DNA of 61,619 nucleotides, counting the filler, from Basidioascus undulatus (taxonomy: Eukaryota): the NCBI GenBank assembly GCA_000826855.1. It is 12 parts of 12 records of this genome, joined end to end, with 100 filler letters (N's around TTAATTAATTAA, not from the genome) between each part and the next. Parts side by side here need not be neighbours in the genome. Positions count along the whole stretch, not along the records: positions 48,150 to 51,453 come from JTLS01002462.1; 11 more parts are not named here. One strand, written 5' to 3'. The position numbers and the translations under genes are program-made. The notes below the pieces were generated by a model, which did not search any database, had not been told where the DNA came from, and worked only from the letters and a program-made list of their open reading frames with translations. Below are positions 1 to 61,619 of this stretch, one piece after another (the stretch's first letter is position 1; every line of letters begins with the position of its first letter).

Positions 1-1396
1 CCTGGACACGTTGTGGGCTGCTGTGGCGGCTCGCCTGTGGCGCCCGGCCCCGCGCTTTTTTCCGCTCGCCGTTTCCCGGACGTGTGCCTCGCTGCCATGC
101 TCTGGCAAAGACCTGAAAATGGGTCAAACCTTCACCTTTGCTGTGTACTATATTTTGTGAACCCTGTTTCTTGGCTTCGTGGCTCCGGCGGTGGGGAGGC
201 GGCACGCTCACTGACTCGCTCACCGTTCAATTCTCTCGCTCATATTCGTCCCTCCTGATCTTATCTTCCCACACTGCTCAGTAACACTGACAGTAGCCTG
301 AAAAGACGGGAACGAGAACCGTCAACCCCAAATTGCCCTTTACTTTGTGCTTGACAGTCTACACTGGTGTGCGACGGAGCCTCGAGCCTCAACTGCCTGC
401 TGAAAGCGTTGCTCCTGACTGCCCCGCTCCCGCGCCCTTTCGCAAGCGAGGCAAAACAAGGACGTTTAGGAAATGTAAAACTGTGCACACACCCAGTGGT
501 CATATCAAACGCTGTTCAGAGCAGGATTTGCGCCGACACAAAGCGCTCTGGCGGGGGCATTGCTCACAGCGCCACTCCGGCCTCGCGCAGGATGCCCGAA
601 GGTCCTTGGGCACCCAGTAACGACACCTCCCAATCGATCGACGAGCACACAGCATTCGCACAGCTTCGTGGCAGGATGTTTATTTCGTGCTTTTTTGCTG
701 GTCTGATGCGGTTGAAATCGTATCGGTGCATCTTGGAAGGAAGAGCCTTTCCGGTAGAGCGCGAATCCCCAGGCTGCTATTGGTTCTGCCTCCACTGCAC
801 ATCCTCGTCGCGCTGCCATGGAAGATCATTTGCGAGAAGATTGTTCGCGCCACGGCGCAAGCTCACGAGAAGCCCCCTCGTGATTTCTTGTGACACTCGT
901 CGTGTGTGTGTTTGTGTGTGCGTGACCGAAAATGAGCGACTGCCGACGATCGCTCAGCCCAACTCAGACTGCGAGGAGGCAAGATGGGTTTTGGACATCG
1001 ACCTTGTCGAACCTCTCGACGTGAGGGGCTTTAAGACTTCATTGAGTCTACACAGACAAGGTAAGGTAAAGATTAAATACAATGCTTTGTGTATCCCAAC
1101 CCTGATTCGGGGGCCGCGAGCCAGGCTCGATTGATTCAACGCAGCGCCTATCACCTGGTCGTGTTCAATGGGTGTATCAAAATTGCGATAGTACATCAAT
1201 GAGCGAGAGTGAGAGTGGGATGGATGCGAGCGAGGCAAACGATGCAGGACCAATGAGGGCAGAAGGGGGGCATTGCAAAACGCAAAGGTAAATGAAAGCT
1301 CGGAATAGTGCAGACCTCAAGAAGGAAGGAATCGTTCGCAAAAGAGTGTCCATGATGAGTAAGCGGGGCAAGGGGAGAAGAAGGGAATCAGAGGAA

Positions 1397-4300
1397 TCAA
1401 TATCGACGGTACGACGGCTCTTCGACGTATCCGTGGCCGTTGTACGCCGCCGGATCGACCCAATTTGAGCGTTGTGGAGGGGGGTTGAACGCGCGCGGAG
1501 GGACGGGCGGTGGGGGCGGTGCGCCGTAGTCGCTGCCGACCCCGAACTGTTGTCCTTGCGGCGGGGCGACGAGGGGTGCCTGCGTAGGCGAATGGGCGTA
1601 GGGCGGTCTGTTTCCGACGCGACCAAACCAAAGCATCAGCATTCCAGTCCCCACCCGAAGAGGCAGAAAAAAGTCCGCTGCAGCGTACATTGAGCCCTTG
1701 TTCCCCCTCCTCAGGCGGCTCGCTGTGCTCATGCCCGGCCGGCTCGCGACGGGGGCGCCCGTGTACGCCGCCGAGGGCGGGGCGTTGCGGCGGCGGCATC
1801 CGTTGATGATGCAGCGCGCCATGGAGTAGAGGATGATGAGGACGATGATGCCCACGACGATCGTGACGGGGATGGAGATGCGCAGGTTCTGCGTGTACCA
1901 CGACCGGAACGTGTCCTGCCATGACCCGCTCTTGCAGTGGCCCTCTGCTCCGCGACATCATTCCATCAGTAAGCAGTCGCGCATAAATGCGAAGGGAAGG
2001 GAAGACGAACTCTCGCAAGTCCCGCCATACCCGCACGACGTCCCGTCGCGCAGCGGCGTCTGCAACCGGATGCAGCCGCGGCCGCTCGGGTCGTTGCAGG
2101 TCACCAAGCCTGCAAGCACGCGAAGCGTGAGCTCGAGAAGCTCTACGACAATGCCAAGCACCAGGACAAGTCGAAGACGCACAAGTCGAGTCCCCGCCCA
2201 TATCGCACGCCGTCGTGAGCCCAAGGGAGGCACCAGCGCTCTTGCATTGCTGGTCCGCGGACGTGCACATCCCGCTCGCGCAGTGCAGACCGTCGCCGCA
2301 CGATTTTCCTGAGCGCCGATTCGAATTCTGATCAGTTTCAGAAGCAGATCCAAGGACAGTGTGCGCCCACTCACCATTCTCCGCAAACACGTCCGTCGGG
2401 CACGTGCCCGAATTGCCGGTGCACTTCTCCTCCACGTCGCAAGTCGAGTCCATCGAGGGTCGGCAGACTTGAGTGCTCGGCTGGGGACGCAATCCAAAAG
2501 ACGTCAGCATCAAGCGTAAAGCCCCGAGCATCGACGAGACGCACAGCGAACTGGCACGACTCGGTGCACTGCAAAGTGTGCCACCCTCCTGTCAGAATCG
2601 CAAACACCGCATCTCAAAAGCAAGTTGAGCAACATACGCAAGCGCCCGTGCTGTTATCGCACACCGCACCAGACTTGAACTTGCAGTCTGCGACGCGCCC
2701 CCATCGCACTCAGCCCAATTCCTTTCCCCTGCCTGGCAGACCTGACAGCGACGCACCAGTGCCACAGCAGTTCGTCTCCCCGCCGCCGTCGCACTCCTCA
2801 TCGCCCTCGATGATGCCGTTGCCTGCACGTCCCCACACTCGATCTCAGCATCTCCCATTCTTCGCATCACCTTGAATGAAAGAAACTCAGGGAAGCAAGA
2901 ACGCACCGCACTGCTGCAGACTGATGATCTGCCGCGAGTTATCGCTCGCGTCGACAAGGCAGTCGTCCGTGACCTGGCCGGATCCGAGGAGGCTTTATTC
3001 CCCAGCAATCGTCAGCCTCACCTCACCCATTACATGATCCGGCTGCACGGAGGGATATCAGGACACACGAGCAGATGTTCCCCACTGAGCAGTTGCTGAA
3101 CATCGTCGCCGCGTCGGAGGACGTCGCTAATCACCCCGAGACCTGGTCAGAACCAGGCGGGGGAAACAGGCTGATGCAGAACGATGGCTCACCGCTCATG
3201 ATGAATTTGTTGTCCGCGTTGCAGCTGTTCGTGGTGAGCGGGCAGCAGTACGTGCTTGATGAGCAGCCGGTTTCGCAGTCGTGGATACTGTGTTCAGGGA
3301 GTCAGAGTGAGAGTCAGCACTGCGCTGGGCGCGCCAGCAGAATTCGAAGAGGCGTACGCTCCGACTGCGATGCGCCATCATGCAAGTCAGTTTCATGCGT
3401 GTGCCGTAGGGGGAGGAGCGAGATGACAATGCACAGTTGTGGCCGATCTCATGCGCCGATACCCTGTGGTCCGAGCAACAGCATTCAAGTCAACCACCGC
3501 TCAATTCCGCAAGCGCAAGAAGCACACTCACGCCCACTCAGTCCTCGTAATAGCAGTGACCGCCACGCCACTAACGGTGTTCCCGTCCTGGCTCCTCGCG
3601 TCCTGGCGACAGAGCGTTCCGAGCCAGGCAACGCCTTTTCCCGTCGCACCTCATCAGCATCCCATTCCTGCTTTCCCTCCCCCGCCGCCCAAAGGAAGGG
3701 AAACCGGGGAACGGGGGATGAGGTGGAGGAAGAGGGCACGCACCCACTTCGCTCCCCGTCGCGCAATTAGTCATGAGGTGCCACAGACCCGCGCCATCGT
3801 CGCCCTTGGCGCCGCGCCACTGTGCGAACCGGCTCAGGCGCTCGTTGATCGTGACGCTGTCCGAGCACGCGACGTTCCACGGCTCGGACTGGCTCGCCGA
3901 GGGCGGGCAGACCGAGTCTTGCACGTTGAGCTCGATCACGCCAATGCTGGTGCGAAAGATGTCGCGGTAGAGGGCGGCTGCGGGGGGAGGAGGGAGCTCA
4001 GGAAGCGGGAAGAGGGGGAGGGGAGCAGGATGTGGGGGGCTCACAGATCTGGTTCACGTTGTTGAGGATCTGCGTGCGCGCTTTCTCGGGCGAGCCGTAC
4101 TGCCCGACACTGCGAGTGAGAAGGTGGGGTGTTCGCTCAGCATGAAAGGGGCGGTAAGTTGGGGGGGAGTGGGTTGGACGCACTATGTGCAGTCCGCCGC
4201 AAAGCCCATGTACAAGATCTTCTGGTCCGTGGGGCACCCCATCGAGCTGCTCGCGCCACCCGAACCCGCATTAGCACGATTCCACCCCTTCCCCCCTCCC

Positions 4301-5639
4301 ACCACAAAGCAGCCCAACGCACTCTCCAATAGAATTGACAAAGTTCGTCCCGCCCGTGCCACCAGAGATGTCGCCCGCGCCCTGGCGCTTTCGGAGGCGC
4401 ACGCCCTCCTCAGCGCGGTCGAGGAGGTCGGGCGAGGTGGGTGCGAAGCGGACGAATGGCCCGGCGGAGGGGTCGCGCGGGTCGAACTTGGAGGATGCGG
4501 GGGAGCCGAGGAAGGCGTCGAGCGCGGAGAGGAGCGGCGGGAGGGGGCGGAGGGCGTAGAAGGAGGGGTCGCGCTGCGAGGGGGGGGGTGAGTGAGATGG
4601 ATGTGGGGGGAGGATGTGGAAGATGTGGGGAGAAAGGAGAAGAGAAGCGTACGAGGGCAGGGTTGATGGAGGCGTTGGTGTTGAAGGGTTCTTGCTCGGC
4701 TGAGCAGCCGGTGCGGAAGGGGTGGTCGGAGTGGGAGTGCGAGCCCTCCGCGGGCTCGACGTCCCCGTCGCGGAAGATGACAAGCTTGGAGGAGGGGGCG
4801 TCGAGGTCAGGGGAGGGGTCGGAAGCGTGCTTAGACGCAAGGTAGGACGGGAGCGTCTTGATGTGGTGTCGCTCCCCCCGGAGGGTGAAGACGCCCTCGA
4901 AGAGGGGCAGGGTGGACGTGGACACGCCGTCGTCGTGCAGCATGATGCGAGCCCATCCTAGTACACTGAAAGTTGGAGAAAAGGGGTTCAGACGTTCTGC
5001 CTTCCCAAGAAGCGAACCAAAGGACAGCACTCACCCTTCCTCCTCCTCCGGTACACCCTCCCAGCTCGCCGTCCTTACGATCCGCGCCGTGTCCTCCGCA
5101 AGCCTGCGCTCCGTCTGGCGCGTATGCACGACCACGCCCGTATACGCGCGGTAGTGCTCCCTCTGGAGCTTCTCCGAGCGCACGACCCTCCCACCGCGGT
5201 GGTAGTTGACCCTCGCGCGCGGGTGCAGGAGCTCGTCGTTCGGCTCGAGGTGGAGGTGGACCTGCTCGCCCGTGTCGGGGAGCTGGAGGCTGATGCGAAT
5301 CGAGTCGGAGTGGAGGACGCTGGGCGAGTAGAACGTGTGGGTGGAGTTGGCGAGGTGTCGCGGTTGCAGGGGCGGAGTGCGAGGGAGGACGGAGATCGCC
5401 ATGTCGGTTGGGTGGAGGAGGCGCTTGAGCGGGCCGGGCCGGTGGCTATGTGCTGTGGGGTAGCATAACGGGCAGGTTGGATGGATTTATGAGTGGGATG
5501 GACAGGGGTGGAAATAGAACCGCCACGCACCTGCTGCGGGATGTGGAGAGCAGAGGAGGGCGAGGAGGACGAGGAGCGCGCCGGCCCAGGCTGTTACTGG
5601 CCATGACGGCGGGCCGGGGCGGGGTATGGAAGGGCGCAT
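1397..5639 (-). CDS. ADAM-family zinc metalloprotease/disintegrin (fungal ADM-B-like), multi-exon, type I membrane protein
   Basis: ATG 5639, signal peptide AWAGALLVLLALLC. Prodomain VHLHLEPNDELLHP. Spliced zinc motif HEIGHNFGAIHDC. Disintegrin CGNGIIEGDEECD...CDVEEKCTGNSGTCPTD, Cys-rich region, TM segment IVGIIVLIILY, Pro-rich tail, stop at 1397. Confidence 0.93.
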
Positions 5640-6487
5640 TCGGTGTCGGTGTCGTCGTCGTCTCGTCGCCGTCGGGATAGGAAGGGAGGGAAGATCGGGT
5701 GGAAGGGAAGGGGGTGAGGGGGGGTAGGACAGAGATCGAGATCGAGGGCGAGGTCGAGGTTGAAAGGAAAGAAAGATGTGTAGGCCCGTTGCTTCTACGC
5801 TCTATTGCCACTGCTGAAGGTGTGTTCCAGTCGGTGGCAGTGGCGGCGAGAATAGAAGACGGGCAGCTCGGAGGTGCACCGCTGCGGACGAGTGTCTTTG
5901 AACGACCAAGCTGTCTAGATGACGCGCGGTCCTGGGCCCGCCAAGACGAGACTCGAGAGCACCTTCACCGCCACAGTGCAATACTGTGGCCGCCCGGGAT
6001 CGCAGCTTAGTCAAGCAGTACGAGGCCTAGAGGATGAGAGTGTGGAGGATTTCCAAGGCGTGCAAGCTGGCACAGAGCTGGCAAGCTGATCGAAGGAGGA
6101 GATGATGAGGGCTGAAGGGGATCGTTCAACACAGTTTCAACTCGCTCAGTCAAACAAACTCCTTTTCCTCTTCGGTCGTCAAGGGCTCGCGAATATCCTC
6201 CTTACCCTTCCCACCTTGGCGCTTCGAGAAGAAAAGTAATAAACTGGAGTGTTGCTGGATCTTCAGCGACAAACTGACCAAACAACAAAAACCTGTCGAC
6301 TGCGACTGCAGACTGCCGACTGCCAAGCCCTGACACTCACAGCTTTGACAGTTCATAAAGCACGGCCGCCGACTCCATGATCTCGGGATGCCCGCCGGAA
6401 GCGCGGAAGCGCGTCTTCTCTCTTCACCCAACTTCACCTCTCCTCATCCTCAGCCTACTCTCCATCCCTCCATCCTCCCCGTCCCCC

Positions 6488-7245
6488 ATGGCCCTCCCGG
6501 CGCACCTTATGTCCCTCCGCGTGCCACCAGCGCCGCACCTCCCCTTCCAGCTCACCCTCGCGCTCCTCAAGCCCACACTGACCTCCCACCAGCCGCACGT
6601 GTCCGAGGTCCTCTCCGTCCGTCCCCCCTCCCCATCATCCCACTCCCACTCACCCTCAAAACACCCTCAGGTAATCCGCGCCAACTCCTTCCAGGTCCGT
6701 CTGTCTCTTGCCCCCCTCTCCCCTCGCGGGCACTGACGACCCCCCACCAGTGACCGCAGGTCCTCGACGAGAAGCGGCTCGCGCCCACCCCGCCCCCTGC
6801 GGTGCTGCAAGAATTCTACCGCGAGCACGAGGGCCGGTTTTTCTACGAGCGGCTCATCCGCGGGATGGGCGGGGGTGAAGTCCACGCGCTCATCCTCGGC
6901 GGGCGGGGGGCGATCTCGCGCTGGCGGGCATTGATCGGGCCGACGAAAGTGTACCGGTGCGCTTTCCTCAACTTCTTCTCTTCACTCGTTCATGGGTATG
7001 GGGTTTGGCGAGATGGCTGATGAGAGGTATGAGAGGGGAACAGCGCAAAGCACACCTACCCGCACACCCTCCGCGCGCGCTACGGCCTCACCGACACGCG
7101 CAACGCGTTCCACGGGAGCGACGCGCCTGCGAGCGCTGCAAGGGAGATTGGCTTTGTGTTTGGGGAGAAGTGGGATGTCCGGGGAGCGCTGGAGAGGGAG
7201 GAGGGGGAGGCGGAGGAGGGGCTTAGGGTGCTGGGGGGGCGGTAG
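6488..7245 (+). CDS. nucleoside diphosphate kinase, NME6-like, multi-exon
   Basis: [35 protein letters not shown] and [18 protein letters not shown] (catalytic His) joined through GT-AG introns. Confidence 0.9.
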
Positions 7246-8871
7246 GAGATGGGGAGGAGCGAGACACGGAGGCAAATGTGCCTTGCTTGGTTGCTGGATT
7301 GTGCGGGGAGAGGGTGTGCAGAGGAGTTCGGAGAGGAAGATGTGCTTGCACTGCGTGAGGCGAGCCCCTGGGCACCGTCAATCGCGCCGCCTTGATCCTC
7401 CACCACCAAGGTTTCCCTGTCCTTCCCCACCCGTCTCAGCCCTCCCCACTGTCGTTCTTGTTCCTCCACCTCCTCCCCATCCCCCTGCTCCTCCCGCTTT
7501 CGTAACCCTTTGAATGACCCCATCTAGGGAAGGAACAACCTCCGCACCATCCGTGACACGTCCCAACGTCTCCCGTGCCTTCTCTTTAGCTGCCCCACGC
7601 TCCCCAGCTCCCTCCACCTCCGCTCCCCTCCTTCGCTCCCCCTCATCCCCTCCCCCCTCCGACGTTCCACCTTCTTTGCCTCGTTCCCTTTTGGAATTAT
7701 TTCATCTTTCTCCTCTTCCTTTCTGTTCATACTCTCTCACCTATATGTACAATAATCCACTATTGAATTAAAATGTTTTGTTCCGCTTTGGATACTGGAG
7801 CTGCAGGCTCCCTGTTTGGTGGGCATCAGCAGGAACGAGGCATCGCGCTGCGAATGACCGACAGTGCTGATAGATTTAGGCCCATCAAAGTCTCCAAAGC
7901 TAAATGTGATTTAATTGTCGTTACATTTCTTTTTTTTTTTACTGTTCGACCCAATGAAGTATATTCAGTTTACCTGGCAATTGTGGCTTGGAAGCTGTTG
8001 CCTGCCCCATTCTGAGAATGCCTGCCAATGCCTGCCATCTGCCTTCATTCTACCCTCTAGACGCGTCAGAACACGGGGCAGGCGCAGTGAACAATCATGA
8101 ACTTCAAGAAAGTATGTCAGAAATGCTCTATGCAAAGTAACAGGCTGCTTCGTGGGACAATGAGCAGGGCAGAGGAAGAAAAGAAAATGAGCTGCAAATT
8201 GTACCGCAGCAACGGCCGCAATGCTGTACCAAATGGTGAGGACGCAAATGCTGCGCAAACAAAACTGCGAAGTATAAGTGGTAATCCAAGAAAAGCGGAA
8301 GCGGCAAATCAATTTTTGGGGCCAGAATAAGCATTTCAACGGCATCGCTAAGCACCCCAAAGGCTAGCACGGCCATTCCGGGCAGCGCGAGCGATCGAAT
8401 GACGCCGCTGCCCGAAGCCAAGCGAAGACATGGGGAGAAGCCGATTCAGCCGAGCCCGTGCCGAAAGACCGCACCGCGCGAGCCTAATCACTATCTCTTA
8501 ATCACTTTGTGAAGCCTCCAAATTGATTTTGTCGAGCCTCGAAACAGGTTTGTTTGCACGCTTTTATTTCTCAAATCGAGCCCTTACCGACCCTCAGTAC
8601 CTACTGTCTCTCACAACAACTTCGATTCCCCTTTTTTCACTCTCACAATCTACACAACATTTCAAACACCACACATTTCTTCTCGAGCTGCAGCACCCGG
8701 GACGCCGCTGTCAGCGCGTGACTCACAGCCGACCTTAACCGGGCGTCGCGTCCGCCGGTGCGCGCATTGCGTCTTCTTCTCCTTCCCTCTCACCCTCACC
8801 TCCTCCCTCCCATCTCACTAACTTCCTTCTCTCCATCCAAACAAACTAACCTTCCTCCCTTTCGATCGATC

Positions 8872-10537
8872 ATGCTCACCCAGCAAAAAATCAAAGTAGC
8901 AGGCGTCCAGTCCGCGCCCGTCGCGTTCGACCTCCCCGCGACGCTGGCCAAGCTTGCTTCCCTCACGCGGCAGGCTGCGAGCCAGGGCGCGGAGCTTGTC
9001 GTCTTTCCTGAGGCGTTTGTTTCGGCTTATCCGCGCGGTGGATGCCTGCTCCTCCTCTCCCCTACCTTCTCCCCTTCTGCCCGCTAAACCGGCTTGGGGG
9101 ATAGGGTATTCGTTTGGTGCAGGTGAGTAAGAGATGATGACAAAGATGACATGAATGCGAACGGAATGCTGATGATGTGGGCCGAGGGTTCAGTGGTCGG
9201 TTCCCGCACGCCCGAAGGGCGCGCCTGGTTCAGGCGCTACCACGAGAGCTCCGTGGCAGTGCCGTCGCCCGAGTTCGACCAGATCCGCGAGGCGGCGAAG
9301 GAGAACGGCGTCTTCCTGCAGGTGGGGATTATCGAGAAGGAGTGCGTGCTCCCTTTCACCCTTTCGCCTTCCTTCCCCCCTCACGAAAAGGCGGAAGGAA
9401 GGCAAAGAAGGCAGACAGACTGATTTGTGGGATGGGTGAAAAGCGGCGGGACGCTCTACTGCTGCGCGGTGCTGATCAGCCCCGTGGGCGAGCTGCTGTA
9501 CAAGCACCGGAAGGTGCGTTCTCTCGCTCATTTCCTTCATGCCTCACATCGCATGTTTGCTGAATTTGAAGTGGGGGGAAAAGGTCATGCCCACCGGCTC
9601 CGAGCGCCTCGTCTGGGGGTTCGGGAACGGCGATGGGCTGTCGGTGGTGGATACTGAGATCGGGAAGATCGGGTGCGTGCGCATGCTTGGGACACTACTT
9701 CCTTCGTGCGCAGTGCGGAATGCTAACCCCGCTCCTGCTGCGCGCAGGTCGGTCATCTGCTGGGAGAACTTCCAGCCGCTCCTGGTGCGTCCCTGTCCGA
9801 CCGAGTGCGCTGGAAAAGAGGAAGGCTGATAGAAGGCTGTTGGGTATGGTCGCAGCGCGCGGCAATGTATGCCCAGGGTATCCAGATCTACTGTGCGCCG
9901 ACTGCGGACGGGTGAGCCCCATGGGAGAAGGTGGTTTGGTTGGCAAGGGCGCACGCTGATGGGGGGAGAGACGTCGGCAGGCGCGATACTTGGCCGCCGC
10001 TTATTCAGACGCTTGCGCAAGGTGCGGGATGGACGGTAAGGGAAGTCGTTGATGGGACTATGACTGATGGTGAATTGCAGAGGGCCGGCTCTTCGCCATT
10101 TCAGTCAACCAATTCGCAACCGCCAGCGACTGTTCGTCCCTCTCCGCCTCCGTCCTTCACTGTATTCCCCTCTCGCTCACCTCCCGCTGGCTCCCTTTCC
10201 AGACCCCTCCGACTACCCGCCCACCCAAGGCAAGCCCGCCGACGAGATCGTCACGCGCGGGGGGAGCTGCATCGTCGGTCCTTTAGGCGAGTTCCTGGTC
10301 GCGCCCGTGTGGGACAAGGAGGACATCCTCGTCGCGGAGATTGAGCTCGACCGGATCGTCGAGGCCAAGATGGACTTTGAGTACGTGGTGCATGAGGGAA
10401 GAGGCAGTGGGGTGGGCTGGGGGCTGACATGAGGGATGGGGGACGTGAGCAGCGCGACGGGTCATTATGCCAGGCCGGATATCTTCCAGCTTAGTGTCAA
10501 CCGCGCGGGGGGTGGACCGGTTACTTTCAGTGGGTGA
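8872..10537 (+). CDS. nitrilase (carbon-nitrogen hydrolase), multi-exon
   Basis: Catalytic triad motifs FPEAF (Glu), HRK-MPTGSER (Lys), ICWEN (Cys). C-terminal GHYARPDIF. Confidence 0.95.
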
Positions 10538-11075
10538 GGATGAGGGCTTTGGGCTGGGTTAACAGAGGATCGTGTGGAATGGCTGATAGCTGAAGATGGC
10601 TTGTGATCGTCTGTCGCGAACGGCGTGTGCGGTTAGTCCTGCTGCTTCGCCCAGGTCAATTCATATGACGCGGACTCTCTCCCTCGGCTTCGAATATCTG
10701 TCATCTGCAGCGCTTTAAGATCGAAGTTGGGCACTGTGGGATTGAAGGGAAATAGAAAGCGCACGCATCTCAACTCCCAGCTTGCCCCGTCCGGCCCCAC
10801 TTCAGCTGGGTAAATCAAGTAAAACAACTTGCAGATTAGCGTATCACCCTAACTGCTCGTCTACTGCTCAAACAAATTCGAGATGAGAAGGCTGTTCACG
10901 CGACGAGGACGCGACGCGACGTCACCGGCCCGGTTATCAGCTGACGCCGCGGATTGCTCTCTCCTCTCTCCTCGACCACCATTCCTCCTTTGGACCTGCG
11001 TTAAAAGCCTTGTCGAATATCATCCCCCACCCAAATAATAGCGCCCTTTTCAATCGTCGTTTCAATCATCAAGCC

Positions 11076-12402
11076 ATGCCGAAAACTCGCGTCGACATCG
11101 ACGTGACCCTCCCCGATCTCGCTCCCCTCACAGCCAACTCGTTCGCGTGAGCTTCGCATCAACCTCTGCATCCCTCGAGCCTTTCACATGCTCCACCTTT
11201 CTCAGGTGCCTTCGACGCTTCGCGGAGTACACTCCCCCGCGCGAGCCGCAATGGCCGCGCTCTCGTCGGGCGGCGGTGATGATTGCCCTGTTCGTAGGTA
11301 GACAAGGTCCGATCCGCCCCTTCTTCGACTGCGGCATGCGGAGGATCTGATCAAATCGCTCGTGTGCAGGAGATCTCTATGTGCTACTCTCGCAGCGCTC
11401 CTCCAGTCTGAGGACGTACGCAGGCGATACGAGCCTCCCCGGCGGGCGCATGGACTCGACGGATGAGAGCATCGAGTTTACTGCGAGGAGAGAGGCGTTT
11501 GAAGAGGTATGTAACCCTCATGTATTGCTTTGTCGTTTGATACAAGCTGAGGGAGTGCTCGCAACTCTTCAGATCGGCCTTCCTTTCGACCCCGAGGTCG
11601 TCCGCCGTCTCTGCACCTTGCCGCCGCACCTTACAGGGAATTTTCTGGTCGTGACGCCGTACGCTACGCCTGCCATTGTACCTTTGAGAACCTGCTAATG
11701 ATGTCCTTCACAGTGTAGTATGTCTGGTAACAGAGCGGGCGATTCAGGTGCGCTCGCTTCGTCAGCCACAATCACCTTCGCGCAGTCGCTCATACGGCCG
11801 TGACGCGCAGCCAATGCTGAACGCTGCCGAAGGTGTTTACCCGCTTTGAACTACCTATTTCCAGACACATCGAAGTGCTCAGATATTGCTCCGCCTACAG
11901 TGGAATCGCTCTTCTCCCATCCTCTCGAAGCCTTCCTCTTCCGACAGCCACAAGGCGTGCTCCTGCGCTATCTCGCCCCAAGCGATCCCTACCACACTTT
12001 CACCGATATACCCGATCCTGACCCCGTAGCCGTGCTGGAGGATGACCCGAGACAGCGAAAGCAACACCGCCTGCGCATTCACCGATTCGAGAATGGACGG
12101 AAGGACGTGAAGCCCATCGTGGGCTTTACCGCGTGCGTCAAAACCTCTCCCCCTTGCTGTCCCTCGATACTGCATTTGAAAGACTTACGGTGGGTTCTGG
12201 CATGCGCAGGCGAGTGCTGCTCCGGGCAGCAGCGATCGGCTACGGCCGCGAGCCGGACTTCGGCGTGGATGCGCACGACAGCCTGAGCGAGGCGGAACGG
12301 CTTCTGAGAGCCTTGAGAGTGCCCACTATGCGACGTGCGATGGAACAGGAGATGATTGAGGATGGGGCCGAGCAGGGGGGCAGGAGAACACATCGGCTGT
12401 AA
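11076..12402 (+). CDS. Nudix CoA pyrophosphatase (PCD1/NUDT7-like), multi-exon
   Basis: AAVMIALF, LLSQRSSSLRTYAGDTSLPGG...TARREAFEEIG (UPF0035 motif plus Nudix box), LNAAEVESLFSHPL. Confidence 0.9.
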
Positions 12403-12963
12403 AAGTCATGCACGCGCTCGCAAGCATTCAAGGCCATCCTGCCCTTGTCTGAACTTCTGTACCGTCCTTGTACTGTTTTCCGTGGCCTTTTCTAGTGACT
12501 AAAGTAGGGCGAAATACGGGATAGGTTCGGGAGAAGCACGTTACGGCAGTCATGGACGCATGTACGCACAATTAACGAGGGTCATGGTTGCACACCGCTG
12601 ATGCGAAAGAGAAGGCTTATATATTCTTTTGTGTTACAGTAAATGAACGATGGTGGACTGGTGGTGCCTTCAGGCCGCCTGCAGTGGTGAAATGCTCGCC
12701 GCGCTGTCGAGCGGAAGCGTGAAGCTCAAAAGCGCCGGAACTGGGCGGTTGTTACGCAAGGTACACCTTCGCGAAAGCAGCTTGATCTGGCACGATGTGA
12801 TGGACTATGTAGAATCAGCCGATGCTTTTTCTTCTTAGCAAGACCGAGTCATGGCACGCTGCGGGCCGAGGGTGGTCCGACGTCGGAGCCTGACATTCTG
12901 CCGTTCTCGAAGTCCCTCTTTTGCCTCCCACCACATACGAACTGTTTCCTTCTGGCGACGACC

Positions 12964-14134
12964 ATGCCCGACCAACATCAGCCTCTTCCTACTCATCCCA
13001 TGTTTCTTCATATTCAAACTCTCCTGGCGCAGTCCCATCAGCAGAGCGACGCACGCGTGCAGCCTCTTCAGCTCCGCATCGCCGAAATCGAAAGTGACCT
13101 CGCGAAGGCTCGCGTCGACGGCGCGCGTTCTACTCAGGTGAGCCTGTGACTACTGTCACACATTATTCTATTTTCTCAGGTCCTTAAGGCTGGTATTATA
13201 AAGCGTAAGGCGGAGAAGGACGCGCTGCTGCAGCAGGTCCAGCAGGCGAAATCGCGCAATGAGGCGCTGGTCGCGAGTGAGGCACGCGGGAGGGCTGCCT
13301 TGAAGTACGCTGAGCTCCGGGTAAAAGAGCTGGAGGGAGAGCGCGAGGAGCTCAAGGCTGGGGAGGATAGGCTGACGGCGGCGCTGGTCCAGGCGAAGAA
13401 GTTCGCCGACGCGTGGAGCGCGTCCGTCGCCCGCCTCCAGGCCCAGCTCAGCCGAGACGACAGCGTTGCATCCGGGGAGGACGCCAACCCGCCGCTTCAC
13501 GTCATCAATCCTAACAACGGGCTCGATCGTTTCGTCTTCCTCTTCCCTCAGCCCCGCTTCCAGTCTCGAAGCTTTCGCTCCAGGGTCATCTGGCGTCCCG
13601 CTGCCTCGCCCTTCCCTCCCACAACCTTCTCAGCGCTCTCGACCACCTTTATCCCAGACGAGACTACTCGCTCTTCACTCGCGCGACACTGCGTCGCTCT
13701 TGGGAATGTGCTTTCCCTCTCGCGCCGCCATGCCTTGCTTTCGGACCAGCTGCAGGCTGTCGACAAGCAGGCTATCTTCAGCAGACTTCTCGCGGTGTTG
13801 GAGGGAACTCGGGTGCGTGAAGAATCCCGCAGGATGTACGCATCGACTGTGCTCACTTGTTATACGTGACTGCTGTCAGTATGACCTCGGAGTCGGCGGC
13901 ATGATCGGTCGGGCGGGTGGCCTTCAAGGGCAGCTTCGAGACGCGTGCACTGAAGGACCTCGTCTTTCAGAGGGAGACAGCCACCGAGACGCTTTTCAAA
14001 CTGCTTTCGCGGCCATCCAGAACGATCCCGCCGGCGCCGATGTCGCTCCGCCCCCTGGCTTTTCGCTCGATCCGCCTGGCAGCGGTTCTCCTCGCGCGGG
14101 GAAGAGGCTGAGGACCTCGCAGACGTGTTCGTGA
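12964..14134 (+). CDS. hypothetical coiled-coil protein; 3' end uncertain
   Basis: ATG 12964, short GT-AG intron after ...ARSTQ, heptad-like helical stretch LRVKELEGEREELKAGEDRL. Downstream exon structure unresolved. Confidence 0.4.
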
Positions 14135-14672
14135 GACGTGAGCTATGCGAAGGAGGCTGTCGGGGCGATGGTGGATGAGGGTCTGTACCTGTACTTGGAG
14201 TCTTCTCAGTGTCATGAGCGCAATGACTGCTTTCGAGCATAGAAGCGTCCGGCTTGAAGGCGCTTTGCAAGCTGCAGCCTGCTCGTTGCCCACTGGAAGA
14301 CCGGTGTCGTACGTTGGTGTCTACCATGGGGTCCCTTTCTGGATATAATTCTCCCTCTGAACAGCTCCAAGAAGTATTTTGGCTGTGCACGACATCGGTA
14401 TCCGTCCGTGGCACTATCTCCCATCTTTCAGTGACAAGGCAGGCTTTCCAGAATAAGTACACGGGTCAGATGCGTCTATGTCAATGTATCGTACAATTCA
14501 GCAGCAAAGTTATTTCATATCCTAAAGCAACCCATCCTTCGTTTAAGTGTTCAAGTCGTCTGACTGCGGGAAAGGTACCCCAAGAAACACGTCAACCTCT
14601 TCCATTGCGCACGAAGTACATCCGAATGTCCTTCCAGTCTACAAATTGTATTTTCCGAATGAAACATGCTTT

Positions 14673-16215
14673 TCAGCCCTTGATAGCCTCCTTCACGACC
14701 TTGAGCGCCGCAAGCAGCCGTCCGTCGTTGAACCTGCGAGCCAGCAGCTGCAGCGAGACGGGCGCGCCGAGCCTGAAGTTGGGATCGTCTGAAATAATGC
14801 TTACTGTACAGCTTGGTACAGGAAGAAAGAAATAGAACCCGATTTCGATACCATAGAGAGAGCATGGTTGTACTCGTCCCTCTCGCCTATAGGCTTGAAG
14901 TCCGCTGGCTTCGTGTCGACGCCCGGGTCCACTTTCAGCCCGGAGGGGAAATGACACCCGGATAGTCGACCAAGTTCCAGATGGCGGTGTACCTGCAAGA
15001 AACATCGGGAGCTGCTACCCATGTCAAATGGGTCAGCAGATACAATACGTACGTCCAGTAGCGAGCCGACTCGTGCGGGTTGGCCCGTCCCAGGGCACGG
15101 AGAGCAGAGGACGACGTCGACGCGGACGAATTCAAGTGATCCGAGTATGCTTGGCGGAACTGGTCCCGGTGATCATGAAGCTGCAAAGGCATTGATCGGC
15201 GCACCTACCAATGGGCCTCATAGTCAACGGGAAACATACCTTCCACAGGCTCTGTGAGTCGTGGTCGCTCGAGTTTTCGGGAGAAATGATCCATTCGGTG
15301 AGCGGCAGGAGGTCCCCGCCGCCCTCGGCTGCAATCCTACGGATAGTCTTGCCGCCGTCTTCATACCACAGGTGGTGCTTCCCCGGCAAGTGGTGAGCGT
15401 AGTACGTCGTTTGAGCAGTCCGTCAATGAAATCACAATGAGATCATAACCCTCCGCACGCTTGAAGGGCGTAAAGTCGACCACTTTGACATCTTCGCGCC
15501 CCTCGAGCTTTCTTTTTAGCCATCTCGAGGGCGCGCAGCATGGGCGGGTGCGGGAGCATAACGTCGTCATGCAACATAACCCCGATGCGCAGCTTCTTGC
15601 CGGAAAGCGCCGCGCTCTCGGATACCGACCACGGAAGAGGAATGAGGACGGGATCCTTCAGTGCGGGTTGAGTGCTCCGGACAGAGCTGATGAAGAGGTC
15701 GACGTCACGGGCCGAGCGACACATCGGACCGACGCTGCCGTCCAGGCTAAATTAGAAAGCCCATCAGACTCAATTTCGATTTCAGGGTAAAATGTGAAGA
15801 GACACGTACTACCACAAGAATCCGTTTATAGGGTGCGTCTTTGAGCTCGGCCTCATTCCGCAGATGCCGCATTTCGCGCAGGGACCGAAATAAAACCGCC
15901 GATGTCCCCGTGGAAGTTTCAAAACGTGAGCAGCATGGTTACGAGCATGGGAATATTGGCCGACATACGTGCCAAGTCCGAGGCAGGACACGTGCATGGC
16001 GTTGAGAGCTGCTTCTCCGCCAGACGAACCGCCAGGGGAGAGGTTCCCGTTGTGGGGGTTGAGCTGTATGTAGGCTATCTGGTTTCAGACCCTTGATCGC
16101 CACTATAGACAGGGCGGTTCAAGCAGCAAGACGCACCGTACACGTAGAACGAATGGCACTCAAGGTGCATGATAGCCTGCGGTTGGTTGGTCTTCACGTA
16201 AAAGACTGGAGCGGG
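14673..16215 (-). pseudogene. acetamidase/amidase-signature family pseudogene, 5'-truncated
   Basis: FYVKTNQPQAIMHLEC, PGGSSGGEAAL, GPMCRSARDVDL, YTAIWNLVDYP, GAPVSLQLLARRFND. Frameshifts near 15510 and 14950. GDIGGSIR motif reads GDIGGFI (nucleophile Ser lost, ~15894). Confidence 0.85.
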
Positions 16216-16316
16216 TGTTTGAAATAAATTCAAAAGTGCCTTGAAAAATATTGTTGTGAAGACAAGGTTCACTCGTACCAAGGCCGAGGAGACACTGAAC
16301 AAGGTTACAGTCTTCC

Positions 16317-18640
16317 TTGCTGAGCTCGTTGGTCAAGAGAAAGCCGGACGACGAAAAGTTCCCTGCTCCAAGTCGCGATGTAAATGACCCTCTCAACTTG
16401 AACAAGTCCCGAAGGCTCTTTCGACATTCTGCCTATTCGTTTGTGAGTGCTTCAAGCCCTGCGATGATTGGAAAGTCGGTTGATTGCTGGTACATAGACA
16501 CTCTCGCCGGCGGAATTGCGACATCTGCCATATACTCCATTCTACAGCCTATTTACGACGAGGAACGGTCTTACGATTGGAACTCTCAATGCCGGTTCCG
16601 AATACAGTATGTCCTATGCTCTCTACCTCCAGCAACAAAAACGATACTGATCACGGCTGTCCTGCAGTGTTCCTCTGTAAGTACTGCACAGGCACAGTGT
16701 CATGATGTTGACGCTTGCCTGACGAAGTGTTCAGTACTCGGCTGGGGATACTTGGTTTGGCAGCCAGTGGTTTTGACCTTTGTGAAACGCGGAGTCTTCA
16801 TACTTTTTACTTTGGGCAACATCGGGATGTGCATCTGGTCCCCGCATTGCACGACCGAGAGGACTTAGGTAAATGTCTGCCTAGATGTCCAAACCCACTG
16901 TCCGCTAACCTTGAAAGAATTGCTATGATAGGCTCGCAAGGCAGGTCATCCTTGGTAGGAACTCAGATCTAGACTATGCCGACCTTTGAGCAGGACACTG
17001 ACTAACACGCTGGCGGCAAAGGATTCTTCACGGCTCCTATCGAGAGTCTGTGCGAGGTTGTGACTGCGGGCGTTATGAGTTCAAATGTCCCTTTCACCTG
17101 TAGTTTTTTTTTCCTGTGTCTGAGATTCTCGTGGTACCAGTACTTCCCCCATGAGAGAGACGCATACATGTGCTTCTATGCGTTCTGCTTATTCGGGTAC
17201 GTGATGCGAGATGCAAGACGTCTGCGTCGTAGTCCTGGTCTAACTCGTGGGTTTCCCAGGTCCAATTACTTCGCGCCTATAATGTCTGGGTCATCAATGA
17301 TGGTCAAGGCTGGCGATGGGTCGTGTACTGGTTTGCATAATCGAAGCCGTTGCCCTCGTGGTACGTCTTCATTCATTCCTCGAAACGAAAGCGCTCACTA
17401 ACAGTTTATCACAAAATTCTGCTGTTCATGGAAGAGGTAAGGCTATAGTTCACTTTTCTATACTCCAGATCTGACTTGACGGTATCAGACCAACTATGTC
17501 CGCGGCGGAGTGGAAGAAGCTGCGAAAGCCGGTCCCGCACGCTCTGACGGCCAAGAGAAGAAGTCCGACTCGGTCGACGTCGAGGTCGCTTCTGCGCACG
17601 AGAGCCTCGTGGGTCATCCGAAGGCTTTCCTAAAACGTCTTCCCTTCTTCATTCGGCAATACAACGGGCTGAGCATCATGTTCACCATGATGTACCGCCC
17701 GCTTCTGCTGCTGGGGTTCCCGGTCGTTTTTTGGTATGTTTACTTTCGATGGTGATGCTTAAAGGTGCACGTTGATGACATACAGCTCTGGATTCACATA
17801 CAGCCCCAATCTCATGTTCTTCAACATCCTCAATGCGACTACCTCCTCTATTCTTGGCAGCGCGCCGTACAATTTCTCGTCGTCCATGGTCGAGCTTTCC
17901 TACGTCACCCCTTTCCTGGGTGTCTGTGTCGGGTAGGTGCTGAAGTCCTTCCGGAACGCACTCCAAGCTAACCCGGAACAATATCGACTCTCTACACGTG
18001 CACGTTCGGCGACAAGTTCACTCCTCAACTCGCGCGTCGGAACGGGGGCATTCGAGAGCCGGAGCAGCGGCTCTGGCTCTTCGCCATCTCGCTTCTCTTC
18101 ATTTCGGGCTCTGTCCTCCTGTGGAGGTTGGAGCTGCCGCCAGGATTAGTTGGGGGTGTCTGGTGATTGGGATGTGGTTCCCTGGATGTACGACGGCCAT
18201 TGGGATGACCCTGAGTATCAGGTAAAACATGGGAGGTATGGGCCAGTGGGACAGCAGTTTACAGCTTCACCCCAGTTACGCATTGGACAGCTACAAGGAC
18301 CTAGGGGGCGAAATTCTTGTTTCGATGATAGTATTTCGGGTTCGTGAAGCATACATTTCGAACTGGACGACGCGAGTTGCACGCTGACGCAACCTAGCAG
18401 AACACGATGTCCTTCGCCATTGTGCGTCCCAGTTCTCTGCCCTGAGATGCCTTCAAATTCTATTGAAATTATCATGAAACGCAAGGCTACGGTATCGATC
18501 CGTCGATCGACGGTACAAGCCTCCAGAACACCACCATCGCAGCGGCGTTCGTCGGCCTCGCGTGCACCCTCACTTTCCTGCCGGCGGTCAAGTACGGCAA
18601 GCACTGGGGCACCATCAGCCGCGAGAGATACTGGCACTTT
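16317..18640 (+). pseudogene. MFS transporter (HOL1/DHA1-like) pseudogene
   Basis: PSRDVNDPLN, LVWQPVVLTFVKRGVF, YFPHER, MYRPLLLLGFPVVFW, RNGGIREPEQRLWL, YGKHW, scattered across frames with stops and frameshifts. Confidence 0.8.
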
Positions 18641-20967
18641 TTAAAACTAGTGCAAGCGTGCATTGGTGCTGTAATTGGGCGATTGGGCACCAAAGAAGTT
18701 GATGCTTCAGTCACGATTGTTGCATTCCTGACCGATTCGGAGTCCCTGTACATTACCTTTCCTACTGTTAGATTGACCGTGTTGCCTTCTCATGAGTATA
18801 TGTACAATACTTCGTATTATTTTTTGAGAACGATGCAGAGAGATAGCTTGGTAACTCAGCAGAAGTGGCGAGAGTTCCAGGGGAGTGAGAGCAACACTTT
18901 ACCATCTTTACCATCAAGAGAATGTACGCAGAGAATAGGCAGGTACACGGCACGAATTCATTCAAAGGACATCACCGACTGGTTGCCTATCTGAGGTCAA
19001 TTGAGCAACCACTGGCCGGTCGGTCATCGAGATGAGTCAGATGTCAGTCCAACTTCTGCATCTCCAAGCTGTAAAGCGCTGATAATTCCCAGCGCTATCA
19101 AGGCTCATAGGGGTTTGTCAATTGAGAATTTTCTTCATGTAAATGCTTAATTTTTATGAGGCTTGGTGTGGCACCGGTAGGGAAGCCCACACCAGTGACA
19201 GCAGTGGGAGACGGCATGGCGCTGTGGCCTGCCAACGCTCGGCCGGATGTAAGACGTTACGCTCACTATCGCATTCCTGTTCGCTTTCAGCTCAAAAAAA
19301 TTCAATCAGACACTTTAGCGTTAGTAGTCTATCAGTGCTTTGGTACATCTTGCTCGGGCGCAAACTCCGTCTTTAACATCCACTCTCGCGACCTGTGAAG
19401 AACATGTGCAGGAGGCTGCCTGTAGCAGCTGTAGCAGTCATTATTTGGCCTTCCATAGCATCATGGTGATGTCATCATGGTCACATGACCATGATCGTCT
19501 GGTCCGGCAAGAGCTACGCGAAAGTTACTATGCCAAGGTGAGGTAAGGCACGAGGTGGACGCTCAATGTGTGAAGCAGTCGATGATGTGCCGCGAAGCCA
19601 TGAGCATCGCGCTCCCCCCTTTATTAACTTGTCCCGCGTGGGCCTCACTGGAAAGAACGCAGTTCCGGCGCCTTTCTGATCCGGGTGTGCAGCAGACCTT
19701 CCAGCCCGTGAAGGTTCGAAAGCGGCAGGGCAGACATGCAGCGGCAAGAAGCTCAGCCGCTTTTGGTCGGCGCTGACCGGATTCCGCGGTATGAGCGACC
19801 CTCAACGGACGTGGTCAACATGATTAAATTGTAGTAGGGATCTATGCTGTCTATATCTTGATGGAGTAGCGGTGAGAAAAATCAAAATTTGCATTGATCC
19901 TGTGGAGGAAACAAATCGATGGAAACGACTTTCACATGTCAGCGGCGAAGTGTGGGGTCGCGCCAGAACCTGCGCAACCTCGCGTCCTCGCCGCCGCCAT
20001 CTGCTTCTTGTTTGCTCGTCCCGCCCTCGATCTCCGGAAGAATCCCGGGCTCCTCAATCTTGACGCCCACCGCCATCACCATCACAACGGGCTCGCCCTG
20101 CTTCACGCCACCGAAACGCTCGTCCTCTCCATCGAGGGCGTCGTTCACGACGTGCAGCATAGCGCGTTCACTCAGCGACGGCGTGCTCACCACCCGCTGC
20201 GCTCCCCCTCCAAAAGCGTCCGCTCGTGGGCAGCATCGACTGGGGCCCGCTCCCGCCCGCAGTGAGTCCTCAGCATTTGCGCTTCTCCGGCTAGAACAGA
20301 GAAAGGGGTCTGGGAGGGGGGACTGCTCTAGTGTTGGTTGGTGTTGGGCTGGTCTGCTTCCGGTCCGCCTGAGGCTTGACTCGGATGCAACTCTGGCAGC
20401 CATCCGGCGCGCTGGGTCTGCCCATCCCTTAGGATTTTATCACATTGGGTAGGTAAGAGTACTTTGGAAGTCTTGTGGGGCGCAAGCGAGCGGGCGGGCA
20501 AGCGGGCGGGCGGACAACGAACATTCCCGGTCGGCGTTGGACCAGACGCAGGCGTGTTCGGCCTTCTCGTGCTCGTCCTCCTTCTCTCCCTGACGACCAA
20601 CAGCCAGTCGCTCATCCTCCTCGTGCCTATCGCACCCTACATCGCTTCGCGCCCCGCGCTGCTTCAGACCTGAACCACCCCAGCTGCTTCCGCATAGGCT
20701 CCTCGCTCAGACACACACGACTCGCACTCGAAACATCCGCGATTCGAATACTCTGGTCGCCCCACTAGAGACCGCCAGACGTACCATCCCTATTCTGTTG
20801 GAATTCGGGTGCGCCTACCTTTATCCGTTGTTGGCTCTCTTCCGACCTCGTCCGGCTGATGTTGCGGTCCTTCCCTATCGGCTCCGTTCCACCCCCCTCG
20901 CTTCGACCCTCGAACGACGCCGTGCACTCCCAACGCCCACTCTCCTAAACAACCACAGATCACCAAG

Positions 20968-22839
20968 ATGTCTTCCCCCATCCCCACACCACACCTCGAC
21001 CACCTCCCCGCCTTCCAGTCCGCTGGCCCAACACCGCCCCTCACCCCCTCCCTCTCGCGCTCCTCGTCCGGACATGGGCACAGCTCAGCCTTCACCTTCG
21101 GCATGACCTCCGAGCGACTCAAGTTCCCGACGTACACAGCGCCCAGTCCTCCCGCGAGCGCAGCGCAGTCGGCGGCGGAGGACGGCGACGACGACGATGA
21201 CGGCCCAAGCTGGAAGCCGTCCACGCCGAGATACTGCCCAGCGTCGTCGTCGGCTACACGAGTTGGGATCGAGACGGACTCGGAGGAGGAGGACGCTCCC
21301 TCGCCCAATCGGGCATTCCGGCGCTCTATCACTACCACCACGCGCACGAGGACGTTCGTCCGGCAGCAGACGTTCTCGAGCCCTCCCTCGGCGTCTACGC
21401 CTTCGTCGCCCAGGCGCGTCGACAGCAGCCCGACCTTCGAGCGACCTGCTCAGCCGCATCGGCGCGCCAACTCGGCCGTGCTCGGGGAGTTCGGCGGGCC
21501 GCTGACTGGCAACGGTGGGGAAGTGGGCATCGGGTTGGGCATGCCGCCGAGGCGGACGACGACGGCGCAGTTCATATCGGGGGCTGGGATTGCCAACAGG
21601 GTCAGTATGCCTGTCGGCATGTCGCCTTCCCGCTCAGCCGCAACGTCCGGCGACGACTCGGCCCTTCCACGTCGCGCCCGCTCGGCATCCATGGCTGCGA
21701 TGGAGGGCCTTGGCTTCCCTCCAGCCGCGTCGACAAGCTCTCCGCCAAAATCTCCCCCCACGAGCACGCGCATACCGCGCGCCGCGGCCTCGGGCGCGGG
21801 CGATACCTCCACGATACCCCTCACCCCGAGCACCAGCGGCAACGTCAAGCCGCCAATACCCGCCGGTCCTCCGTCTCCCCCGCCAGCGACAGACCCCGCC
21901 GAGCTAGCGCTCGCGACCGCGCACGCCCAGTTCCACAGCGTCTCCCGCGCGGCGGTCTCCTCCTTCCCGCTCATCAAGCCTTTCCTCAACTTCGCGCTGC
22001 TCCTCTCCGTCTCGCTCCTCGCCTCGCACCTCCTCTTCGCGGGTCTCCTCGCCTCGTACGGCCTCACGGCATGGGACGACCTCCGCGGCGGCGCGGGCGT
22101 CGCGCGCCGGCGCGTGCAGGACGCAGCGGGCTGGGCGGCGGAGCGATGCCGCGAGGTCGCGGACGGCGCGAGGGAGGTTGCGGAGGTCGTGGGGGAGGTG
22201 GTCAAGGAGCGGGAGATGGAACAGGAGAGGGGCCGCAGACGGAGTAGGCAACAACGCGAGGGCAACTCGTCGGGCGGCGGAGGCGCCGGCGCGGCGGCCA
22301 AGAAGTCCAAGTCCAAGGCGGCGCGGAACAAGGCCAAGAAGTCGAGCGCCGCTGCCGCCGTCGGGGGCGCACACCGACGCGCAGGCTTCATCCCGACCAT
22401 CACGTCGTCTGCGATCGGCCTCGCCAAGCACCTCATCCCCTCTGTCCCGCAGCCTAAGGGCGCGCAGCGTCCCTCCCGCAGCCCCCGTCCTTCTCGCGCC
22501 TCACGCTCCTCGTCGCCCTACCCGCCCTCATCCTCCGACGAGTCCGGCAGCAACGAGCCCACTTCGTCGTCCTACTCGGGGCGCAGCTCCGAGGCCCCTC
22601 CGCCGTACTCGCCGCGCACGGCGAGCGCCGGCGGCGCGCTCCCGCCCCGCCCGCCGTGGAACGTCCTCCTCCCAAGCATCTTCATCACCGTCATCATCGC
22701 CGCGTGCGCGATGATCGCCGCCGCGCTCGCCTCGCGCCGCGCCGCTGCGGCCAAGAAGACCATGGGCAAGGGCAAGGGCAAGGCGCGAGCGGGCCCCGAT
22801 TTCCCCCCGTCGCCGAGCCCGCCCGTCGCGGTCGCTTGA
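20968..22839 (+). CDS. hypothetical Ser/Pro-rich membrane protein, intronless, 623 aa
   Basis: Long ATG-initiated ORF with C/G-ending codon bias and two hydrophobic segments (NFALLLSVSLLASHLLFAGLL; LLPSIFITVIIAACAMIAAAL). Confidence 0.75.
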   Translation: MSSPIPTPHLDHLPAFQSAGPTPPLTPSLSRSSSGHGHSSAFTFGMTSERLKFPTYTAPSPPASAAQSAAEDGDDDDDGPSWKPSTPRYCPASSSATRVGIETDSEEEDAPSPNRAFRRSITTTTRTRTFVRQQTFSSPPSASTPSSPRRVDSSPTFERPAQPHRRANSAVLGEFGGPLTGNGGEVGIGLGMPPRRTTTAQFISGAGIANRVSMPVGMSPSRSAATSGDDSALPRRARSASMAAMEGLGFPPAASTSSPPKSPPTSTRIPRAAASGAGDTSTIPLTPSTSGNVKPPIPAGPPSPPPATDPAELALATAHAQFHSVSRAAVSSFPLIKPFLNFALLLSVSLLASHLLFAGLLASYGLTAWDDLRGGAGVARRRVQDAAGWAAERCREVADGAREVAEVVGEVVKEREMEQERGRRRSRQQREGNSSGGGGAGAAAKKSKSKAARNKAKKSSAAAAVGGAHRRAGFIPTITSSAIGLAKHLIPSVPQPKGAQRPSRSPRPSRASRSSSPYPPSSSDESGSNEPTSSSYSGRSSEAPPPYSPRTASAGGALPPRPPWNVLLPSIFITVIIAACAMIAAALASRRAAAAKKTMGKGKGKARAGPDFPPSPSPPVAVA

Positions 22840-23975
22840 TGAATTGTTGTAGAACCCACAAAGTCCATCTATTTGGTACGTCAACTGTTCTTGCCCCCCT
22901 TCCCGCCCCGTAGAGCGTCCCGCTGACTCGAGCACGACACAGTTGTTGTTGTCCCGCATCTGCATGTCTTTCCTCACCTTATTCCATCATCTCGCTTCGC
23001 AATTACACCGCACGCAAACACCACCGCACAAAAGCATGCATACATTTCATACAGTCCCATCCGCCCATCCCCACTGAAGTCGCACGCCCCGTCACGTCCT
23101 GTCCTCTCATGTCCCTGTTGACTTACACTTCTCTCGTTTTGTCCTATGTTCCCAACGGACCCACTCCATACAGTCTCCATCTTGTCACGTCGCTCATACA
23201 TACAATCATAGTTGTTCCTTCACCTCGGTTTACACGGGGGGTTTCGCCTCCCACGCCCGTCTTGGTCTTGGTCCCCCTTTCGCCTCTCTCTCGTCGTCTC
23301 GAGTCGTGTTCATTGTCCTGACATTGCGCGGTTCAATTGCGGTGTTGCGCTTCCTCGTCGTCTTCTTCTAACGATCCCCTTTGTAGTTACGATCGTCCCG
23401 ACCCACAGACGAGCCATATAGCAAAACGACACCATGCAGATCTTCGCCTGCCGTCGCATGTATTTCCGTCGCCGTCTGCGCTGGAAGCCTTTGTGAAGGC
23501 AGTGCAAAAGGCGAGAGTTTCATCGAGAGCGACTTATCGTCATTGTAAAGCTCATGGAGAGGGGCTGATCCTCGCTGTGAAGCACACCGCGAACTTCGAA
23601 GCTGCCAATCGATCTGGGTTACATGACTGTGTGCCAACTGGAATAAAAGGAGTAAATTACAACTCGGCGGCGAGGAGGATCAAAGAACATTGGACATAGA
23701 CGGGGGAAAACTATAAGAGCGAGGTGGAAGACAAGGGAAGGGGATGGGTGTATGGCGAAGCGAGGAGGGCCGAACGACGGGCGGTTGTGCGTGGAAGTGA
23801 ATGAAGGGAGGAATGCAGCATGCCTTAACGTGTCTGGGAAGGAGCGCACACCGAACAGAAGACTAAGCTGGGGTGGAGAACTGAGCATGCCATGAACAAC
23901 AGCGAAATGGAGGACCAAGAGGAAGGGGATGAAAAAACAGCTGAACGAAATCGAACACGACGCGACCGAAACGCT

Positions 23976-24148
23976 CTACGACCCCTCAGCAGCGGCCGTT
24001 CCCTGCTGCTGCTCGGCGCCGCCCGACGCCTCTGGGGGTTTGTCGCCGCCGGGCGCAGCGGGCGAGTTCTCCTGCTGGTAGCGGCGGAGGGCCTCGATGA
24101 ACGCCTCGGGGTTGACGTTCGCGGGGGTGCCGGCGATGCCGTTCCCGC
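23976..24148 (-). CDS. 3' end of an unidentified gene (cut by contig edge)
   Basis: Open frame GNGIAGTPANVNPEAFIEALRRYQQEN...AEGS* with strong codon bias. Confidence 0.55.
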
Positions 24149-24248
24149 NNNNNNNNNNNNNNNNNNNNNNNNNNNNNNNNNNNNNNNNNNNNTTAATTAA
24201 TTAANNNNNNNNNNNNNNNNNNNNNNNNNNNNNNNNNNNNNNNNNNNN
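24149..24248. other. artificial contig linker. Identical linkers at 27569-27668, 30988-31087, 34404-34503, 37820-37919, 41232-41331, 44643-44742, 48050-48149, 51454-51553, 54857-54956, 58241-58340
   Basis: 100-nt N run with a central TTAATTAATTAA six-frame stop. Intervening contigs fall in size from 3320 to 3284 nt. Confidence 0.99.
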
Positions 24249-26097
24249 TCCTCCCCCTCCTCCTTCTCCTTTCCGACCCTCCCCTTCCTTTCCTTCAGCT
24301 CCCGCTCCAAATGCGTCCTCCGCACGCGCGCCTGCTGCCCGGCCGACGCGCCCGCCGCCGCGCGCGCCTGGGCCTCCTGCAGCTGGCCGAGGAACCCGCC
24401 CGCGCCCGTCGTCGCGGAAGCGGAAGAGGAGGACAGGCCGGTGAGGAGGGTCTGGAGGAGCTCTTCGGAGCGGGAGAGGGCTGTCACGGTGGATTGGTAG
24501 GACGTGTGGATGGACGCGAAGTCGGAGGAGAGGAGAGCGGTCGCAGTGGCTTTGTCTTCCCGGGCCGCGCGGAGCTGGGGCACAAAGTCATTTAGTTTGA
24601 GAGTGCGATGAAGATAATGGGAAGAGGAGAGGACGCACCCCCTCCACACCCTTCTCCAGCCCCTCGATCCGCCGCGCTTCCTCCGCGATGTTCTCGCGCC
24701 GGATGTCCGCCTGCGCACGCGTCTTGACCACCTCCGTCTCGAGCTCCTTCACCGCCTGCTCGTACCCCGCGAGCTTCCCGCCCTTCGCGAGTTCCTTCCC
24801 ACACCATCCAAGTCAGCCCCACACCGCAAGGGGCGGGAGAAAGGCAAGGTCAATCAAAACGCACCTTCTCCTGCTTCTTCCTGACCTCCCGCTCCTGCTC
24901 CTCCGCCTCCCTCAACCGTCCCCTCCAGCCCTCAACATCCCTCTCCAGCGCGCGCGCATTCTCGCGCTTATCCTGTGCGGCGCGCTCGAGCTCTTGCGTC
25001 CGCCGCGCGTGCGCGACATGCTCGTGCGCGACGACGAGGCGGTCCAGGCGCTCGAGCTCGGCGGAGGCCTTCTGGAACGAGAGGAACGCGCTCTTTTCCG
25101 TGCGCAGCTTGTCCAGGCGCGGGATGATCTCCTCCGAGAGCTGGGATTCGATCTCGGACACCTTGCGCTGCTTCTTCTCCATCGTTCGCGCGGCCTTCTC
25201 TTTCCGCTCCTCGTACATCCGCGTACCGGCGGCTTCTTCGATGAGCCCGAGGATCTCGGCAGGCTTCATGTTCAGGACTTTGGTGATCTTGCCTGGCACG
25301 TCCAACGCCGTCTTAGTTTCTGGTTGAGATGGGATGGATAGAGAGGGGGTGAGGGGGAGAGGGAGAAACGAACCCTGCATGATGACGAAGTTGGGGTTGT
25401 TGATGTTGAGCTGCACGGACTGGAACAGGCTGTGCACGCTCTGGAGCGGGACCTTGTGGCCGTTGATGAGGTACTTGCTCAGGCCGCCCATCGCGATCTA
25501 ACCCCGCGCACCCACATCAGCCTTTTTCCCTCTTGGTTACCGAAAAGCAAAATGGAGAAGAGAACACACCTGCCGCGTCACCGAAATGCTCGTGAGACTC
25601 TCATAACCCACCGGCGCCTTGGTCTTGTCCGAGTTGTCAAAGACGATCGTCACGGACGCCTTGGTGATGCCCGCCTGGCCGCGCTTGTAGATCAGGTCCT
25701 GGAGGTTCGCCGCGCGGACCTGGGCAAGCACGAGCCGTCAGCTCTCTCCCCCTCTCTCTGGGGTAAGTAACGACGCACAGTCTGCAGGTTTGTCAGGCCA
25801 AGAACGAAGCAAATCGCGTCGAGGATGTTGGATTTGCCTGGGGGTTGGGGGATGTGGGGGTGAGGAAGAGAGGGAGAGAGAGGAGGGAAGGAAGACGCAC
25901 CGGACCCGTTCAGGCCGGTGATGGCATTGAAGGAACTGTCCCACCCCGAGATGGACGTACGGACGGGGTAGGACTTGAAGCCCTCTGCATCGGAGAGAGG
26001 TGGCGGATTAGGAGAAGGAGGAGAAGGCGGGAGGGAGGTGAGGGGGGAGGGGATTGGGGAAGAAAGACGGACCGAGGATGAGCTCCTCGATACGCAT
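24249..26097 (-). CDS. SMC2: condensin subunit SMC2, 5' part
   Basis: [36 protein letters not shown] (Walker A), [49 protein letters not shown]. Confidence 0.97.
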
Positions 26098-26764
26098 TGC
26101 GGGCTACTTCCTCGCGCTCAATTCAACGATATGTCTGATTAGGAAGCAGCATCAGTAAATCCGTCCCCACCGCCCATCTTGCCTTGCCCTTAGAGGGAGC
26201 CCAACGCCCCCTCCGCGAGATATCAAAACACCCTCTCCCTCCCTCTTCCTTGCCCCGGCTTTCTCCCGTCTCGCACGAGTGTAACTCACGAGGTATGACG
26301 CACTCCTAGGATTCGCGGAGGATGACCAAAGAGCGCAAACGAAGGGGGTTAGCGATGAGAGAGAGGACGATAATAAGGACGATGGTGATGGTGGGAGGAG
26401 GAGGACGCGTTGAGGGCGCGCGAGACGCGTCCGGAGCGTGGGGCGCGACTTTCGAGTTTCGGTGTCCAGACGTCAGACGGATTCTGTTCTCGGTTCGGTT
26501 CGCACAAGCTTTGGATGCATAAAGTTCCTGACTGAGATACCTAAGCCTTAAGTGATTTCTTCCAAAGGTCTCCCCTCGGACACTAGAGAAGAAGACGAGA
26601 TTGAAACAGGTAGTTTGGCGTTCCACCCGCACCTTCCTGAGTGTCCGCTACGAATTCCCCTTCCCCGAAAGCCGCACCTCATCGGGCCGGTCCACCCACT
26701 GCTCTCATCCACATCCTTCCACTTCCACATCCACATCCACCCCATCTAAACCCTTCCAGGCGCC

Positions 26765-27261
26765 ATGGTACCTTCAACCCTTACTCTTTCTCCCTCCACT
26801 CACCCACCTCCTCTCCCCCTTCTCCCCTCCCGCTTCACCTCTCCCAGGCCTCAAAGAGCTGACGCCCCCCCCTACCACCCACACCCGCAGTCCGCGCTCT
26901 TCAACTTCCAGTCCCTCCTCCTCGTCCTCCTCCTCCTCATCTGCACCTGCACCTACGTCCGCGCAACCTTCCCCACCCTCGTCGATCGGAACAAGACGGG
27001 GCTGCTGGGGTGCTTCTATAAGTGCGCTAGGATCGGTGCGTCATCACTCACCTTCCTCCAACTTTCAATCCTTTACTCCCCTCCCCCTCCCCCACCGCTT
27101 CCTTCCTCTCTTCCGCCTTCTTCCTTGTTGTTGTTTTGGGGTGTGTCCCAGAGTGGAGTAGTGGGTTAGCTGACAGGGGGATGCGGGGGACAGGCGAGCG
27201 CCTCAGCCCGTACGTCGCCCTTGCCAGCGTGGTTATGGCGGGGACGATAGTGTGGAAATAG
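26765..27261 (+). CDS. KSH1: protein Kish (TMEM167/Ksh1), 3 coding exons
   Basis: ATG|intron|[24 protein letters not shown]...[16 protein letters not shown]...WK*. Confidence 0.93.
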
Positions 27262-27668
27262 GCTTTGGGGAAGGGGGGACGGGGGTATGGGAAGGAAGCA
27301 GAGCGGAAGGAGGGAGATGGCAGGGGAGACCAGGGCTATGGAGAGGGAGGGGGCTGTTGTACCACCACGCATTTCTACGCACGCACGCACGCATGTCACG
27401 CACTATTTCAAGGTCTCGCGGGTCCACATTTTGTTTCTTTTTCACCACAATGACGAGCCCTCGACACTCGAATCCAGTTACGACCTCAGAGTCATGCTGC
27501 TCTGCCCAGCTGTCTAACAGCCTGCCTTGCGTCCGTCAAGTCACCCAATCGGTAGCCCATTTGGATCTNNNNNNNNNNNNNNNNNNNNNNNNNNNNNNNN
27601 NNNNNNNNNNNNTTAATTAATTAANNNNNNNNNNNNNNNNNNNNNNNNNNNNNNNNNNNNNNNNNNNN

Positions 27669-28171
27669 ACTCGGGCGCATCGCCACCGCCCGCACAGACG
27701 GACCTCCTTCCCACACCGGGGGAGCAGCACTTCGCCTCACCCCCGCCCCCCGCCGAGCCGCCCCACAGGCTCTCGAACGACTCGGGCGCATCGCCACCGC
27801 CCGCACAGACGGACCTCCCTCTCACTGTCGCGGAGACCGGCGCACCCGTCAAGGGCGGTGGGCCCAAGTCGGGGTCCCTCGCTCAGCCCCAGTCCCAGCA
27901 GCAGCAGGGGAGGTTCGTAGCGCCCCCGCCGCCTGGCGCTGCTGCTGGGTCGTCTGCACCCGCCCCTGCCCCGGCGCACGAGGGAGAGGGATTCCCCCTC
28001 TCCACTGCTGCGCAGCGCAAGGCGGACGAGGCAGCGGAGGAGCGCCGCCAGGCGCAGGCGAGCGCGGAGGGACACGTCTTTGCCGACCAGCCCCCGCCCG
28101 GGTACTCGCCGGCTGATGCGGCGAACGCCCCGCCCGCGGCGGGAGATGCGAAGGAGCCGGACTTGAAGTGA
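27669..28171 (+). CDS. 3' end of a Pro/Ala-rich protein (TVAETG motif; possibly a Pil1/eisosome-like tail)
   Basis: Open frame to TGA 28169-28171. Internal ~39-nt direct repeat at 27669 and 27780 (SGASPPPAQTDL twice). Family assignment is from memory only. Confidence 0.5.
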
Positions 28172-28659
28172 GAGAAGGGCGAGGGATGAGGTGGGGGCCA
28201 GATGAGATGGGAGAATGATACCTGTTTGATGAGGTCGATGCTATGATGATTTGATGATGAGTTGATGAAGATTTGATGAATGTTGTGTCCGAGAATGTGC
28301 CGTGCGGATGCTGGTCCGTGTGCACTGTGCTTGCGTGGGTTGGCGACACGTTGTTGGACTGCATCTTGCTGCTTAGGGGGAGGTTTGGAGGATGGAAGTG
28401 GGAGGAGGATGCGAAGACGTTCGACTTGCGACTTGCCTCTCAAGAGTAGGCGCTGCACTGCGGGGACTGTCGTTGGGCTCGCAGGGAGTCTCGCTCGACG
28501 AGCAGCAATCGCAAATCTGTGTGGGACGGAAAGCTCAGGAAGCTCCAAGAATTTCTGTCACCATTTCATGATCCGCCGGCAGAAACGGAAGCCTGTTGGT
28601 CCTAAAACGACCAAGCTGTGGGTCGTTCCTTCTGTCACCCGCTACCGCGTGCTGTTCAC

Positions 28660-29948
28660 ATGTTGGGAGCTGTACAGGTAATCTCAACCGGAGTCCCTTT
28701 TGATCTCCGACCCCACCTCGCACTCGCACCGCTCATTATTCCAACGACCCTCTCATTCCTCTCGCTCACTCTCCCGCCCTCCTCCTCACCTCTGCGGCTC
28801 TCTCGAACGGTCTTCCTCCCCCTCATCCTCCTCAGCACCTACTACGCATATCGCGTATGTCAGCAGCTCCCATCGCCGTTCGAGCGCTGGAACTACCCCG
28901 GCATGCTACTGCCTTTCGCCCTGCGCGCCGTGGACGCGTTCCTTCTCTCTGGCGATCCGCACGCGACGTTTGTCCGTGATGGACAGGCCAAGGACGAGCT
29001 GTCTACCTGGGCAGGGAGGGCTGTATGGTCCGGACGCTTTTGGGCAACCTGCCGAGGCATCGGCTGGAACTGGTTCGCCGCCCTTTTCTTACGAATCCAA
29101 AAGGCGCTGACTGATCTCCTCTCGAAGGCGTGTGAATGGCGTCCCCCGCCCGTCAACCCTCTCGGCCCGCGTCTTCGTCATCCACGAGCTCTTCCGCTAT
29201 GCCGTCTGCGCATTCGTCCTCGAAGCTCTGCACAAGCTCTTCCACACCGTCCCGTACCTGAGCCTTCAATCGACGACGCCTCTCACCCTCGCCGTCCGGC
29301 TCTTTCTGTCTTCCATCTTCGCCACTCGAATCGTGCTCTCCTCTGCCGTCTCCTATTCGATCGCATCGGCCGTGAGCTCTGCATCATTGCGCCTGAACAG
29401 GTCGTCGCTGACATCCCCTCGCGCAGTTCTTTGTCGCCGTCGGCGAAGCGCGGCCGGAAGACTGTCCGGACCTCATAGGCGATGTGACCGAAGCGTGGTG
29501 TCTCCGCCGGTTCTGGGCGCTCGTCTGGCACTCGCTTTGGAAGCGCCCGTTCACCGCTTTGCCGCAAAGCCTATTCGCGAGCCTGGGATGGAATTCGCGC
29601 GACTCCTGGCCGTTGACCTTCCTGGTGACGGGCTGCGTGCGGTCTTCCTTTAAACTACTTGTCCCTTACCTGCTACTGACTGGCCTGCTGAAAGCGCAGT
29701 ATCATGCCTTGATGGACTATGCCCTTGACCCCTCCCTCGGGCTCGGATCGCTCCTTTTCTTCTCCCTCCAGCCGCTCGGGATCAAATTGGAGAAGACGGT
29801 CGGGATCAAGAAAGGGCCGCTCGGCTACCTCTGGGTCGCGTCCTGGCTCCTCGTCACCGCATCTCCCGTCGCCAGCGATCTCTTCCGCGCGGGGCTGTTT
29901 CACGTCAAGTCTTCGCCAGCATCGGCTGTGTTCGCGTGTGTGTTCTAG
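28660..29948 (+). CDS. membrane-bound O-acyltransferase (MBOAT_2, wax synthase/Tri7-like)
   Basis: RGIGWNW, LRRFWALVWHSLWKRP, FLVTG-YH, FFSLQPLGIKLE, GYLWV; many TM segments. Confidence 0.88.
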
Positions 29949-30527
29949 AGGTGAGGCTCGAACGTACAAGATGTCTTGCTTTGCGCGCATGGGAGCTGAC
30001 GCTCTGCATGCGTTTGTGTCGAAGGGATACGTGCAATAGATTAGATCCATTGGCGGCGCGTTTTGCTTGGAAAAAGCGCTCCGAGGTTGAAGAAATAATT
30101 CGATGCAGATCCGGCATTTGCACGTTTCCTTCGCAACGGCCGCGAAGTCCTCAATTTGGGATATACACCCGAATGCCTAACATTACCTTAGAAGCGGTCC
30201 ATCTTCGAGGAAGTTGTCTCGTAAGCGAATAACCGAGTCGCAGTCATCGACGGCTTGGTGGCTGTGCGCAGCTGCCATTATTTGGCGTGCTGCACGGAAG
30301 ACCGACCCTTCTTGAAAATTGTACTTTCGTACGGCAGTGCAACAGATTCGCAACAACACTGATGCCAAGAAGGTTCACCCCCATTTTTCTTTCCCAAGCG
30401 CCGTCATGCAGTGCCTCTAACAGAACCACTCGCCAATGCGAGTTTGAGCGGAGACGAAATCATGCCTGTCCTGATCCCCTCTTACAAGCCCACGGATGCC
30501 TCCCAACTCTCTTCTTCAACCCCCGAC

Positions 30528-30987
30528 CTAGTCCCGCACGCTCTTGTTCCCCCAGCTCAACCAATCCCTCGCAAGGCGCTCGGCGCGCATGCGGACGCCC
30601 TCGAAGTCGTCCACAGCTGGCCGTACGTCGAGGTAGAAGGACGGGACGTATGATGCGGAGTGCAAGGGGTTGGTAGACACGCCCGGTGTCGACGGCGGCA
30701 CGGGTGTGCGGCCGGAGTAAAAGTCGATCACGTAGCGGATCTGACGCCCGCAGCGATCGACGACCCAGTCGTGGCGGTCAAAAGGTGGAGAGTATCTGCG
30801 ACGTTCCGCCCACCCAGTCTTTCAGACTCTTCATCACGGAAGATATTGTGTGGGACAGTAGACTCACCCCAAAGCGACCTTTACCCAAGCCTTCGGCGTC
30901 CTGTCCTTCGGCCGCCCCTGGAAGCTCGCCAGCCTCGGCCCACCGCACTGGTCGCCTCCTTGACCCTCCTCCCACTCTAGGATCTGC
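30528..30987 (-). CDS. holocytochrome c/c1 synthase (heme lyase), 3' part
   Basis: ILEWE...[49 protein letters not shown]. Confidence 0.95.
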
Positions 30988-32102
30988 NNNNNNNNNNNNN
31001 NNNNNNNNNNNNNNNNNNNNNNNNNNNNNNNTTAATTAATTAANNNNNNNNNNNNNNNNNNNNNNNNNNNNNNNNNNNNNNNNNNNNCGGTTCTGAAGTA
31101 CTGGGAGAATTATGAAAAGCGCTGTCAGTACAGTACAGACAGGCGTGCATGTGGGGACGTGGTTGATCAAGGGGCGTACATGGCGTCTCAAGAGCTTCAA
31201 AACTCGTCGGTAAACTTGAGCCTCTCGCTTGTTTCGACCGCCGGCCCAACAGCCCACTCCCTCTCTATGTCCTCCTGAAGCCGGCCAGACGCAGTCTCGC
31301 TGGGCGTCAACAGCCTGGACCTCTGACGGCGAGCGTCATGGAGACGGCTGCGGCGTAAGAAAGGGGCTGGGAACGGGAGACGGGCGCGAGGGTGGGAGGA
31401 CCGGGAGACAGCATGGGCAACGGCGGCGGCTTCGAGCGCTGAAGCAGCCCGAGCCTGCTCTTTGCGCCTGCGTGTCCTCTGATTAGGCATTACTCCTACT
31501 TGGCGGCGAGGAAGGGCGGTTGAGAGAAGTATGGGAGACAGTGGTGGGAGCGGCGATCGAGAACGAACGTGAGAGATCGACCAAGTCAGCTGTGTGAATG
31601 GGGGGTTTTAGTTCGGGAAGCAGTGTTAGTGGTCTTGCAAAGCAGAAAGCAACGATGAGAGGAGCTCGGAGGAGTACAAGAGTCTTCGGTTCCGGTTCAA
31701 CTTTAAGCGTGTGATTCAGACCAACGCTGGAAGTGATTGAACAAGATTGAACTTATCAAACATTACCTGTGAGTTTGCCTCCAAAGTCTAGTCAACGAGC
31801 ACGTACGGTGTAGGCCGGCGTTGGCATTTCCAGCGACAGTGTTCCAGACGCGAAAGCGGGACGTGGTGATGTTTTGTTCCGGGAGTAGGTCAGCTCGTCT
31901 TGAAGGAACGGATCAGGGAGAAAAACTTTGGGGGGGGGGGTTCATAGTCATGCAGGAGGTTGAACTGGATCAGGTATTTGGGCTAAGCGGTCATCGCACA
32001 GGGCAGTATCGGCACTGACGGCCTCTAAAAATCTTTAGGGGGACAAGAAGTTTTGTATCACGTTCCCAGAACAATGCATTCCCAACCGGTATCACCTCCC
32101 AG

Positions 32103-32636
32103 CTAGCCCACCTTCCTGATCCCCGAGACCGGCCACAACAGCTCGTGAACCCCAACCACCAAGCGGTCCATCCTCTCGTACCACTCGTCTTGCTTGGCTA
32201 ACGTTTTTTGGAGGGCCCAAAGCTGCTCGTCGATTTTGGCGGAAGACATTTCTAGCACCCGCAGCTGCTCCTCTCGCTCTGCCGACCGCTCTTCAAGCCG
32301 GCACACACGGGCGAAGAGCTTTTCGAGCCTGGCGCAGGCGGTGGTACGTGCGATAACGCCTCGATCAGGGAACGCGGGGTGCTTTGGAGGTGGGGTGGGG
32401 CGGGTGGCGACGGAGGGACGCGGCAGTGTGTATGGAAGCATGCGCAAGTGAATGGTGAGGCTTTGCGTGCGGCTATGGCGCGGGTACGCTCCCTGCGTCC
32501 GAGACGCTTCTTGCGTATGGCCATGGAACCGTAAGGAAATAGAGGAATATGCGCTCTGGTAGGAGCGGAAGTCCCGTTGAGGAGGTGTGCGTGCGGCATC
32601 AGGCTGCGATGAGGGGCTGAGTCGCCCGCGTTGCAC
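32103..32636 (-). CDS. hypothetical protein with C-terminal coiled coil
   Basis: 177-aa ORF containing RLEERSAEREEQLRVLEMSSAKIDEQLWALQKTL; no family recognised. Confidence 0.3.
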   Translation of the reverse strand: MQRGRLSPSSQPDAARTPPQRDFRSYQSAYSSISLRFHGHTQEASRTQGAYPRHSRTQSLTIHLRMLPYTLPRPSVATRPTPPPKHPAFPDRGVIARTTACARLEKLFARVCRLEERSAEREEQLRVLEMSSAKIDEQLWALQKTLAKQDEWYERMDRLVVGVHELLWPVSGIRKVG

Positions 32637-33246
32637 GCCTGCGGTTCCGGCTCGTCGCTAGTCATGTTGTTTTAGAGAGCGGAAGAGATGGACTTTTTTA
32701 TTCGTTGTAATCAAATCTTTATTGTGCGCAGGAGCACAATGATCTGTTCGACGGTGGATAACACGAGTGTGGCTATTTGCCATGGCTTGTTGAACTGCAC
32801 TGCAGCAAACAGAGGTTGCCCCATGAACTGTCAGTCCACCATCATGCTAATTTACCCAGTTTTTTAGGAACATGAAGGCTTCATGTCGATTCTGTCGTCG
32901 GGGCCCGGGCTCATTTCCGACATTATGAAACGGCGGCGCTGTGTTGCAGAGGCTGCAGCAGTCATGCTTGTATCGGGCTCGAGCCAGCCTCGCTTAAGGT
33001 TCTTTTCTCCTTTCATAAACAGCAGGGAGGAAGGTGTTTCGATACAGACTGACAAAACGGTTTCTGAAGCCAGAGCAATCTCCACGCTTCCGCTTCACGC
33101 TCACACTCATGGCCATGATTACGTAACCACAGCGCGACTTGACCAGACGCGACCTGGGCGCGTGTTCCCCTTCCCTGTCCGCTCTCATTCACCTACTCGC
33201 TCCTTTTCACCCTTTTATCCTCCAAGAGCAGAAGGGGGCCCCAAGC

Positions 33247-34403
33247 AGTGCGTCTTCCCTTCCCTTTCCCTCCCTCCGGCAGACTGAACCCCCCTTCGCC
33301 CGCTAGTGCTGGCCGAGGTCCTCCTCCTGCTCTCCGGGCACCCTTCCTCTCTCTTCCTCCCCTCGCCCGCGCCTCCCTCGCCCCCAAAAACCCTCTTACT
33401 CTCCCCACACTTCCCGCACCTCCACCCCGGCGAGCGCGCCACGCTCAACGCGCTCGCGCACCTCGCGTTCCTGTACGCCCGCGCGCGGGGGTTCGCACAG
33501 CGCGTGCTGGCGCGGTCGCGCGCGGGGGTGTTGCAGCCTTCGAAGACGCGGGGAGCGAGAGAGGGGGATGAGTATACGGTGGCTGTGGCGGCGGAGGTCT
33601 TGCGCCAGCTAAGGGCGTGGGAGGAGCTGGTGGTCCGGACGGAGGCGCGCGTGCTGAAGCGGGATGTGGAGCTCGTCGCGGAGGGGGCGGTCGTACCGCT
33701 CTCGAGCCTCCTCGCGATCTTCAGCGGGTGGGAAGCGCCCCTCACCGCGCTTAACGCGCTCATCGACAAGCTCATCCTCGGCCCTTCCCCCTCCGCACCG
33801 ACCGACACCCCACCACCGGACCCGGACAAGGACCTCCCCCCGCCCTGGCCGCCGGGGCCGCTCATCGACCTCCTCTCCTCGCACGCTGCCACAGGCGTCG
33901 CGTCCACCTCCGCGCTCTTCACAGCCCTCTCGCACGCTGCGCAGGCCCTCCTAGCCCGACACCTCACCGCGCTCCTCACCTCCCCGTCGCCCACCTCTCC
34001 TCTCCTTCTCCCCTCTTCCCCAACCACCTCCTCCTCCGCCTCCACCTCCCCCGAGCTGAACCCCATCCACCTCCCTTCCTCCATCCCCCCCCAAACGCGC
34101 GCCTCAATCCTCTACGTCGCCCGTGCGCTCCTGACGCTCCGTGCCGGGGGGCGGAGCCTCCCGCGGGAGATGACGCGCCGGCATGGGGAGGTGCTGCGCG
34201 CGCTGGGGGGGAGAGTGGAGGACCGAATTGGGCTGGCGAAGGCAGTTGAGGGAGTGAGGGAGGAGGTCGGGCAGTGGGTGTGGGAAAACGTCTTGACGCT
34301 GGGGATGGTCCGCGAGGCTTTCACGGGACTGTGGGTCGCCCCCTCTTCCCCCTTTCCTTCCCCCTCCTTCTTCCTTCTCCCTTTCGTATTAATCTCTCAG
34401 ATA
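33247..34403 (+). CDS. gamma-tubulin complex component (GCP4/Gfh1-like, Spc97/Spc98 family), 5' part
   Basis: MLAEVLLLLSGHPSSLF...HPGERATLNAL...VVPLSSLLAIFSGWEAPL. Start codon assembled as A|TG across intron 33248-33306. Confidence 0.85.
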
Positions 34404-34503
34404 NNNNNNNNNNNNNNNNNNNNNNNNNNNNNNNNNNNNNNNNNNNNTTAATTAATTAANNNNNNNNNNNNNNNNNNNNNNNNNNNNNNNNNNNNNNNNN
34501 NNN

Positions 34504-34841
<338 letters not shown>

Positions 34842-35611
34842 TGTGATAGAGTGTTTGAGAGTTGTTGAGATGGGTGGGTGTGAGAATGCGAGTGCGAGTG
34901 GGGATGCAAGTGCCAAGTGCGAGGAAGTCAACCGCGAAGATCCGCCTCTTGTACTTCCGCGCTGCCCCACCGGCAATCGCAATCAGAGGACACTTGTTTG
35001 ATCCATGCCCGTAATTGCGCCGGCGGATCAGATCAGAGTCGAGCGCCTGTGTGATTGCGAGTGTATGCTAGGGTAAGGCGCAGAGAAAAACACGTAGACA
35101 AGAAATAATAAGGCGCGTTTGGACCTCGACGCGTGGAGACCTGCACACGCGTCCACAGGCAGTTTCTCGCTGATGCCTTGCGTATTTTCATAGTTACATC
35201 GCAGCGGCTCATATTGTGCAATAAAACTACTAACTTCAATTTCTCTGGGCACCCGGTAAGCGCGAGAAACAAGCGAAGGAAAGCAGTGATCAAGCAGTAC
35301 ATCGAAAGTCGAGCCAACTTGATCCGCCTTCGCCAGGCACGCAGCGTCTTCTTCTAGCGTACCCTCGCTCTGATTGGCCAGCTTCGCATCATTCAAAGGA
35401 ATTGATTGCTCAAGTCCGATGCGTGGCGCAGCTGATCCCCTGAGCCGCGCGGCCCTCGAAATAATACAAAAAAGCGGGCAGCTTCTTCGCCACTCATCTC
35501 CACCTCCCATCACCTTCTCCACTCGCACAAACTCAGACTTCGGTCTTTGCCTCGCATACACCCCACTCTCCCCACTCTCCCCACTCCCCAAACAAAACTT
35601 TACTTACACAT

Positions 35612-36040
<429 letters not shown>

Positions 36041-38203
36041 ACGCGTACTGCATCGCGGTTGTTGGTCTGTATATTCGCATGATGTATTACTAGCTTAATG
36101 AGCCATCGAAAGCGCTTCGTGGTTTACTTCGAGCGTGCTTGCTTGCTCGGTCTCACGAGCTACCCGTTGGAAGTACATGTCTCCCTCAGACTAGTCGATC
36201 TACAAGGGAGTAGCCGTTTGTGAGGCTTTGATGAGTGCTTTGAACTGAGCAGAGTTTGGCAGAGAAAGTCAAAACGATTCCTGTACCGGCTGCATGGCCA
36301 AGACCCCGAGCCCGGAGACCTTCGTCCCGCAGTCGTCACCCACTCCCCCGACCGCCTCTTCCTCCGCCCGAGCGAGCTGGGACGCGCTGTACAGCACGTT
36401 AGCACGCACGAGCAGTCGCTTCGCTCTATGCCATTGTATCCCTCTTTCGACCCGCTCTGGGTCGGATGGAACACCATGCGCCGATTCCGAGGATAACATT
36501 CATCACCCTCAAGCCGGACGCATCTTTCTTCAATATGGCCGCTTATCGAGCCTTGGAATTGGATCCAAACCGCGAAGCAAGCTGCTTTACCGGCCAACCC
36601 CGTGAGAAGACTGCAATTTCACCCTCTATCTGAACGAGAGAAACTCCCTTTACAGGCGGAATCTATCACGCGCAGATGTCGGCGGAGATGCTTGTTCCCG
36701 GGCGAGTGCCGAAGGAATGCATCGTTCGCACTTTGACGGTGCAAGCCATTCTCTACCGACTTGCATCGCGTCTTTACACCCCGCCGCGCGAGGACATTCT
36801 CTTCTTCAATGACCGTTGCGGTTACCGCATTTTTGCCAGCCGCGTATACGACCTTTTGAAAGATATATACCCTCGAAGTGTGTAATGACCTTTCTGCGAA
36901 CATGGAGTGACGCTGAACGGACCATGGGCAGACCACCGCGTCTCTTACACGGACGTCGGACAACGAGCTCGTCAAAGCGTCACTTCTTCCACTACGTCAC
37001 ATGCTGCGAGTTCTACAGTTCCGCTTTATGAACATGGCTGATTTCGGATAAAGGCTAGATCTGCCGAGTGGTCATGGATGGGTGCTGTCCTGGGTGGATA
37101 TGAGCGATGAAGCTCTTCGGGGGTTCGGTCTCTTCGACACCCCGTCCAACAACCTCAGCGAACTTAATTGAAGGAAGTGACGTGGGAAATGCAACGGATA
37201 CTCTTGGAGCACTTTGGACGTTGATCTTCTGCATGAACTTGCCGCTTCACTTGGCGGCGAGACGCCTGGGTTCCGGGACAACATTGTTGTACCAACCATA
37301 GTTCGGCCTCCGACTTTAGGTTCCCTCAGTATGAAAGTGAGTTCCAAGTCACTCCTTCAGGCATAAATGCTACCCCCCTGATAGCAGGCCTTCGAGGCGG
37401 ATGCAATTCATCAGCCCCTCATCAGTCGACCCTTTCCAAATTTGCCATGCAATGAGTTTTGCTTTTCGGGGGTGATTCGACAAAATTCTTAACGTACTCC
37501 TAAGTAGTTCCACGGGGGGCTCAATGTTGTGTGCTCAACCTTGCGTGCTGCAACAGTCGTTTCAGTTTGTTTCTTAACAATGTCTGCATTGTGAATGCTT
37601 CATCCGCTCCGAATAAGATTTCCACTACTCTTGATGTTTATGTAACATCTTTTCAACGCCTTAGTACCGATGCCGTAGACTGTCAGCGCTGTGACTTTCC
37701 CTCGTTATCGGTCTGGCCGGTGTTATCTGTCCAGCTCATAACGAAACTGACACCCGGCCCTCCTCCCGGCTTGTCCATCGACCATGACCGCCTTCTAGAA
37801 CCCGACAACGTTCGACACGNNNNNNNNNNNNNNNNNNNNNNNNNNNNNNNNNNNNNNNNNNNNTTAATTAATTAANNNNNNNNNNNNNNNNNNNNNNNNN
37901 NNNNNNNNNNNNNNNNNNNAGGAGGGGGAGAAGGAGAGGCTGGAGAGGGAGGAGAGGGAGAGTGGGATACGAAGGGGGAGGTGAGGAGAAGGCGCGACCT
38001 GCAGGATGAGCGCGGTGAGCGGTGTGCGAGGGAGGGCGCGAGTGGTTGACCGGCAGTCTACGCCCACTCACCCGTATTTTATCCGCGGGTGTCCGTCCCT
38101 CACTTCCCCCGCCGCCGGCCGAGCATGCTCGCCTGGTCTCCAGCACATCCATACACCGCATCTTGCTCATCGTCCTCCCCATCGCTCCTCCCCACCTCCG
38201 ACG

Positions 38204-40540
38204 ATGTTCGACCCCCTCTCCGCGCCCACCTCGCAGCCCATCATGCGCTCCTCGTTCGAGCAGCCCGACGCGCCCTCCTCACCCTCACCCTGGGGCGACT
38301 CCCCCTCGCGCGCACCCATCCCTCGCACCCACACCCAGTCCCCGGCGCAGGCGAACAGGGACAAGCCCCTCCCGGACCCAGCTGCGGTGCGGCCGCCCCA
38401 GATCTACGGGCGACCAGAGCCCAGCCTTGTTAGCCCCTCGGCGAAGGGCGCGGAGGGGGACAGGGCGGGGCATCTGTTCTTGAGGGTTCGGATTACGGGG
38501 GTGTCGAAGAGTACGTCCGGGTGGCGCTTGGGAGGAGAGGGGGCGTGGGCTGATTATGCGTGGCTGGGGAAGATCGGAGAGACTATAGCCTTTCCTTCGA
38601 CATCAACGTGAGTCCTCCCTCCTTCTCAGACAAGAACGAAAGCCAGGGCTGACACCCCACCCACCCGCAGACGAACCTCCCCCACTACCGCACCTTCACC
38701 TACCGCGGCATCACGCGGACCTACGCGGAATTCACGCGCCTGGCCGAGCAGCTCGCGCTCGCCAACCCGCAGACGATCGTCCCTGCCCTGCCGTACTGCC
38801 AGACGTCCGCCCCGACCGACGAGGAGGACGACCGGCTCGTGCGCCTCAATCTGCAGCGCTGGTTCTCCCGCGTGTGCGACGACGCTGTGCTGCGCACGGA
38901 CGAGGAGACGAGGAGCTTTGTGGAGTCGGACTTTGGGGTGCGGCATGTTTTCACTTCTTCCTCCTCCTCTTTCTTCCCCTTTCTTTTCCTCTGTCTCTTT
39001 CTCTTTTGCTTGGCAGGCTGGGACTGACGGTCGCTCGGAACGCAGTATCAACCCATCGTCCGCGCCAAACGGCGCACGGGGAGCTCCTTCAAGCTCTCCC
39101 TGTCGCGGGGCCCGCCAGACGACGACCGCGAGCTTGCCGACGGGCGGTACGAGGTGGCGAAGCTCGAGGAGGAGTTTGAGAAGGTCGGGCGCGCGGTGGA
39201 GAAGGTCTCCAAAGCACGGCGGGGTGCGTTTGTCTCTTTTCTCCCTGCTCTTTAGCTTCTAGCTTTGCTTGGCATGGAGATGGTGTGCGGCTGATTGGAA
39301 GGGGTGTGGGGCATCAGGACTCGCCACGGCGAATACCGAGCTGGGCGGGAAGCTCATCAATGTCGCGAGCGCGGAGGCGCACCCGCCGCTTGGGAATGCG
39401 CTTCGCAAGATGGGACGGGCAGTGCAGAACGTGGCGGATTTGGAGCAGGCTCATGTACGCTCCCACCTCATCCCCGTCCCCCGGCTCTAGTTCCCGTGCT
39501 GAAATCAAATGGGCTCGCCGATCAGGCTGCAAGCGAGCTTGTCACCCTCTTCGACACGCTCATCTACCAGTCTATGAACGCGCGGGCCGCCAAGGTCCGT
39601 CCCTCTCTTTCTCCCTCCCCCCGCGCACAAATCGAACGTTAAAATTTGTTGGGCCCGTAGGACACACTCATCCAGCGCACGCAAGTCCTCGAGGAGTACC
39701 AGAGCGCAGTGAAGAGCACGATCGGCAAGCGGCGTAACATGGAGCGCCTCAAGGGCAGCTCGAGCATCCGCCCCGACAAGGTCGACGATGCGCTGCACGA
39801 GCTGGAAGAGGCGTGTCCCTCCACCCCCTTCCCACCCCTTCTTCCTTCCTTCTGCCTTCCTTCGTTCCTTCGTTCCTTCGTTGTGCTGACGCGGGAGGCG
39901 GGGGGCTCGCGAACAGGCAAACAAGTACGAGCAGCAGCTCGCTCAGAAGGTGGCGGGCATGTCCCAGAACTTGCATGGCGCGCTGGCCGTGCACTCGCGC
40001 AATGCGCATGACGATCTGCACATGGTTCGCTTCCCTCCTTCCCATGCTCCATCCCTCCCTTTGGTCTGTCTGACACACCTCTAGGCCCTGCTCGAGAACG
40101 CCCGCGGCGCAATCATCTATGAGCGCCACGCGCTCAAAGAGCTGGAGTCCCTGCGGTCCGACATCCGGTCCATCTCCGCTCCTCCCACCCTCGCCCCCTC
40201 TCCCAACCCCACTCTCACTCCCCCTCTCGCCGGCCCGAGCTCCAACGGCGCCCTTTCCCCCCAGCCCCCTCCCGCCCCCTCCGCACCCGCCAGCCCCGCC
40301 CCGGCGCCTCGGCGGCGGGCGTCCAACGACTCCCTCTCCCCAGCAGACCCGCTTCTCGGGCGCGCGACACGGAGCATGTACCTCCCGCATGCGAGGGCCG
40401 CAAGCGAGGACCCCCGCGCCGCTGCGGGGAGGATGGATCCGCGCGCGAGGGTGAACACGCTGGCGAGGAGCGTCCATGTGGAGGGCGCGAATCGCGTTAG
40501 TGCGCGGGAGGCGGCGAGCAAATTGGCTAATATGTTCTGA
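38204..40540 (+). CDS. VPS17: retromer PX-BAR sorting nexin Vps17, multi-exon
   Basis: FLRVRITG, TNLP.YR, ANPQTIVPALP..TSAPTDEEDDRL, FVESDFGYQP, RLKGSSSIRPDKVDDAL, C-terminal AREAASKLANMF*. Confidence 0.93.
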
Positions 40541-40906
40541 GGGCGGGGAGGGAGAGCGGCGGTGCGATGCGTTTCTTTTTGTCCGATTTGAACCCCTGTG
40601 CGGTTTTGTTTTGTACGCTTTGATATGTGGGGGTGCGGATTGCATTTGTTACGAATGGAATGCTGCATATAGAGTGTCGAGTGCTTGTTGTGGAAGAGAA
40701 GGCCTTGCAGCGATCGATGCGCGAGGACGAGCGGCGTGGTGACGCCATTTGGGCTTCGGACCTTGGGGCCTTGCCCCTTCATCTGCCTCACCTCGCTCGC
40801 TACTCCTTCCTTCCTTCATCAACACCCATCAACGAACTACACCACACCCATCACGACCAGCACCATTCTCCGCGCACTCTCCACCCTCTCCAGACCGCGA
40901 CACAGC

Positions 40907-41231
40907 ATGACCTCCTCCGCCGAAGCGCCCTGGAAGACGGCGCTCAAGGGCCTGCTCGAGAAGCACAAGGACGACAAAGATATATGTGCGTCTTCTATCC
41001 CTCCCCACTCACAAGGGGCCATCTAGAACTGATGGTGATGGGGCTTTGCAGCAAACGTATCGGTCGGCACGGTGGAGGACGAAAAGCCCCGCGTACGGTA
41101 TCAGGTCCACCGTGGCTTCGTCCCCGACGCGCGGGGGGGGGAGACGGACTTGCTGTTGAGCACGACGGACATCCGGATGCCGAAAGGTGTGCTCTTCCCT
41201 CCCCCTTCCCTCCTCCTCCTCCCCTTACCCC
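40907..41231 (+). CDS. pyridoxamine 5'-phosphate oxidase-like FMN-binding protein, 5' part
   Basis: APWKTAL...PRVRYQVHRGF...DLLLSTTDIRMPK. Confidence 0.8.
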
Positions 41232-41331
41232 NNNNNNNNNNNNNNNNNNNNNNNNNNNNNNNNNNNNNNNNNNNNTTAATTAATTAANNNNNNNNNNNNN
41301 NNNNNNNNNNNNNNNNNNNNNNNNNNNNNNN

Positions 41332-41440
41332 GTCGCCACGTTCGTCACGGCCATCCTCGGTATCGTGCCACTCGCGGCGCTCCTTTCGTTCGGCACGGAG
41401 GAGATCACGCTCAGGACGAGCGTGCCTGTGGGAGGCCTCA
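41332..41440 (+). pseudogene. Ca2+/H+ antiporter (VCX1-like) fragment with no recognisable continuation
   Basis: FVTAILGIVPLAALLSFGTEEITLRTSVPVGGL matches the CaCA family; similarity stops at ~41440. Confidence 0.55.
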
Positions 41441-41952
41441 GTGCTGCATCTCCAGCTTGCCTTCCCTCCTCTCTGCCTTCCTGGCCTCCTTCTGCTCCTC
41501 CAAGATATAAGCTGCCACTTCTCACACATTTTCTTTCCTGTATACCTGTGTCTGTTGTCTTATGTGAGTGCTCTGCTTCCCCCTCAAGACCTTACTACCC
41601 ACTGCTCTAATCCTACTTTGTTGACCAGCCCAACAGGCACCAACAGCAAGTTTACACTCCTGCCCTCTCTCCTGAAAACAGTCTCACGGTTTCCACTGAT
41701 GAAACATGTACTCTTATGTAAGTGAATGCGATTAAAATTGCTTTGTGCACTTGCATTACACAGTAATTTTTACCAGTCCAGCAGCACTTGCCCAGGGCCA
41801 CTGGCAGTTGAATCATTCATCGGACAAGAATTCTAATCTGGATTTTAGCTGTGTTCTTGAGGCCCAACCGGCAAGTCTGTTGTTCTCCTATGCTTTGGAG
41901 ACAGTCAACTTGTCGAAAGGACCTAGGGATTGAACACGCCTGCCTCAACATC

Positions 41953-42042
41953 GGCCTGATGGTCTAGTAGTATGATTTTCCCTTAGGGTTGGCTTGTCTA
42001 GCTGAATGGGAGAGGTCCCGGGTTCAATTCCCGGTTAGGCCC
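41953..42042 (+). tRNA. tRNA-Pro(AGG) with an 18-nt intron (41989-42006)
   Basis: Acceptor stem GGCCTGA/TTAGGCC, anticodon stem TTCCC/GGGAG, anticodon AGG 41985-41987, T arm CCGGG-TTCAATT-CCCGG, TTTTT terminator at 42043. Confidence 0.9.
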
Positions 42043-43058
42043 TTTTTGCAGCTTAAAACAAAACATCCTAATCCTTTTTTTTTTTCCCTTTTTGGGGCCT
42101 CGAGGTGACTGCTTGACAGTTGCACAAGCATTTTTGGTCGATGTTCTCATCATAGCTGGACCATGTGTGTGTGATGGGCAGTCATGCTGCAACCATCCCT
42201 GTTCTTATTGTTATGCTATCATGGGTTTACCTAAAAGCTGTGGTGTTTCTTGCTGCTACACAGTAATAACGACTTCCCTGCATCTCTTCGTCAAGCATGG
42301 AATAACTATCTGATGCTGTGGATTCTGTTTTGTGGCAGCTGGAGCATGTATGAATGCACTTGTCCTTGCTCCACAGTCGAGCAGAGCACGCCTGGCGATG
42401 GAGTTGCTTAGATGTATTGTGTTATGAGCGGATGCTCGAGAGCTTCCTTTTGAATCATTAAAAGTGATAGTTTGTCTGTTAGCTGCCCATATCATACAGT
42501 CCATCCTCTGCTGTCACAGGCTGTCACAGGCTGCCACAGGCTACTCCAAGCAACCACATAGCGTGGGCAAGTCTTGTGTCTAGCTGTATTCATACTAAGT
42601 CATCCTCGGAGCATCATGTATGTCCGAGTTACTTTTGAATGTTTAGGCTGGTATATCGAGTGCTTATGATGCGACTGTGAGAAGAGACGATATCCGAAGC
42701 GTCCACGTTGCTGAAAATACACGAAACACACACTTGTTGGCAGTGCAACATACTGATTTTAATAAGACAGGATTATCGTCAAGAATACACAAATCAATGA
42801 AAATGGACGAGTTTTCTGTACAAAAATGATCAATAATAACGATACATGGTACGCAACGCATGCTCAACCGTCTCCTATTAGCGACAGAGACTGGTTCAGC
42901 TCGCCTTAAACGGCCCCTGTCTGGGCTGTGCCCGGTCCCGGCCCCTAGAAGTCAGATGACGTCTGGACGAGCGCTCTGGCGAGTCGTCCCGAATCTGGCC
43001 TCTCTCTCCTGTTCTTGTTCTCGCTCTTGTCCATCACCAAACTGAAGCACAGCTTTCG

Positions 43059-43797
43059 ATGCCGTACCTCAACCTGACGACCAACGTGCCTGTGCGTGTC
43101 TTTCCCTCGCTCTCGTAGCGGGACGGTGAGCGAGCGAGCTGAGTCCTCCCGCATGCTATCGCGCCAGATCGAGGACGAGAAGGCGTTCACGCTCGAGTTC
43201 TCCAAGGTACCTTCTTCCTCACTCTCAGGCACCCAAACAGCCCCATAGCTAACCCCCTCCGTCCCCGAAGTTCGGCGCCGAGACTCTCTCCAAGCCCGAG
43301 TCATGTCCGCGCCCTCCCTTCTACCTCCTCCCCGCCTCTCACCAACTTCTCCCTTCTCCCCCCAGACATCTCCGTCTCCTACCTGTACAACCCGACCCTC
43401 ACCTTCGCGGGGTCCCATGACCCGGCCTTCCAGCTGCACATCACCTCCCTGGGCAACATCTCCCCCGAGGCGAACGAGCGGTACAGCCCCGCCTTTGCGC
43501 GGTTCTTGAAGGGCAAGCTGGGCGTGAGTTCGGATCGGGGGTACATGTGCGTGATTTTAGGCGTGTATGGCGTTGGAATCGGAAAGAGAGGGGGAAAGGA
43601 GACTGATCGGAGTGTGTGCGGGACAGCGAGTTCCATGACCCGGGCAGGGAAAACATCGGGTGAGTCTGCGTTGCAATGTCTCCAATCCTCCTTTTGCACA
43701 CTCCATATCCACAGACGAGTGACGATGCTGACTCAGCTCATTTTCCCGTCCCAGTTTCAAGGACACCACGTTCGCGACGATTTTCGGCAAGAAATAG
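43059..43797 (+). CDS. MIF/tautomerase-family protein, multi-exon
   Basis: MPYLNLTTNV (catalytic Pro1), LSKPE, LTFAGSHDPAF, SLGNI, LGVSSDRGY, FHDPGRENIGFKDTTFATIF. Confidence 0.9.
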
Positions 43798-44127
43798 ATG
43801 ATTCAGCCTCCGGACTCCGGACAAACATTGAACTATCGCTTTATCTGAAAAGCGAGACAATGGACATTGGAATGAACGCTGAATATGATGATGGTTGCAG
43901 TCTGGGTGTGCTTCGGCCTTCAAGCCTGTGTCGTGTGTGCTGCTGGCTTCAGTCGCTTTCTATCGCGAATCGAACGTGTTCTGCCTCAGATTCCCCAAAA
44001 TCAAACGGGCAGGCAGTCGAATCTTGAGCCTTTTGCCCGGCTCGCAGGCAATGAGCCACAGTCACCGCAGGCAGGCTAGCCCTTAAATCAACCAGGGTAT
44101 CATGCGAGCCGCCTCTCTGCTCTCCTC

Positions 44128-44642
44128 TCACGTACTCCCAGACCTCCCCCGTCCATCCTTCCTTCCGCTCCCCCACCCCCCAAGGACCGGGAACCTGCCC
44201 AGCGCCTTCGGCGGTAACGCGGGGGGTACATCTGCGTGATCCGCAGGCGGCGCCTCTGGCAGCGGCCTCTCCACCGCTCGTCCGCCCCCGCTGCCGCTCA
44301 CAGCCTCCTCGCTCGTCATGCGGCGCGGTAGGCGAGGGAGGGCGAGCGTGTGCGGATGGGAGTGCGAGTGCGAGAGCGAGTGTGAGTGGGCGAGGATGTC
44401 TTCCGACGTACGGCCGAGGTGGAATGGGCGGAGCGGGGCAGCGGCGGCGGTGGAGCGCAGGGCGGAGTTGCTCGCTGCCTTTCGGAGGGGGGAGCTGGAC
44501 ACAGAGCTCGGGAGCGGCGGCGGGAAGACGGGGTGCGGTGGCGTGGGGGAGTGCGAGGGTGCGGGGACGGTGGACGATACGTCTGAAGAGGCGGGAGATG
44601 TGGGCGGGGGTGTTTGGGACGGGGTAGAGAGGAACAGCGGGG
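44128..44642 (-). CDS. 3' end of an unidentified low-complexity protein
   Basis: Open frame from contig edge to stop at 44128; Pro/Ser/His rich. Confidence 0.5.
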
Positions 44643-44742
44643 NNNNNNNNNNNNNNNNNNNNNNNNNNNNNNNNNNNNNNNNNNNNTTAATTAATTAANN
44701 NNNNNNNNNNNNNNNNNNNNNNNNNNNNNNNNNNNNNNNNNN

Positions 44743-46375
44743 CCTGCCCCTCCGTGCCCCTGCCCGTCCCCGCGCCCGCGCCCGCGTCCGCCGGCGCAGC
44801 GGGCGCGACGGGCGCCGTAGCGGCCGAGGAGACTACGGCGGGGGAGGGCGAGCCGAGGCGCTGGCCGAGGCGCTGGCCGCCGCCGCCCGAAAACGCCTTG
44901 AATACCTTCGGCGGCGAGCGGTAGTCCTCCGTCGTGCGCTGCGCGACTTGCAGCGAGACGGGCTGGCCGAAGCGGACGCTCAGGAGCGAGAGGGGCGCGC
45001 GGCTTGTTGGGGTCGGAGGAATGAGAGGTGATTAGAATGTCTGAAAGAGTCGAGAAGAGGAAGTAAGAGATGCGTTACTTACCCGGCGTTCAGTGCCGCC
45101 AGCGTCTCTTGATGCTGCAAGATCCCGCGCACCCACGTCAGCTCCCACCACTGCCTGCCTACCCCACGCAACGAACGAAAAATGGAAGCCAACCCAAATT
45201 CGGACGCACCTCCTCGTACTTCATCAATGGCCCATCCTCGATCGAGAAACCGTCCCTCCAGAACGTCAAGTTCCGCACCGCGACCTCCTCCTCTTCCTCT
45301 TCCTCCTCCTCTGGCTGAGCCCCAGGGAAGCTCCCCGGCAGCGGCGCGGCCGCACTGGTTGGCGGTACGGCAGCGGGTGCGGGCGAGTCGTCTTCCGATC
45401 CGAGCCTGTTGCCCGCCCCGCCGAAGACGGAGGGACCCGTCGAGCGGGACGGACCGCTGGACGGAGGCGCGCGACCACCCCTGATAAGTGGGAGAGCGAG
45501 GAAGGGCAGTCAGAAATAGAACAGGTTTGGGATGCGGAAGGCGAACACGCACTCGGCTGCTTTGCGGAGGATGTCCGAGACGACTGTGTTCGGTGCGCCC
45601 TGGCCGGCTCTGGGTGGGCCTTGTACGGACAGACCGCTGTCGAGAGCCACGTCAGGTCAGAAGGATACCACGGACGGGAGCATAGCACACCTCCGCTCGC
45701 CGCCAGCATATAGATCCTGCGGGCCCTCTTCGTCATCCGAATCATCGTCGTCGCCGTGGGGGTGCCCATGTGGCGCGGCCGGACCACCCGACTTGAGGTC
45801 CCTGAGCGTAGCGATCTTGCGGCCCCCCGAGGCGCTACCAGAAGTCAGGCGCGTCTCTCCGTCAGCGACTGCTCCGACCATCTCACGCTCGGACCGGCTC
45901 ACTTGCTGCTGCCGCCGCCGCTCTCACTGCCCCACTGTCCGACCCTCCCGATCCTGCTTCCCGAGCTGTTGCGCACCCCACCGCTGGGGGTGCTCCGCCC
46001 GCTCGCGCTCGCGCTTCCTAGCCCGCCGGCACTGCCGCCCCAGCCCTCCGGAAGGAGCTCGGCGCGCTCGCCGCTAAGGGTGCGCGGGCCGCTGTAGCCC
46101 TCGTCGCTCGCGGCTGTGCCTTGGTTCTCGTAGTACGCTGATAGGGCGAGCTGGTGGGGAAATGTAGGTTTTGCGTGAGCGCGCTTCTAGTAAAGCTGGA
46201 GGCGGCAAGGACGCACCTCGAGGTCGCCGTTGGATGCTTCGATGAATTGGCGAGCCTCGTCGGCGGTCGCGGAGGTGATGCCGCTGAATTGAGCGATAGC
46301 TGCCGTCCGTTCGACCGTCAGTTATACGGCGCTACCAGTAAGATGCGCTTTGATTGCGGGCTCACCGTCGTCCAT
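44743..46375 (-). CDS. SHP1: Cdc48/p97 cofactor Shp1/p47 (UBA-SEP-SHP), UBX end missing
   Basis: UBA-like [40 protein letters not shown] domain [17 protein letters not shown]...[10 protein letters not shown] box FSGGGQRLG. Confidence 0.93.
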
Positions 46376-48149
46376 CGTGTCGTAGTCGTCGTTTGCTGTG
46401 GATGCAAGTTCCAGCGAACACGTTCAAAGGCAAGATGACGTACCTATCAGCGGGATCCAGGTCAACCGTAACACAAGCGGCGGGAGTGGGCTTTTCCCCC
46501 ATCAGCAACCGGCGCTATCTCCCTTTCATCACCTACAGTTTTAAAAAAAAAGTTTAAAAGCCAACATGTAATCTTCCCGCATGTATCGAGGGCGGGGGAG
46601 ACAGTGACCGCGACATTGGGAGGAGAGGACCTGCTGTTGTGCTTGCTCGCTCAAGACTGCTGGCATAGTTCCACCAGCTGGATTTGAGACTCATGATGTC
46701 GATGAATTCACGCCAGAGACGTCGTTTAAACGAATCTTGGAAGAATTATGACTCCAATATGTCGGCTGTGAGTAAGGTCGCTCTCGGAGTGGTTTCTTTC
46801 GCAGCCGGTAAGAGCCGCCCAGTTTCTAAGCTGTAGTACACTCGGGCCAGAGCAGAGAGTCACCAGATGTCACAGGATGTTCCCATGTGCAATGAAAAGT
46901 CTATACCAAACAAACCTTAATGAGTGCGCACGCGGGCTAGAAACATAGCAGAGCTCAGCTAGCTCTGCTGCAGCGCTCTGCTCGAATTGGACACTTTGGC
47001 TGGCTTCCAGCGTTGCTCCATCGCCTCTCAGGTGCTCCGGTAAATTGATTCAACTCATAAGGACAAGAGTTTTTCAATGGCGTCGCTTTAACTAGACAAG
47101 CAAGGGGGCAACGCTCGGCGCTCTTCTCGAGTCCACCAGCCGTGGAAAGTCGCCGTCAGAATGGGTACAAGGTTATCACCCCCGGGGATACAATGAAACA
47201 CTAACTATTGAGGAAACTTCATTAGAACTCTCACTAGCAGTGGTAGCAGTGGCAGCGCCTCCGTGCAGTGCAGGCAACTTGGTCCCACGAGGCTGCAATA
47301 TAGCCAACGCCTTCGGGTTGAAGGCTTGAACCGCCTCACTAATACTTCATTGCAGTAGAAATTCGTTTGAAATGGTCTCGTTCATGTAAGTAGTGCAGAA
47401 AAGCTCTCGCCAACCGCACCTTAGCTACCGCGACTTGCTTGCTGGAAGCTCGTCTGTGACGGCCTCACAGGTCTCCCTAGGCCATGATGAACCACATTAC
47501 CACCATTCGTGCACAGTTTAGATTTAAGTAGGATCTTAGAGCAACCGTAAACAATATCTGGCCTCGTGGTGAGCTTGAAGTTAACAGCGACGATTCGTGC
47601 GTCTTCAAATCTTCCTTCGCAGTCCTTCTCCAGCTTCCACCGGGCAATGCAGCCCGCCTTCGTCTCTGCCTTTCAGACTTCCCTGTCTTTAACCTCATCC
47701 TTTCTTACCTGCGCAACTTTCCTCTCCTCTACCTTTGCATTCACCTGCTGCTGTTCGCGTACGCCTCTTTGAGGCTCCTTGGGGTACCGTCACTCTGTGT
47801 TCTCGAGCTCGCGCAGCCCGCATGAAGTGCACATATAGGCCTGCGGAATGGATATTTACCGATTTACATGGGCGTACCTGTCATCGCGTTCAAGCCTACC
47901 AAGTTCACCGGCACAGTCTTGCACGGTTCTGCTGCAGCGAACTGCTCTCTGCTCCGGGGCAATTTGGTCTTTGCTCTACCACATGCCGAACATGGTCAGA
48001 CGACTAATATTAATGCTCTTTCTGACCAAGTCTTATTTTGACCCCCCCCNNNNNNNNNNNNNNNNNNNNNNNNNNNNNNNNNNNNNNNNNNNNTTAATTA
48101 ATTAANNNNNNNNNNNNNNNNNNNNNNNNNNNNNNNNNNNNNNNNNNNN

Positions 48150-48330
48150 CGGTGTACAGGTCCTTCATCCGCCCGCTCCTCGAGTATGCGGGCCCCATCG
48201 CATGGCTATGGGCAGGCAAGGTGCGGGAGCGCCAGCCCATGCTCGAGGACGCTCACAGGGTCTGGGTAGAAGCCGTGACATGGGTTATCGCAGGTCGGAC
48301 CGGACACAGGAAGCCAAGATCGCAGCGGCG
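48150..48330 (+). mobile_element. non-LTR (LINE-type) retrotransposon fragment, RT thumb region
   Basis: VYRSFIRPLLEYAGPI resembles the conserved LYxxxIRPxLEY motif C-terminal to LINE RT. Confidence 0.65.
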
Positions 48331-49764
48331 GTAACGTCTCTTTGCGGAGTACTGAGTTGCTATCAGATGCTGACGGCGGCCATCGTTTCTCGAGCGTTTC
48401 AGTGTGTACGTGCTTCCTGCCGAGTACTGACCTACAATTAGACGCTGACACTGGCCATCGCCTCTTGATCATCGCAGATCGTACGTGCCTCCCCGCCGAG
48501 TACTGACCTGCAATCAGAAGCTGACAGTGGCCATCGCCTCTTCATTATCTTAGCACGTACATGTCTCCCTGCCGCGTTCTAACCTGCAGTCAGATGCTGA
48601 CGCTGGCCATCACCTCTTGATCATCTCAGGTCGTACGTGTCTCTTTGCGAGTACTGACCTGCAATCAGATGCTGATAGTGGCCACTGCTTCTTGATCATC
48701 TCAGACTGTACGTGTTTCCCTGACGAGTACTGACCTGCAATCAGATGCTGACAATGGACATCCCCTCTTCATCATCTCAGGACGTACGTCTCTCCCTGCC
48801 GAGTACTGACCTGCAATCGGATGCATACGGCGGCCATTGATTCTTGATCATATCAGCTCGTATGTGTATCCCTGCCGAGTACTGAGCTGAAATCAGATGC
48901 TAACGGCGGCCATCGCCTCTTGATCATCTCAGAATGTACGTGTCTCTCTGCCTAGTACGGAGCGCAATCAGACGCTAACGGCGGTCACCTCTTGATCATC
49001 TCAGAATGTACGTGTCTCTCTGCCTAGTACGGAGCGCAATCAGACGCTGACATTCGCCGTCGCCTCTTGATCATCTTAGGCTGTACGTGTCTCCCTGACG
49101 AGCACTGACCTGCCATCAGCTGCTGACCGTGGCCGTCGCCTCTTGATCACCTCAGGAGGTATGTGTCTCCTTGCCGAGTACTTGACCTGCAATCAGATGC
49201 TGACGCCGGCCATAGCTTCTTGATTATCTCAGTTCGTACGTGTCTCCCTGTCGAGTACTGACCTACAATCAGAAGCTGACAGTAGCCATCGCCTTTGATA
49301 ATCTTAGGAGGTACGTGTCTCTCTCCCGAGTACTGACCTGGAGTCAGATGCTGACACTGGCCATCACCTCTTAATCATCTTAGGGTGTACGTGTCTCCCT
49401 GCCGACTCCTGACCTGCAATTAGACGCTGACACTGGACATCGCCTCGAGATCATCTCAGGTCGTACGTGCCTCCCCGCCGAGTACTGACCTGCAATCAGA
49501 AGCTGACAGTGGCCATCGCCCCTTGATCATCTTAGGGTGTACGTATCTCCCTTCCGATTACTGCTATTCAATCAAATGCTGACGGCGGCTATCGCTTCTT
49601 GATCATCTTAGCTCGTACGTGTCTTCCCGCCGAGTACTGAGCTGCAGTCAGATGCTGAACGCTGGCCATGACCTTCTGATATCTCAGCAGGTATGTGTCT
49701 CCCTGCCGCGTACTGAATTACAATGAGCTGCTGATGAACATAGCTACTACGTCCATGATCTCAA
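48331..49764 (+). repeat. tandem array of 19 intron-like units (~73 nt) separated by 18 variable 3-nt spacers (putative single-codon exons)
   Basis: Consensus GTACGTGTCTCCCTGCCGAGTACTGACCTGCAATCAGATGCTGAC-N4-GGCCATCGCCTCTTGATCATCTYAG plus NNN; period about 76 nt. Confidence 0.95.
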
Positions 49765-50848
49765 ACGGCCCTATGGCAGTGAACCGTTCCCGACAAAGCC
49801 CGTCGACATTTTTGTGCGAGTGCCAAGAACGCGTTGCAATAACTCTCACCTTTCGCCAAGCCAACTTCTTCTGTCACACTCCTTTCCGTTATAGTCCCTT
49901 TGTAATGCATCTTCACTGCCACTCGACTATACAGCCCCTTTTGGTAGCCTATAAAGAATGCCCCCTTGACCCCCCTTGTTCGCCATTCATTCTTGCAGTT
50001 CTACTTCTGCCCGAGTCGTCGCTCTCGCGCTTGCCTCGCAATACACTGAGTCGACCCCGATATCCCAGGATAAAATATGTTCAAAGGAAATGGAAGAACT
50101 GAGATAAAATGGGGAAAACAAGAGAACGCGTGAACACATTGACCAGTGGTGAGCTGCTGAGTGTAAGTTTACACTGACAAAACCAGGAGAGCGCGCGAGA
50201 GAAGCAGAAGAAGGGACAGAAATAAAAGATAGAGAGAGGGAAGTATGGGAATGGCACCTCTCCAGGATACAACAACTCCTGGTTAAGGAGAGACTTGCTG
50301 GCTAGATCCTCACCGTCTCTCAACTGCCTCAATGTCTTCGCAAAAGCCCCAGGCGGAAGAGGTGGCGCATGCATGTAAGATGCTTACATAGCGACTGGCG
50401 GAGCGCGCGAAGCGACAGCTACTATGGCAATCACCACCAATCAGAATTCATACGCTACTACGTGGCACATAGTGTAACGGTGCTGGAGTTCGATAGGTGG
50501 TTATTTGGCGCTTCAATGTTTATAGCTAGTTGTTTTGGCGCTCGAGGCCCTCTAGGGGCCACGAGACTTGTCGGGCAAACGTATAATCGATCGCGCGGGC
50601 GCCACTCCTGGTTCGCCACGACTTTCATGGCCGATAGCTAGACCTCGATAAATTGCATCGAAGTCTTTGTGTGTGCGAAAGTTGTCTGAGGCAACAGCCT
50701 TTCACCTAGGTTAAACCCCAGAGGTCTCTTTGTGCTTACGATTTCTTCCAAACCACCCACTATCTCCTCGTTGGCCTTCGCAAGCTGACTTTGGAATTTT
50801 CTGCTCCCACTTCTCCGCACCCCAGCTACGGCATTCTGCACCATGGCT

Positions 50849-51453
50849 CTAGTCATGTACGGTGTCGATGGCTCGACCGACCAAATCGCGATCAATGACT
50901 TTTTCAGCGACACCTTTGCCCTCGACCCATCTTACGCTGCAAAGTGGGCGGGAGACTGCAGGCGGAAGTACTCGCCCACGCGACCGGGACATGGGTTTTG
51001 TCTGAAGGGAGATGGTCCGTCTCGAGGGGGAGTAGAGTTCATCAGATGCATTAAAATACGACAAAACGGCTGTATTCGTCAACAAGGAGGGAAGCGTGAA
51101 GGATCAGACCCTGAATGTGGCCGCGCAGGAGCGAATACTGGCCTCTACATGGAGGTACCGGACTGGACTTCTGCCTTTCGAGTCCAGAGAGGCGTACTGG
51201 GGCAGGGACTGGCCCCTCCCTGCGCCAAGATCGAGGATCACTCGCGAACCACCCCGACCCGCTGCCGCTGAGTATATGACGCGCTTAAGCTCAGCGCACA
51301 CGGCCTCCGCTCTACCAATGGCGAGGGGGTCACCTTCCTCGCCCGCTGCGGACTGGAGCACCGCAAGGCAGGCGGCTGCATCGTTCGCAAGCGTCTTGTC
51401 AGGCCTATGGAACACCTCGAGCACCTCTACGCTGGGAAAGCCACTCCCACCCC
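50849..51453 (-). pseudogene. degraded viral-type mRNA capping enzyme / SAM methyltransferase fragment (putative endogenous viral element)
   Basis: RPDKTLAN followed by VILDLGAGRGQSL and YLHVE. Intronless; in-frame TGA at 51104-51106. Confidence 0.55.
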
Positions 51454-51650
51454 NNNNNNNNNNNNNNNNNNNNNNNNNNNNNNNNNNNNNNNNNNNNTTA
51501 ATTAATTAANNNNNNNNNNNNNNNNNNNNNNNNNNNNNNNNNNNNNNNNNNNNCCCACCCCTGGCATCCCCCCCCCCCCCCCCCCCCTCCCCCTCCCCCC
51601 CGCCGCTCCTCCCCTGGCTCTCCGCCCTCCCCGCGTTCTCCTTCACTGAA

Positions 51651-51857
51651 GGCCCATGGTGGGGCCGCGAGCCCCCTGCGGACGCCGTCTGGGTGCGCAC
51701 GACCGTCGCGGGCGCGCTGATTGTTGTGGCTTCGGACGCGTGCAAGTTGGCGATGCGGTGGATGGAAGGTGTGGAGGAGCGGACGCGGAAGGTTAGGGGA
51801 CGGGACTTCGAGGGTGTGGAGTTGGGGGAGGAGGTACTGAAGGAGGGGGGGACGTGA
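51651..51857 (+). CDS. terminal exon of an unidentified gene
   Basis: PWWGREPPADAVWVRTTVAGALIVVASDACKLAMRWMEG...GGT* after a pyrimidine-rich intron-like stretch. Confidence 0.4.
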   Translation, partial: GPWWGREPPADAVWVRTTVAGALIVVASDACKLAMRWMEGVEERTRKVRGRDFEGVELGEEVLKEGGT

Positions 51858-52689
51858 TACATCTACGACTCTCTTGTAGTGCAACGCGGTGATGGCGACA
51901 GTGGTCAGTCACGCGGGGCGTTACGGTTTAGTAGACGGCGAGGGAACAGGCCCTGTGGGCACTTCGGGGCTTTGATGTGCGGTGTGGAAGCGGACGGCCT
52001 GCGCCGACCTCGTCGTCGCGGTCGCTGCTTCTCGGCTGGCTGATCCTCGCAGGCCACGTTGCGGATTCCCGGCGTAAACATTCAGACCAGTTTTGAATCC
52101 GAGTCGCTGGCATACCATGCAAAACGAACCCGCAGTCGCTGTGCTCCCTGCTATTCCCGGACCTGCGGGCCGCTCATGGCGCACACCACCCTGGAGCAAG
52201 CTTGTTTTCTCGTTCATTCAACAGGCCCCCAGCCGGCAGATAGACTACAACGGGAAGGCACAGGCCCGCATATCAGTGCGCCATTTGCCGAGAAAGTGCG
52301 CATCGTCTGGTTTCTGCTGCAAAACGGGTATGCTATCGAGGGTCGCGGCAGATATGGCACGTGATGGGAGGGCCGGTAGGTAGGCAGCCAGTATCAGCAA
52401 GTCAGATTGGGGAAGAAGTCAATGCAAGGGCGACGGCGGCGGCGGCGGTACAGCTGTGGAAGGTGCATTCTCAGTGACACCAGTTCACTCCTGAAACTTC
52501 CGAGCGGGTGTCGGGTATGGAATGGATAGTTTGTGCAAGTGGCGGGCGGGCGAGCATGTGGGCTAGGAATCTGTCGCGTTTCGTGCACGAAACACCAGCA
52601 CGACGCAAGCTTCGCGTCCAACTGATCTTCTATCAACGGTCCATTCCCCATTCCTCCTCACATTCCTTTCCCCTCCCTCTTCTCCCAAT

Positions 52690-53771
52690 CTAAACAGCCC
52701 GCACCGGCTCCTCCGGCCGCACCTCCTCCACCTTCTTCGCCTCCTCCGGCTGGGGCGGGGCGATCGCGACCTCGCTCGCCTCCACCTTCCTACCCTTCCC
52801 CTCCTCGAACCCCAGCCTCAGCCCGGTAGCGCCCTGCACCTCCCTGGCCGCCTTGCCCACGCTCCCCTCGACCTTCTCCCCCGCGTCCTTCGCAAAGCGC
52901 CTCGCCTCCCGGAGTGCCTCGCACACCTGCTCCTGGACCTCCAAGCGGCGCGCGTGCACCTCGGGCGCGTGCGCCGCTTCGAGGGAGGAGAGGTAGTTGC
53001 CCACGTTCGCGGTCGTGTGGGGCAGGAGCTGGGAGGACGCGAGGACCAGGAGAGTGGGCGGGAGGGTAAGGCGCAGGAGGATGGAGCGGTTTCGCGCGAG
53101 GATCGACCCGGACAGACCGGCAACGGCGATGTAGAATGCGGCGGGCGTGAGGGGCTCGGTGGGATCGTGCAGCTCGGAGGCCTTCTCTGTTCCCCGTGCA
53201 ACATCTTAGCACAAATCACATAAGGAAGTAAAGGGTGGGAGGCGGAGAAGGTGGAAGGGAGGAAGGCAAGGTGGGAGAGGGGGAAAGGAGGTGGAAGGGA
53301 GGAGAGGAACGACGCACGCGAAACAGCCTTCTCCAACCCGATCCAGCGGTCGACTACGCCCTGGACCTTGGCCTGCGCGTCGGCGAGCACGCCCTGCACC
53401 GCGCGCCGCGCGCTGCCGATGTGCTCCTCGAGCTCGGACGTTGTCTGCGTCAGCGTCACGGGCGCGGAGGGGCGGTCGTAGATGGAGGGCTGGCGTCCCG
53501 CTCAAAAGGCGTCAGGCCGGGGGAAGGGGGAGACGGGAAGACGAAGGGGAGAGCACACCTTCGCCCGCTGCACGACCTGCACGTTCTCCACCAGGACCGG
53601 TGCGTCGCTCGCCGGCTGGTTGTGCACCGCCTGCTGCTGGCTCTGGACAAGAGCGTACGGCGCAGAGAGCGCCGAGGCGCCCAGGAGGGTCCGCGCGGCG
53701 ACCTGTTCTCCCCCGGTTCAGCATCTACATGTAGTTCGGAGGGGGGAGTGAAGGAAGACCTTGGAGATCAT
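52690..53771 (-). CDS. MICOS subunit Mic26/Mic27 (apolipoprotein O family)
   Basis: PSIYD, LEEHIGSARR, VVDRWIGLE, EPLTPAAFYIAVAGLSGSILARNRSILLR, LPHTTANVGNY. Confidence 0.9.
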
Positions 53772-54632
53772 TTGCGAGGATGGGAGAAGGGGACGAAGGA
53801 AGGGAGAAGGCAGGAGGTGGGTAGGAGAGCGGATGATGAGGGTCGGAGCTGCGCGGGGTGCGGTCGTGCCTTACGCTGGGCCTTTTCGGGGGAAGAGTAT
53901 TCTGGGGGGCCGATGAGACGGGCTTGGGCGCGTTCGCTCTCGTTTTCTCTACCTTTACATCTCACTGTATACCGGACTAGGCTATTTATCAACCTTCAAA
54001 AGCATGGTCTCTAGTTTCGTCAGCCAGCGGGAGAAAGGTAGGTAAGAGAGTAAGGTACAGCAGCGCGACAGTTGGAACTTCGTGCACCGTTGGGATGCTG
54101 TTTCCGCGTGCTTTGCTTGCGATGGGGAAGCTCCAAATTCTATACTTTTCAGAGGACAATGGTTTCGATGGATAAGGAGGACAGCGGTGTATGGTATTTG
54201 AGCGTGGGTGCTGGGAGGGCTTAGCGATAGCCTATGGGTCGGGCCGGCTCGCTTGTGACTTTCTGCCGTGATCTCGCAGGGCCAACATGTTCCTTTGAAA
54301 TTATTCAACCTTTATCTGTTTACTGAACGTGTTCAAACCCAGCGGCGTGGTGAAAGAACATGGGGAACTGCGAAGCAGACTACCCTGCAATCCCCGAAAA
54401 GAATTCGCTCTCCCGCATACACTCTCCCGCATACAAACGCGCCCCTTGAGAAAGACGCGTCCGCCAGATAGATGAAGTTCGCGTTGGCGTCCAGACCTCC
54501 CCTCCCCTTCTCTTCCTCTTCCCCTCTCCCACTCCCCCATCCCACTTCCCAGCACATCCCCTCCCACCCCACCCTATCCCTATCCAACCCTATCTCCTCC
54601 GCACTAGCACACACGCACGCGCTAGATCCACC

Positions 54633-54818
54633 ATGGCCGTCGTCTCCATCCGGTACGCGTCGAATGGGAAATGGGAAGAGAGGGGGAGGGGAGGACGTGG
54701 ACTGACGCGTCTGCGGGACGGGGGAACAGCAACGTCTCGGTCCAGAACGCCATCGCGAAGTGGCTGGATCCCTTCGTCTTCAACATCACTTTCGAGTGCA
54801 TAACACCTCTTTCCGACG
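54633..54818 (+). CDS. ASF1: histone chaperone Asf1, 5' part
   Basis: MAVVSIR|NVSVQNAIAKWLDPFVFNITFECITPLSD matches the Asf1 N-terminus. Confidence 0.85.
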
Positions 54819-54956
54819 GTACCTTTTCCCCCTTCTATCCCCCCTCCCTCCCCACCNNNNNNNNNNNNNNNNNNNNNNNNNNNNNNNNNNNNNNNNNNNN
54901 TTAATTAATTAANNNNNNNNNNNNNNNNNNNNNNNNNNNNNNNNNNNNNNNNNNNN

Positions 54957-57900
54957 CCCCAGCCTCAGCCTCCTCCACCGCGGCGGCGGGCCCACCGACG
55001 AGCCCCTGCTGGAACTGTTGGAGCGGCTGCTGCGCCGCGGCGGCAGCATGGATGCGGTCGGCGGAGATACCCGCGAGCTGCAGGCGCTCGAGGTCCTGGG
55101 CGAGGATCGCGGTCTGCTGCTGGCCCGTGATGCCCGCAGCGGCGGCGGCGAGCGCGGCCGCGTCCTGTGGCGAGCGGTTCTTGAGGATCGACGTTGGCTC
55201 GATGTCTTTCAGGTCGATGCCGAGGCTCTTGCAGAGGACTTCGATCTCGAACTTGAGGTTGAGCTTGAGCTCGGCGAACTGATAGAGCTCGACGAGGAGG
55301 CGGAGGACGGCCATGAGCCACGGGTTGGGCGGGTGGAAGACGCGGCTGTGCGAGCACTGCTCGAGGACCTTGCACACGAACGGGATCGCGACGATGAGCC
55401 GGTTCGCGTCGTAGCCCTGGACGAGGAGCTCCTTGAACGCGATGTTACGGAACTTGATCGGCTTGTCCCGCGCGAGCGTGAGCCCGCCTAGCCACGAGCC
55501 GAGGTTCTTGAGGTGCGCGCGCTCGCCCGACGACGACACCGTCTTGTCGTCGTTGAGGAGCTGGTCGATCTTGGCGAACGTCTCGCGGAGGACGTGGCGC
55601 AGGAGGCCCTTCTGCCCGATGACGTCCAGGAACTGCATGTACAGCCCGTGGTTGTTCGGCTCCATCGCGACGCGCTCGAGCACGAGGTAGTGCGCGAACC
55701 AGCGCGCGTGCTCGAGCCTGAACCGCTCCCGCATCTCCTCTGTCTTCGCCTCGATGTTGCTCGGCGCGAGGTTGTTGATGATGAACAAGATCCGGTCCGA
55801 CGTCTCCTCGTCCGGCACGTCGTACTCCTCCGACTCGCCCTCCGGCAGCGGGTCCACGTTGACGGCGGTGAACGCGCGCCTCGGGCGGGCGGCGATCTCC
55901 GCGGCGGTCGCGAGCGCCTGAGCCTGCGCCTGCGCCTGGGCGGACGCGTCCGCCGAGTGCTCGAGCGCGAGGCGCGCGTACTCGGCGAGGTCGGGCAGCG
56001 TCTCGACGAGGTGCGGGATGGCGAGGAGTGCCTGGCAGACCTGCGGCCACTCGGGTAGGCGGCGCTGGAACTGCGAGAGCGCCTGCACGCCGAACCGGAA
56101 CCGGTTCGATTCGGGCACAGAGCGGAGCGCGGTGAGAACGTAGCGGATCGCGATCCCGAGCGGGATGAAGTCGATGATGTGGTACTGGATCAGCGACCCG
56201 AACAGGACGCCCGTCATCGCCAGCTCCGCGGGCGGGTAGGTTTCGTAGTGCCGGTACTCCTCGAAGCTGCAGAAGCGCCACCGCCACCCCGCTCGTCAGT
56301 ACCATGTCCTATATCCCTTTACATCCCAAGCTCAATGACGGAAGAGAAGGAAGTAACGCACAGCGTGTGGATCATCGCCGCAAATAGCTCATGGTCGCGC
56401 GGGTTGGACGAGGCCTTCGCGCGCTGGAGGAAGACGATGACGTCCTCGACGCGGATGTCGCCCGAGTACATGCGGTGGTAGTAGTCCTCGACCTCGCGGT
56501 CCATCTCAGGCGAGAACGACATGACGCTCAGGCCCGGCTCCTGGTCCGTGTGCGGCATGAGGTTCATCAGCCGCGGCCAGTACTGCAGGCACAGGTTGCG
56601 GATCTCCTTGTAGTAGTCGATGTCCTCCTGCACGAGCGGGAGGAGCTCGGCGCTGACACACACACACATCACTTTCGTCAGTTTCCGACAACAGTCACAA
56701 CCACGTGCGCAGGAAGCCAGCACTCACTTTGCTCGCAGCGCCCGCAAGAAGATCGCGACGGTCTGGACGTTGAGCGGCATGGTCGTCTGCTCCTGGCCGG
56801 TCTCGAGGCGCGTCGCCTCCGACTTGGCCTTGCCATCGAGGAACTCGAGCGCATCGCGGACGAACGCCGTGCCGTGCGCGTTGATCCGGTCCTGAAGCCA
56901 CTTGTCGAGGTTGAGGTATTCGCGGCGGGACGCGAGCGCGGCCATGTCGAGTGCGAAAGCGACGGGGCGGACGTCGAGGACTTGGTCGAGGATCTGTGAA
57001 ACGTTCGCAACGTCCCAACCCACAGTTCATTGAGCCCAGCGTGCAGGTAGAGCATCGACGAAGGAAAGACGCACCTTCAAGTCCTGCGCGACATCCAGGA
57101 TCCGCGTGACGTTCATGTTGCTGTCCTCGTAGAACTTGCGGAACGCGGCGGTGACGAATGAGCGGTCGACCTGCCAGAGGCGGAGGAAGACGAGCTGGTG
57201 GCTCGGGCTGCCGGCGAGGAAGAGTGCGAGCAGGCGCGAGGTGAGGTCGAGGTGGAAGGGGGACCAGGGTTTCTGCGTCCCTCCCCGCCACGTTAGTAAA
57301 CCCTTTCTTCCGGTTTGTGCAGATCGTGAAAATAACGACGAACCTGAATCTGTATGAGCCCCATGAGGACGAGCTCGCCGTTCGTCCTCCCGGCGTTCTC
57401 GAGGAGTTCACGCGCGACAGCATCGACCTCCTCGCCGCCGTGTTCCTCAAGGCGTACGACAGTCTCGAGCACCTCCAGGTTGTTCCACGTCGAGCCCTGG
57501 ACGGACGCCGCCATGGCCTTGATCGTCGGGCTGGCGGTGGCGATCTGCTCGACGGTGACGACGCGGCCGCCGGGGAGGGCGGCGAAGGAGAACTGCTCGG
57601 GCGCGAGCGCGAGGAGGGACGCGAGCGCGTTGATCTGCAGCGTCGTGTTGACCCACGTGCCGAGCAGGCCTGAGACGGCCGGCTGCGCCTGCGTGGCGCT
57701 TGGCGGCGGCGCGGGCGCGGAGAGGAGGAGGCTGACGAGGATGGAGGGCGGCGGCGGGGGCGTCGTGGCGGAGTCGAAGGCGCGGATGAGGGCGGCAAAG
57801 GAGGGGGTGGGGCTCTGTCGAGCGTGCGAGCGGTCAGTGACGTTCGAAAAACTGTAGAGAAAGACGGAAAAAGGACGCACATAGGAGGCAATGACACGAC

Positions 57901-58240
57901 AGAGGGCAGCGACGTCGACGGTCGCCGACGCGGGGCCGAGCTCGCCGAGGCTGCTGAAGAGCTCTGCGCTGCGGAGCTCAATGCCATGGGCGGGCTCGTT
58001 GACTGACGGCCACCCAAACTTGACTAGCGCAGCGCGGATGACGTCCGGATGCGCGGCGAGTTCGGGCGTGGCGGCGAGGTCGACGAGGAGGTCTCGGAGG
58101 TGTTTGGTCGGGGCGAAAGCGAGGTTGGGGATGACGGAGGCGAGGAGCGCGGCGAGGGCCTGGGGCGGTAGGCGGTGGGAGAGCGCAAGGAGGACGGCGT
58201 GCTGAGACTTGTCGGTCATGATGACGGCCGTCCCGACGTT
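54957..58240 (-). CDS. NOT1: CCR4-NOT scaffold Not1, internal fragment
   Basis: ALASRREYLNLDKWL, YPPAELAMTGVLFGSLI, DRILFIINNL, EPNNH, LKNLGSWLG, FHPPNPW, LKLNLKFEIEVLCK. Confidence 0.97.
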
Positions 58241-58371
58241 NNNNNNNNNNNNNNNNNNNNNNNNNNNNNNNNNNNNNNNNNNNNTTAATTAATTAANNNN
58301 NNNNNNNNNNNNNNNNNNNNNNNNNNNNNNNNNNNNNNNNCTTCCGATCTCTCCCTCCCTCCTCCTCTAAG

Positions 58372-59956
58372 ATGCACCACGTCCGCACGCTCCCCTCCTC
58401 CGCCTTCCCTCACGCCTTCAGCGCGTCCTCCACGCATGCTGGGATCAAGAAGCACGCTGGCTCGCTCGACCTGGGTCTCCTCGTGTCGACCCACCCGGGG
58501 CCGTGCAGCGCCGCCGCGTCCTTCACGCGCAACGTCTTCAAGGCCGCGCCCGTCGTCGTCTCCTCCTCCGTCCTCGCCTCCAGCGCGGGGCACGCCCGCG
58601 CAGTGATCATCAACTCGGGTTGCGCGAATGCCGTCACGGGTGCTCAGGGCCTCGCAGACGCGCAAGCCATGTCCGACGCGGTGGAGAGCGTCCTGCCCCC
58701 CCAGCCCGGGCCGTCAGGCACCCTCGTCCTCTCCACCGGCGTGATCGGGCAGGCGCTCCCGATCCAGAACATCCTCTCCTCCGTTCCCAGCCTCACATCC
58801 ACCCTCGCCTCCACCCCCGCCGCGTGGCTCGCCCTCGCAAAAGCATTCATGACGACCGACACGTTTCCCAAGCTCCGCGCGCGGGAAGTCACCCTCCCCT
58901 CGGGGCGCACGATCCGCATCGCCGGGATCGACAAGGGCGCGGGGATGATCCACCCCAACATGGGTCCCCCGGCCGCCCCGCACGCGACGCTGCTTGGCGT
59001 CCTGGCGACGGACGCGCCTGTCGCGCCGGAGCGGCTGCAGGAGGCCCTGAACTGGGCGGTCGACCGCAGCTTCAATGCGATCAGCGTGGATGGGGACATG
59101 AGCACGAACGACACGGTACTGGCGCTCGCGAATGGCGCGGAGGGCGGGAAGCCGCTGGAGGGGGAGGACTACGAGGCGTTCAGGGAGGAGTTGACCAAGT
59201 TTGCGGTGGAGCTCGCACAGCTTGTTGTCAGGGATGGCGAGGGCGCGACCAAGTTCGTTACTGTTACTGTTGAGGTGCGTATCCCTCTCCATGTTTATTT
59301 CCCCCTTCTCGCTTCCTTCACTCTCATCCGACCCGAACTCATCCCCTCCCCCCACACAGAACGCCCCCTCCTTCCCCATCGCCCAAACCGTCGCACGCAC
59401 AATTGCCACCTCCTCCCTCGTCAAAACCGCTCTCTACGGACAAGACGCTAACTGGGGTCGGATGTCCGTCTTCTCCCCTTCCCCCTTCTCCCCTCTCCTT
59501 CCTAACCTCCCTCTCCCCCCACCAAGTCTCTGCGCAGTCGGCTACGCCCCGCTCGCCCCCCCAAACCCGATCAACCCCACCGCCGTGTCCGTCTCTTTCC
59601 GCCCCTCCGACGGCTCGCCGGACCTCGCGCTCCTCGTGAACGGCGAGCCGGAACAGGTGGACGAGGAGCGCGCGAGCGCGATCCTGGCGCACGAGGATTT
59701 GGAGATCCGCGTGGATCTGGGTGTGAAGGGAGGCGAGGAGGCACGGTATTGGACGTGCGATTTCTCGCATGAATGTGAGTTCGGGATGGAAGATGCGCAG
59801 GGAGAGGGAGAGGCTGATTAGTGGGAGAGGGGGTGGGACAGATGTTACTATTAATGGGAGGTACGCTAGAGGTGGTTTCTTGGAGCGCCTGAGGGTTTGC
59901 GTAAGGACGAGCTCCTGACTTCCCTTCCCATTTACCATCATAGCTACCGCTCCTGA
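58372..59956 (+). CDS. ARG7: ornithine acetyltransferase ArgJ/Arg7 (true start may be upstream of the contig edge)
   Basis: [67 protein letters not shown]-terminal YRS*. Confidence 0.97.
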
Positions 59957-61067
59957 GCCCGTCCGCCAGATAGAGGCGAGGAGGTGAAGGGGGATGGACC
60001 TTTGATCATCCGGGAGCGCATGGACCGCATTTGGGGTTGATGGCTGGTTGATTATTTGGGAGTTCACGGATACGAGATGGAGCGGTTTGGTTTGTTAGGG
60101 CGGCAAGGAGGGGAGGGCAGGACATACAGTTTGAGATGTTCAGGGGAGCTCATCGCCGTCTCGCACTGCTTGCCCGCTCGATCGATCGAACCCTATTCAG
60201 TCCCGCATGGCAGGCCCGACCGTTGCTCTGTCCTCGCTTCACTCCCTTCAGTGCTGCGCTGTCGAGGATGGGAGGGAGTGCGCTCGCTCAGACTCACACT
60301 CGCGCTCACGCTCGTGCAAGATCGTCTGCGGCACTGCCTTGTTCGGCTTTGTCGTCTCCAGCCGTTGCGTCGTCGCGCCGCTGAGAGGCACGGACGGCTC
60401 TGGTCTTCGCCCGGTCGAGCGGTCCTACCACCCCTTGTTCGCAGCTGCGTGTCTGGGCGCTTGGAGCCACTTCGTTGCTAGCTGATTTTGTGCGGTGGTA
60501 CCCGGATCGACTCAGGGGTTTCTTCAAGTTTAGTCTTCCGGTCAAGGCACTAACGGCTGTACCACGAGAAGCAGCATATGCCGAGTTGGGCGCCGCATGG
60601 CGGCTCGGCTGCATCGATCGGGCTACTCCTCAGTTGGGCAGAATTGAATGGACGCTCGGAGGGCGACGCCGAGCGATAGTGGATCTGATCGCGGCTGCAT
60701 CGCAAGTCTGCGATTGTGCCGCGCACTGAAAGCCACTGTCTGCTCTTGTCAATATGCGCCTTGCGGGCGGCCTATGGTCATTTTTGACGAACGGAACTCT
60801 GATAAGGCACACCTGATGCGGCATGCCCGCTATTCGCGTCGATATACGGAAGCGATGGTAGCAGACATGCGGTGTGCTGCCTGCGACGACGCCTGAAAAC
60901 TTGCGAGATGGAGCGGCAAGCGGACATGCGGGCTCGTTAGAACAACAACAGGCATGTTTATATCTTTATGTTCTATTTGATACAGTGTACAATGAGCGAA
61001 AGCAGTGCGATGCAAACTTTAATGCGGCTGCAGAAGAAAGAAAGCAAGCAGGGAAAGCCATCGTCCC

Positions 61068-61619
61068 TCAGCCCCGTCGCACAGCGACGGTCGACGTGCG
61101 GGCGGCGTACAGCGAGCCCCTCGTGGGGGTGGGCGGGAGCGGGAGTGGCCGCAAGTCGTGCGGCGGAGGCGGGAGTGGCGGGAGGGGTGCGTCGGGTGCG
61201 GCGACGGAGTACGACGAGGACGCGGACGCCCAGTCGGCGTACCGGAGCGTCTGCCGCACATAGTCCGCGCCGATGACGGACGCGCGCTGGGACGCGATGC
61301 GCCGGGCGGAGTTGCGGTGGTCCTCCGTAAGGTGCGCGACGCGCGGGACGGCGGTGGTGGGCGAGGGGTTCGGGGACGGGGACGGGGGCGCGGCGGTGGA
61401 AGTGGTGGAGAGGTTCTCGTCGTTGAAGCGGGTCATGGAGGGCAAGTCTGGAATGGGCGAGGAGAAGGCCGGGAGGCGAGGCGGCGAGCGCATCTTGGCA
61501 AAGTCGGCGCGGCGCTGGGGGATGTTGGAGGGGGAGAGGGACGAGTGGCGGGCGGGCGTGGACGAGAGCGGGGCGTCGAAGGACAGGAGGGACATGGTCA
61601 GCTCCAGGGAGGGCAGGAG
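61068..61619 (-). CDS. 3' part of an unidentified Ser/Pro-rich protein
   Basis: Open frame to the window edge with host-like codon bias; no family recognised. Confidence 0.5.
   Translation of the reverse strand, partial: LLPSLELTMSLLSFDAPLSSTPARHSSLSPSNIPQRRADFAKMRSPPRLPAFSSPIPDLPSMTRFNDENLSTTSTAAPPSPSPNPSPTTAVPRVAHLTEDHRNSARRIASQRASVIGADYVRQTLRYADWASASSSYSVAAPDAPLPPLPPPPHDLRPLPLPPTPTRGSLYAARTSTVAVRRG

Follow-up and report, generated by a model that had tools for sequence, protein, structure and literature searches.

A single-locus tandem array of intron-like units with three-nucleotide spacers in Basidioascus undulatus

Introner-like elements are reported to fold stably, and the spider Flag silk gene, which Hayashi and Lewis reportedly described in 2000, is said to be built of tandem intron-plus-exon units whose introns are better conserved than their exons. 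Tandem intron–exon arrays are also found in snoRNA host genes, as in SNHG14 with SNORD115/116 (PMC11608373). Introns can be gained by tandem genomic duplication under the AGGT model, the RdRp gene of potato being an example (PMC4974935), and the micro-exon genes (MEGs) of Schistosoma combine exons of 3–81 bp with introns of up to 5 kb and encode secreted proteins (PMC10526429). In the basidiomycete Coprinopsis cinerea, 27 exons of 3 nt are spliced in 26 genes (PMC12230235). Our searches of an open-access library found no described case of a tandem intron array or of a run of 3-nt exons.

The locus reported here lies in a window, i.e., the whole 61.6-kb stretch of DNA that was analysed, in which N-TTAATTAATTAA-N linkers connect 12 contigs. 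Only 3.3 kb (48150–51453) belong to the piece that carries the array. The H3/H4 genes, with whose codons a previous sequence-only reading had compared the spacers, are on another piece. TRF reports a tandem array with a 76-nt period at 48336–49734 (18.5 copies, 77% matches, 1% indels), and in full the array runs from 48336 to 49764, with 19 copies of the unit arranged head to tail. Each unit is an intron-like part of 69–74 nt plus exactly 3 nt. The earlier description of near-identical introns spaced 3 nt apart is borne out: with the spacers placed as in that reading, AG-NNN-GT is found at 18 of 18 junctions. The 17 complete intron-like units (u01–u17) and the 18 spacers occupy 48403–49690 on the + strand; the spacers start at 48403, 48478, 48554, 48630, 48705, 48781, 48857, 48933, 49005, 49080, 49156, 49233, 49308, 49384, 49460, 49536, 49612 and 49688.

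At the left edge is u00 (48331–48402, + strand), a chimeric and degenerate unit that spans the junction with a multi-copy element. Its “donor” GTAACG at 48331, which had been listed as the first donor of the series, is present in letters; however, GTAAC, up to 48335, belongs to the element and lies outside the repeat, which starts at 48336, as in the TRF call. This unit differs from the other inner units at 17–25 of 76 columns. The right-edge unit u18 (49691–49779, + strand; nhmmer match 49691–49747) has the donor GTATGT and CTGAT at unit position 41, its homology fades near 49747, and it shows 25–32 differences from the other units. It lacks AG at the usual unit end; its first YAG is at 49777–49779 and is followed by TGA. 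The edge units are the most degenerate of the array, a pattern that unequal exchange would produce.

Word depth over the array is that of single-copy DNA (47–50 in set X1, compared with 48.9 in the unique flank). Three DNA sets from two studies were used, X1, X2 and X3, the first two of which yield identical contig pieces and are thus not independent. A profile of the unit, run with nhmmer over the 61.6-kb window, gave 19 matches inside the array and otherwise none below E = 0.95, so the array occupies only one locus there. A 28-nt degenerate pattern of the unit had 0 matches in metagenome contigs and 0 in prokaryote genome contigs. The proposed search for further arrays and for first and last exons, carried out within the window, returned neither another array nor a recognisable terminal coding exon. 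Partial and block duplications are visible within the array: u08 and u09 are identical over their first 41 columns, the pair u01–u02 resembles u14–u15, and spacers are inherited together with the unit that follows them. The suggestion that the array arose by tandem amplification of an intron-plus-3-nt unit is thus supported.

The many dispersed copies typical of introners were not found in the 61.6-kb window, the array itself being at single-copy depth; nor did the units show the stable folding, or the terminal inverted repeats and target-site duplications, of such elements. A stable fold was discarded for the three units examined on both strands (z from −0.85 to +1.66 relative to shuffles). 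A transposon-like unit was discarded as well, with 0 inverted repeats of at least 12 nt within 120 nt and flanking triplets mostly unlike each other, and so was a structured RNA (Rfam 0 matches at E ≤ 1 on 48150–51453; ARAGORN 0). Read-through coding fares no better, since none of the six frames is continuous, the longest ORF reaching 111 aa; a 75-aa read-through ORF of the array has no protein homologue.

The donor, branch-point and acceptor make-up that had been read from the units holds up well. Over the 19 units the donor is GTACGT in 14, GTATGT in 3, GTACAT in one (u03) and GTAACG in one (u00); 17 fit GTNNGT/C, the misfits being u03 and the chimeric u00. The acceptor is CAG in 12 units and TAG in 6, so that the statement that units end in CAG/TAG is right for 18 of 19 (YAG at the unit end) and fails for the last one. 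At least one CTRAY branch motif is present in 19/19 units, 26–29 nt from the 3′ end (as CTGAC) in 16 of the 18 complete ones; where one branch motif is broken, a second CTRAY is present, and the units have a pyrimidine-rich tail. The introns of the H3/H4 genes, with splice sites placed by eye, have donors GTAAGT, GTGCGT, GTCAGT and GTGAGA, branch motifs of the form CTNAY and the acceptor CAG, and the three complete ones measure about 55–70 nt by manual count. Sixteen candidate introns predicted from coding potential have GTNNGT/C donors (e.g., GTTCGT), CTRAY in most cases and lengths of 54–127 nt. Taken at the level of length and signals, these comparisons support the view that the units match the genome's own short introns.

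Conservation was examined column by column in an alignment of 18 units (79 columns). AG and GTA are each invariant (18/18), and the three highest entropies are those of the spacer columns (1.84, 1.84 and 1.48), followed by columns 48–50 (0.92–1.46) and column 40 (1.35). The mean pairwise difference is 0.70 in spacers vs. 0.20 in the intron part, a 3.5-fold excess, and the spacers had rightly been singled out as the most variable positions. On the unit tree, spacer columns require 6–8 parsimony steps, whereas intron columns average 1.48 and never exceed 5. Transitions and transversions in intron columns stand at 38:38 and the spacers are saturated, which does not discriminate between readings. 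Columns 48–50 form a second, weaker variable patch, whose triplets score −11.1 as codons.

Nine positions were taken as strictly required: donor G1, T2, G5 and T6, three letters of CTNAY (C, T and A) and both letters of the acceptor AG. They deviate in 2 of 153 cells, a value reached by 8 of 200,000 random nine-column sets and 4 of 200,000 patterned sets. In 14 wider signal columns, 14 of 238 cells deviate vs. 127 of 1003 elsewhere (586 of 100,000 random blocks were as low), and the changes are mostly of tolerated kinds, i.e., C/T exchanges at donor position 4 and at acceptor −3, and G/A within CTRAC. This test was post hoc and used the better-kept of two CTGAC motifs, at a cost of about a factor of 2. 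The per-column comparison that the sequence-only reading had proposed thus finds splice-signal columns significantly better kept than the others, and the refuting outcome named in that reading did not occur. The constant 3-nt spacing, in turn, loses its force as evidence: a hand count from the 18-unit alignment gives about 10 indels in some 1300 nt of intron, a rate that predicts about 0.4 in the 54 spacer nt, so constancy alone is not significant. A neutral minisatellite with even variation is contradicted both by the required cells and by the step counts of spacers and introns. Judged by the column statistics, splice-signal positions are most likely held by selection, and the units do not show the decay of a neutral minisatellite; if so, the array is most likely transcribed from the + strand and its units removed.

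We hypothesize that one complete short spliceosomal intron, U2-type and fungal-style, together with 3 exonic bases, was tandemly amplified at a single locus and that the array grew through ordinary DNA-level duplication of units and blocks. The array would be transcribed from the + strand, and its units would be spliced out either singly, by intron definition, or several at a time, a donor being used with the acceptor of a unit further along, with 3 nt per unit left in the mature RNA. To a tandemly amplified, splice-competent intron plus one triplet, with transcription, splicing and strand deduced from the DNA, we assign about an even chance. Splicing by itself leaves unexplained the faster evolution of spacers relative to non-signal intron positions. 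Our searches found no precedent for 18 consecutive 3-nt exons, and neighbouring spliceosomes only 3 nt apart may interfere with one another.

The array is bordered on the left by the end of a multi-copy coding element (about 15×; 48150–48335, + strand), recognised by depth, variants and coding score. Its X1 depth is 726 over 48150–48260, compared with about 48 for single-copy DNA. An ORF of 60 aa in frame 48152 ends with TAA at 48332–48334, one nucleotide short of the array. In X1, X2 and X3 alike, loose ends are seen at 48335, and other copies of the element continue differently beyond that position; by eye, the 30 letters that follow 48335 in those copies resemble the start of the unit. Ten variant sites listed in 48190–48304 fall at codon position 3 (n = 6) and position 1 (n = 4) of frame 48152, and none at position 2, and the coding score of this frame is 11.8 bits per 40 codons, where the 95th and 99th percentiles over the whole window are 7.0 and 21.6. 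It is out of phase with phase 0 of the spacers and would read the exons in frame 1; the phase-0 frame upstream of the array is not codon-like (about −10 per 40 codons). The ORF has 0 Pfam matches, nothing in a word-indexed search, no Atlas family and 0 HMMER matches at E ≤ 0.001 against 1.84 billion representatives. A LINE reverse-transcriptase motif suspected at first was dropped, as no family search supported it. Two metagenome loci with a 21-residue match to it were put down to chance, given the bacterial-looking neighbour ORFs of the one inspected (L002). Upstream of the array the contig extends for 181 nt, so that a more distant exon may lie beyond it, and its left edge is a shortened copy of the element; because the array abuts this truncated copy, any original upstream exon is hidden on this contig.

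To the right, 49780–51136 is a single-copy flank (depth 48.9 in X1 and 19.4 in X2, no strand assigned) in which no gene is recognisable. In phase 0, the downstream 1.4 kb has a TGA right after the first usable acceptor and no acceptor leading to a positive-scoring exon; it has no family matches, and the ORF at 50846–51268 has no homologue. A second multi-copy coding element follows at 51137–51453 (− strand), outside the array, with depths of 460–810 in X2 and above 1000 in X3 and variants at every third base, and the contig stops at 51453 because of it. The nearest Atlas clusters of this element are mRNA cap guanine-N7 methyltransferases, a weak match (score 0.92); the right-flank ORF has no Pfam match and no related locus in the prokaryote genome contigs. 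No promoter, start codon or start context, signal peptide or host gene is identifiable on the contig piece. Neither flank is significantly similar to the unit, as 198 of 300 shuffles were as good for the upstream 186 nt and 296 of 300 for the downstream side, and derivation of the unit from its adjacent flanks was rejected on these figures.

Such a setting, between two multi-copy elements in DNA where no gene is recognisable, would suit an inert minisatellite, in which DNA-level amplification acted on an intron with its 3 nt, or on part of the adjacent repeat element, and the product is neither transcribed nor spliced. The variable triplet would then be a mutation-prone junction, e.g., a site of recurrent breakage and error-prone repair between units. 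Degenerate edge units and partial and block duplications agree with this, as do the lack of a stable fold or of any Rfam, tRNA or inverted-repeat feature and the second variable patch, which has no coding reading; the likeness seen by eye in other copies of the left element would even offer a place from which the unit might derive, against which stands the lack of significant similarity in the flanks. However, neutral decay does not predict so few deviations at nine splice-critical positions, nor does it predict that the three most variable columns fall precisely in the gap that separates AG from GTA, both of which are invariant, and a junction-repair hotspot would not protect a branch motif 29 nt away. 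We know of no mechanism that mutates exactly 3 nt at every junction of a tandem array. On balance, we consider an inert array somewhat unlikely.

If the units are spliced introns, as we prefer, the triplets themselves call for attention. There are 13 distinct triplets among the 18 spacers and none ends in A; both counts of the sequence-only reading were recovered, while its use of the absence of stops as evidence was not, since (61/64)^18 = 0.42 and such an absence is expected by chance. In phase 0, each of the 13 triplets stands for an amino acid of its own (13 in all), so that synonymous pairs number 0, compared with 10 in frame 1, 6 in frame 2 and 6 in the reverse complement; zero pairs have P = 0.005 in column shuffles of all 18 spacers, and 0.027 or 0.007 when the test is conditioned on 13 distinct triplets. 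With a first codon table of 729 codons, taken from Pfam-hit and histone exons, the phase-0 log-likelihood ratio is 8.6 bits (0.478 per codon vs. 0.475 in the reference), with p = 5e-5 for within-triplet shuffles, 2e-4 for all bases shuffled and 7.5e-4 for random window triplets, and p = 0.0035–0.011 for the 13 distinct triplets alone; frames 1 and 2 score −8.7 and −36. A larger, self-trained table (1739 codons) gives 2.8 bits (0.16 per codon vs. 0.57 for coding), with p = 0.018 when random window triplets serve as the null and 0.036 when only the 13 distinct triplets are scored. Third-position T occurs in 7/18 spacers vs. 7–12% in coding references, and the reverse-complement triplets score positive too (+4.9, and +1.1 with the larger table). 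The triplets are not independent, as they are inherited in duplications, and the codon statistics were chosen after the data had been seen. The codon-likeness claimed earlier therefore survives in moderate form, at p between 5e-5 and 0.036 depending on table and null, with the excess of T and the non-independence counting against it; read in phase 0, the spacers appear moderately codon-like.

Within the two tightest unit clades, differences among the preceding spacers are confined to position 1 (GTC/ATC/TTC; GGT/TGT), and all of these changes alter the amino acid. As a special case of the amplified-intron reading, one could hypothesize that the 3-nt exons are phase-0 codons and that the locus is, or was before the adjoining repeat landed, a micro-exon coding segment, in which amino-acid-changing substitutions were favoured and unit skipping may yield in-frame peptide variants. 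This is the only reading that accounts for the fast evolution of the spacers, and it draws on the phase-0 score, on the negative scores of frames 1 and 2 and on the absence of synonymous pairs (p 0.005–0.027). Nevertheless, we regard it as unlikely: the signal falls with the larger table, the T excess, the positive reverse complement and the shared inheritance of triplets weaken it, and the statistics are post hoc. Moreover, the coding-like frame upstream (+11.8) ends at the TAA next to the array while phase 0 is at about −10, TGA comes directly past the first usable acceptor with no positive-scoring downstream exon, and neither a signal peptide nor a start context was found. In-phase coding exons on either side, with a start and a stop, are absent from the contig piece, and an intronless parent of the joined spacers was not found in the 61.6-kb window. 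We find quite doubtful the fuller version, in which the segment would have arisen by tandem amplification of a codon plus its intron, each exon being one codon between sibling 73-nt introns, with codons evolving mainly via amino-acid change and donor-to-later-acceptor splices deleting residues in frame.

The abutting ORF raises another alternative, namely that the array is an appendage of the multi-copy element, situated where the 3′ untranslated region of that copy would begin, immediately after its TAA. Dumesic and colleagues reportedly showed in 2013 that spliceosome stalling leads to RNAi in Cryptococcus. Introns in the 3′ UTR could mark the transcript for decay or stall spliceosomes and so feed the silencing of this element family by small RNAs; another possibility is that splicing from CG|GTAACG removes the stop and extends the element's ORF. 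Selection on splice signals would follow from either role, and by our own reading the frame set by the element stays open through the 18 spacers (0 stops in frame 1) and for 38 codons past the acceptor at 49779. Such a 56-codon open frame is, however, not significant at this GC content, frame 1 is not codon-like (−8.7 and −11.3), and the left element has no family match. The array is present in only one copy of the element, the others continuing differently after 48335, and neither the hypervariable spacers nor the phase-0 signals are explained. We consider this very unlikely.

Returning to a tandemly amplified, splice-competent intron, several consequences would follow. If the units are spliced, the 18 consecutive 3-nt exons would be the most extreme micro-exon run that we have found described, and the locus a live case of introns multiplying via tandem duplication while still functional. 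A spliceosome working on short introns by intron definition would then tolerate a 1.4-kb insertion built of self-contained introns, and a route would be at hand for the origin of 1–3-nt exons in fungal genes. If the triplets were also translated, the locus would represent a new gene architecture, with all protein-level variation in isolated codons, and on the single-codon-exon reading it would have an inherent means of varying its peptides in length and sequence. Even if the array is untranscribed, nine near-invariant positions and three near-saturated junction bases still need a mutational explanation.

Compared with known systems, the array shares with the AGGT model a DNA-level tandem duplication that creates extra spliceable GT…AG units with duplicate boundaries at splice sites. 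AGGT cases, however, add one intron from duplicated exon sequence, whereas here a pre-existing intron plus 3 nt was multiplied about 19-fold, with duplication limits that nearly coincide with those of the intron. With MEGs, the array shares runs of very short exons in multiples of three, so that skips keep the frame, and a concentration of variation in the exons. MEG introns are long and mutually unrelated, whereas those of the array are 73-nt near-copies in tandem; MEG exons are mostly longer than 3 nt, with terminal exons for a signal peptide and a tail, whereas here all are 3 nt and no terminal exons are seen.

Repeated intron-plus-exon units with introns better conserved than exons are common to the present array, snoRNA host genes and Flag. 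Flag introns belong to kilobase-sized units homogenised with long exons, which is not so here. The introns of snoRNA hosts are conserved for their snoRNAs, whereas the array has 0 matches in Rfam, and the exons of both systems measure tens to thousands of nt, compared with 3 nt. Like introner-like elements (PMC4457414), the units are near-identical spliceosomal-type introns within one genome; those elements are dispersed over many genes, whereas the units stand in tandem at one locus, with neither a stable fold nor terminal inverted repeats. In Coprinopsis cinerea, finally, a basidiomycete spliceosome does join 3-nt exons between short introns (PMC12230235); there, exons of 1–3 nt are isolated in ordinary genes, whereas here 18 stand in a row between sibling introns.

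The array at 48331–49764 consists of 19 intron-like units of 69–74 nt, the last of them degenerate and without an acceptor, divided by 18 spacers of exactly 3 nt each when cut at the junctions of the sequence-only reading. TRF reports one array (48336–49734, period 76, 18.5 copies, 77% matches, 1% indels); a period-227 row has an equal match rate of 77%, so there is no clear higher-order repeat. All 18 spacers have AG directly before them and GT directly after, and a MAFFT alignment of 18 units shows no variation in AG and GTA; of its 79 columns, those of the spacer vary most (entropy 1.84, 1.84 and 1.48; majority base in only 39–44% of units). A unit profile run against the window recovered the 19 units of the array, with E between 3e-24 and 1e-9, and no further match below E = 0.95. 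TRF, junction cutting, alignment and profile thus all bear out the earlier description of the array, but two features that had been offered as evidence for a gene built one codon per exon carry little weight. The constant 3-nt spacing is unremarkable, because about 10 indel events in ~1300 intron nt (hand count on the MAFFT alignment) predict only ~0.4 in 54 spacer nt, and 18 triplets free of stops have a chance probability of 0.42. Several other identities were discarded: Rfam gave 0 matches for a structured RNA; ARAGORN, prompted by the 76-nt period, found 0 tRNA-like units; there are no inverted repeats expected of hairpin or transposon ends, and folds are no better than shuffles; all frames of a read-through coding sequence are broken; and the units show no similarity to the immediate flanks.

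The 61.6-kb window is made up of 12 contigs joined by 11 linkers (N44-TTAATTAATTAA-N44, within 24149–58340) and is not one chromosome stretch, so neighbourhood arguments across linkers are invalid. The contigs are ordered by falling length, one of 24.1 kb and then eleven of 3.28–3.32 kb. The array lies on a piece of 3304 nt (48150–51453). The resemblance of the spacers to H3/H4 codons, raised in the sequence-only reading, draws on genes of a separate piece (~34.5–36 kb). Pfam matches on split ORFs, e.g., CN_hydrolase at 8722–9084 and 10064–10429, and histone H3/H4 genes, head to head at 34504–34840 (minus strand) and 35613–36040 (plus strand), show a fungus-like eukaryote that is GC-rich (~58%) and rich in introns, which are short. 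Two short introns interrupt H4; H3 contains one that is complete and the beginning of another before the gene is truncated at the end of the contig. The donors of these introns are GTAAGT, GTGCGT, GTCAGT and GTGAGA, their branch motifs fit CTNAY and their acceptors are CAG (sites placed by eye), and the three complete ones measure roughly 55–70 nt by hand count. A crude search for GT...AG segments between coding-like frames added 16 intron candidates of 54–127 nt, with donors GTNNGT/C (often GTNCGT) and, in most, CTGAC, CTAAC or CTGAT.

Judged by their sequence, the array units do look like introns of this genome. Their donors are GTACGT or GTATGT, CTRAY lies 26–29 nt before YAG in 16/18 complete units, a second CTGAC lies 46–47 nt before the 3′ end in 11/18, and all 19 units retain at least one CTRAY. 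In the 17 complete inner units, nine splice-critical positions (donor G1, T2, G5 and T6; C, T and A of the 3′-proximal CTNAY; acceptor A and G) deviate from consensus in 2/153 cells. When nine intron columns were drawn at random, only 8/200,000 draws, and 4/200,000 with a matching block pattern, were as well kept, in a test devised post hoc in which the better-kept of two branch motifs was picked. The sequence-only reading had tied its case to GT/AG columns being better conserved than others, and this is what was found. Over 14 wider signal columns, 14/238 cells deviate vs 127/1003 elsewhere (586/100,000 random blocks as low), and most of the 14 are tolerated variants: C/T at donor +4 and acceptor −3, and G/A in CTRAC. 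Relatedness among units is not the source of this result, since column permutation preserves their shared genealogy.

We hypothesize that the array arose within a transcribed region by tandem amplification of one complete short intron together with a triplet, and that every unit has since been kept splice-competent. In an organism with short introns, a 1.4-kb insertion would probably be removable only piecewise, which would place selection on every unit. We give this account, the simplest that fits both non-neutral patterns, about an even chance of being right; it does not explain the fast evolution of the spacers.

That speed is considerable. Mean pairwise difference is 0.70 in spacers vs 0.20 in the intron part, and on the unit tree intron columns need a mean of 1.48 parsimony steps (maximum 5) vs 6–8 for spacer columns. 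Spacers are nevertheless inherited with their units, numbered u00–u18 from left to right (u00 and u18 being degenerate edge units): the preceding spacers are GTC, ATC and TTC in the clade u15/u02/u12, GGT and TGT in u14/u01, and AAT and AAT in the duplicated pair u08/u09. The array therefore grew by copying spacer and intron together, with spacers changing later; in the youngest clades the changes are at position 1 only. The units u08 and u09 (48936–49079) are identical over their first 41 columns, share the preceding AAT and then differ at 10 positions, a pattern that points to a recombinant unit or to recent duplication of part of a unit. Deletions of 3 nt and of 1 nt are further present in u08. 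Neither unequal exchange nor gene conversion can even out the intron yet spare 3 nt, so either selection or mutation on a very local scale must be at work. The latter would suit an untranscribed minisatellite with a mutation-prone junction, a reading that we consider doubtful but keep in play mainly because we infer, and do not observe, transcription of the array.

Selection on the triplets as codons, i.e., translated one-codon exons, is the only reading that accounts for spacer speed, and the evidence for it is suggestive, not decisive. Against a table of 729 codons from Pfam-hit and histone exons, the 18 phase-0 triplets score 8.6 bits, or 0.478 per codon, on a par with the 0.475 averaged by the reference, and the other two frames score −8.7 and −36; p is 5e-5 for within-triplet shuffles, 2e-4 for all-base shuffles and 7.5e-4 for random window triplets, and the 13 distinct triplets alone give 0.0035–0.011. 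With a larger, self-trained table of 1739 codons phase 0 drops to 2.8 bits (0.16 per codon vs 0.57; p = 0.018 and 0.036 vs random window triplets), because T is the third base in 7/18 spacers vs 7–12% in references. Reverse-complement triplets score positive too (+4.9 and, with the larger table, +1.1). Each of the 13 distinct triplets specifies a different amino acid, giving 0 synonymous pairs (p = 0.005 when the columns of all 18 are shuffled; 0.027 or 0.007 given 13 distinct ones), vs 10 pairs in frame 1, 6 in frame 2 and 6 in the reverse complement. Columns 48–50, the three bases that follow the 3′-proximal GCTGAC, form a second, weaker variable patch whose recurrent forms (GGC, AGT, ACT, GCT) mark unit subfamilies; taken as a control triplet, they are not codon-like (−11.1 bits). 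The codon reading fits these usage and synonymy signals, but the piece has no visible coding context, and for this reason we hold it to be unlikely. The locus might, for example, be a micro-exon segment that the neighbouring repeat element severed from its upstream part.

The surroundings of the array speak against a gene of the usual kind. Three public sets of DNA contigs (X1–X3) were compared over 48150–51453; X1 and X2 have identical pieces and perhaps come from a single strain. Single-copy depth holds for the array and the next 1.4 kb (47–50 in X1; unique flank 48.9), apart from two array bins at about 93 in which near-identical units collapse. Depth rises ~15-fold (to 726) over the left 186 nt, and the right 317 nt, too, are multi-copy. 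By depth and variants, the left part (48150–48335) is an element of ~15 copies carrying a 60-aa ORF end. Its frame from 48152 is the sole coding-like one upstream (11.8 bits over 40 codons; window-wide 95th percentile 7.0, 99th 21.6), and its ten listed variant sites fall at codon position 3 (six), position 1 (four) and position 2 (none). The frame ends in TAA at 48332–48334, the repeat starts 1 nt past this stop, and other copies match to 48335, then differ. The first donor claimed earlier, GTAACG at 48331, is therefore present but mostly element sequence. In those copies, the 30 letters after 48335 resemble, by eye, the first ~27 nt of an array unit. A full HMMER search of 1.84 billion representatives found no relatives of the left ORF, and a LINE reverse-transcriptase motif in it, unsupported by any tool, was dropped. 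A role tied to this element, as a 3′-UTR intron run, silencing trap or ORF extension, seems improbable to us. The position just past the stop would suit it; splicing the element's frame on at CG|GTAACG would read the spacers in frame 1, which is open, but not codon-like.

The upstream phase-0 frame scores about −10. Downstream, phase 0 runs into TGA right after the first YAG (49777–49779), and no positive-scoring exon follows any AG within 650 nt. Pfam assigned no family to 12 ORFs of the piece (two sub-threshold rows only), and protein searches with its left-flank ORF, array read-through ORF and ORF 50846–51268 were empty. The right end (51137–51453, minus strand; ORF 51107–51451) belongs, by depth and variants, to a multi-copy coding family whose depth is 10–40x single copy in X2 and exceeds 1000 in X3; variants among its other copies fall at every third base. 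Pfam is silent on this ORF; in the Atlas, the clusters closest to it are mRNA cap guanine-N7 methyltransferases, some from giant viruses, at a weak score of 0.92. The family could belong to a repeat element or to a virus-like element that has integrated.

The open-access literature searched holds no described case of tandem intron arrays or of runs of 3-nt exons. The spider Flag gene is a tandem intron–exon array whose introns are better kept than its exons. The same is described for snoRNA host genes (PMC11608373), and tandem duplication is an accepted route of intron gain (PMC4974935). Introner-like elements are dispersed sibling introns (PMC4457414); of their features, none of those examined in the array (dispersed copies, stable fold, terminal repeats) was found. 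In Schistosoma micro-exon genes, exons of 3–81 bp are separated by long, unrelated introns (PMC10526429), whereas the array introns are near-copies of 69–74 nt. Among basidiomycetes, Coprinopsis cinerea has 27 isolated 3-nt exons (PMC12230235).

Follow-up and report, generated by a model that had tools for sequence, protein, structure and literature searches.

Organization of the Locus

The window, meaning the whole stretch of 61,619 nucleotides from Basidioascus undulatus that was analyzed, is from position 24149 onward a run of contigs of about 3.3 kb joined by N spacers. One of them (48150-51453; G000:C1626) carries on its own a tandem array which extends from 48336 to 49779 and is built of 19 intron units and 18 intervening three-base exons. 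Junctions of the form YAG-NNN-GTAY occur 18 times between 48400 and 49693, versus four times in the rest of the window. The features are as follows.

48150..48335, plus strand: LINE-like fragment from the interior of a multi-copy non-LTR retroelement, joined straight onto the array
48336..48402, plus strand: intron unit 1, lacking a donor, with branch site and CAG acceptor and an additional AG 21 nt past the branch
48403..49690, plus strand: 18 three-base exons and 17 introns of 69-74 nt, recognized by junction pattern and splice signals
48403, 48478, 48554, 48630, 48705, 48781, 48857, 48933 and 49005, plus strand: starts of three-base exons 1-9
49080, 49156, 49233, 49308, 49384, 49460, 49536, 49612 and 49688, plus strand: starts of three-base exons 10-18
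48899..49048, plus strand: one-period tandem duplication (about 48899-48976 and 48974-49048), with AAT carried twice and 61 nt exact
48479..48538, plus strand: 60-nt exact block, copy 1, comprising the end of an ATC codon and most of unit 3
49461..49520, plus strand: 60-nt exact block, copy 2, comprising the end of a GTC codon and most of unit 16
49214..49232, plus strand: cryptic acceptor of intron 12 (AG at 49214-49215), adding 17 nt to the exon; its use is deduced from the start and length of a contig
49448..49459, plus strand: cryptic acceptor of intron 15 (AG at 49448-49449), adding 10 nt to the exon and visible in a joined contig
49691..49779, plus strand: last intron (unit 19), 89 nt with a divergent 3′ half; the splice joint falls at 49777-49780
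49780..49918, plus strand: last exon, opening with TGA, a phase-0 stop; the 3′ flank is covered by X3 contigs

Units 2-18 start with a GTAY donor and end with YAG, and in 16 out of 17 a branch motif lies 26-29 nt before the acceptor; unit 7 has lost the usual motif and has one 47 nt before its YAG. Across the array, the splice signals are intact, with GT at 18/18 donors and YAG at 19/19 acceptors. Translation of the triplets meets no stop in two of the three frames. Phase 0 has been adopted because the complete paralogue described below supports it, and in this phase the triplets comprise 13 codon types for 13 amino acids, without any stop.

Most units within 48406-49687 also have a second branch-like motif and an AG near position 37, an AG which unit 7 has lost together with its normal branch site. 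In a comparison with background introns, the branch-to-acceptor distance is constant at 28-29 nt in both arrays of this genome and varies from 15 to 37 nt in 17 unverified background candidates. A covariance-model search against Rfam returned no match at E≤1 for 48100-50200, and none of the four ORFs downstream of the array on its contig matched a Pfam family. Behind the array, a small repeat (49913-50023) has an 81% match to G000:C2518 and a TATA-like motif.

Other small contigs of the window bear pieces of housekeeping genes, namely a gamma-tubulin complex component (33306-34448), CNOT1 (54904-56217), which an atlas search placed in eukaryotes, and ArgJ (58372-59448). The ArgJ gene is 60-67% identical to its best 120 matches; the named ones among these belong to several classes of basidiomycetes. 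The host is a basidiomycete without a close annotated relative.

A LINE Fragment Abuts the Array

The segment 48150-48335 has 12 matches in the same genome among those listed, and the other copies diverge where the array begins; a longer copy of the element contains the Pfam domain RVT_1 (E 8.5e-14). The junction at 48335/48336 is bridged by DNA contigs covering 48271-48508 in two DNA runs, X1 and X2. On this bridging contig, position 48329 is T in both runs and C in the assembly, probably a consensus error within the repeat. Since the LINE is cut internally and a short sequence is shared at the joint, the fusion of LINE and array suggests a deletion.

Neither a start codon nor a signal exon was found on the array contig (48150-51453), and a search of the genome with the 27-residue first exon of the paralogue retrieved only itself. 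The window copy may be a relic of recent origin or else a gene with its first exon outside the contig. Two copies of the LINE fragment (L010 and L013) adjoin telomere-like CCTAA-type repeats with 20 and 24 motif counts, respectively; a subtelomeric location of the element, and perhaps of the array, is therefore possible.

Splicing of the Array

An 81-nt contig from a further run, X3, joins 49236 to 49777 with 24 letters in between. The spliced model derived from the window coordinates is identical to letters 5-81 of this contig, in the order 17 nt of the intron 12 tail, exons 12-14, 10 nt of the intron 15 tail, exons 15-18 and the last exon opening with TGA; its length is also compatible with exons 10 and 11 ahead of the intron 12 tail. 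The contig has a depth of 2 and a shorter side of 23 nt, and was placed at 90% likeness. X3 stems from the same sample as X1, covers 9 of 30 bins and was automatically guessed to be DNA; as X1 and X2 lack such a joint, we infer from this one contig that X3 is RNA.

The proposal of the first-pass annotation that the triplets are exons is borne out by this molecule, in which six of them are spliced in order. It does not read as a plain string of triplets, cryptic acceptors having been used in introns 12 and 15. The two AGs concerned lie 12 and 19 nt past the branch and are present in those units alone, while AGs at +3 to +9 were passed over. Together the two additions amount to 27 nt, so that the frame is kept. 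No exon is skipped in the joined contig; a second X3 contig retains intron 19. Introns with cryptic AGs number 3/18 in the window and 0/26 in the paralogue (p 0.06), a weak sign of decay.

A Complete Paralogue in the Same Genome

A complete paralogue is found on G000:C1645 (L006 801-2872), where phase 0 runs from ATG to stop. It is built of an ATG-initiated exon of 27 codons, 26 introns, 25 one-codon exons and a last stretch of two codons and TAA, which amounts to 54 codons, or 162 coding nucleotides, 75 of them from one-codon exons and all in phase 0. Its first exon has a hydrophobic core with a hydropathy peak of 3.46 and is predicted to be a signal-peptide-like leader, from which the product would be secreted. 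Past this leader, the predicted product has about 30 residues, of which two are cysteines and 25 come from one-codon exons. A protein search with exon 1 extended into intron 1 (60 residues; lengths 33-105) retrieved no homologue. Among nine ORFs near the paralogue, three have a Pfam match, sugar transporter and P450 among them, and none is of NLR type. Four weak splice sites are also present (a GTTAGT and a GTGCGT donor, an AAG acceptor and an AATGAC branch), which could favor in-frame skipping.

Paralogue exons 1-4 and 8 reappear 17 units further on, and this offset has the lowest mean intron distance (7.9 vs. 10.0). Repeated 3-mers (p 0.002) and a repeated 4-mer (p 0.011) are likewise in excess. 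From these patterns, the paralogue is best read as having grown by multi-unit blocks, including the copy of a four-codon block.

Two remnants, truncated forms of the two types of array, complete the family. The first (C1347; L005 2259-2674) has five to six units and breaks off on either side within unrelated sequence; the second (C326; L016, about 4990-5060, minus strand) consists of one unit and the 3′ flank of the paralogue. In C1347, a 3′ half like that of unit 10 precedes the same GCT codon, behind which stands a 5′ half resembling that of unit 17; intron halves and codons have therefore been reassorted between arrays. The genome thus holds three tandem arrays and one single-unit remnant, and no dispersed copies were found. 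Alternative donor and acceptor patterns gave unclustered, control-level counts in this genome (57, 94, and 817 matches); for the pattern set with 817 matches, 100 were listed, and this search for further arrays was non-exhaustive.

Codons Diverge More Than Introns

Within the window array, mean diversity is 0.20 for intron columns (0.22 without splice signals) and 0.73, 0.74, and 0.66 for the three triplet positions, a level of 0.66 being reached by only 1 of the 73 intron columns. Variation is almost absent from the donor, branch and acceptor columns and is greatest in the triplets. With triplets at 0.71 and introns at 0.20 overall, divergence of the triplets does not match the intron background rate, and the earlier claim that introns homogenize while triplets diversify stands as a pattern, the process behind it being deduced. 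CpG decay was considered as a source of changes and explains little, accounting for 9/133 of them.

When an amino acid recurs, it is encoded by the same codon in 5/5 pairs in the window (p 0.06) and in 28/28 pairs in the paralogue (p 2e-5, against the codon usage of three window ORFs), and the reused paralogue codons include ones that are rare in this genome. Under a point-mutation model, the lack of synonymous codon types is also unexpected (13/13 in the window, p 0.003; 10/10 in the paralogue, p 0.005). Junctions with an identical codon have closer flanks (p 0.012 in the window and 0.006 in the paralogue). Codon reuse and the closer flanks at same-codon junctions indicate that codons were copied and not reinvented. 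Upstream and downstream flank distances across the codon are uncorrelated (r -0.11 in the window, -0.13 in the paralogue).

Duplication History Within the Array

The two longest exact repeats of the array measure 61 nt (offset 72) and 60 nt (offset 982), the next one being 28 nt. The 61-nt repeat (48916-48976 and 48988-49048) crosses the AAT codon and confirms that units 48936 and 49008 share a private variant and both follow AAT. Upstream, it can be followed to the branch site (about 48899/48974), past a single substitution and a 3-nt indel. Intron 9 is a chimera whose 5′ half is that of intron 10 (0 differences) and whose 3′ half is like that of intron 8, which is, from its sequence, the trace expected of a one-period unequal crossover that would have added one codon. 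The N-N pair had been attributed to duplication of a single unit; one period was indeed duplicated, but the copied piece is the 3′ half of an intron, the codon and the 5′ half of the next intron. When columns were shuffled, a run as long as the within-unit part of this block (≥41) arose in 62/2000 trials.

The 60-nt repeat (48479-48538 and 49461-49520) links units 48481 and 49463 (units 3 and 16) at an offset of 13 units, in agreement with the reported identity over more than 50 nt, and takes in the last two bases of the enclosed ATC and GTC triplets, whose Ile/Val difference is confirmed. The introns of these units differ at 3/73 columns, versus 14.4 for the mean pair; by column shuffling, a run ≥58 was obtained in 0/2000 trials and a distance ≤3 in 11/2000. 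The preceding units, 48406 and 49387 (units 2 and 15), do share the 20-mer noted earlier, but such a match is ordinary, exact runs of at least 20 nt being found in 16/136 pairs. At nine differences, they are nearer than average, about 5-6/136 pairs being as close, and they have one private marker in common, while at least three derived states are common to 12/136 unit pairs; they do not form a supported clade. The supposed copy of a two-unit block is thus weakly supported. Its mismatches are uneven, with five in the first 44 nt and none in the next 60 (Fisher p 0.012), a distribution that a recent conversion, perhaps atop an older block copy, would fit better than a single event. Either way, no codon was added.

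In a phylogeny of the units, from which units 1 and 19 were left out, only 1 of 14 inner branches (units 9 and 10) is strongly supported; the tree recovers that pair, leaves the other 13 without strong support and therefore cannot order the duplication events. The view that the peptide grows codon by codon was overstated, as adjacent identical codons number one in the window, where 0.6 are expected, and none in the paralogue, where 2.2 are expected.

Arrays in Metagenomes

Scanning metagenomes for runs of three 3-nt exons turned up at least 129 stretches, of which 80 were fetched. Of the fetched loci, 33 with varied triplets were selected visually and parsed. The other 47, which were duplicates, simple repeats or short chains, were set aside; several of them contain stop triplets (L057, L081, L082, L086, L090, L096, L105, L108, and L121). 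Pooled stop triplets number 1/788 against 52 expected, a deficit inflated by the selection of loci by eye. In the parsed loci and the two arrays of this genome, 803/826 exons are of 3 nt, the parser having been seeded on this length. Thirty metagenome arrays have at least eight three-nucleotide exons (745 exons in total), and with the two arrays described here they make up 22 families. Given at least 129 stretches in the scan, and long arrays in 30 of the 80 fetched, the one-codon-exon layout is probably common and unannotated.

In 82 disjoint closest-flank pairs from the 22 families, flanks differ by 0.037 per site and codons by 0.47. The codons of 17 of these pairs are identical, about twice the 10.6% expected at random, and those of 36 differ at two or three bases; only 3/65 codon differences are synonymous, compared with 28% expected for single changes. 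Synonymous variants across 32 arrays number 59 versus 127 expected. Linkage between flank and codon reaches p<0.05 in only 10/31 testable arrays, and pooled adjacent identical codons are slightly in excess (84/735 vs. 71 expected, p 0.045). Point mutation after duplication was rejected, as it cannot yield near-identical flanks with such divergent codons. Such a pattern can result when introns are homogenized over short tracts while codons are reassorted and amino-acid change is favored by selection. As codons are largely uncoupled from near-identical flanks in the 22 families, shuffling and homogenization explain more than codon-by-codon growth does.

Flanking ORFs of the metagenome arrays have a Pfam match in 7/90 cases at E≤0.001, including a STAND Goodbye domain (L066, with the array upstream of it), ankyrin (L101 and L109) and a kinase (L103); from the Goodbye and ankyrin neighbors, it follows that some metagenome arrays adjoin NLR-type genes, as in the truffle case discussed below. 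Six long arrays (L062, L095, L048, L116, L066, and L065) have 36-72 consecutive introns, and in many of them the codon set is strongly charged (E, D, R), with A or T as the final base.

Proposed Mechanism and Alternatives

We consider it likely that the array makes up the coding portion of a recombining one-codon-per-exon gene from a secreted-peptide family, of which the window copy is probably a recent relic. Each codon would be its own exon between copies of one spliceosomal intron of about 73 nt, and the family product would be small secreted peptides. Misaligned recombination would add or remove whole periods, as may have happened with N-N in the window and with the four-codon block in the paralogue, homogenize intron halves over short tracts and redistribute the existing codon set among positions, while selection would preserve splice signals and favor amino-acid changes. 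The window copy would have lost, or been parted from, its 5′ exon by fusion with the LINE fragment, with low-level transcription and splicing persisting. The peptide itself may serve as a variable factor in the interaction with other organisms. A more tentative extension, which we regard as rather doubtful, is a diversifier at two levels, in which DNA recombination would swap codon cassettes and RNA skipping, together with paired cryptic acceptors, would generate a peptide library.

The relic status is the part of this proposal most directly challenged by a live window copy, with its signal exon past the contig edge and the LINE fragment within a long first intron. After unit 1 all donors and acceptors are present without any stop triplet, the copy is transcribed and spliced, its two cryptic acceptors compensate, and the contig begins inside the LINE; this reading is nevertheless somewhat unlikely, as the internally cut LINE and the short shared sequence at the joint suggest a deletion, neither a second signal exon nor further units were found in the genome, and two other loci of the family (C1347 and C326) are truncated too. 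It is improbable that the array is a non-coding minisatellite grown from an intron-plus-3-nt unit, in which splicing would be a by-product and the triplets would have no coding function. Although the array resembles a 76-nt satellite, is expressed at a low level, has remnants among repeats and has no protein homologue that was found, splice columns are near invariant where triplets are most variable, phase 0 of the paralogue is open from an ATG through a hydrophobic leader to a stop, and synonymous variants are depleted across the 32 arrays.

Introner-like elements are similar introns dispersed in unrelated genes. Insertion of such a mobile intron at every third base of an existing coding sequence would account for the near identity of the introns and the weak flank-codon linkage in many arrays, but we hold it to be very improbable, given that the 61-nt exact block runs across a codon, permuted with respect to the intron ends, that copies occur in tandem arrays alone with none dispersed in this genome, and that repeated residues reuse identical, rare codons. 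As for assembly artefacts, the assembly is short and fragmented and the contig measures 3.3 kb, yet the array is reproduced by X1 and X2 contigs, which have 0 differences from it and, at both repeats, break and double in depth, and units differ on average at 14/73 columns. That the shared blocks arose by misassembly is thus hardly credible, and the shared variants of the first-pass annotation are genuine. X1 and X2 possibly share strain or data with the assembly, to which they are identical in the array, and they therefore provide no strain comparison.

Relation to Known Systems

Arrays of codon-sized exons have already been published. In the nank (NACHT-ankyrin) NLR family of Tuber melanosporum, tens of codon-sized 3-bp exons are described, for which alternative splicing has been reported and protein diversification proposed (Iotti et al., 2012, as relayed in the text available from PMC4986451, PMC10197012, and PMC13449251). 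The arrays described here are alike in their many consecutive 3-bp exons, which number 18 for the window array and 25 for the paralogue. While the truffle genes encode intracellular NLRs of an ascomycete, the window array is from a basidiomycete and has no NACHT, ankyrin or HET domain downstream; its frame reaches a stop straight past the array. The complete paralogue has 54 codons in all and starts with a signal-peptide-like leader. The reports of alternative splicing concern the truffle genes; in the one joined contig seen here, cryptic acceptors are used and no exon is skipped, and one other contig keeps intron 19.

The micro-exon genes (MEGs) of Schistosoma mansoni combine, in the available part of PMC4015677, a 5′ signal peptide, symmetric micro-exons, skipping variants and a small secreted product. 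As far as this source describes them, the paralogue is alike in its small symmetric exons, which make up 75/162 of its coding nucleotides, and may be alike in its signal-peptide-like leader, which the window copy lacks, and its putative small secreted product. It differs in belonging to a fungus, without homology, in its internal exons being all exactly 3 nt and in its introns being tandem copies. The high-internal-conservation repeats of Podospora NLRs are, in the accessible portion of PMC13449251, near-identical tandem units with few hypervariable codons, evolving in concert by unequal crossover or conversion; according to the same portion, the conserved part is coding there (WD40 and similar), whereas here it is intron and only the variable codon is coding. 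In Coprinopsis, 27 exons of 3 nt are spread over 26 genes and are thus mostly single, at least in the part of bioRxiv 2024.05.10.593147 available.

The locus works like the nank arrays, the MEGs and the Podospora repeats, yet it belongs to none of them, having neither an NLR domain nor flatworm homology. What appears to be new, judged on sequence, is a stand-alone secreted-peptide form in a fungus. In the literature searched, without most subscription papers or preprint supplements, neither a stand-alone secreted fungal form nor the duplication history of such an array was found.

One-codon-exon genes go undetected by gene callers as well as read mappers and are mistaken for satellites. Their arrays are a natural test of the spliceosome on runs of 3-nt exons, far too short for exon definition, and they allow coding selection to be gauged against an intron clock within one gene. 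If the secreted form holds true, it would represent a compact route to fungal peptide diversity, parallel to the micro-exon genes of schistosomes.
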